A stretch of 64,000 bases of DNA from Vicugna vicugna (Eukaryota), in NCBI GenBank assembly GCA_013265495.1, contig MU060486.1, positions 248,001-312,000 of the forward strand, written 5' to 3'. This document shows, one piece after another, positions 1 through 64,000 of this stretch (positions are counted from its first letter, which is position 1; the number at the start of each line of letters is the position of its first letter). The notes beneath the pieces were generated by a model. The model saw nothing but the letters and a program-made list of their open reading frames with translations, ran no database searches and had not been told where the DNA came from. The position numbers were made by a program, and so were the translations under genes.

Positions 1-1589
1 CCTCCTGGCCCACGAGCCCATCGAGTGTGACCCCCTAGAGCTCCCCACACGGAGGGGCTGATGGCCAGCTTCCACGTGGCACCAAGGGACCCATCAAGAA
101 TTGGTGTCATTGGAGAGGCTGGAGGGGTGGCGACCTGCCCACAGATGAGCCACAAAACCTCAAAATGATTTGCACTCATTTTTAGTGGGAACTGACTCAA
201 TTATCTCTGAGGGTGACATGCTGACATTTGAGGGGACAGGATTCCAGTCCCAAGGCGGAGAAAGGGGCTCTGGGACCCTGTGTGCAGGGGCGGGGGTGGG
301 GGCTTGCTCTGGGTGGGAGGTCAGCTGCCGCTCAGGAAGGGCAGGAACCCCAGGCCAGCTGGGGAGGGCAGAGGAGTGGGGGCCTCTCAGCTCCGGGAAG
401 TTTCTCCAGGGAGCCCGAGGCCCCCACCTGCCAGGTCCCTGCGGGGCTCGCATGCCTCCGCGGCCCCATGTGGACCCGGGCCAGGCGGGACCCAGGCTGC
501 AGTCCCAGCCGGAGGAGCTCATCCTCCATGGGGCAAGTGATGTGATAAGTGCTTTCATGGCAGGGACCCTGTTTTACGCCAACCTGTGCCCCTGACCCGG
601 CCTCCCCCCGCCCCACATTATGACAAGAACACACTTTTCCTTCTTACAGCATTTAATCAACAAATACTTACTCATTTCAGTTGAAAATGCAATGTTTATT
701 TAGCTCTTCTGCCCACTTTTTGATTGGGTTGCTTGTTTTTAAAAATCTTTATCTTTTAATCAAAACTTCCAATTGAGTGCTATTAATTTCTCAGAGTTAC
801 TAAATGTTCCAGATTATGAATAATGAAGAGGAGGCCTGTTTTAAGAGTTCACATTTGTTAGGGGAAGGGCTTTTTTTAAGTTGTTTCCAGGAATTAGTCA
901 AATCTAATGGAAAAATTAACACAAATAGTAAATATTAGTGGCCATCACCAGATCAGTGGCCTAGGTGAAGGCCCTGGAGAGATCTCTCTCAATGGTGTAG
1001 TGGTTCCTACCTGAAAAGACTCAACAACCCAAAGAAAATTCCAGACAAGAGAAGGAACTCTGCAAGTTTAGAGACCCTGAGCCCCTCAGTACCCTCCTCA
1101 CTCCACGTTTTCTTTTTTTCAAAGACATTTTTAAAAGCAGATTTAGGTCCACAGCAAAACTGAGAGGAAGGTACAGAGACCACCCCCCCACCCGCCTGCT
1201 GGATGACAGACCCGAGTAATCCGGGAGAGGCGCTGGTCAGCCCCCAACCCCCAGCCCTGCCCACCCCATCTCCCGGCTCTGCGCGCCTCGAGCCCGCCCC
1301 GGGGCCACCCAGGTGGGCTCCCCGCCCCCGGGCTTGCCTCTTCTCTCTTGGAGACGCTGCCTCCACCCTCAAGGGCTCTGCGGACTCACCTCCAAGCTGT
1401 TCCACGGCTGAGCCAGCTCCCACCCGTGGATGCAGAACAACGCAGTCTCCTAAAGAATAAGGAAGGTACAAAGCTCCCTTGTGATGGGTCAAGGCTGTTA
1501 AACAGAAATCAGATGCCTCCTACAGGCAAATGATGTTAGTCTCAACAAGCTGAGCTAGCATGAGCGGAAAACCGCTCCAGCACGTGCAA

Positions 1590-4500
1590 CCTGCCGTTTG
1601 CTAAGGGGAGGTCAGAAGGACCAGGTCGGACCTGCGCACAGTCGGAAGAGTGAAGCCAGGAGGGGACAGGAGGATGCCCGTCTCCTCACAACTAACCCAG
1701 GGCGCTGGGGCTGGTGGTCGCTACGAGGCTTCAGTAACCTTCGAAACGACTCCCAGATTATCTGCTGCTAGAGAATCATAATAAACGCGACGCAGAGCGG
1801 GCATTCGGGGCTCTTGACCCATGAGGTCTTGAGTCCCCTGGTCCCATCTTTGATCTCACTCTTGTGTCTGTCTTTCTTAAGTGCTGCGTTGCCCGTCCAT
1901 TTACAGGAACTGTTGCTGCGCTGGCCACAACGCTGCCTGCCCAGTCCTTGTCTGTTCCCTCAAACATGCTAGTATCAACACGTGAGTGAGTTTCAGCCTG
2001 TCTCCGACACCGAGGACAGGTCCTGCCGGCCACTGCGTCACCCAACGGGACGGCTCACGTAAGTGTTTGCTGGGTGAGCACGAAATTCAGGGAGCCCCCC
2101 GAGAAGGGCGGGTCCTCCTGAGTCAAGGGAAACGGCGGCGGTGGTGATGGGGACGAAGACAGTCCGGAGTGTCTGCAGGGGCTGCGGTCTGGGGTCAGCG
2201 AGGGCCAGGCTGTCTTTAATGACCCAGCAAAGGCAGTCATTTAGGGAAACAAACTTCGAACTTCGTGGAGGGGCTCCTCTTCCTGAGGCTAAAGAAGCCG
2301 ACCTGCTTTCACTGGGTGGTGATGGGAACTGCTTTCGGCTCTGCACAAGCGTCTCACGCTGACCCTTGCCTGTGAGGACACCGAGCGTGCTGATTTGACT
2401 CCTGAGGGGTGACTGTCACAGAAGACAGTTACCAGATCAGAGCACGGCGTGCTCAGATGCTTCAGAAGACTGGCCTCTAGACTCACTTCTGACCTGAGGA
2501 TCAGGAACTGGGATCTGGAGACTAAAGCTGACATATTTGACCCCTGTGTGTGTGTAAGTCAGGACTATTAGAGAGTCTGTAACTCAGAAGGTTTGAAGCA
2601 GGACAGTCCGGGGAAACCCGTCAGAGTGGAATGGCTAAGAAAAAGCTGACGGCACGAGAGAGGTAGTGCTTCTGTCCTTCTGCCCAAAGATGCCCCTCAG
2701 ACACTACGAAAGGGAAGCAGCGGTTCCAGTCATACACACTGACCCCCTCACGGAAGGACATTTGCTGGTCGACAGCGGAGAACCCGTGGGGAAGCTGGGG
2801 CATTGCTGTGCCTGGGAAGGTGGTTTGAGTTTAGAGGACCAGACACCCAGGTCAGGCTGGAGAAGAGGAGTGGGGACAGCGTTTCACCTGCGGAAGCTGG
2901 ACGCACTGAGAGGGCCGGAGAGGCACGGACATGTTCCCCCTGCAGGGGTGGCCATGGCGCTGCCATCAGCTGGAGATGGCCACACCCGCAGGAGTGCGCA
3001 TGGTAAACCGCAGGTGACTCTTGGGGAAAGTAACTCCATCTCACGGGAAACGCTGTGCTGGACTTTCCCCTCAGGGGGAGCCTGGAAATCCAAGCAGAGT
3101 ACCCTCTGCTCGCGCACCACCTGCCTCGGAGAAACAGGCAGGCGGCACAGACTTCAGGGGGCAAGCAGAGGGACAAAGGCTGTTTCCCCAAACAGAGCCA
3201 GGCGTGAACACCCTGGGGACTCTGGTGACGGGCAGGATCAGGTTCTCTTCAGCCAACCTTAACTCTAAGACTTCGAAAAGTAAGAAGAAAGAAAATTTCA
3301 ACAAGAGAAAATTCTTCTGTTTTCTTTACAATGAGAGTCATCAAGCAATCATCCCACGTTTAGTCCATTGCAGATACTGGAGAAAGAACCTGGCACAGTG
3401 TGGTGGGGGAATCAGCAAAAGTTTAAAACTGATTAAACAGGGCTACAGTGATAGACTTCTACAAATAGTTAACACAGTTACTACGCAATTACAGGACGAT
3501 GTGGTCGAGGCTCTCCGAGGCACTGGTGTAAAATCAAGCTCTGAAAGCAGCTCTTTGAAAATTATTTGGGTGGTTTAAAGAAAGAGAAAACAATTGTCTT
3601 TAAAATAAGAAAGTCATAAGAATACGCAAGTATTTTGTAAATCTGATAAAGATACAAGAAAAGTCATATTAAATGGTCACCTGAGCTGTGAAAGTAACAG
3701 AAGGTGGCCTGAGTAAACAAGCACACGAACAGCCAGGAAAGCCTGCTGCCCCAGAGCAGCAAGGCCTAATTTCTACTCCTGGTTTCTCAATCTGATTGTT
3801 AGCTAGGCCCCTAATTTATCTGGGGTTTTTCCTTGGTAATTAATTTCAGTTCTGTTGGTCTAGAGTGTTTTCAATTGCTCACTGTATGCCAGGAGATTTT
3901 TAAGAACACGGGGGAGTGCGAGTGGATAACCCACAGCCACATCCTGTGGGCTTGGGTTAGACACTGCGTTACATTGCAACGCGCTGGAGGCTGGAACTGT
4001 ACCATGCCTATTCCTGCAAGGCACTGGCCTGTGGCCACAGTGAGCGTCTCCTTGGTGACAGCGGCTTTCTCTGTTCAGCAGGCACTGAGCTCCTCCTACG
4101 TGCCAGGAAGACACTAAGGGTAAAGAGATGGATCAGATATATGTCTGACTCTGACAACCTTAAAGCCTGTGAAAGAACTTATGGCCCAACAAACCCACAG
4201 GATTTATAGACAAAGTGGGAAACACTGACATTTCCAGAAGGGCCAAATTATTGTGCATGGGTGAGGGGTGAGGATGGTAATCCCATCCTGGGTTACCGTT
4301 CATGGTCCTGGGTATCGTTCACGCAGATTGTACGGCCCTTTCCCAAGGCTGGAGACCTCACCTTCGCCAGTGCACGGATCCAGAGCACGGGGGCTGGGAG
4401 GGCCCCTGCTCCTCCGCCTGTGGGGAGAGAACGGGCGCCCCTCCTTCGGTCCTGCAGGGATTAAGATCCTTCACCAGGAAGGGCTAAGACCCTGTTTGTG

Positions 4501-5150
4501 GGGCCAGGACCCCACCAGATCAGGGTCTCGGGCTTTGGCCCCTGGCGCCGGGTGAAGAGAGACAAGCACAGGGCAACGGAAGGGCCACTGCTTATAAGCA
4601 GCACTCAGTCCACAAGTAAGCAAGGTCGGGCGCACATGACCTTGCCTCCGCTCTAAGTCCCCCTGCTCCCGTCCTCCCCGCCCATCCACTGCCTGCCACA
4701 GGTCATCACACTTCTGGGATCAGGTTTTCAGCTGGAAGACGTCCACTGGGTCTCACGGGCCCCTCTCCCCTTCCTCCCAGTGGGAGGTTCTCACTGGGAA
4801 CTAAAGAGGGGGAACACACTCCACCACACCCCTGCACCAGTCAACACTCGCCCCACTGACACAAAGAGCATTCGTTCATGGGGTGTCTGGCCTCTCATGA
4901 TTGCGGGGAATAGCAGGCCTTCCCAAGTGCCAAAGAGACAACACGGTTCGGGCGAGAAGAATATACATGGAAGTGTCCAGATAAAGCAGAGGAGGGCCCA
5001 GGGAACGTACTGTGGAGCTGATGCAGCTGATGCTTCTGGGCCCTTCTAAGGTCCTGGGGAGACCTCAGTGGTGTGTTCATGGGCTTCCATGTTTCTGTGG
5101 TGCCGGCAAAAGGAAGATGCAATCCTGCCGCCTGCCAGGAAGAGGCAGAC
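1590..5150 (+). mobile_element. Highly degenerate ERV-like proviral remnant (LTR-like, leader and env-like segments)
   Basis: LTR-like U3/R text at ~1780-1930; leader-like GTGAGT/GTAAGT donors at ~1982 and ~2059; env-like traces (R/W)KGHCL*AALSPQV at ~4577-4620 and TKSI...IAG at ~4860-4910; no long ORF; edges uncertain. Confidence 0.4.
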
Positions 5151-6811
5151 TAGGAATGTCTGTGATCAGCCTTGCCTGCCTACTAGTTGTGACTATTTGA
5201 AAGGTCCTCAGAAGGATGTGCCGTCACCCGTGTCGGTTTGAGCACGACAATCTCCCTACAGTTCACTCTGCTCACCTGCACAATGAGGTTGATAAGACAT
5301 ACCTGGGGTTGCTTAAAGGACTGTTCCAGCCTGCCACGTGGGTTCCTTTACTTGATTCACCAACTATCCTGGGCAAGGAAGCTTTATTATCTCCAGTTTA
5401 CACGAGGAACAGACAGCGCGTTGGAGTGGTTTTGCTTGACGCCACAGGCAGTGGCAAAGCTGGCAACAAAACGGCCCAGAGGAGTCTGGCTCCAGGGCCC
5501 GGGCCCCCCCAACAGCAGCACCGATTTTCAGCAGGGCTGTGGCTCAACTCAATTCAGATCAGTTTAACACAGCACACATCTCTCGGGCGTCTGTCCTTGC
5601 AGGGACCCTGTGTGAAAGTCAGGAGACAGACGAGACAGTCTGCAGGAAGGTGCTTTGGAGAAGTCCTGTTTTTAAGATAAAACTGTAACCACAGAGACAC
5701 GCTAAGGCAAAAACATACATAAGGTATTTCCAATGTATCAGATCTGTAAGGGGCAGAGGAAACTTTAATAGGTGACCAAAACACCCTTCTGCTAAACACA
5801 CAGTCAGAGCAGTCAGACTCCCCTGCGCTGTCACAGCTTTAGAATGGAGGGAGTGTGGAGACACGTGGAAGCACTCAGACCCCGGGCGGCGCGGCTGGAA
5901 CTGAAGCCACCAGGTCACCATCTTGAGACCCCTTTGGCCGGGACTCCCCGCCACTGCATCCTGAAGTGGGCTTCCCAGCCCCCGGGGTGCGTCCGGGCCA
6001 GGCCACAGGTGGGCTTAGGGGTGTGTGCTGCGGCCAGCGGGGCGCCTGCCCTGCTTCTGCCGCTTCACTCACGGGGCAGCTGGGTGACACGTGTTAGAGG
6101 CCTGCCCCAGGCTCACCGGGTGCAGCCCCGGGGCCAACTCCAGGCCGCAGGGAAGCTGACCGCTTCTGAACAACCACAGGTCTAGACCCGCTGTCCACAG
6201 ACGGCAAGGACCCACCAGAACCCTGCCTTCGTCCCAGGCCGGAGCCAGGAGCCCACACCACCCACTCTTGCCCTCCAGCTTCAGGGTCCAGCACGTCACC
6301 CCGACTGCTCGAAGACCCCACCGCCCATTGCGGCTCGCCCATCTCCCCGCTCACATTCACCATGTGCATTCAGGAACTGAGGGGACTGGTTTCACATCTC
6401 CCCCCGTAAACCCTCCGTGGGGGCAAACTCACTGCTTGCATGGTAAGACCCACAACTCGGCTTTCGCACTCTGCTTCCAGATTCAGCCTACACATTTGTT
6501 CCGTCTGGCCAACAGCAGTGAGCCCCACCCTGCACTCCTCCTGCTCCTGGCTCTTTCCCAGCTTGAAGCTTGAACCCTCTTGGTTCCCTTTAAATGAAAG
6601 CTTGATCTGAATTCCCACCTTCTGCTCGAGTCCCTTCCACTTGACCACTTGTGCCAAACAAGCCTTTTCCGCAGACCCACCCTTGTCTTGCACCATGGCT
6701 GTGGAGTAAGGCTTCTGATGGCAGAAACTTGCTTTGTGAAGTACTCACACCCTGGTCCCCTGCAGGACCCAGCACCGGGCCTGCGACTGTGCATTAGAAA
6801 CAGAAAATGTC

Positions 6812-7183
6812 TGTTGTAGTGCTACGGAAGTGACAGGCCAGCCAAGAACAAGCGCCACTCAGAGGGTTGGAGTACTCAGATTTATTACGCCAGTGGGCTC
6901 AACAGGGACTTTTGCTCCAAAGCTCTGAGCACCTCCAAGACATGTGCATGAGGTTTTATAGGGTTAATTACAAGCTTGGGGTATTTGACCAATAGGCACG
7001 GAATAGCTGTAGCAGCACCATTATCACAAAAGCAGAGGCAGGGAGGCAGCAGACTGACATTCCAAGGCCAGATATGTCTCTCTGAAAATCCAGCTGGCTA
7101 GCAAAAAAACGAGCAGGGAATCAGCAAACCGACACTTACTAACTTAGATTTACGAGTAGGCCCAGCCTGGCTTTTCCTTCACA
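6812..7183 (-). mobile_element. Solo ERV1-type LTR
   Basis: Minus strand TGTGAAGG...CTACAACA termini; CCAAT box 6989-6993; TATA (CTATAAAA) 6954-6961; AATAAA 6881-6886 in U3-R order; TSD not resolved. Confidence 0.78.
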
Positions 7184-7426
7184 GTAGCTGACGGTGCACA
7201 TATTGGTCTCTTGCAAACACTGATGTGTAACAAAATACCTTAGATTTTTTCTTGTAGAGATGACGGGGTTGGATAATGTAAGGATCACCTCCAACAGGGT
7301 CTCCAAAGTCCCCATCTTTGTTACTTTAAGTCTACTTTCATGAACCATAAACAGCACTTAGCTCACAAAACTATTAGTAATTTTAGGGGCCTATTTTTTA
7401 AAAACCAACTTAATCAAGGAGAGATT

Positions 7427-7548
7427 TTTATTTATTGTTCTAAAATTGAGTTAAATGTTAAATTAAATTTTAAAAAATGTTGTGAAGGCTTAGGAAGATA
7501 AAAAAAATTTAATAGACCTGGAGAAGGTAGAGAGGGATATCCTTTATT
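7427..7548 (-). terminator. Candidate ACAD8 polyadenylation signals (AATAAA at 7543-7548, 7431-7436, 7427-7432)
   Basis: tttatt on + in an AT-rich patch 0.7-0.8 kb past the stop; the site actually used cannot be determined from sequence. Confidence 0.4.
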
Positions 7549-8217
7549 TATCAATGTAGTGATTAAAACACTTAAAAAGAGAAGCAAGAAAGAAAAACAA
7601 AGCTCAGATAGAAAAAAGCATCCTCAAAACACTTATCAGGGGAGGTAGCAGACACTCTGAGCATCACTCCTAGACCACATGCTCATGAAACAGCACGCAT
7701 CTAAACTCCAAACGATCTCAGCCCTTGGTATTCGGGTGGCCACGGTGCAGACACACCCTGAATCATACACAGCTTCAGAGAAGAGCTCCCAGACACTCAT
7801 TTTATCATGATTTACTCTCAGAGGGGCTGCTGCCAAGGCGGTGCAACCCACAGGAACCTTCTGTGTCCTAAGCCGAGGCACAAGGGACAGAAAGAGATGA
7901 CGTTTTCTCACCGTTTCTCTCTGCTTTACAATCCGGAAAACCCTCCACCAAAGCACTCACGTCCCCAGGAGAGGATCTGGTGAGCAGGCAAACTGCAGAC
8001 CAGTCAAGACCGTGTGGGTCAGGAAGGGCAGTGGTCTGGGGTCAGTGCCCAGCGGTTGCCCTCTGCACCAGAGCAAGGCAGCGGTCTTCCTGCATCGGCC
8101 CGATTGGGGCGGCTCTTCTGGTCCTGCAGTGGATGCTCCAAAGGTCCCCCAGGAAGGCTGGGCCCTGGAGCGAGTCCAGGGTGAGCTCGGCATGGCTCGC
8201 GCATGGGGCGGGCCGGG

Positions 8218-26450
<18,233 letters not shown>

Positions 26451-26525
26451 AGCTCCCTCCCGCGCAGCTCGGCTCCGGCAAAGGTCTGGCGGCGCGGGAC
26501 ACCCGCCGGTCGGCCCAAGCGGCCG

Positions 26526-26587
26526 CGCCGCGCGGCACGCTGGGAACTGTAGTGCGCGCCGCACGGCACGCTGGGAACTGTAGTGGG
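26526..26587. repeat. 31-bp tandem duplication in the ACAD8/THYN1 promoter
   Basis: CGCCGC(G/A)CGGCACGCTGGGAACTGTAGTG(C/G)G x2. Confidence 0.9.
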
Positions 26588-26892
26588 CGCGGGGGGCTGC
26601 GTTACGACTCAAGGCGCCTACGCGAGGAGTCGGGACTACAACTCCCAGAGAACCCGGGGACGCGGCGCGCGCGGGGCGAGGGTGGTGGGACAGTGAGCCC
26701 GGGAGCGCTGCGGGGCGGGCTGTGCGCGATGGGGGCGTAGGTAACGGGGGAGGAGTCCGCGGCTCGACCCTGGCTGGGTGCTCCTCGCGGGGACCCCGGC
26801 TCCTCGCAGGGACCCTCGCAGCCCTCCGCCCGGCTCGCGCGGGCCTCTGGCGGACAGAGTCGCACGAGGCGCTGTCGGGCGAGGGGGAGACC

Positions 26893-26935
26893 ATGCCGAG
26901 ACCCCGGAAGAGGCTGGCGGGGGCTGCTGGGCCAG
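26893..26935 (+). CDS. THYN1: THYN1 exon 1 coding part
   Basis: ACC ATG CCG AGA ... CCA G|gtgag; MPRPRKRLAGAAGP; 43 nt. Confidence 0.93.
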
Positions 26936-29900
26936 GTGAGCTGCGCCTCTACTGCAGAAAGGCAGGACTTTTCCCCAGGCCCTTTTAGTGCCGGTACATT
27001 CCGCCCCTGCGTGTGGGGAGAGACCTCGGGGGATTGTTTTTCGGTGCGATATTCCTAATTGCCCTCTATCTTCTCCACTCTACCCGCCAAGCTCATGCCC
27101 AAGGCCCCTTCTGCTTGTTAGTTCTTTCAAGCAGTAGCTATTTGGTAAGCACAGAAGATCGGGATACAGGCTGGCACGTGCTGAGGCCGAGCGTGTACGG
27201 TTCCTGCTCTCAGGGGAAAAGCAAACATGAAAGGGCCTGGGAAACTGGATTGTTAGGGCTGTGCGGGCAGGGAGGAATCAGGGCACGCTCTGACAAGGAA
27301 GAGGTTTTGAGTCCAGCCATAAAGACTGCAGAGCTTCCTGCAGGCAAGGAAAACGAGATGTCTTTTTTATATTCACAAGAATGAACGGCATTCTGAGTGG
27401 AGGAAGAGCAGGAGCAAAGCAACTAAAGGTGAAGAAAGTAATGGCAAGGGTTTCAGGTTGATGGTGTTTAGACACGTGCCTGTTACCTCCAGTGGGACCA
27501 CTGGAAACTTGGAAGGCCCAGACTACCAGACATGGAGAACGATGGCTCATGTGGAGGCTGGACTCAGTCCAGAGGCGGGTAGGATGTTCATTAAGTGGGG
27601 CTTCACATAGACCAGAGCGACAGGTCCTGATTGTGTTGGATGTGTAATCTGGGACACATCCCGATGAAAGGGACATCTCATAGGTAATATAGGTTAACGA
27701 AGTTACAGTTAGGGTCACACAGAGCTTAGGATTTGTCACATAGGGTAAAATACAATCTTTACAATGTTTACAAGACTCTATGCGAACTGTTTTATTCGAC
27801 TTCTCTTGGCACCTTCAAGGAGTAGGGAAGAGGCAGGCCACAGAGCACAGTAGGCAAGAACCAGAAGTCTGAGATGAAGATGGTAATAGGTGATATTTAT
27901 TGAACACTTGTGAGTACACCAGGCTATTTAACCATCAAAACAAGTCCTCGGAGTGCATGTTCAGTCTCCTTGCTGGAGAGAGCAGCCTGAGCGAAGGCAC
28001 AGGAGAGTGACAGAGAGAAAGCACTCACTGACTGCTTAACAGTTGCGGGAGGTGTTCTTGCCCACTGAGCAGGTAATCCAGGAGACAGCCTGTGAGGAGG
28101 GCGTTCTTGTCCCGTTTTTGTAGGTGAGAAACCCGGGTTCAGCAGTTAAGGCGCTCCTGACACATGCAGGATTTGAGTCCAGCACTGACTCCAAGGCATG
28201 TGCTCTCCTTACAACAGAACGTTCTCTCAGTCAAGCAAGACAGCTCTCTTCTTTTTGCCTCTATTGCAGACAAGAAGGGGCCAGAAGGAAAACGTGCCAA
28301 AACGGAGGCCCCAGGTGAGGCACTGGCCAAAGTGGAGAACTCCAGCCTTCAGAAGACTTCAGCCTCTAAAGACTGTGGGGAGAATCTAAGCAGGTACTGG
28401 CTGATGAAGTCAGAGCCAGAGAGCCGGCTGGAGAAAGGCGTAGATGTGAAGGTGAGGTCGGTGCTTGCCTCGAGTGCCATCACCAGCTTCTCTTGGAAGG
28501 GTAGGGAGAAGGCAGTAAGGAGTGAAAGCAGCAGGATTTGTTACCAACAGCTGTCTGTCCTGTGATCGCCCAGGGAAGGGGCTGGAGACTTTCTGTAGGA
28601 AGGTCAGATGTTGCTGTTGTAACTCTCCTCTTGTTACAAGAAGGGGGCCACAGACTACATGTGTCTATGTTCTAATAAATGGTGTGGCCAAGTTCCACTG
28701 AAACTATGAACATAATCGGTCTTGTTGCTAGATCTGGCTTGAGGGCTGGGGTTTGCTAACCCTGATCTAGGCAGCAATCTTGGTTGCCTTTGTCTTGCCA
28801 CCTGCCATGCTCCTAGGTGTCTGTCTCCCTGCCAGCAGCTGGTCTATGTTCAGGGGACAAATGTAAATCAATCATCATCAGAGCCTGGAGAATACGTAGA
28901 GATAGTACAGAAGAGATACATATTTCAATGAGTGAAATACGAATAACAAGAGGACTACTTTATCATTTGGGTATCCATTCAACTCATCTCCTTGAAGAGC
29001 AAGGATGAGAGGTAACATAAGGCTTACCTGCATTTGCCCAGTATAAGTGGCTCTGTAGAGCTGCTTTCCAGCAAACTACCTGCTTCCACTGTAGCCAGCA
29101 GCCCCTCAGTGTAGGGAAAGAAACCGTCTCCTTCCATGTGTTCTTACCAGTTGGCCCAGAACTGTTTGGTGAGTGACTTGGTTTTCTCCTCGCCTAGTTC
29201 AGCATCGAGGACCTGAAAGCACAGCCTGAGCAGACGGCGTGCTGGGATGGCGTTCGCAACTACCAGGTAAGAGGGTGCGAGCTGGACCGCAGACCCGGGG
29301 AAGCGAAAGCCTGCCTCCTCCTTGCGACTCATTCAGCAGCAAAATCTCTTGGCCAAGCTTGCTTTTAACAGATATCTTCACTGCTCTGACTGCATGCAGT
29401 TTTCAAGTGGCCGTGTTCTAGCCAGTGTCCTGATACGAGTCTGGGCACAGGGCAAGAAGTGAATTGAACTGGGAGGAGGTTGCAAAGGAAGTCTCACCTA
29501 ATAAAAGCAGACCTGACTTCTGGGCTAGTCTCTTCCAGCCGGTGGGGAGGACAGTTCTGTCGTCTCCCCTGAACAGGCCCGGAACTTCCTCAGAGCCATG
29601 AAGCTGGAGGAAGCAGCCTTCTTCTACCACAGCAACTGCAGAGAGCCAGGCATTGCAGGACTCATGAAGGTCAGTCATACGGGGTTAGCTACGTGACAGA
29701 AGGAAGCGCGCACTCCCCACCTGCTGTCGCAGGAGTGCGGAACGGGGCAGGCCTCCACTTCAGGCCCCACTGGCACAGACTCTCCATTCACTCAGAAACA
29801 GGCCCAGTGGCAGCTCTCCCAGGCGAGGAGCTACCGGGACGAACCTGCCTGTAGGGGGAGAAACAGTGGCACCAACAGGCTGTAACACTTCTAAGGGTTT

Positions 29901-30776
29901 GTCAAAGCAGGGCCAATTCTTCCGTGGTTACTTCCCAGCACCTGGGCCCTTGCTGGCGCGACAGCAGGACAGGCGGGCGAGAACGGGCAGGGTGAGAAGT
30001 GACAGTTGGACTGGAGACTGGCCGTGGAGCTGACTGTGCAGGTGAACGAAGACTTGGTTCTGGTTTCAGATTGTGAAGGAGGCTTACCCCGACCACACAC
30101 AGTTTGAGAAGAACAGCCCCCATTATGATCCATCCAGCAAAGAGGACAACCCCAAATGGTCCATGGTAAAGACTACTGTTTTTCCTATTTTATGAGAGGG
30201 AGAGGATGGACAGAGGGAGGAAGGAGGTCTGGGTGTCTTCAGGTCAGGGTACAGAGCGCAGCACGCTCCCTCGGGGGCTCCCTGACTGGAGGGAGGGACA
30301 GACCACGGGCAGCCAGGCCCACAGCACCTCCTGCAGGCAGCTGAGCCCCCCGGGCAGGCAAGCTGGACGCGTCCTCTTGCCCCTCCCGCTGTCATGTAGG
30401 TGGATGTGCAATTTGTGCGGATGATGAAGCGTTTCATTCCCCTGGCTGAGCTCAGAACCCATCACCAAGCCCACAGAGCCACTGGTGGCCCCTTAAAAAA
30501 CATGGCGCTCTTCACTCGCCAGAGACTCTCGGTCCAGCCACTGACCCGAGGTAAGAACGGCCCTTTCCTTTTGACCTGGGACTCCCCAGAGAAGTGGCTC
30601 TGTCCCGAGGGGCCCGGCACAGCAGTGCTGGGCACACAGGGACACGCCTGGCTGGAGAAATGCACCCCGCTTCCCTGTGGAGGGAGATGCCAGCCTCGTT
30701 CTTCCCTTCCTTCTCGCCCTTTTCCATAGAGGAGTTTGACTTTATTCTGAGCCTGGAGGAGGAGGAGCCGAGTTAA
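26893..30776 (+). CDS. THYN1: Thymocyte nuclear protein 1 (EVE/PUA-like domain); whole-gene CDS span, 7 exons, 681 nt = 226 aa
   Basis: join 26893-26935, 28270-28451, 29198-29266, 29577-29669, 30070-30165, 30400-30550, 30730-30776. All introns GT-AG, frame continuous. EVE motifs WLMKSEP, WDGVRNYQARN, AFFYHSNC, PDHTQF, RQRLSVQP. Confidence 0.98.
28270..28451 (+). CDS. THYN1: THYN1 exon 2
   Basis: cag|AC AAG AAG ... GTG AAG|gtgag; ends YWLMKSEPESRLEKGVDVK; 182 nt. Confidence 0.96.
29198..29266 (+). CDS. THYN1: THYN1 exon 3
   Basis: tag|TTC AGC ... TAC CAG|gtaag; FSIEDLKAQPEQTACWDGVRNYQ; 69 nt. Confidence 0.97.
29577..29669 (+). CDS. THYN1: THYN1 exon 4
   Basis: cag|GCC CGG ... ATG AAG|gtcag; ARNFLRAMK...GIAGLMK; 93 nt. 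Confidence 0.97.
30070..30165 (+). CDS. THYN1: THYN1 exon 5
   Basis: cag|ATT GTG ... TCC ATG|gtaaa; IVKEAYPDHTQF...PKWSM; 96 nt. Confidence 0.97.
30400..30550 (+). CDS. THYN1: THYN1 exon 6
   Basis: tag|GTG GAT ... CGA G|gtaag; VDVQFVRMMKRFIPLAEL...VQPLTR; 151 nt. Confidence 0.97.
30730..30776 (+). CDS. THYN1: THYN1 exon 7 coding part
   Basis: tag|AG GAG TTT ... AGT TAA; EEFDFILSLEEEEPS*; 47 nt. Confidence 0.96.
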
Positions 30777-30867
30777 CTGACCGCTGCTGGACAGCACAGG
30801 GTGTGAGGCGCACTCGGCTGTGCTCCCCTGGGGTTGTGTCCAAGGGTGGGCTTGGTGTACTCGTCTC

Positions 30868-30873
30868 AATAAA
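30868..30873 (+). terminator. THYN1 polyadenylation signal AATAAA
   Basis: First AATAAA, 92 nt after the stop codon. Confidence 0.75.
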
Positions 30874-31322
30874 ACGTTAATGTCAAAGCTGGAAGCTGCT
30901 CTCTTACAGCAGCAGTGGGTGTGGTGGGACATCTCACATCCCCTCAGCGAAATGCAGGGCTCCCCTGCTGCCCCGCACCACAGCATGTGCCCAGTGTGGG
31001 GCTCCATCTGGTGACATCTGCTGAAATGACTCTGTCCTTCTGCCCCAGCCTTCCTCATCTGCCCCTCACGTATCTGGCCCCATCGGGGTTTAAACCAGCA
31101 GTTTCAGGACAAGTTGCCAGATGGGGTGAAACCAGAATTCCTTTCTCAGCCATGTGCTTGTCTACAACAGGCCTTGTTGTTCGCCAGGGGCCACAGACAT
31201 GGAGACGGCAGGTGTTGTGTGGGTCTGAGTGGGGGTCTCCCCATGTGTGCAATGGGGCAGCGTAAGGAGAGACCACAGAGCCTGGGGGACCAAGGGCACG
31301 TGCCTCCGAGCCCAGGGCCTGC

Positions 31323-31328
31323 TTTAAT
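31323..31328 (-). terminator. Candidate VPS26B polyadenylation signal ATTAAA
   Basis: tttaat on +, ~1.8 kb downstream of the VPS26B stop, just before the THYN1 3' end. Confidence 0.4.
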
Positions 31329-33161
31329 TAGACAGCTGAAACAAGAGTTCTTGGTTGAAAACACAGCCACTGGAAAGACGACACGTCGAGACACTTGTGA
31401 AAATCCCCCAGGGAAGGGGACCTTGGAAGGAGGGGCAGGGATCTCCCCATGCTCCCTGGATGGACAGAGGGGCAGAGAATGGGGGCACGGGGAGAGCAGA
31501 AGGCCTGGCCTCTGCACAGCTCCAGAGTCAGAGCAAATCCGGTCTTCTGTTCCCTCAGGACAACAGACGACGGGTCTGAGATGTGGGGGAGCTGGGGAGG
31601 GACTCTGCTGTCAGCTGGGAGGCAGAGGCTCCATGGGACACCAGCCAGCATGGGGGCATGGGAGAGCTGAGTCTCTGACCCGGCGGGGACACAGCCCTGC
31701 CTTCTTCACACACTTGGGGCCCGACCCTGATTGTGTGCTGCTGGGGGGTCCTGTTCCTTTCCTACAGGGCTGTGCTGCCCCAGTCCCCCTCAGGTGCCAC
31801 CCGTAGGCATTCCCTCCAGTCAGGTCTGATCCACCAGCCCTGCCCAGTCAGGGTCCGTGACTGCACTGATTTCTGAGGAAAAGAGGGGTCCCCATGTCCC
31901 ACACTAACTGAGAGGACACACAGGAACCAACCTCTGTGCTTCCCAAATGACAGACCTCAGACCGCCAGACAGTGCACTTGCAGGCCACCGGGGTCGGTTT
32001 GGTCTTTCTAGAAGGGAGAGCAGTTCCTGGTCTCAGTGAGGCAGGAAGGATGTCCGCGTTAACACAACAGGCCTGGGCCCAGTGCGGCAGGGGGCCTTCC
32101 CCTGCTCTAGCCCGGCCAGAATGTCCATGCAGGGGGTTTCTGTGTTTGTGCCTTTAAAGAAAACCTCAGTGGTCCCCAACTCTGGTCAGTCATCTGGTGG
32201 AGCCGGCAGGCAGAGTCACTGTGACGCTGTGGCAGGTCTGCTGAGCCCCCCCCCACATGGCCTGTAGGGAAGGCGCGGGCAAGAGCCTGAAACCCAGCCC
32301 CAGTTCCCAGACACGAAATGGAGAGCAAGGGGATGCGGGCCCACCCGGGAGGCAGAGGGGGCAGGCCCTTCCTGGGACCTTCTCCAGGGAAACAGGCACC
32401 TGGCTGGGGCCTCAAGCAGCACTGAAAACCTCCCCGCTCAGGGCTGCCCTCCGCCACGCACAGCACCTCACTTCCCCACCCGAGTCCCACCCTACTGCCA
32501 TCCACACCCGACACCAGCCCCAGGTGTCCCTGTGCCCAGAGACAATCAGCCACAGGCCCTTCACAGACTCTGTCCAGGACGGTACTGACAAGAGTCTACA
32601 GAAGATGGAGGAGCGAGGTGCTGGGTCCCAGAAAGGGGGGCTTGGGGAAACCTCAGAGCACCACACCTGAGACTCCTCCCGAGGAGGCAGCTTCCTGGTC
32701 TGGAGTCTCCCTGCTGCCACTCAGGACAGGGCAGGCCTGCCGCCGCTGCCATGACCTCAGGGACAGGAGGGGAGTCAACGACGTGACCACCCGGGCCCTG
32801 CTGGCAGCTCTGAGTCCTGGGACGGGCTCTGACCTGTCCCCGGAAGCTCAGAGAGCCAGGGGCCACGGGGCTTGCCCTCCGCACCCCAAGAAGGTGTCAG
32901 GCAGCCCCACACGGAAGGCCTGCAAGTGGCTCTCTCCCCAGATGCTACCCTCCCTAGTCTAACGTCGGCACAGGAGCCCAGAGGGACCACTTCCCAATCC
33001 CAGCCCCTTGGGTTCTTCAGAAAAAAGAATTTACGTCAAAAACACAATTTGTTTCCAGGTTGCGAGTAACGGGTCAGCTGAGCATCACACTGGCCTGCCC
33101 TGGGCACCAGCGTCTGGCAGACCAGCGCTCGGTGGAAGCCCAGCAGCTCGCAGCCCTGGGC

Positions 33162-33308
33162 CTACTGTCTGCTGTTGCCGTCCGACAGCTGGCCGGGGGT
33201 CCGCACCTCCCCCAGGGAGGTCGTGCCCTCGAAGCGCTGTGAGGCGATGGCTGCCTGGTGGGACATGCTCTTCCGAACAATGTCGCCCTTCCGCCACAAC
33301 ACCACCTC
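33162..33308 (-). CDS. VPS26B: VPS26B exon 6 coding part
   Basis: cag|GAG GTG GTG ... AGA CAG TAG; [13 protein letters not shown]...; 147 nt. Confidence 0.97.
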   Translation of the reverse strand, partial: EVVLWRKGDIVRKSMSHQAAIASQRFEGTTSLGEVRTPGQLSDGNSRQ

Positions 33309-36300
33309 CTGCAGAGTGGGAAGAAGTGGTGGGGGTGGGAAGACGTGAGGCGGCGGGGAGACGCAGTGGGACAGGGAGGGGTTTCCCAGGGGCTCTGACA
33401 TCTTCCTGGGGATCTCAGGCAAAAACCTCTGCCTATCTCTCAACAAAGACAGCAGATGTCCGTACCCCCCAGCCCTGGGGCTCCCGGGGATGGCGTGGCT
33501 GGGAGGGCAGAGTGGCCACAGGGGCTGGGTGTCCACGGGTCCCTCGTCCTGGCTGCGGGGCTCTGGGTGAACCACCACTTGGCACAGAGACTAACCAGCT
33601 GTCTCCCCGGCCCACCTGGACCTGGTCTGGCAGGATGCCCCACCCCCGCCCCGGTTCACCTGCTGCTTGAAGTAGCGCCGTTCCTCCTCATCGATCAGCA
33701 CCAGGTTGAGGTAATAGCGCACTGAGAACTTCTTGTTGATGTCCCGCATGGTCGGGGTGAGCTCGTAGCCTGCCAGGAAGAGCCGGATCGGGATGGACTC
33801 TCCTGCAAGGACAGGTGAGCATCAGAGCAAGGGGTAGAGCGACCCCCACCAACACTAGGCAGGGAGGCGCCGGGCGTAGCAGGGACCCCAGGCCCAGGCT
33901 TTCTCGGACGTGGCCTGCTGCCTGCTGCCCACGGACTGGCTGAAACAAAGACATGGCTTGGCCATTCTGTTCTGGCCCTGTCCTGTCTAACGAACGTCCT
34001 CTGCACTGAGACCCTACAGAGACAGTGCAGCAGGGAGCGCGGACAGCACAGGAGGAAGAACAAGGCGTCTGCAGACTCATGCAGTGTCTTTGCGTTGGGG
34101 TTTGAGAGCCTGTGGTCAGACCCTCAGCTATTCATGTGCCCCTCCCTCCGCCCCTCCCCAAATGCGCCTCCCCTCTGACGGGCTTGCAGGGCTTGGTGGT
34201 CTGCAGAACAGGAGAGCCTTGCTCTGGCTCTGGCTCCCCAGAGATGGCCGCTTGACTAAGTCTGGTGCTCCCGTGGCCTTGAACCTTCTCACAGAACTAG
34301 GAACTAGGAATCCAGACTACGCTGTAACTGCAAACGCCTTCCTGCTCTGAGCCTCCCCTAGTGCAAGTTAGGGCAGTAACTGCTGGAAGTGCAGAGTGAA
34401 GGTAAGTGTGAGGCTTCCCCACCGCATGCTGCCCGTCAGTGGTGCAGGGAGGAGGGCCCCCACCGCCCCCTGCAGGCTGGGAGCCGATGGAAGAGTGGTT
34501 GGGCTGGCTCAGCCCTGTCCTGAGGACGCAAGGGTCTGAGAAGCCTAGACACCACTCCCTTCATGGGGACCAGGCAAGATAAACAGAACAAGGCCCTGGG
34601 AGCAGCGGGCGCCCCAGATGGAAACACATCCTTCGTCACAGCGGCTGCAGAGCCCAGGAAGACCGTCCATGCCTGCTCCTCCCAGCAACCACCCCCGTCT
34701 GTCCTGGAGCCCCCACGGCCGCTGGAGCCCTGGGGGTGCTGGCTGGGTGGCTGCTCTTGGCAAGCAGACTCAGAGAATGAGTCATTTCACCTGAGCTAGA
34801 ACTAAGGAGAAGTGACTCTTCTGCTGTAAGCTCTCGCCCACTAGCAGCAAAGAAAGGATGTCAGTAAGAAAAAGTAATAAAATGTTCAAACTGTGTCTGC
34901 TAAACTAGCACTTTTCAAACATGTTTTGTTTTTCAAGAGGCATGACTATTGAGACGCAATCTCCAGTCCTAGCTCAGTCTACAGACAAGTCCAGGTGGGT
35001 CCCTCCTGGGAGATGGTGGGTGAGGGCCTCCCCACCTGCTCACTGGGCCCACAGTGCCCGAGGTCAGGGAGGTACGGGCTGGCCCCAGAAGCCCACCTTT
35101 CGTGGGGGTGCACCCCCCGAGCCCTACACGTGCCTGAGCCCAGCTCTCCCGGGGGCGCATCCCCCCCCAGCCCAGCTCTCCTGGGGGCTGTCACCACCCC
35201 CAGCCCAGCTCTCCCAGGGGCCGTCAACCCCCTCCAGCCCACCTCGCACGGGGGCGCCGTCCATGATCTCGTACTTGGCGATGGTGTCGTTCTCGTGGTA
35301 CACGTTGGGGCCCGTGCCGGTCGTCTCCCGCTTGATGATGTCGATCTCCATGTGCTTGATCTTGATCCTCACCAGCAGGAAGTAGATCTTCCCCACGATG
35401 ACGTCTTTCAGGTGGTATCTGCCAGGAGGAAGCACAGACGCAACGTATGGCCAGCGGCCGACCCCACACGTTACAGGCGCCTCTTTTTCTTCCCATGCAG
35501 CGTGGAGATAATAGCAGACTAAACAGAGCTCAACATGAAAAGCATCCTGGTTCCCGCACGGCGGGTGAGACGGAGGCACAGCACACACCCAGACCCCTGC
35601 CAGCCGTGCTGCAGGACCACCCGGCCTGTTCCAGACCCCTCACAGCGCCACCTGCAACTCCGAGGGCATTCACCCTGCGTGCTTTCGCTTCCTTTATCCC
35701 TCTGGCACTAGCGTGTGTGTTTTTCAGATACCCAAACATGTGAGAGGCCTGGCCCAGCCCACAGGAACCAGGCCCGCTCTTCCTCCCTGAGCCCCACAGC
35801 ACATCTTTGTGGCCCATGGTGAACTGCGGCAGGCTGCCTCCCGACTCCCCGGCTTCTGCCTGGGCCCATCAGCAGTACGGCTGCTCTGCACCAGGCATGG
35901 CCGGCGGCTCAGGACCAGGGTACAGGGTACAGGGTGCTGGCGGGGCTTCAGGGTTCAGCCTCCTGCATTACAGGTGCGGAAAGGGAGTGCAGAGGAGACA
36001 GGTAATCTACCAGGATCTGAGAAGGGGTGGACACAGGGTGTGAACCAGGTTCCCGACTCCCAGGCCTGCGTCTCCCAGCTGTTAAGTGCCACCTTTCTGC
36101 TTCTGACCTCACTGGGGAGACCGCAGACTCCCAAGGGCACTGAGAGAAGCAGCCACTCACAGCATTTCAGAAGGAAAGCTTACTGAGCACAGACTCTTGG
36201 TGTTTTCAGATGTTTATGAACTGGACGCTCCTTTACTCCGGATGAAATCTTACGTATAAGAAACACAAAGGAGCCGCTCTGGGGGGCCCCAACCCCCGTC

Positions 36301-39300
36301 ACTGCACCCTTCTACGGACCTGATCCAAACCCCTCATTTTTCAGATGAGAAACCCAAGGTACAGAGGTTTCAGGCCCTGCTAACCCGAGCCCAGGTCCCC
36401 AGTGGCAGAACAGGACGCTGTCCTAAGCTCCAGCCTGAGCACCCGCGATGCGGCCTGACCTGCAAGGGCAGGGCCAAGTCCGGCCCATCCGATCTCTGCG
36501 TCTCAGGCTCCACTTGGTCTCAAGCACACTGCAGGCTGGCGGCTACAGAGCTCCTACAAGGTGGCACTGCCTGCGGGTGCCCTTCACCAGGCGTGGGGGT
36601 GCTGGCAGGCAGGCACTTCGGGGGCTTTGCCCTAGGAAGGCCTGCCAGGCCCCGAGACTGAGAAACGGGAAGGAGCCTGTTCCCAACTTGTCCCGCCTGT
36701 TCCATACGTTGCCCTGGGCTCCAGGCTGAGGGCAGGGGAAAACGCAGTTCCCCCTTCACAGGAGAGCTGCCTGGCTCAGCCTGCTGCCCTGAGCCTCTGG
36801 ATGACAGCAGGTCTGAGGTGAGGGGCTCCCCCAGGGAGAGTCCTCATTAGAGACTCATTTTTTTAGCTCTCTGTGAATAGACTTTCACGCCTACACATTG
36901 GATTCTCAGACATTTTCAGGCATGTATTATACTGGAAAGATGCTCGTGGCACATTTATGAACTGTTGGTAAGTTTCGTGATGGACAAGCACGTAAGCGTT
37001 TTGATATTCTGACAGGAAGCATGGTTTCAAACATACATGACCAGTTAAAATAATTTAAAGGCCTTTATCAAAAAAGCACCAGGTACTCTGTGCTGTGATT
37101 CATTCTGGCTCAAGGTGGAGGCAGTAAACGGTGTTTGTTTCCTGCTTTTATTTCTAAGCACACACTGTACACGGGCTACAAATGGCAGTGGGGTGGTGTT
37201 CTGAGATTATTCTCATCAGTGGGAGGAGACAGCTGTGCCTAGAATCCAGAACAGATACCTTAAAGTCAGCTGTGCTGGACCCGGGAGGACATCATAGACG
37301 TCTGACGTAAGCTTGCCGTCTTAATGTAACGCCGTGTAGTTGAAGCAGAATGACGTTGTTTCCTGCTCAGCCTACTTGAGCAGCCTGGTGCACACAGTCA
37401 CCGGGCCACTTCTGCGGTGTCCCTGCCGCCGGTCCCCACGAGCCCCCACGCAGCCGGGCCCCTGGCACTCACTTGGACTTATTGTACTCGAACTCGATGT
37501 GCAGACAGTCCTCGATCCCCACCTCCATCTTGATGGAGGAGTTCAGCTCCGGGTACGTGCTCAGGGTGTGAACCACGATGTCTGTCTCCTTGACCACATC
37601 GTTGAGGCGCCGGCTGATGGTGGCTCGGAGGAAATACCTGGAGGAGAGGGGCGTGCGGTGAAGGGCCGCTCCCCGTCCCTCGCCCAGCCGGCCGCAGGAG
37701 TGCCCTGGACAGTGGGCAACTGGGGGCTTTGAATTTCTTTGAGAACTCACCTCTGGGGACCCTCCTCCCAGGAAAAGGGCACTTATACACAAAATTCTGC
37801 AGTTACAATTCCAGGGAGATCAGAGTGCCTCCCCCAAGCCGTCTCCGAGCCCAGGATGCTGCCCGAGTAAAGGTGACTTCTCTGCCTGCACCTGACGGCG
37901 GGCTGCACCTGGTCGTGGCCCCGCCCGCCACCTGCGTGCACCAAGTACAGGCTCTATTTCCACGACTGACTCCTGGCTCTTTGGCACAGAGATCTCATCC
38001 TCTAATGTTTGCATACCATTAATTTAACAATATTCGATTGATAAGTAGTTTTCAACCAGCCGTCCCAGTTAAAAGAGAGGACTAAGTAAGGGAGAAATTA
38101 AGTCAGCAATTCAGCCAGGCATAGGACAGACAGACAGACAGAGCATCCCGGGATGCTCACAGTGCCTGGCAGAGATGGGAAAGCAACAGAAAAACTGGAA
38201 CACAGGGCAAGTGCTCACTCCAATGCAGGATCAAGCGCTGCGGGGCGCCGGTTTGTTCAGGAGGAGCGAGCCTTAGAAGGAGAGCCGTGGAGGGTGGGCC
38301 GCGGTCTGAACAGGGATGGTCTTGGGCTGAGCCTGGGGTCCTGGGGACACGTTAGAAAGCAGTGGCCCTGTGGGTGGTGGGCCAAGCCTGACTGCTGGCC
38401 AGGGCTTCTGCATGGCCTCCCCAGCACCCTGTCCTCATGACTTAACTCTGCGCCAACCCTCAACCGGGGAAGAAACGGCCCTTTACTAAAGCCGGCTAAC
38501 CCTGCCTGGTCAAGCAGTCAGGTGTTGATGGAGACAGCTGAGCTGCCCTCCCTCACCGCCCCCAGGACCGCTCCAGCCCCTCTGACTGCTCAGGATCTCG
38601 GGTCCCTGCCCTGTGGACACGTTGCTTCCACGTCGAGACTCACGGCTCCCTCTCTTCTCTGCCCCATGCTGCTCAAGTAGGGAAAGGACACATGTCCCTC
38701 CCCCCAGCCGCGACGCTCACTGGAACCGCCCAGGGCACATCCAACAGGAAATTGCCCCTGGAGAGGGACACAGGGTCGACATTTTCAAAGGCCCCCAACT
38801 GGCTCTAACATGGGACCCTTGGTAGAGAACTACTGGCATCTTGACCCTTCAACTTTTCCAAAATTTTCAACACATCCAACCTCTCTCCCACTAAAGCATT
38901 TTTCCTTGGAGTTTATAAAAACCCATCACCATCATTCAAAAGTTCACAAACGATAAACACCGGAGAGAGTGTGGAGAAGAGGGAACCCTCCTACGTTGCT
39001 GATGGGAATGTAGTTCGGTGCAGCCATTATGGAAAACAGTATGGAGATGCCTCAAAAGACTGAAAGTAGACTTACCATATGATCCAGCAATCCCACTCCT
39101 GGGCATGAATCTGGACCGAACTCTAATTTGAAAAGCCGCATGCGCCCNNNNNNNNNNNNNNNNNNNNNNNNNNNNNNNNNNNNNNNNNNNNNNNNNNNNN
39201 NNNNNNNNNNNNNNNNNNNNNNNNNNNNNNNNNNNNNNNNNNNNNNNNNNNNNNNNNNNNNNNNNNNNNNNNNNNNNNNNNNNNNNNNNNAGCAACATGG

Positions 39301-42300
39301 ATGGGCCTGGAGATCGTCATATTAAGTGAAATAAGCCAGAAAGAGAAAGAAAATTACCATATGATGTCACCCATATGTGAGCTCTAAAAAAATGCCACAG
39401 GTGAACTTATTTACAAAACAGAAACAGACTGCTTGGGGAACTTTCACGTTCTCCCTCTGCCTGTGTAATGGCAACAAGCTCTCAATCTGGAGCGCTGGCT
39501 AACGTTCCCATTTTAACCTGCTCTCTCAGCACGAAGCCAGAAGTCCTCCTCTAATTGGACACTAACATGTTTCTTTTTCACCGTGGTAAAATACAAAATA
39601 CAGGTGCAGAGCACGCACCCCGAACAGGCCCTCCTGCAAGAGAACTCTACTGAGCTGAGGGCACCGGGCAGCAGCAGACACAAGACAGACCCCGCAGGCC
39701 CCAGAGGTGACCAGTGTCTGCAGAGCACACCTTGCTGCACCCCCCTGCCTGTGCCTCCTGCAACTTGCCTCCCGAGAAACGTGGGTTGTCTGGCTACTTC
39801 TCTGCACAACTGCTCCTCCTCTGGCAGGATGCCGCGAGCCCAGGTTCTCACCACCCAAGTGCTGGGCCGGGTGCTGCTGGACGTGCGGCACCCGTGGGGA
39901 GAAGCCTGTCGTGCGCCTCGCGCTCACCTGTCCTCCGCCACTCTGATCTGCAGGGCCCAGCAGACGAACTGAAGAAGAGTGAAGGAAGTCTCTTCCTCTC
40001 CAACAACAGAGGTAAGGAAACTGAGCACCTGAGCCATTTTCAGGTGCACAGTTCAGTGGCATGAAGTACGTTCGTGCTGTTGGACCTGGAGCCAGGTCCA
40101 CCTCCACCTCCAGCTGTCCTTCGACTTCCCCAGGTGACACTCTGCCCCGCTAAACACTGGCTCCCCCAGCGCCACCCTCAGCCCCTGGCAGCCACCACCT
40201 GCTCTGTCTCCGTGATTTTGACCAAGTGCCTAAAGTAAGTGGACAGACTGTGTTTGTCTCTGTGTTGGGGTGACATTCTCAAGGCCCGTCCGTGCTGCCA
40301 CGGCATCAGGACCCCCGTCTCCGATGCTGTTGGCTGTGTGTCTGTCTGGTCCATTCACTCGTCTATGCACAGGCGGTGCCCACCTTCTGGGTCCTGTGGA
40401 CAGTGCTGCTACGGGCGTGAGTGCACGTAAATCTGTTTAAGTCCTTGCTTTCCCTTCTGGACTTACACAAGCGGCACTGATGAATCAGATGGCAATTCTA
40501 CTTTAAATATTTCAAGAAATCGCCATACTGTTTTCAATGCCTCTCTTTCTGACATAAAACATTTCTGAGAAATCTACTGCAAAAAATAAAATTAAGCAAC
40601 AGTACACCCCAGTGCTGAGCTTAGGTGATGACTAGCTCGCCCTCACTGCAGCTTCTTCTGAGCGCGATCAGGCGACGCTGTCTGAGTACAGCAACCTCAG
40701 TGTGGCAACCTCAGTGTTTAGACCTCTCTGCAAAGACCAAAAAAGAAGAGGCTGCAGTTCCTCTCCTGCTGGGAGGGGGAGACCAGGGAGACGGGAGGAG
40801 AGGGAAGACCCTGCTGTAGCCCAGAAGGTCCCTCACCCAGGCCTCAGGTGATGACCAGGCCTGGAGCCAGGTGTCCAGAATACCACCACACACCCCGGAA
40901 TCAGTCCCCGCCTTCAGAGTTTCCAAGACTAGAACAGTAAAAACAATGCCATGTACTTAAAGATGGGTAGTAATTTTTTAAGAACTTGTCACACTGTGTT
41001 ACATGTTATTCTCTCATCACCCCAAAAGCTGGAGAGGGCAGGTGTCCATTTAGAATCCAAACCTATTCCCCACTTCTCCAGCGACAGAGCTCAGGACCAC
41101 ACCTGTGTGTAGGGCTGCACAGGTGTGTGGAAAGAAGCTGCTGGACTTTCAGGAACTTGACGTACCAGTCGTTAAACAGCATTTACACTTAAATGACACA
41201 TATTTACAGTGAAAAGAATGACTAAGTCACTAAAAACAAAGGTATCACATACTAGGACCCACTGCCTCCTTCCTAATGATCCTGGTAGGCCCCGGCTCTC
41301 TCTGCTCCCGGGGGCGCTCCTGCCCGGTCTGCACAGGTGATGCTGTGGGGGGCTGCTCCGCGCTGGGGATGGCTACACTCCAGAAGCTGACAACCCTGCA
41401 GACCGGGCCCCCCCACCCCGAGGGCCCCGAGACCAGGCACCCCTGCCTCGGCCACCCCTCTCGACACCCACCAGAAAGCTCAGAAATGGGCCGCGTCAAG
41501 TCCTCGTCACCCGGGGTCCTTGTCGCCAACTCATAGGGCTTCTCCACGTGCGTGAACTCAAAGTCGAAGGCCTGGGACTGGGTGATCTCCCCGGGCCGGG
41601 CCAAGTCTTTCACCAGGGACACAAACTCGTGGTGGTTCCCGCGGTCATAGTAGAGTTCTGCGGAGAGAGCGAGGCCTCCTCTACCAGACCCTGGGCTGTG
41701 AGCACCAAGCGGGGCTCCACGTCTGGAAGGCCCCACAGTCTCACTCACCACCCCCTCTCTTCCTGTCCCTTCACTACGGGCCCCCTCCCCTTCCCTTTGC
41801 ACAGAGGCACAGGGAGCCAGGACACTGGGCAGACCAGGGGGCGGGGGGAAAGGGGGTAAGACCAAGACCACCACAGCTCCTTAAACACATTTTAAAAACT
41901 TCTAACTTTTGAAAGCATATCCTCAGTTATTCAATCACATCATCTTTAGAACAACCTTGTGAGATAGCCAGGCCAGGCCCCTCACCCATGTAACAGGTAA
42001 GGAAGCAGAGGCCCAGTGGGGGTCAGTGACTGTGGTTCAGTGACTGTGGGTCAGTGAGTGGCCAAGTCACAGGATCGGTGGCAGGGCTGGGATGAGAGCA
42101 GGTCTCTTGCTGGACTGGTCTACTTCTGTAAGTTGGCCAAAGGGGCAAGGATACACCCCACTTCCTAAGGTTCTGTGAGCACAGGATCAAACAGGCCCTG
42201 ACAGACAGCAAATGCTCCAAGTGGGTGACTACCAGCTACGTCCACCCCGGGAGAGGGGTCCATGTGGCTGAGCTGAGCAGGGTGGCCGTGCTACCCCCAT

Positions 42301-45300
42301 ATCTGAAGCCGTGGTCCTCTGACTTCCGGGTGCACCGGGACCATGGGGAGGCTGTGTCACAGCACAGGCTGCCCCCCTGCCCCACCAGTGTTCTGATTCA
42401 GGGGCTCTGGGGTGGGAACCAAGAATGTACATTTCTAATAAACCCCTGGAGATGCTTCCTGCTCGTCTGGGGACCACAGCCAAGGAGCACCGCTCCACAG
42501 CTGTCCTCTCTGGAAGTTCTGGCATTTCTTTACCCCAAGCTCACTTCACCCTCCTGTCCTAGCGTATATGATGCCTGTCTGTACTCTGCTAGTTACGTGT
42601 TAACATATGCTACATGCAAGGTCTTCAGAGATAAGGCCTACACCCCCAGCTTCCTGGCACCCCAGTCCCTGGCTGTGCAGGGGGGACACTCAGTACTGAC
42701 TGTGCTCTACGTGGCCACATTACAGTCGAGGTACCGGCCTTGGGCATTTCCAGGCTCCAGCCCCATGCTTGGCTGCAACCTGCGATAGCAGGACGAGCCA
42801 CTTGGGAGGAAGGACGGGCACGGTGCGCTCACAGCCGATGCTGCTGGCTGCGTGGGGACAGACGCCCACTAAGCCTGGTCGGCATCTTCAGAGCATGGGG
42901 GGTGTCTCTTAGGGACAGTCTGAGCACTAGGGGCAGTGGGGCAGACCGCGGACAGCAAAGGTCTGACCCCCCCAGGATCAAAGCCCTCTTGGGCTCAAGA
43001 AGCCAGATCTCTTGCCTCCCCAGAGCCAGTGCAGTGCCAGCCCTGCCCTGGGGGAGGCTCAGAAGGAGAAAATAATTTCAAGAGTGCTTTCAGTCTTGCA
43101 GCCCTGGGAGCTGGCCCTGACAACCCATTCCACAGAGCCTGTTCTCCCCGGACGGTGAGATTCTGGGGAACCTGGTGCCCCAGTTCCCAATCACTGGATT
43201 CTGGCCACAGTTTCAAGGCTCGGTCCTCAGATGCATACAGCTTGTGAGGCAGCGGCAGTGTGGTGCATCCCAAGCTACTGCTGCCACTTCTGCATGAAGT
43301 CCTGCTGTATTCTGTGATCACAGTGGGATGTGGACTTCTGTGCAGTGACACTTTGATCCATCTTATGCTACAAACAATCCACCTTCTCCTCCAAAGGCCA
43401 GGTGGTGTCCCAGCAGGCAGCCCCTGGGTAGTGAGTGAGAATCCACAAAGCTGCTAAAAAGGAGATGGCAGTTCAAACTTCGGGGGGAAGCTGGGGAAAG
43501 GTGAGCAACCACACTCGTTTTCAAATCCAGTACCTGTGCCCCCAGTGAGGTAAGGAAGGGCAGTGAGAAGGCAGGAACTGAGCCACTGGCCCCGTGGCAT
43601 GGGCTCCCCTACTCACACCTGCTGGGCCATTGCAACGGGAGCCCCTGTAGCTGGGAACTGACCCCTTTACTGGGGAACCTGGCAGCCCAATTCCCAAGCA
43701 CTGGTTTCTGGCCATAGTTTCCAGAGACAGACGGCTGAGCAAAGCCCCAGTGTCTGTGAACGTTAAGTGGGAAATTCCCAGTTTAGAGAGAGATGGTAAG
43801 AGAAGGGTGGGAAAATACACAGATGTGATCACACAGCCCAAAGGCAACATGCCGCAGGAGGCAGGGCCTCGGCTGCCGCCCAGCTGGACCAAGCCCACGG
43901 GAGACGGCCTCTCTCAGGGCGGCACGTCCTCCCTGCGCCCCCTCACCGCACGTCACGGATGAGTGACCAACGTGTCGTCTGACTGCAGCTCAACTGGGCT
44001 CTTTAGTTCATAACTTACAAGCCATTTGCAATGCTTCTGCAAACACCATGGGGAAAAGGGTAGGAACAGCAGCTGTACTTCGCTATTTGCCAGAAGTTTG
44101 GTTTCCCCTCGCACACACTGAAACATAGAACTCACGGCTGACCGGCTGGAGGTGTGGGCCTCTGTTGCATCCCCAAGATGCAGCCACAAGTCATCCTTAG
44201 TTCTCCCCAATCTCCACAGGCCCCCGGGACCAGCCACATCAAGCCAGGAGGAACCCATCGGTTCCTTGTTGGATAACTGCCATCTTGGGCCTCTTTCTCT
44301 GTCCTACAGAAGGAAATGACTTTTGCAGTCAGGATGTGCTCATGGGGAAACTTGCCACCAACGGCTGGGGCGTGAATCTGCCACCTGGAAGGAAACTGAG
44401 CCAGCTCTGCCTCGGGCTCATCCCGTGAAAGCTGCCCTGAGACCTGCTGCTGGGCCAGGCTTCACACTGGTCCTGGAAGAAACCCGAGATGACCAGGGAA
44501 AAGGACCTCTTCCTCATCCCGACATTCTGGTGAAGACTGCTGCCTCACACATCCACTCAGACCTCCTGGGCCTGGAAACTCTGGGGGCAGTAGCGGCCCA
44601 GGCCGCCCACACCTAGAGGGCCACCAGCTCTGCTCCACACCCTGCAACAACTTATCAATTGGCCAGAATCAATGCATTTCATCCCAGCCTGCTTTCTACT
44701 CAGTGTCTCATGGCTTAATGAATTAAAATACAGTAAGCCTCTGGAGTTTTACAAGCACAGGCCTGATATGGGCTGATGAATTTAGATACATTCAGTGGCT
44801 CTTTTAAAGTTTTTTAAAAAAAAATACAGATATCTCTTTGGCTTTGGGGTGCAGGATTATCAGGTCTGCCTTCTCTGCAAGAGTGACCTTCCAATGACCT
44901 TTGTCTCCATTAGTCTCCAAGGTTGCCCAGCTCTGCATTACACCCTCCACGTGTGCTCCCCCGAGGATCCCAACTAACCACGGTCTCTCCATCTTCAGGC
45001 CTCCCCCCAGTACTCCTCATGTCCACACTGCATTCTCCAAAAATGCAGGCCATAGAGTGACGTGGGAGATGCCCCAACCACACTTCGTTGGTGTCAGAAC
45101 ACAGACCAAGCTGCTGGAAAGGGCACACCAGACGCAGGAAGAATCCCGACGCGGCTCAAAAACTTACTGGCGATGACCCAGAAACACATATGGCACGGGC
45201 AGATAAATTGGGGTCAACGTTCAAACTGCAACACCTTCGAGGCCGGCTCAGCATAGGATGGGCCATGGCCCGACGGCTCTCACCTTCCTATATTCAGGGA

Positions 45301-48300
45301 GAAACCAGCCTCCACTGGGCCCAGGAGAGTGTGATGGAAGAAGCCCACAAAAGTGAGAAAGGGCACCCAGCAGCAAGGCTTCCCTCGTGGAGGTGCTTCC
45401 GCGGCCTGGAGTAGGGGCTGCACCTGCGCCGGGAGGGCACGCCACAGCCTGAGCGGGACGCCAGCCTCCAACAGGCAGCAGCAGAGCAAAGCCGCACCCT
45501 CCCACTCCTTTGCTCGGATAACACTCTCAGATCTGACCACCGTGTCCAGGCAGCAGTCACTTCTTGGGCACCCACCTTGTGCTGGCCGCTGAGACCAGAG
45601 GTTAGCCACCAGACTGCTGATGGACTGAAGGCAGTCCTTGGCTCCAGGGGCTCAGAACTTAGTGAGGGAGACAAATTGAAAAAAAAAAAAAAAGAAAAAA
45701 GAAATTCACCAGCTTACCCAACTCACTTGCAAAGAGGCACCAACGAGGCCTCCACAAGAACAGCGGACACAATGCTTCAGCTGGCCTGGGGAGGCCAGAG
45801 AGGGCTTTCTGCTGGACGCCATGTCTGCTGGGCTGTGAGAATGAGTGTGCTTAGGTGGAAGGGCATTCCTCCAAGACAGATGTTCACATACAAAGCGAAG
45901 ATGCCAAGACTCTCGAAGGGATGTGATGTTTTGAGGGAACTACATGTAGTGGGATGAGGGCTGGAGAAAGGCAGCTCAGGACAGAGCTGCATACTCTTCC
46001 CCTTCACTAGGGAGCCACTGAGGGGAATTCTAAGGAGCGGCCTGACAGTGCCACAATGCCTTTTTGAAAGTTCACTCTTAAAAAAGATGAACGGAAGGAA
46101 AAAGAACACAAAGGCAGGGAGACCAGTTAAGGGACTGCCACACACAGAAACAAGCAGGGTGGCGGCCGTGCCAAGAACAGAGGGGAGCGCAGATCCAAGG
46201 AGAGGCTGCCAGGGAGGACCCAACGGGACGCTGGGAGGAGGGACCAAGGGTCCAGAAGCCTCCCAGACTTCTGAGGCTTCAGGGACCCTGGCGACACGTC
46301 CAAATGGAGAAAACAGGAGAAGCAGAGGGGCCAGGGCTGGAGCAGGAAAAGAAGGGGGTTTCTGGCTTGAGGGCGTCTCCAAGGGGCCTGCAGGGTGTCA
46401 CCTGCAGGCAGCTGAAAACACGGGCATGGAACTGAGCAGAGTTCAAATTGGGGAGCCACCTGAGTCTGGGACAACACTGGACTTGTGGGCGCAGGTGACG
46501 CTGCCACAGCACAGCCCAGAGTGAGAAGGGAGGGGACAAAAGTGACCCCTCTTCCTACCCGCCTCCAAAACCAAGATCAACACAGGAGCTCTTCTAAGCA
46601 GGCCTGGGCCCCTGTGAGGATTGGGGTCTAAGAGGATCGAAGCATCAGGTCACCAGACAGCCGTCTCTGTAAGGACTCCATGGAGACCCTCCTCTCGGGT
46701 TGTCCCTCATGCTGGTGGGCCTCTGGAAGAGGTGGACCAGCAGAACAGGGGTCGTTAGCCTGGCATGAATGTCCTGTGGACAGTGTGCAGGGAATCAGGG
46801 GTGACGTTTTAAAGATCCAGCCCCTGGAAACTTCTTGTTGGATCAAACTTAACAGGCAAGAGAAGACGATGTGGTCATCTTAACTCCTCTCGTCAGGCAC
46901 CCATGGCCGGGCCACGCCCTGCACCTCTCATACCAGCGGCTCCAGTCCTCAGGGGCCCAGCAGAGTCAGAGTCATGAGACAAGCATCATTTAACCCACGC
47001 ACCCTGTCTGCTTGACCCTCAATCATGCAGCAGGCTGTCCCTCTCACTAATGCAGGTAGGATGCATGCACTTCCATCAGGAGGAGAGAGAAATTAATCAC
47101 AAGAACAAGGAGGCTAATTACATAAACTGCTTCATTTCCAAGCTGTGGAACTCTTCCAGGGAAGCAGGGAAGGGAAGAAAGAAGGAGGGAAAAAAGAACC
47201 AAATCCAAGAGACTGTGGTTGATAAGGAGAATAATTTTGAGTTAAAATGGAAACCAATGAGCCAGGTGGCCCCACAGAGTAAGACCGTCTCGTATCACCC
47301 TCACGACCAGACCTGAGAGTCTGACCAAAGTTCCCCATTTCATGCACAGTCGAGAAAGCAATGGAGCAGAAAACCACGGACCACAACCTCGGGGAAGTAG
47401 ACTCCAGCGCTGCTGGTGCCCTGAGGTCAGCTCGCTGAGCATCCTGGTACAGAGCACACGCACACCACCCCCGCACGAAGCATGGTCCCTTGACACCTCA
47501 GCGTTCTCACCAGGTGACTTCTGTTATCACCCCGGCCTCACAGGTGAGAAAGCCAAGGCCCAGATAGGGGTGCAGCTTCCCCAAAGTCACAGGTCAGCTC
47601 AGCCCAGAGTGCTCAGGGACTCATGAAGAGCTGTCAGGGGAGCAGTGAAGGTTCTGAGCAGATTCAGCAGGGGTGCCATTCTGGGATCCAAGGAGTTAGG
47701 CAAGAAAGTGGGCAGTGTCAGCAAGCAGCCTCCTCAAACCCTCTCACTTGCTGGGAGGGAGGCCCTGACACCGTCCCCAGAAAGGAGCATTGCTGGGCGG
47801 GGCATTCGGTTACTGCATCGCCCCTGGGTGATGGCATACACACAGACTACACGTGCCTGTCTGCATCCAAAGGAGAGCCAAGGATCCATGCAGTAAGTAA
47901 CCTTAGCACTACGGCGAGGAAATGCTGATTCTTTTGGGTTCACCCCAGCTAGCCAGGGGCTCCTTACTAGCGGTGATTTTACCTCCTAGGGATGTGAGAC
48001 ATCCCTGTGGCCACACTGGAAGGCGTTTCTGGTCTCTGGTGGGCAGAGGCCGGAGAGGCTGTTAAACATCCTACCATGACAAAGACTCATCAGGTTCACA
48101 ACGTGGACAGCACTGCGGGTGAGAGACCCCACCCAAGCAGAAGCAGGGGAGCAAAGTGAACGGAGCTTGCTCTTCAGCCCTCTTTCTAGGACATAAAAGG
48201 CCACTTGTATTCTGGGTTTAAAATAAGAACAGAAAGGTTCCTGTGGGGCCAGCCAGCCTCCAACCTGATCTCCTTTTCTTAAATACCAGAGACTGGGCTG

Positions 48301-49234
48301 CAGAAGCAGGCCACACAGCTGCTCTCAGTACTGCAGGGCTCCAGCGCATCCCGCCCTGTGAAAGGGGAAGGCAGGTTCTGTGCTGGGCTCTCCAGACAGG
48401 ACAGCGAGCATCCAAGGAGCTGTCCTAGGAAATCCCCCTAGGAGCAGTCCCAGGCGATCCCGTACACAGGGAGAGCGTGTGGCATGGGGTGTGAATTTTC
48501 TGCCAGGGGTTTTTCAGCCCACACAGGTTACTTACTGTGAATCTGCTCCTGAGCCAATGACAGGGGCAATTTATTTCAGGAGTGCCTACGAGTTTTAATA
48601 AACACAAGATCCAAACGGCCTTAGAACTGGAGAAAACCCGTGATGACTGGCAGCTCCAAAACCTGTACCGTTGCCGCCCCTTATGTCTATTTGTGGTGAC
48701 TAGTCACCATGTTTGAAGACTGATTCGGGAAATTCTATTTAATTTGGGTCTTAGGAGCGCGTTTCTTTGTGTTTAAGGAGAAGGTGAGACTACTCAAAAC
48801 TAGTTCTAATCAAGAAGTCTCAGGAATACTGGCTGGGCGGACAGAAGGGCCGCGCTGGAGTTCGCGGCGCCGCTTCCCCAGCAGCTGGGAGCGAAGGCGG
48901 GATGTGAGGGCGGGTGGGCCACCGGGAGAAGAAGGGGCGGGCGGGACGGGGGCCCGGGGCCGGGGTTGGGGGTCAGGGGTCGGGGCCGGGGCGGCCCGGG
49001 CCCGCACTCACCGATCTGCCCGATGAACTCGACCTTGATGCCCTGGTGCTCCAGCCGCTTGTTGGGGTTCTTGAGCGCCAGGCTCACCTTGCCGGACACC
49101 GTCTCCCCGTCGTAGAAGAGGAAGTACTTGTCCTTCTTCCCGTCCTCCGTCTTGTGCTCGGCCCGCTTCCTGCTGTCCGCATCGTTCAGCAGGATGTCCA
49201 CCTCCACGCTCTGCCCGAAGCCGAAGAAGCTCAT
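33162..49234 (-). CDS. VPS26B: Retromer subunit VPS26B; whole-gene CDS span, 6 exons; the 3' end of exon 2 is disrupted in this sequence
   Basis: join(complement) 49012-49234, [41530-41657 recognisable; expected end 41501], 37473-37637, 35243-35418, 33660-33802, 33162-33308. [12 protein letters not shown]..., [24 protein letters not shown]-tail [15 protein letters not shown] (B-paralogue type). Confidence 0.96.
33660..33802 (-). CDS. VPS26B: VPS26B exon 5
   Basis: cag|GA GAG TCC ... CAG CAG|gtgaa; [12 protein letters not shown]...YFKQQ; 143 nt. Confidence 0.97.
35137..35262. repeat. 32-34 bp minisatellite, ~4 units; the last unit overlaps the VPS26B exon 4 donor
   Basis: Units start at 35137, 35169, 35202 (AGCCCAGCTCTCC...) and 35236 (AGCCCACCTCGC...). 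Confidence 0.85.
35243..35418 (-). CDS. VPS26B: VPS26B exon 4
   Basis: cag|A TAC CAC ... CGA G|gtggg; [13 protein letters not shown]...DGAPVR; 176 nt. Confidence 0.97.
37473..37637 (-). CDS. VPS26B: VPS26B exon 3
   Basis: cag|G TAT TTC ... TCC AA|gtgag; [10 protein letters not shown]...EYNKS; 165 nt. Confidence 0.97.
38929..39430 (+). mobile_element. LINE-1 3' fragment (same young family) in VPS26B intron 2, containing a 143-N gap
   Basis: GGAAAACAGTATGGAG...CATATGATCCAGCAATCCCACTCCTGGG; AGCCAGAAAGAGAAAGAAAA; ends at ACAGAAACAGACT without an A-tail. Confidence 0.9.
39148..39290. other. Assembly gap (143 N) inside an L1 3' end
   Basis: N run counted directly. Confidence 0.99.
40020..40540 (-). 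mobile_element. Old L1M (L1MB/MC-like) 3' fragment, GC-shifted
   Basis: GGTGCACAGTTCAGTGGCATGAAGTAC, CAGCCCCTGGCAGCCACC, GTCCATTCACTCGTC, CGCCATACTGTTTTC resemble the antisense L1M 3' consensus (from memory). Confidence 0.8.
41530..41657 (-). CDS. VPS26B: VPS26B exon 2, recognisable portion only (ELYYDRG...EKPYE); the expected terminal SYTGQNVKLR and donor are absent
   Basis: cag|AA CTC TAC TAT ... CCC TAT GAG, then unrelated TTGGCGACAAGG...; no GT at the position that would give the usual 157-nt exon. Confidence 0.9.
41930..42120 (+). mobile_element. MIR SINE relic with an internal 14-bp tandem (TCAGTGACTGTGG, 42023-42060)
   Basis: ACAACCTTGTGAGATAG...CCCATGTAACAGGTAAGGAAGCAGAGGCCCAG...GGCCAAGTCACAG is MIR-core-like. 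Similar MIR traces at ~36330, ~47530, ~51480 and ~62260. Confidence 0.6.
49012..49234 (-). CDS. VPS26B: VPS26B exon 1 coding part
   Basis: ATG at 49234; ATC G|gtgag; MSFFGFGQ...EFIGQI; 223 nt. Confidence 0.97.
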
Positions 49235-50132
49235 GTCCTCGCCGGGCCGGCCGGGCCTGGGAAGGCCAGGGGGCTGGACGCGGCGCCGACGCCCGCGTTC
49301 GCCGAGCCGGCGCGGTTCCCGGGCAGCGCGGAGCCGGCGCGAGGCCCCCGGCCGCCGGTGCGTGCGGCGCCCACCAGCCTGCCAGCCGCCCCGCCCGGGA
49401 GCAGCGCCCGCCGCCTCGGCCGCTCAGCGGGACGCCCCGGACTCACCGCGCGCATGCGCACGCCCCCGCCCCTCCGGCCTGGCCGCCGCGCCTTCCGCCG
49501 GAGCGCGCACTGCGCACGCGCGCCGAGCGCGCCTCCCGGCCTTCCCGCAGTTGGCATGGCGGCCACGACCTCCTTCCAGAACTCGGGCTAGACGTCCCCC
49601 CAAATTCAGAATTAAAGATGTCGCTACTCGATGCTTTTCCCCCCGCTTTTCTTTTATTGTTTTAGTTCGGTAGACAGTAGACGGTAGGCTGCCACCCACA
49701 TTCGGATGTGTACAATGTTTGATAGCTGTCTGACGGGAAAACGGGGCCCTTTCACACACGCGCGTAACGCCGCTTGACAGGGGGCAAAGGTTACAATTAC
49801 AGCAGGAAGTATCCTGTCTCAGATTCCCTTCAGGGTGTCCCCCACTTAGGAAAAATGAGCCGGGAAGACACCACTAGATTTAGCTCGCTTCTTGACCTCC
49901 TTCTTTCACGGGAAAGCAGACAACCACCACCCAAACCTCGGCAGCATCCACCGTCCTGGGCCCGCCCCACCCCTTGCGCATGCATCAGAAGACCCTGCTG
50001 ATTGGCTGACGGGACTGAGCGGCCGGGCGCGGTGATTGGTCGGTGCGAATTCCGTGTTGCGATTGGGCCGCAGTACGGCTTAGGCGCGCGCGCGGGAGCG
50101 AGCTTTGAAAGTTGAGGCGAGCGGCGGTCGTG

Positions 50133-50193
50133 ATGGCGCGGCCCAGCCTGGGGAGCGGCCTGCAGCCATGGTCCCCGCTGGACCTCAGTCGGG
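50133..50193 (+). CDS. NCAPD3: NCAPD3 exon 1 coding part
   Basis: GTG ATG G (strong Kozak); CGG G|gtgag; 61 nt. Confidence 0.9.
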
Positions 50194-53100
50194 GTGAGGA
50201 CGCGGCCCGAGTCTGGGGCGCCGGGGGAGGGGCGCTCGGCCCCGGGAGGCCGGGGTCCGGGGCTGGGGAGGGCCGGCGCTGGGCGGCGACGTTGGCCGGG
50301 TCTCTGAGGCTCCTTTGCCGCTTCTTGGCCTTGCCTCCTGTTCTGCGCCGACAGCCTCTCAGGCGCCGAGGTTTTAGCTGATTGTTTGTTGGCCGGACTG
50401 ACCTCCTGCACAGGTGTTGAGGGGGCACGGGTGTGGCTGGCGTCCTCGGGCGCCCGGCGTCACTGAAGGCCAGTGGGCCCCCCAGCCGCTGGTGGCGGCA
50501 GCCCCTCGTCCCCACGCCATAGGAAAAACGGATTCAGCGCGTGAGGAGGGCCGGGTCCCAGGTTTCTGGGGAGCCCCTGGGAGGCGCCCCACCAGGTATG
50601 GGTCCCCGGCTTCCCGCAGGAAAGAATTCAAGAGCGAGCCACTGCTGAGTAAAGGCAGATTTACTTAGAGAGATGCACACTGCATAGAGTGCAGGCTGTT
50701 TCAGAAGGCAAGAGAAAGGCCAAGAGGTGTAGGGTTGGGTGCTCGGGCTTAAGTAAAAGTAGGTACACACTCCACAGACCGAGTGCGGGTGGTCTCCGAA
50801 GAGGAGGAAGCAAGAGAGACGCGGCCACAAGGCGTCGTGTTGCCAGCGTTTGTGGGCTGAGTAGCTTCAGGCCTACAAGTGGGAGGACCATTCCGTGTAC
50901 CCTGGGGAAGGGGTGGGGATTCCCAGGAATTTGCCACGGCCCACTCTTTGACCTTCTGTGATTATCCTTGGGACTGTCATGGCCTCTCTGGGCATGTTGT
51001 GTATCATGCTACTCTGTCACCATCAGCATATAATGAAGCTCAAGATCTACTAGAAGTCAGGTCTCCCTCAAGGCCTACTGGGAGTTGAATCTTCCGCCAT
51101 ACTGGTGCTAATTGCTGTTATTCCCTGAATGTCTGTGCGCTGCCCTCTTCTTCCTTGTCTCAAGCCTGTCGCCTGTCCGCTGCCGGCCTGGGCACTTGGG
51201 GCGCAATCTGCCTCTTTCTGGGACTTGCATTCTGGCCCCACCCCGCTCCCCTGCCAGGATCACTTGAAAATACCGGCGTGACCCTGCCAAGTCTTCGAAC
51301 CATTAGTGGCTCCCCTTAGCTTCTTAAGTAATGACTGCTTGTCTGGCCTGTGCATGAGAGCCCTCCGCATACCCTGTGGTGGTCCCTTCCGAGAGTGTGA
51401 ACTTTGGAGTCAGCCAGGGACTGATCTCTTGGTCCACCGCTTGGCATTGTGGATCGCGGGCCAGTTGGTTAACCTTGCTAAGCCTCGGTTCCTTATGTGT
51501 CAAATGGGAATAATACTGTCTGTGTCCTGGGGATTTATGAAGGTTAATTTAGTACCTGCGCATGCTAACTGCTGAGTAAATACTGATAACAGCTCACCCT
51601 TCACGGGGAACTCAGTGCTGTAACTGTTCTGTTACAAACAGGTCACACTTTATTTCCCCCCCTTGCTTTGTTATGGGGTCCTCTCTGTCCAGGATGCACT
51701 TTTCTGCATGTCTTTCCCTGGTAACCCCACGTGTAGGTGCAACTGAAGAAGAATCCTCATGTCACCTCTGTCCCTCCCCTCCTCCAGTAATCTATCTGCT
51801 CTCTACTGTTGTACTGGGCTACTGCTGTTTTAACACCCACCCATTGTAAGCTTAATAATAGCTATCATTTATTGAATATATTGATTTCCTAACACCAGAT
51901 CTTTTACCTCTGAGCCTTGGTAATTCCGAATCAGAAGTGAGATCAGAAATACAGGTGTGTGTTTAAAAATATGCATATAAAATAAAGGGTGGAATGTATG
52001 GGGAAAAGGCAGGAAAAGATGCAAGAAGATGATTGTATTTATTAAGAGAACAATTAGGAAAGAGCAAGTGAGTGATGAAAGCAGGTGAAACAGTTCTGCT
52101 TGGCTGCACGTCTCCCCAGACCCCACCTTACTCAGGGATGAGCCTTGAGGTCTCTGTGGTGCAGAACATGCCTTAACTTGTCCCTTCTTTCCTGGATTAC
52201 TGACAGGTTTTTCAATTAGAAATTTCTCTTCATGGAATCTATACTATCTTAAGGATCTTTCTTGTCGATATACTCAGAATTGTCATGCTGTTTGTATATT
52301 CCAGTTGTCAGCAATGATTAAAGCCTGTTTCCTTAAAAAAAAAAAAAGCACGTTAAATAGTCGTTGCCTCAGGTGTCCCTTTGCACTGTTACTTTATTTG
52401 GGTTTATTGACTTGGCTATAAGAATTTTACAAAGGGGCAGGTGAGGTAATCTTTTATTAACCTTCTCTTTCCTCTCCAGATTAAATATATTGGAAAGCTG
52501 GATCATATCCCAAAACTATTATATCTAAAAAGTATTTTTGTTCTTGATATTTTTAGAAGATGACCAACCTAATGACCAACTGTTAGTTATGATCAAAAAA
52601 CGATTTCCTTAACCTTTTTTGCTTGTGTCTAATTATGCTGCACCTGTATGGTGTGGTTAAGTGAGACTTGCACTGGTATAGTTTTCTGTTCTTGAATGTA
52701 CCTGGTGTCTAAAGCTTATTGGTGTTTACTTGTTGTAAAACATTTGTTGGTTTAATTGCATCTTCCCACTAGAATGGGTGGACGCAGTGTGGGAATTGGA
52801 GTTCACAGAGACTGAGCCTCTGGATCCCAGCATTGAAGCAGAGATCGTGGAGAATGGATTAAGTGCGTTCACAAAACTCTATGACAGTCTTCTCCCTTTT
52901 GCTATTGAAGAACATGGATCTACAGAGGTAAAAAAATTTTTTTAATCAAACTAGCCATCTTTATTTGCTAGAAGTAGAGGGCAAAAGTCATTGTCATCTA
53001 AAGCGTAGCTTTTTTCAGTGTATAGTTCATAAGGAGCACAGTGAGCAGCACGAGAGTGGGGTCCACTCGCCAGTGTGCCCTCACAGCCTTTCTCCCAAAG

Positions 53101-56100
53101 GCTCAAGGCATTGTTCTGTGAGTCTTTCTCAAGTCGTGGCCACTTTTTACGAGAGCAAATTAAAGAATAAAGGCCAAGGCATGAAGGAAAACCAGACAAA
53201 CCAAATAAGCAAAGATGGCCAGTGCAGTGACAATTCAGGCCTTAATTTAAGAAAATCTGATATTAAACTGAGAAGTGATCACTACAAATGGAAAAAAGAG
53301 TTCCTTTAAATATTGAGTCTACTCAGTGTGCTTATTACTATTTAGATCATTAACTGCTTTTCAGAAACTGAAGGGCTAGGCATTTGCAGCAACATGGATG
53401 GACCTGGAGTCCATCATTCTAAGTGAAGTAAGCCAGAAAGAGAAAGAAAAATGCCATATGATATCACGTATATGTGAAATCTAAAAAGGACACAACTGAA
53501 CTTATCTACAAAACAGAAGCAGACTTACAAACAGAGAACAAACTTATGGTTACCAGGGGGAAAAGGGGGTGGGAAGGGATAAATTGGGAATTAAAAAATT
53601 CCACCTCTTGGAAAGTGATGGAAATGTTAGCTATCTTGATTGTGGTAGTGGTTTCATTGGTGTATACATCTATCAAAATTCATCAGATTGCACATCTGTG
53701 TACACTATCCTTCAGTGACATTGTACACATGTATATATGTAGTTTACTGTACAGGAACCATACTACAATAAAGGAGTTTAAAAAAAGGCTGAAGGGGTAG
53801 AAAGCTTAACAAAATATATTTAGATATTAACATCTCTGGAAAATTTAAATCATCAAAAAATGTTTCAGTTACAAGGCTCATGTAGCTATTCAGAAATTAA
53901 ATCATCCAGTTAAACATTCGTTAAGTGTAGTGCTGAGTGCTGAGTGAAGCACCTTGGACAATCACATGATTATTAAGAATCGGAGCCTCTCCCGATATGA
54001 AGGAGGAGAATAAGCTTTGGCTCTTGGAGCGCCCAGTCCACTCTCTGCACTGACCGAAGCATACCATCCAGCCACACAGGTGGAGACCATACCATCGGGG
54101 TTGTGTTGTGAAAGCTGCTCTAAGACAGGTTAGTTAGAGGCAGTCTGACAGAGGCATGGAAAAGGAGCTCGGTAAGAATGGGAAGTTTCCAGAAAGAAAG
54201 CAGCTGGCTGCAGACAAGTCTTCACAAGTAGGTACAATTTAGACCAGCAGAACAGAGGGTCCCCGGGCATCCTATGGAGGGAGCATCACAGTGGGAATGT
54301 GTCGGGCAGGGCAGTGCAAGGTATGCAGAACTGACCTGTGCACTGTGGGGTTTGGAGGTTTGTGACAGGCTGTTCGTCGTGTATTAACTCACTCAGTCCT
54401 CACACCTGGTTCGGAGGAAGAGGTTCTAGTGAGCAGTGGACTAAGGAACATGGAGAGATCTGCTTTAGGACAGGTGTTCTTGACCACGGACTGACTGACG
54501 CTGGAAAACATTGTACACAGGGAGACAGTGTACCCTGCGGATAATACAGTTGACCTTTGAACAACATGGGTTTGAACCTCACGGGTCCGCTCATATGTGG
54601 AGTTTTTCAGTAGTAAATAATACAGGAGTACACGGTCTGGGTTGGTTGGACCCATGGATGCAGAACCATGGATATGGAGGAACCCGTTTACTGAGGAGTT
54701 TGGGCTCCGCAGAGTCAGCGCCCCACCCCCACCCCTGCCGAGCTGTTCAGCGGTCAACTATACTTTGCTCATTTGTGTTTTTATGTTACAGCAGCCTCTG
54801 GAGTTATGGTTGGAGGGCTAGAACCTAGGGACATTTCTGAGGTTGAATTGATAGGGTTTGTGAACTTAGCCGGCCCTCGTCAGGTGTCATGCTGCAGAGG
54901 TGACTGGGTCTCCAGGGTCACAGCTGCAGGGGAGGGGAGGGGAGGGGAGCTGATGTAACTGCTGCGAAGGTGGAAGGTGGCTTCTTCCAGAAGTTCCATG
55001 TGGGGGAAAGGAGAGCGCTGAGAGGACTGTAGACAGTCTCTGCTGTGAAGCGGCATGTGCTCGGCAGTGTCTCAGCCAAGGCACCACCTACCACTGTCCC
55101 CATCTTTTCAGGGAAGCAGGACATGCAAGGTCTGATTTCTTGAACTTTTGTGGGCTTATGTTTTTTTTTAAGGTAGCCCAGAATAAAGTGTGTAATTCCT
55201 GTTACATTTGGTTTATAGAAATAATCTGTTTCCTCTTCCTGTGTTTAGTAGGAGAAAGCATGGAACAGTGGCAGAATTAACAAAATTGTGGTTTATTCTC
55301 TGGGGTTTATTTCCTTTCTTCCCTAGACTACTTCTGAAACCTGCTGAGGGAGAAACTTTCAGATATTCCCTTTTCTACTCCCATTGATCATAGAACATTG
55401 AGATTGAAAGAAGTTGCTCTGATTTCCTCAGTTACTAATTAGAGTGATGAATGAATTTAACCTAGATGAAGGGGTAACTTGTCTGAGCAGTTGCTAATAC
55501 AGATCCCAAAATCTGAGTGTAGTTTACCTACGATAATTTCAGAAATATATATGCTTCAAACTTACCCAAAAAAATTTTGGCAGTATAATTATTGAAGTTT
55601 CTTATATAGTTATTTATCTTTGTAATTTTGAATAATGCATTTGCATTTTTAATTTTCTATCTTAGTCCCTGTGAAGATGGCAAGCACTTATAATTAGGAA
55701 CCAGGATGGCCTGTTCCTCTTCTTTGTAAGGCTTTAAGTACGTACAAAAATCAAATAGTAGGAGATTTTCCCTTTCTCTAACTGCTGGCTTTTGTGGTCT
55801 GCCCCTCCTGCAGAGCGTCTGGACCTTCTTCATCGAGAACAACATCTCTCATGGTGCACTGGTGGCCTTGTTCCATCACTTTGTTCAGGTGGTCCATAAG
55901 AAGAGCGTCAGTGTACAGCATCGTGAATTCGGCCTTCACGCTGCCGGACTTTATTTTCTGCTGCTGGAAGTACCAGGTATGTGGGTTTGGTGTGATAGGA
56001 CAGGCCTTTTAGTTTTTCATTTGTCTGCATTGTTTTGAACACTTTGTTCCCTCACTTGTGAAATGAATTTGTTCCCAGATTAGATGACAGTAAATCTTGG

Positions 56101-59100
56101 AAGCACATGGCATGTCACCAGTGTTGGAGAAATGCCCCTCCCATTTTTCTGTAAATGTGTTTCTGTGCTGGGTCTGTAACCTAATACAAATAATCCGAGA
56201 GGGTACAGCTGGAGGGGCTGTTTCCCAGTTACAGGAGCTGCACTCCTAGCATTCAGCTCTGATGTTGCCCGGCCTCCCCTGCCTCCCTGTCCCAGCTGAG
56301 AAAAGTGCCGGGGGCGGGGGGTATTCTCTCCCCCGTGTGGGTGTAGGAACTGGTTGGAAGCATCCTCGTCCAGAAGGCCTGTGGACAGCTGGTCTCAGTG
56401 AGGGAAGCACAGGACAGTCTGTCTATGATGCTGTAGCACTTCGTTTCTGGGCCGAGCACTTAGGTGTGAGCAGAAGGGGTGGAGGGGGCAGGGAAGGGCT
56501 ATAGCTGTGGAACTCAGTTCACCTGAAGAGAAATCAGGACCTGCCCCCCGCTGCCCCCTCCTTCTGCTTGTCATTGTTTACATTGGTATGTCTGTAATGA
56601 ATGTTAAGGACTTTCCCATGCGATTTGGAAATTGGTAGAGATGTGTAAAGCCTTGAACATTGATTTGTTTTGTTGCTAATGCTCCTGTGATGACTTTTGA
56701 AATAAGTTCCCAAAGAACTCATTGGCCGAGCGATGTCTCAGTTATACCTGGGCTCTCAGAGAAGTGGTGGTGTTGGAAACCCAGTTTCACTCTTCTCTCC
56801 TTGCTGAGTTCAGCTCCTTCTGTTCCAGAGCCAAGAGGTGGCTGTTACTGATGACATGGCCACTTGCAGCTTTCCAGCAAGTCATATTTTTGCCAGTTAC
56901 CTGCTGCCTTTAAATGTTTCTGGATTATGGTTGGGATGTTGTTGATAATGTTTGATCATAGTTTATCCTTTTTCAAGATGGTTTTAGTTATTTTGGGTCC
57001 CTTGCATTTTCATAGAAATTTTAGGATTTGCATGTCGATTTCTTTCCAAAAAGGCAGCTGGGATTTTGACAGGGATTGCATTGACTAGATCGATGTGGAG
57101 GGTGTTGCCATCTTAACAGCATTGACTCTTCCAGGATGTGAACACAGATGTCTTTCCATATACTCAGGTCTGTAATTTGTTTCAGTGATGTTTTGTAGTT
57201 TTCAGTGCAAAGCTTTTGCACGTCTTTGGTTAAATTTATTTCCAAGTATTTTATTCTTGTCTCTGCTGTAGTAGATGAATTTGTTTGCTTAATTTAATTT
57301 TCAGATTGTTTGCTGGTGGTATATGGAAGTACAGTCGCTTTTTGATTATTGATCTGGTACCCTGCAACTGCTGAACTCATTTTCTGGTTCTAGTAGGATT
57401 TTCTACCTGTAAGATCAAGTCACTTGTGAATAGACATACTTTTCCTTCTTCCTTTCCAGTCTGGATGCCTTTCAATTCTTTTTGTTGCCTAGTTGCCCTG
57501 GCTAGATCCTCTAGTCCACTGCTGAATAAAATTGGGAAAGTAGGCATCTTGTCTTGTTCCCGATCTAAGGAAGAAGACTTTCAGTCTTTTGCCCTTATGA
57601 TGCCTGCTGAGGGTGTTTTGAGGATAGCCTTTATCAAGTTATTATTCCTACTTTGTGGAGTGTCTTATTATGAATGAGTATTAGGTTTTGTCATTTGCTT
57701 TTCTGCACCTGTGTGTGAGGTGATCGTGTGGTTTTGTTCTTCATTTTAATAATGCAGTATATTCACTGATTGATTTTCATATGTTAAGCCAGTTTTGCAT
57801 GACCTTGGTCATAGTGTTTAATCCTTTTTATATCTTGTCAGATTCAGTTAGCTAATATTTTATTGAGTATTTTTGCATAGATAAGTTTTTGCTTGTTTGT
57901 TGATGTCTTTTTGATGGTTTGTGTTTTAGGACTATACCAGTATCATGGAATGAGTTGGGTAATATTCTTGCCTATTCTACTTTTTGGAAGTTTGTGAAGA
58001 AATGGTTGTTTTTCTTTCTTAAATTTTTGGTGGAATTCGCTAGAGAGGTATCTGGGCCTGGAGTTTTCACTGAAAGAAATTTTTTGTTTGTAGAATCATG
58101 ATGTGTTCTATTCATGGTTAATGTTGCTAATCTGTATTTTTTTCTTTATCAATCTAGAGATTGATCATTTCAGAGAACCCTCTTTTGCTGTTACTGGTTA
58201 TCTCTAATGTTTGTCCATTTTCTATTTCAGTGATTTTGGTTTTATCTCTTTGGTTGCCTGCCTTCTTATTTTGGGTTTCATTTGTTTTTATTCAGACTTC
58301 CTAAGGTGGGTGCTTAGATCTTTGTTCTCATGTACTTTTCTTTGTCTCTAATACACGTAATGTTACACGTTTCCCTCTATTTACTGCTTCATCTGCATCC
58401 TGAAGATTTTGATGATCTGTTCAGTTAGACCAAAGCAATTTTCTGATTTCTCTTGTGGTATTTGGTAGTGTGTTTAATTTCCAAGTATTTGAGGACTTTC
58501 CTGAAATCTTGTAATGCTTTCTATTTTAATTATGTTGAGATCAGAGCACATACTTTGTATGATTACACTACTTTTAAATTACTGAGTTTTTTGTTTTTTT
58601 CCGGAAGTGGCCTGGCACATGCTCTGACTCAGGAATCTTGTGTTTACACTGGAACAGAATGTGTATTCTACCTTTGGTGGGTCTCTCTTCTATGAATGTC
58701 AAATTGGTTGCTGTGGTTGTTCGAGTCTTTTATACCCTTTCTGATATTCTGTTTATTTATTCCATCAATTACTGAGAGAAGGGTGTTGAAATCTCCAGGT
58801 ATAATTGTTAATTTATCTGTTTCTCCTGTCAATTCTGTTGGTTTTAACCTAAGGTATTTCAAAAGTCTGTTGGATACAGACATTTATGCTCGAATGTCTT
58901 CCCTTTTGGTGTTGTGTCATGTCCCTCTTTGACTGTATTCTTTGCGCTGAAGTTTTCTTTAATCTTTAGCTGGTTACTACATAACTTGTCCTTGGTTGGG
59001 ATACCCTTTCTCATGCCTTACGTGTGCTGTGTCTGTGAGCTTATATTTCAGCAGCGTGTTGAAGACTGCTCTGCACTGTTTCATCCTCTCAGTAATCTTT

Positions 59101-62100
59101 GTCTTTTTATGGAACATTTGGGCAGTTTAGATAATTACACTTAATATAATTATGAGTGTGGTTGTGTTCCTGCCATCTTGATATTAATTTTCTGTTTTCC
59201 ATCTGTTTTTTGTTCCATTTTCCCCTCTTCCTGCCTTTGATTGGTTTTTTCTTAGTATGCCACGTCATCCCCCACTTCAGGCTTATTGACTGTACTTACT
59301 TGCATGTGTGTGTGTGTTAAGTGCTTGCTCTGGATGTATAGTAAGTACTTTTAACAGTGTGTCTTCAGATGATATTCCACTAATTTATAGGTGATGTGAG
59401 GACCATGAGACAGTGCAGTCTCCCTCCTCCCCTCCTCTGTCTGCTGCTGTAGTTATACATCTCATTTCCACGTGTCATGAACCACACAGTTCATCCCTAA
59501 CATTTCTCTTTGAAGTATCTTTAATTGTTTTAGAAAACAAAAAACAAATGTCTTTTGTATTTTAGCTCTGGCGTGTCTCTGCCCAGGGTGTGCTCTGAAA
59601 GCTGCCCGTCTCCCACCTGTTGATAGTTTGCTCTGCCCACCTTCCTGGGGGTCCCTCTAGTGTGCACGGCGGTGATCAGTGCTGTGCAGACTCCCCCAGT
59701 GCCCTGCTCTGTACCCTCCAGTCCACTCGCCCTCCAGACTCGGTCTGTCTGTGCTCAGGTTCACCATCTTCCTGCTGTTGCCCAGACATCGCCTCTAGAC
59801 ACAAAATCAGGCCAGCGTGAGGATTTACCTCACTGGTTTCCCTGTTCTCAGGGGTTACATGGCTAGACCGCTTCTTGCTCTGTGTCTTAGAATGGTTATT
59901 TTACAAATTTCTGTCCAGTTGTAGAGTTGTTTATAGCAGGAGGACAAGTATAGAACCAGTTTCTCCCTCATGGCCAGATAGGAAATCTCGTTACTTATTT
60001 GTGATCAGCCCAACTGCTCACTGCCTAGGGCTGATGTTGGATGGAGCTTTCTTGCTAACGGTTCATTGTTATTCAACGTTAAAGAGAAGCTTGATTTTGC
60101 TTTTTAATTTTTCGTTGTTGTTACAGACGTATTTCAAGACACTGAAATCTGTCCTGCTTACTCTCTGTTCTGTACGAATAGGCAGTGTTGCCAGTCAAGT
60201 ATTCCACCCAGTGATGTTTGACAAATGTATTCAGACTCTAAAGAGGAGCTGGCCCCAGGAGTCCAGCTCGAGTCAGAAGAGAAAAAAAGAACAACCAAAG
60301 AACTCTCAGGCTAATCCACGAGGGAGCAGGAAGAGGGGGAAGCTCCCCAGGAAAGAGGACACGGAGGTGAGCAGTGAGTGGGCCAGTAGAGCAAGTCTGT
60401 ACCAACAGGGGATTCTGACCTATTTAAGAATTAACTCCATGTTAAGGCAGGGTTTCAGGGTCATGATTATAGCCGAAGGCCCTAGGTACCGTCAGCGCGC
60501 CAGTAGGACTTTCGGTTGCCCCACGTTCTCCTGAGCGTAGGTTTCTGCCTTGCCGTCTTCCTGGTCTCGTTCCAGTTGTGCCTCCCACATGCTGGCAGGT
60601 GTGTTTGCCATGTTCTTATTGTCATTAGAGAGGGTGGTCGAAGTATCCTGAGGACTGACATCCATAAGAGCATAGAAGGATGTTAATTCCAAATTCTTGG
60701 ATGGTAGAGAGAAGTTCACTGACTTCAGAACTTCTGAGAAACACAAAAATTCTCACGGTTCCAAAATATGGGACTAGAAACTGTGATAGCATCCACCAGT
60801 CCAGTGACCGATCACTGGCCATAGAGACCTATAGCAGGCAGGGGACCTGCTCAGCATCTCAGTGACTACCTGGGGTTTCACTGGCCTTCATTTGGGGACA
60901 TGAAAACCACCGGGAAAGTGTTAGGCAGTGTTACCCAGTCAGCTGTACATTTCTTCATAATCTAGATGGATGAAATTATTGAGGAACAAGAAGATGAAGA
61001 GAACATTTATTTTTCTGCCCGGGACCTTTGTCGGATTCGAAATGCTATCTTTCACGTTTTGAAGAACTTTTTAAGGCTTCTGCCCAAGTTTTCCCTGAAA
61101 GAAAAGCCACAATGTGTACAAAATTGTGTAGAGGTAAGTGAGAATTCCTGAGCCTTGGGCACATGCAAGGGCACAGACGATGGCTGACACTTGAGGAGCA
61201 GGAAAGATGAGACCTCTTCTGGGCATCTGTTTTCCAGGTTTTTGTGGCATTAACTAATTTTGAACCAGTTCTTCATGAATTTCATGTTACACAAGCCAGG
61301 TGAGTGTTTAAATCTTACAGTGCTAATATTTAAATATGGTACAATAAGTTGCTCCAGGAGAAGTTTAAGTGCCGTCTTTTTCCTAATTGGCACACGGGTC
61401 CAATTCATTCATTTAAATATGGCTTATAGGGTTGGGAAGTATTCCAGGTGAAGTCATACCCATTAACTAATCTTTTCTCTTTAGAAACCTTGACGAAGCA
61501 AAATACATACCAGAACTGGCCTATCACGGATTGTATTTGCTGTGCTCCCCAGTTCATGGGGAAGGGGATAAGGTAAAGAGACGGGACATAACTGAGCTGC
61601 TCTTTGAATTGAAAGCCTGCAGGTCGTCAGATGGAAAATGCTGGAAGCAGTTGGTGTGATGCCGTGTTAACTCATCAGACTGTTCTCATGACCTGAGGAC
61701 TTCTGTGTGATGAAAAGCATCCCCATTGCCACTGGTTGCCTGCTGTTCATTATCAGACTTGTACCCAGATGCTTGGCGGCCATGGGAAACGGCACAGAGA
61801 CTGGTTCCAGTGTGAACTGGGTGAAAGACAGATGAGCTGTTGAACAGAGCATTACTTTTACAGAGTCTTTACCAAATTCTTCTCAAGAGAAGAGCAGACA
61901 GTCATTGAGTTTTCAGGTTTCCCTTGGCAATTCATGTGTGCTTCAGTACTTCTGTTAGTGTTTGTACTTTGGTGGATAATTCTGCAGACACATTCCTGGT
62001 TACTGTTCATGTGTGATTTGCCCCCAGGTGACCTTAGAAGCCCCTCTGCTCTGGGCGCTGGAGTTAGGGGTGTTAATGAACCTGGATGTCATTAATAAAA

Positions 62101-63336
62101 CAAGAGTTTGCAAAAAACTTGAGCCCAAGGTCCTGTGCCATTGGTGGCTGTGATATGCTTAGTTTCCAGGGGCCCCAGGCCTGTGGCCTCTGCACCTCTG
62201 TGCCCAAACTCAGGCACTGTTGCTCACTGGCTGTGTGTCCTTTGTGAGTTACTGGACCTTTGAGGCCTCAGTTTTCTCGTCTGGACGAAAAGGACAAAAG
62301 GCTTACCTTCCTTGTAGATGTGTCAGGAGGGTGACATGAAGTGCCTCAGCACAGTGCCTTCTGCTTAGAAAACGTTCCGTATTTTGTGATTCATTACGTC
62401 ATTGTCATTTCTGTGTTTGAATGTGGATGTGATAGAATTGACAGTAATGCTTCTAATCCCCATGTGCTTTTCAGTGTGTAGAACAAAAGGTGGGTGGAAA
62501 GAGTTACCCTTCTGTGTCTGCAGTGTCTCTGAGGACGTAGTGTTTTCTTGTTGTGACAGTGTTGTCCTGATGTTGGGTGACATTGGTTATAGCCTGACCT
62601 TTAATTAGCTGAGTTTGGACTATTCACCTTTGGAGTTTCTTGCTGTGTATCAAGTAGAAATAATAATACTGGTATTAAGTATAAAATGGAGGTGCTGCCT
62701 TGCTTACCTCGTGGAGCTGGGAGGTCTCGGGTTATGATCAAATCTGGTAATACCTGAACGTGCTTCATGCAATGCCTGCCATAAGCTTGGTTTTCAGGAA
62801 GTGTTTTGTTTCCTGGATGAATGAATGAACAAGTTGAGTAAATTACATGGGATACACGTGGAAGGTGCTCTGTAAGCCTCGGGTGAAGTACAGGTGTAAG
62901 GTGTCATCATCTTTTTTCTGTAAGGGGTTATCAGTAGCATTCTTTGTAAGTTGCAGGTGGTCCTCCGTGGGCCCTGATTTCTGGGCTGCCATGCAAGAAG
63001 GTGGACAGAGAACAAGGTGATATGCCTGTCGTCGCCCACACGAGCAGGGCTTTCTCACTGTTTGCGTGGTGTGATTACTGAATACCGTGTCAACCTGACT
63101 CACCTCCAGACACTTGAAGTGGTTCGCTGTGGTCTGCTTGCAGTCCCCGAGGCCCTGGGATTCTCTGTCATGCCCTAAATTGAATTTTCTTTTCTCTTCC
63201 AGGTTATCAGCTGTGTTTTCCATCAAATGCTGAACGTCATACTAATGTTAGAAGTGGGCGAGGGCTCCCATCGCGCCCCCCTTGCTGTCACTTCACCGGT
63301 CATCAGCAGTAGAAACCAGGCGGTTCGCTTTATCAG
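50133..63336 (+). CDS. NCAPD3: Condensin II HEAT subunit CAP-D3, 5' partial (exons 1-8, 1016 nt); continues beyond the window
   Basis: join 50133-50193, 52773-52927, 55814-55976, 60182-60366, 60966-61133, 61238-61299, 61485-61572, 63203-63336. All introns GT-AG, phases consistent. [60 protein letters not shown]. Confidence 0.97.
50545..51190 (-). mobile_element. ERV1 (MER4/MER41-group-like) LTR in NCAPD3 intron 1
   Basis: GGAAAGAATTCAAGAGCGAGCC hallmark, internal ACACACT...GAGTGC duplication, GATCTACTAGAAGTC and CCGCCATACTGG; edges approximate. Confidence 0.7.
52773..52927 (+). CDS. NCAPD3: NCAPD3 exon 2
   Basis: tag|AA TGG GTG ... ACA GAG|gtaaa; 155 nt. Confidence 0.96.
53381..53790 (+). 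mobile_element. Two joined LINE-1 3' ends (young 53381-~53590, older L1M ~53600-53790) in NCAPD3 intron 2
   Basis: CATTTGCAGCAACATGGATGGACC...AGCCAGAAAGAGAAAG; then GTGATGGAAATGTT...CTTGATTGTGGTAGTGGTT...CAATAAA. Confidence 0.85.
54547..54760. mobile_element. Non-autonomous Tigger (TcMar) DNA transposon relic, Tigger2/MER28-like
   Basis: TIRs CAGTTGACCTTTGAACAAC ... GCTGTTCAGCGGTCAACTA; TA target-site duplication at 54545-46 and 54761-62. Confidence 0.88.
55814..55976 (+). CDS. NCAPD3: NCAPD3 exon 3
   Basis: cag|AGC GTC TGG ... CCA G|gtatg; [10 protein letters not shown]...LLLEVP; 163 nt. Confidence 0.96.
56895..59330 (-). mobile_element. Old L1M ORF2-region fragments in NCAPD3 intron 3, antisense to the host
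   Basis: T-rich antisense L1 signatures (GCTGGGATTTTGACAGGGATTGCATTG, CCCTGGCTAGATCCTCTAG, GGGTGTTGAAATCTCCAGGTATAATTG); edges approximate. Confidence 0.85.
60182..60366 (+). CDS. NCAPD3: NCAPD3 exon 4
   Basis: tag|GC AGT GTT ... ACG GAG|gtgag; 185 nt. Confidence 0.96.
60966..61133 (+). CDS. NCAPD3: NCAPD3 exon 5
   Basis: tag|ATG GAT GAA ... GTA GAG|gtaag; [16 protein letters not shown]...QNCVE; 168 nt. Confidence 0.96.
61238..61299 (+). CDS. NCAPD3: NCAPD3 exon 6
   Basis: cag|GTT TTT ... GCC AG|gtgag; 62 nt. Confidence 0.95.
61485..61572 (+). CDS. NCAPD3: NCAPD3 exon 7
   Basis: tag|A AAC CTT ... GAT AAG|gtaaa; 88 nt. Confidence 0.95.
63203..63336 (+). CDS. NCAPD3: NCAPD3 exon 8
   Basis: cag|GTT ATC AGC ... 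ATC AG|gtggt; [19 protein letters not shown]...AVRFI; 134 nt. Confidence 0.95.
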
Positions 63337-64000
63337 GTGGTGCACTCACCACTTGGAGCTTTACTGTTTCTCACTCTCCCTCAGTCTTCTGGGCCCTGTA
63401 CTAACCAAGATTTATGACACCTATGGAAACTAACAAAATTGTGATCTGTTTGTGGTTTGGGACTCAAAATACAGCACTTTGTAGCTGGTCTGGGTCTGTG
63501 GGAGGGATGCGCACCTGCAGTCCGTGGCCTGCCTGTGGGGTCAGCTCGGTGTTTACCTCCCCAAGCCCGCCTCTTCCTGGGCTTTTTCTGCTTTTCTCTC
63601 CTCTGAATCTCCTTGTTGCTCCTTGTTACTTCTACTTACTTAGTTTTTGCTTCTTTGGCAATAATTAATAGACCAGTTCTTCCCTCGGGAGTCACTTAGC
63701 TTCACCTAAAAAGTTCCGTGTCTCAGCTTTATTGGCAAAATGATGTTTGCTGTGTTACTGGCTTTTGTTTCCCTCCGTTACTGGGTGTTCAGTGTGCAGC
63801 GTGGAGGTGGTGAGGAAGTGGGAAGTGTGCGTGTGAGTGTGTGTGCGCGTGGAGGTAGGCGCGGGACGTGGTGTGGTTGGAGCTGTGGGCTGTGGACAGT
63901 GGAGTCCAGTACAGGCTGCCATCCGATCCTTGAGTGAGTGTCTCTGGTTAAGGGTTTTTTTGAACATCAAATAACTAAGATGTTTTAAGTAGAAACACTT

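Follow-up and report, generated by a model that had tools for sequence, protein, structure and literature searches.

Short-read assemblies have been described to lose GC-rich parts of genes, and false losses of this kind are known from vertebrate assemblies (Genome Biol 2022;23:204, PMC9516821). In such GC-linked false gene and exon losses a coding segment is absent from the assembly and present in reads and transcripts, and short-read contigs break there. The VPS26B locus of the window (the whole 64-kb stretch of DNA that was analysed) shares these features, and it differs from those cases in that the affected segment is 67 nt only and that its edges are joined seamlessly, with no N gap. As to the gene itself, the comparison is with pig (P0013) and goat (P0017) VPS26B, a subunit of the retromer cargo-selective complex, which the gene of the window resembles in its six coding exons and, once 28 letters are restored, in its length of 336 amino acids; unlike them, the window as assembled is without positions 112-121 of the Vps26 profile. 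From our analysis it is very probable that the reference assembly lost 67 bases at the boundary of exon 2 and intron 2 of VPS26B and that the gene is intact.

VPS26B is found on the minus strand of the window in six coding exons:

49012..49234, minus strand: exon 1, with ATG at 49234 and the end ...CAGATCG|GTGAGT; found by tblastn with pig P0013, 74/74 identical; Pfam Vps26 profile positions 1-68
41529..41657, minus strand: exon 2, the part shared by the assembly and the DNA and RNA contigs, 129/157 nt; profile positions 70-111
37473..37637, minus strand: exon 3, starting cag|GTATTTCC; tblastn and reconstruction; profile positions 122-175
35243..35418, minus strand: exon 4; tblastn and reconstruction; profile positions 177-234
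33660..33802, minus strand: exon 5; tblastn and reconstruction; profile positions 236-275
33162..33308, minus strand: exon 6, coding part including the stop codon; tblastn and reconstruction

The translations of five of these exons score 52-99 bits each against Pfam Vps26 (PF03643), for which the gathering cutoff is 27, and this places the protein in the Vps26 family. Its best protein matches are named VPS26B, and the identity to pig VPS26B (334/336) includes the C-terminal tail, as for a B-type and not an A-type paralogue. Together the exons cover profile positions 1-111 and 122-275, and what the assembly is without is exactly the ten positions 112-121. The five exons other than exon 2 are intact, as had been stated earlier.

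Exon 2 begins at 41657 after ...ccgcag and reads ELYYDRG...THVEKPYE through 41530 on the minus strand, past which the window continues with TTGGCGACAAGGACCCCGGGTGACGAGGACTTGACGCGGCCCATTTCTGAGCTTTCTG|GTGGGT; the assembled junction sequence is ...CTATGAGTTGGCGACAAGG... / ...TATGAGTTGGCGAC.... The 58-mer at 41529-41472 contains 5 CpG and has a single occurrence in the window. The first-pass annotation, made from the letters alone, had read the exon as normal up to ...EKPYE at 41530 and as followed by a 58-mer with 5 CpG, and this reading is confirmed from the sequence. As assembled, the end of exon 2 has neither SYTGQNVKLR nor a usable donor in the correct phase: with a GT donor whose first intron base is 41510 or 41471 the reading frame is shifted and a stop is reached in exon 3 after about 25 codons (amino acids 149, 162), and an in-frame GT is found at 41467. 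Recomputation agrees with what had been claimed for these three sites, and adds two further weak in-frame GT (first intron base 41455 and 41440) which had gone unmentioned. Neither SYTGQNVKLR nor degenerate DNA encoding it occurs in the six frames of the 64 kb, with up to 3 peptide or 6 DNA substitutions allowed, and so the end of exon 2 is not displaced to another place inside the window.

Two further features are needed for what follows:

41528..41528, no strand assigned: the probable false junction, a lone base, T on the minus strand, in place of the 68 letters of the real DNA, the first 30 of which, on the minus strand, are CCTACACCGGGCAGAACGTCAAGCTGCGGT
41472..41527, minus strand: the sequence that had been called unrelated, ordinary intron 2 from about +41 after the true donor (X1 and X10 contigs, RNA depth 0)

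Contigs of two public DNA runs (X1, X10) and two RNA runs (X15, X19) were placed on 41200-41900. Every contig piece stops at 41527 or starts at 41529 and none spans 41527-41528-41529 as assembled, to be read with the property of Logan contigs that they lose rare variants and show presence rather than absence. One DNA contig of X10 (3858 nt, organism D) covers both 41200-41527 and 41529-41900 and carries 68 letters instead of the single base 41528. In X1 (organism A) two DNA contigs break at the junction, within the missing stretch, and one of them has 26 loose letters before 41529, the reverse complement of which is CCTACACCGGGCAGAACGTCAAGCTG. Over 41529-41658 the X15 (671 nt, depth 177) and X19 (500 nt, depth 144) RNA contigs match the window at every letter, and their loose ends of 30 letters, reverse complement CCTACACCGGGCAGAACGTCAAGCTGCGGT, are identical over the first 26 to the loose letters of X1. 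From 41529, then, X1, X15 and X19 all extend with CCTACACCGGGCAGAACGTCAAGCTGCG(GT), which together with the T at 41529 gives the codons TCC TAC ACC GGG CAG AAC GTC AAG CTG CG|G, encoding SYTGQNVKLR. By the X1 and RNA contigs we infer that the 68 letters of X10 open with the same 28 exon letters.

Beyond this point the RNA contigs continue for a further 541 (X15) and 370 (X19) letters off 41200-41527, and they have zero depth over 41272-41511, which argues that they come from spliced transcripts and not from DNA contamination or pre-mRNA. An uninterrupted full-length VPS26B frame with SYTGQNVKLR is accordingly to be found in the DNA and RNA of the animals and not in the window as assembled. In a wider survey, 14 DNA runs (4 organism labels, 6 studies) contain an identical 0.96 share of the sampled 31-mers of 41200-41900, and six RNA runs contain 0.23 of them, which is about the size of the exon; for a 61-base query centred on the junction no run was listed, a result which is weak, as the query amounts to 2 sampled words, and is consistent with the others. 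The junction is thus missing from independent contigs and the lost letters are present there, as for an artefact. It had been proposed earlier that reads with a normal exon end would point to an artefact, and contigs carrying (T)CCTACACCGGGCAGAACGTCAAGCTGCG are what was found. Apart from these, a low-depth RNA contig of X19 (355 nt, depth 5.8, 1 other letter) lies on intron 2 at 41200-41259, and may stem from pre-mRNA or from the transcript of a repeat.

In DNA contigs of X1 (2127 nt) and X10 the sequence at 41472-41527 leads uninterrupted, with 0 other letters, into the downstream intron, and in X10 the part 41200-41527 sits 68 letters beyond 41529. Being joined to the downstream intron in the contigs of two runs, and following the 68 letters in X10, the 58-mer is to be regarded as the animal's own intron 2. 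The first-pass annotation had claimed that the last 29 coding nt and the donor were replaced by about 58 nt: the loss stands, with 28 exon nt and the donor gone, and the replacement does not, since 67 nt are missing and nothing is overwritten. A homology of the 58-mer to intron 2 of goat, in which GCGACAAGGACCCCGGG would resemble goat GCGAGAAGGCGTTCCCGGG, was considered as an argument and dropped, the local alignment score of 44.5 being no higher than that of shuffled sequence (mean 45.6).

According to the explanation that we favour, one spurious base at 41528 would stand for 68 real letters, which are the final 28 nt of exon 2, the GT donor and some 40 nt of intron 2. In the real gene, exon 2 would end ...GAG TCC TAC ACC GGG CAG AAC GTC AAG CTG CG|GT, with normal splicing to exon 3 and a standard 336-aa retromer subunit as the product. 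Most likely, a GC-rich stretch received few short reads, the assembly broke there and the contig ends were butt-joined by a gap closer or polisher; such a break and false join are suggested because the local G+C is about 67-70% (0.675-0.70) and because the X1 contigs end within the missing part. Neither a tandem nor a direct repeat that could be the source of a collapse is visible in the remaining sequence of the window, with 30 of the 68 missing letters seen. As the join is seamless and without an N gap, the drop-out mimics a splice-site and frameshift lesion. The local mis-assembly preferred in the first-pass annotation was therefore right in kind, the contigs carrying the normal exon end and never the assembled junction.

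The same arrangement could in principle have arisen if the reference animal alone, heterozygous or homozygous, had truly lost 67 bp by a deletion with a 1-nt filler, so that the donor is gone and VPS26B becomes a null or mis-spliced allele. End joining can produce deletions with a single filler base, the assembly does state this sequence, and the contigs examined are those of public runs; we nevertheless consider such a deletion improbable, because the 14 DNA runs are apparently without the junction words (their share is a uniform 0.96, and none is listed for the junction query of 2 words), because X1, which is among the 14 tied at the top share and is possibly the assembly's own sample, has the normal exon end, and because the junction coincides exactly with the breaks of the X1 short-read contigs, as it would in an assembly problem. 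The recent null allele that had been offered as the alternative to mis-assembly is excluded for the population and for the transcripts, and in the reference animal alone it keeps a slim chance as a private allele. Such a private deletion, if true, would mean that a single individual naturally carries a null or mis-spliced allele of a retromer subunit.

Two other readings are refuted by the contigs on 41200-41900, and we give each of them hardly any credence. That the end of the exon was overwritten in a gap-fill chimera by about 58 nt from elsewhere, foreign or unrelated, as the first reading of the letters had it, agrees with the fact that the 58-mer has no detectable likeness to the exon end and compares with goat intron 2 no better than shuffles do, and it is contradicted by the X1 and X10 contigs, from two runs with two organism labels, which show native intron and no foreign fill. 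Just as implausible is a change of the whole lineage, in which another donor is used and a different segment replaces SYTGQNVKLR, or in which the locus is a pseudogene: the flanking sequence is indeed present in many runs with four organism labels, but the DNA contigs hold the missing letters, the RNA contigs of high depth carry the canonical exon end and have no depth over 41272-41511, and the five other exons are conserved.

In favour of the assembly drop-out, the window exons together with the 28 contig letters make up an in-frame coding sequence of 1011 nt, which encodes 336 amino acids and ends in a stop. The first G of exon 3 supplies the end of the Arg codon CG|G, and the exon 3 start cag|GTATTTCC fits the GGT that closes the RNA loose ends. 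With pig P0013 taken minus its extra 30-aa exon, the restored protein shows 2 differences from pig VPS26B, T145/M and V323/A. A protein search with exon 2 and its odd tail against 5.8 billion proteins returned 109 VPS26/VPS26B proteins, none with the tail, and an exact look-up of the assembled 209-aa ORF matched none of the contigs in the collection. In all returned relatives that were read exon 2 ends with EKPYESYTGQNVKLR (SYTGQNVKLR), and likewise at the goat (Capra ibex) locus L001, where VPS26B lies between NCAPD3-like and EVE-domain (THYN1-like) neighbours. This locus aligns with the window exon by exon; the alignment of exon 2 ends at 41529, and the goat exon closes ...TACGAGTCCTACACCGGGCAGAACGTGAAGCTGCG|GTAAGT.

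Several other observations were made at these loci. At codon 145 in exon 3 (37571-37573, minus strand) the window reads VVKETDIVV where pig, goat and fin whale have VVKEMDIVV, and, judged from the sequence, M145T would be either a substitution specific to the lineage, in a protein that is very conserved, or a further error of the consensus. Intron 1 contains at 45778-45912 (minus strand) an open counterpart, 45% identical (tblastn E 2.9e-6), of the extra 30-aa exon of pig P0013 (ESWHLHFVCEHPSARNGLPSKLLLCSSSPA), which may be a conserved alternative exon or merely conserved intron sequence. At 38934-39106 in intron 2, beside the N run 39148-39290, the window matches goat L001 4376-4548 at 77%, in a different intron, and the segment is probably an interspersed repeat. 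In Capra ibex itself, the end of exon 2 and the donor are directly duplicated at L001:10097-10255, which puts another donor-like GTGAGT into the intron; the repeats are a 43-nt pair (93% alike, spacing 77) and a 31-nt pair (84% alike, spacing 87), and this may be a real caprine duplication or a duplication of the assembly.

We conclude with high confidence that the apparent lesion of VPS26B exon 2 is an assembly artefact and does not represent a biological feature. An annotation of this assembly would give a VPS26B model that is truncated, frameshifted or labelled "low quality", and gene-loss screens could falsely score a retromer subunit as inactivated in the lineage. The VPS26B locus is a clean case of a small GC-rich drop-out hidden under a seamless join, and its relevance is one of quality control only.
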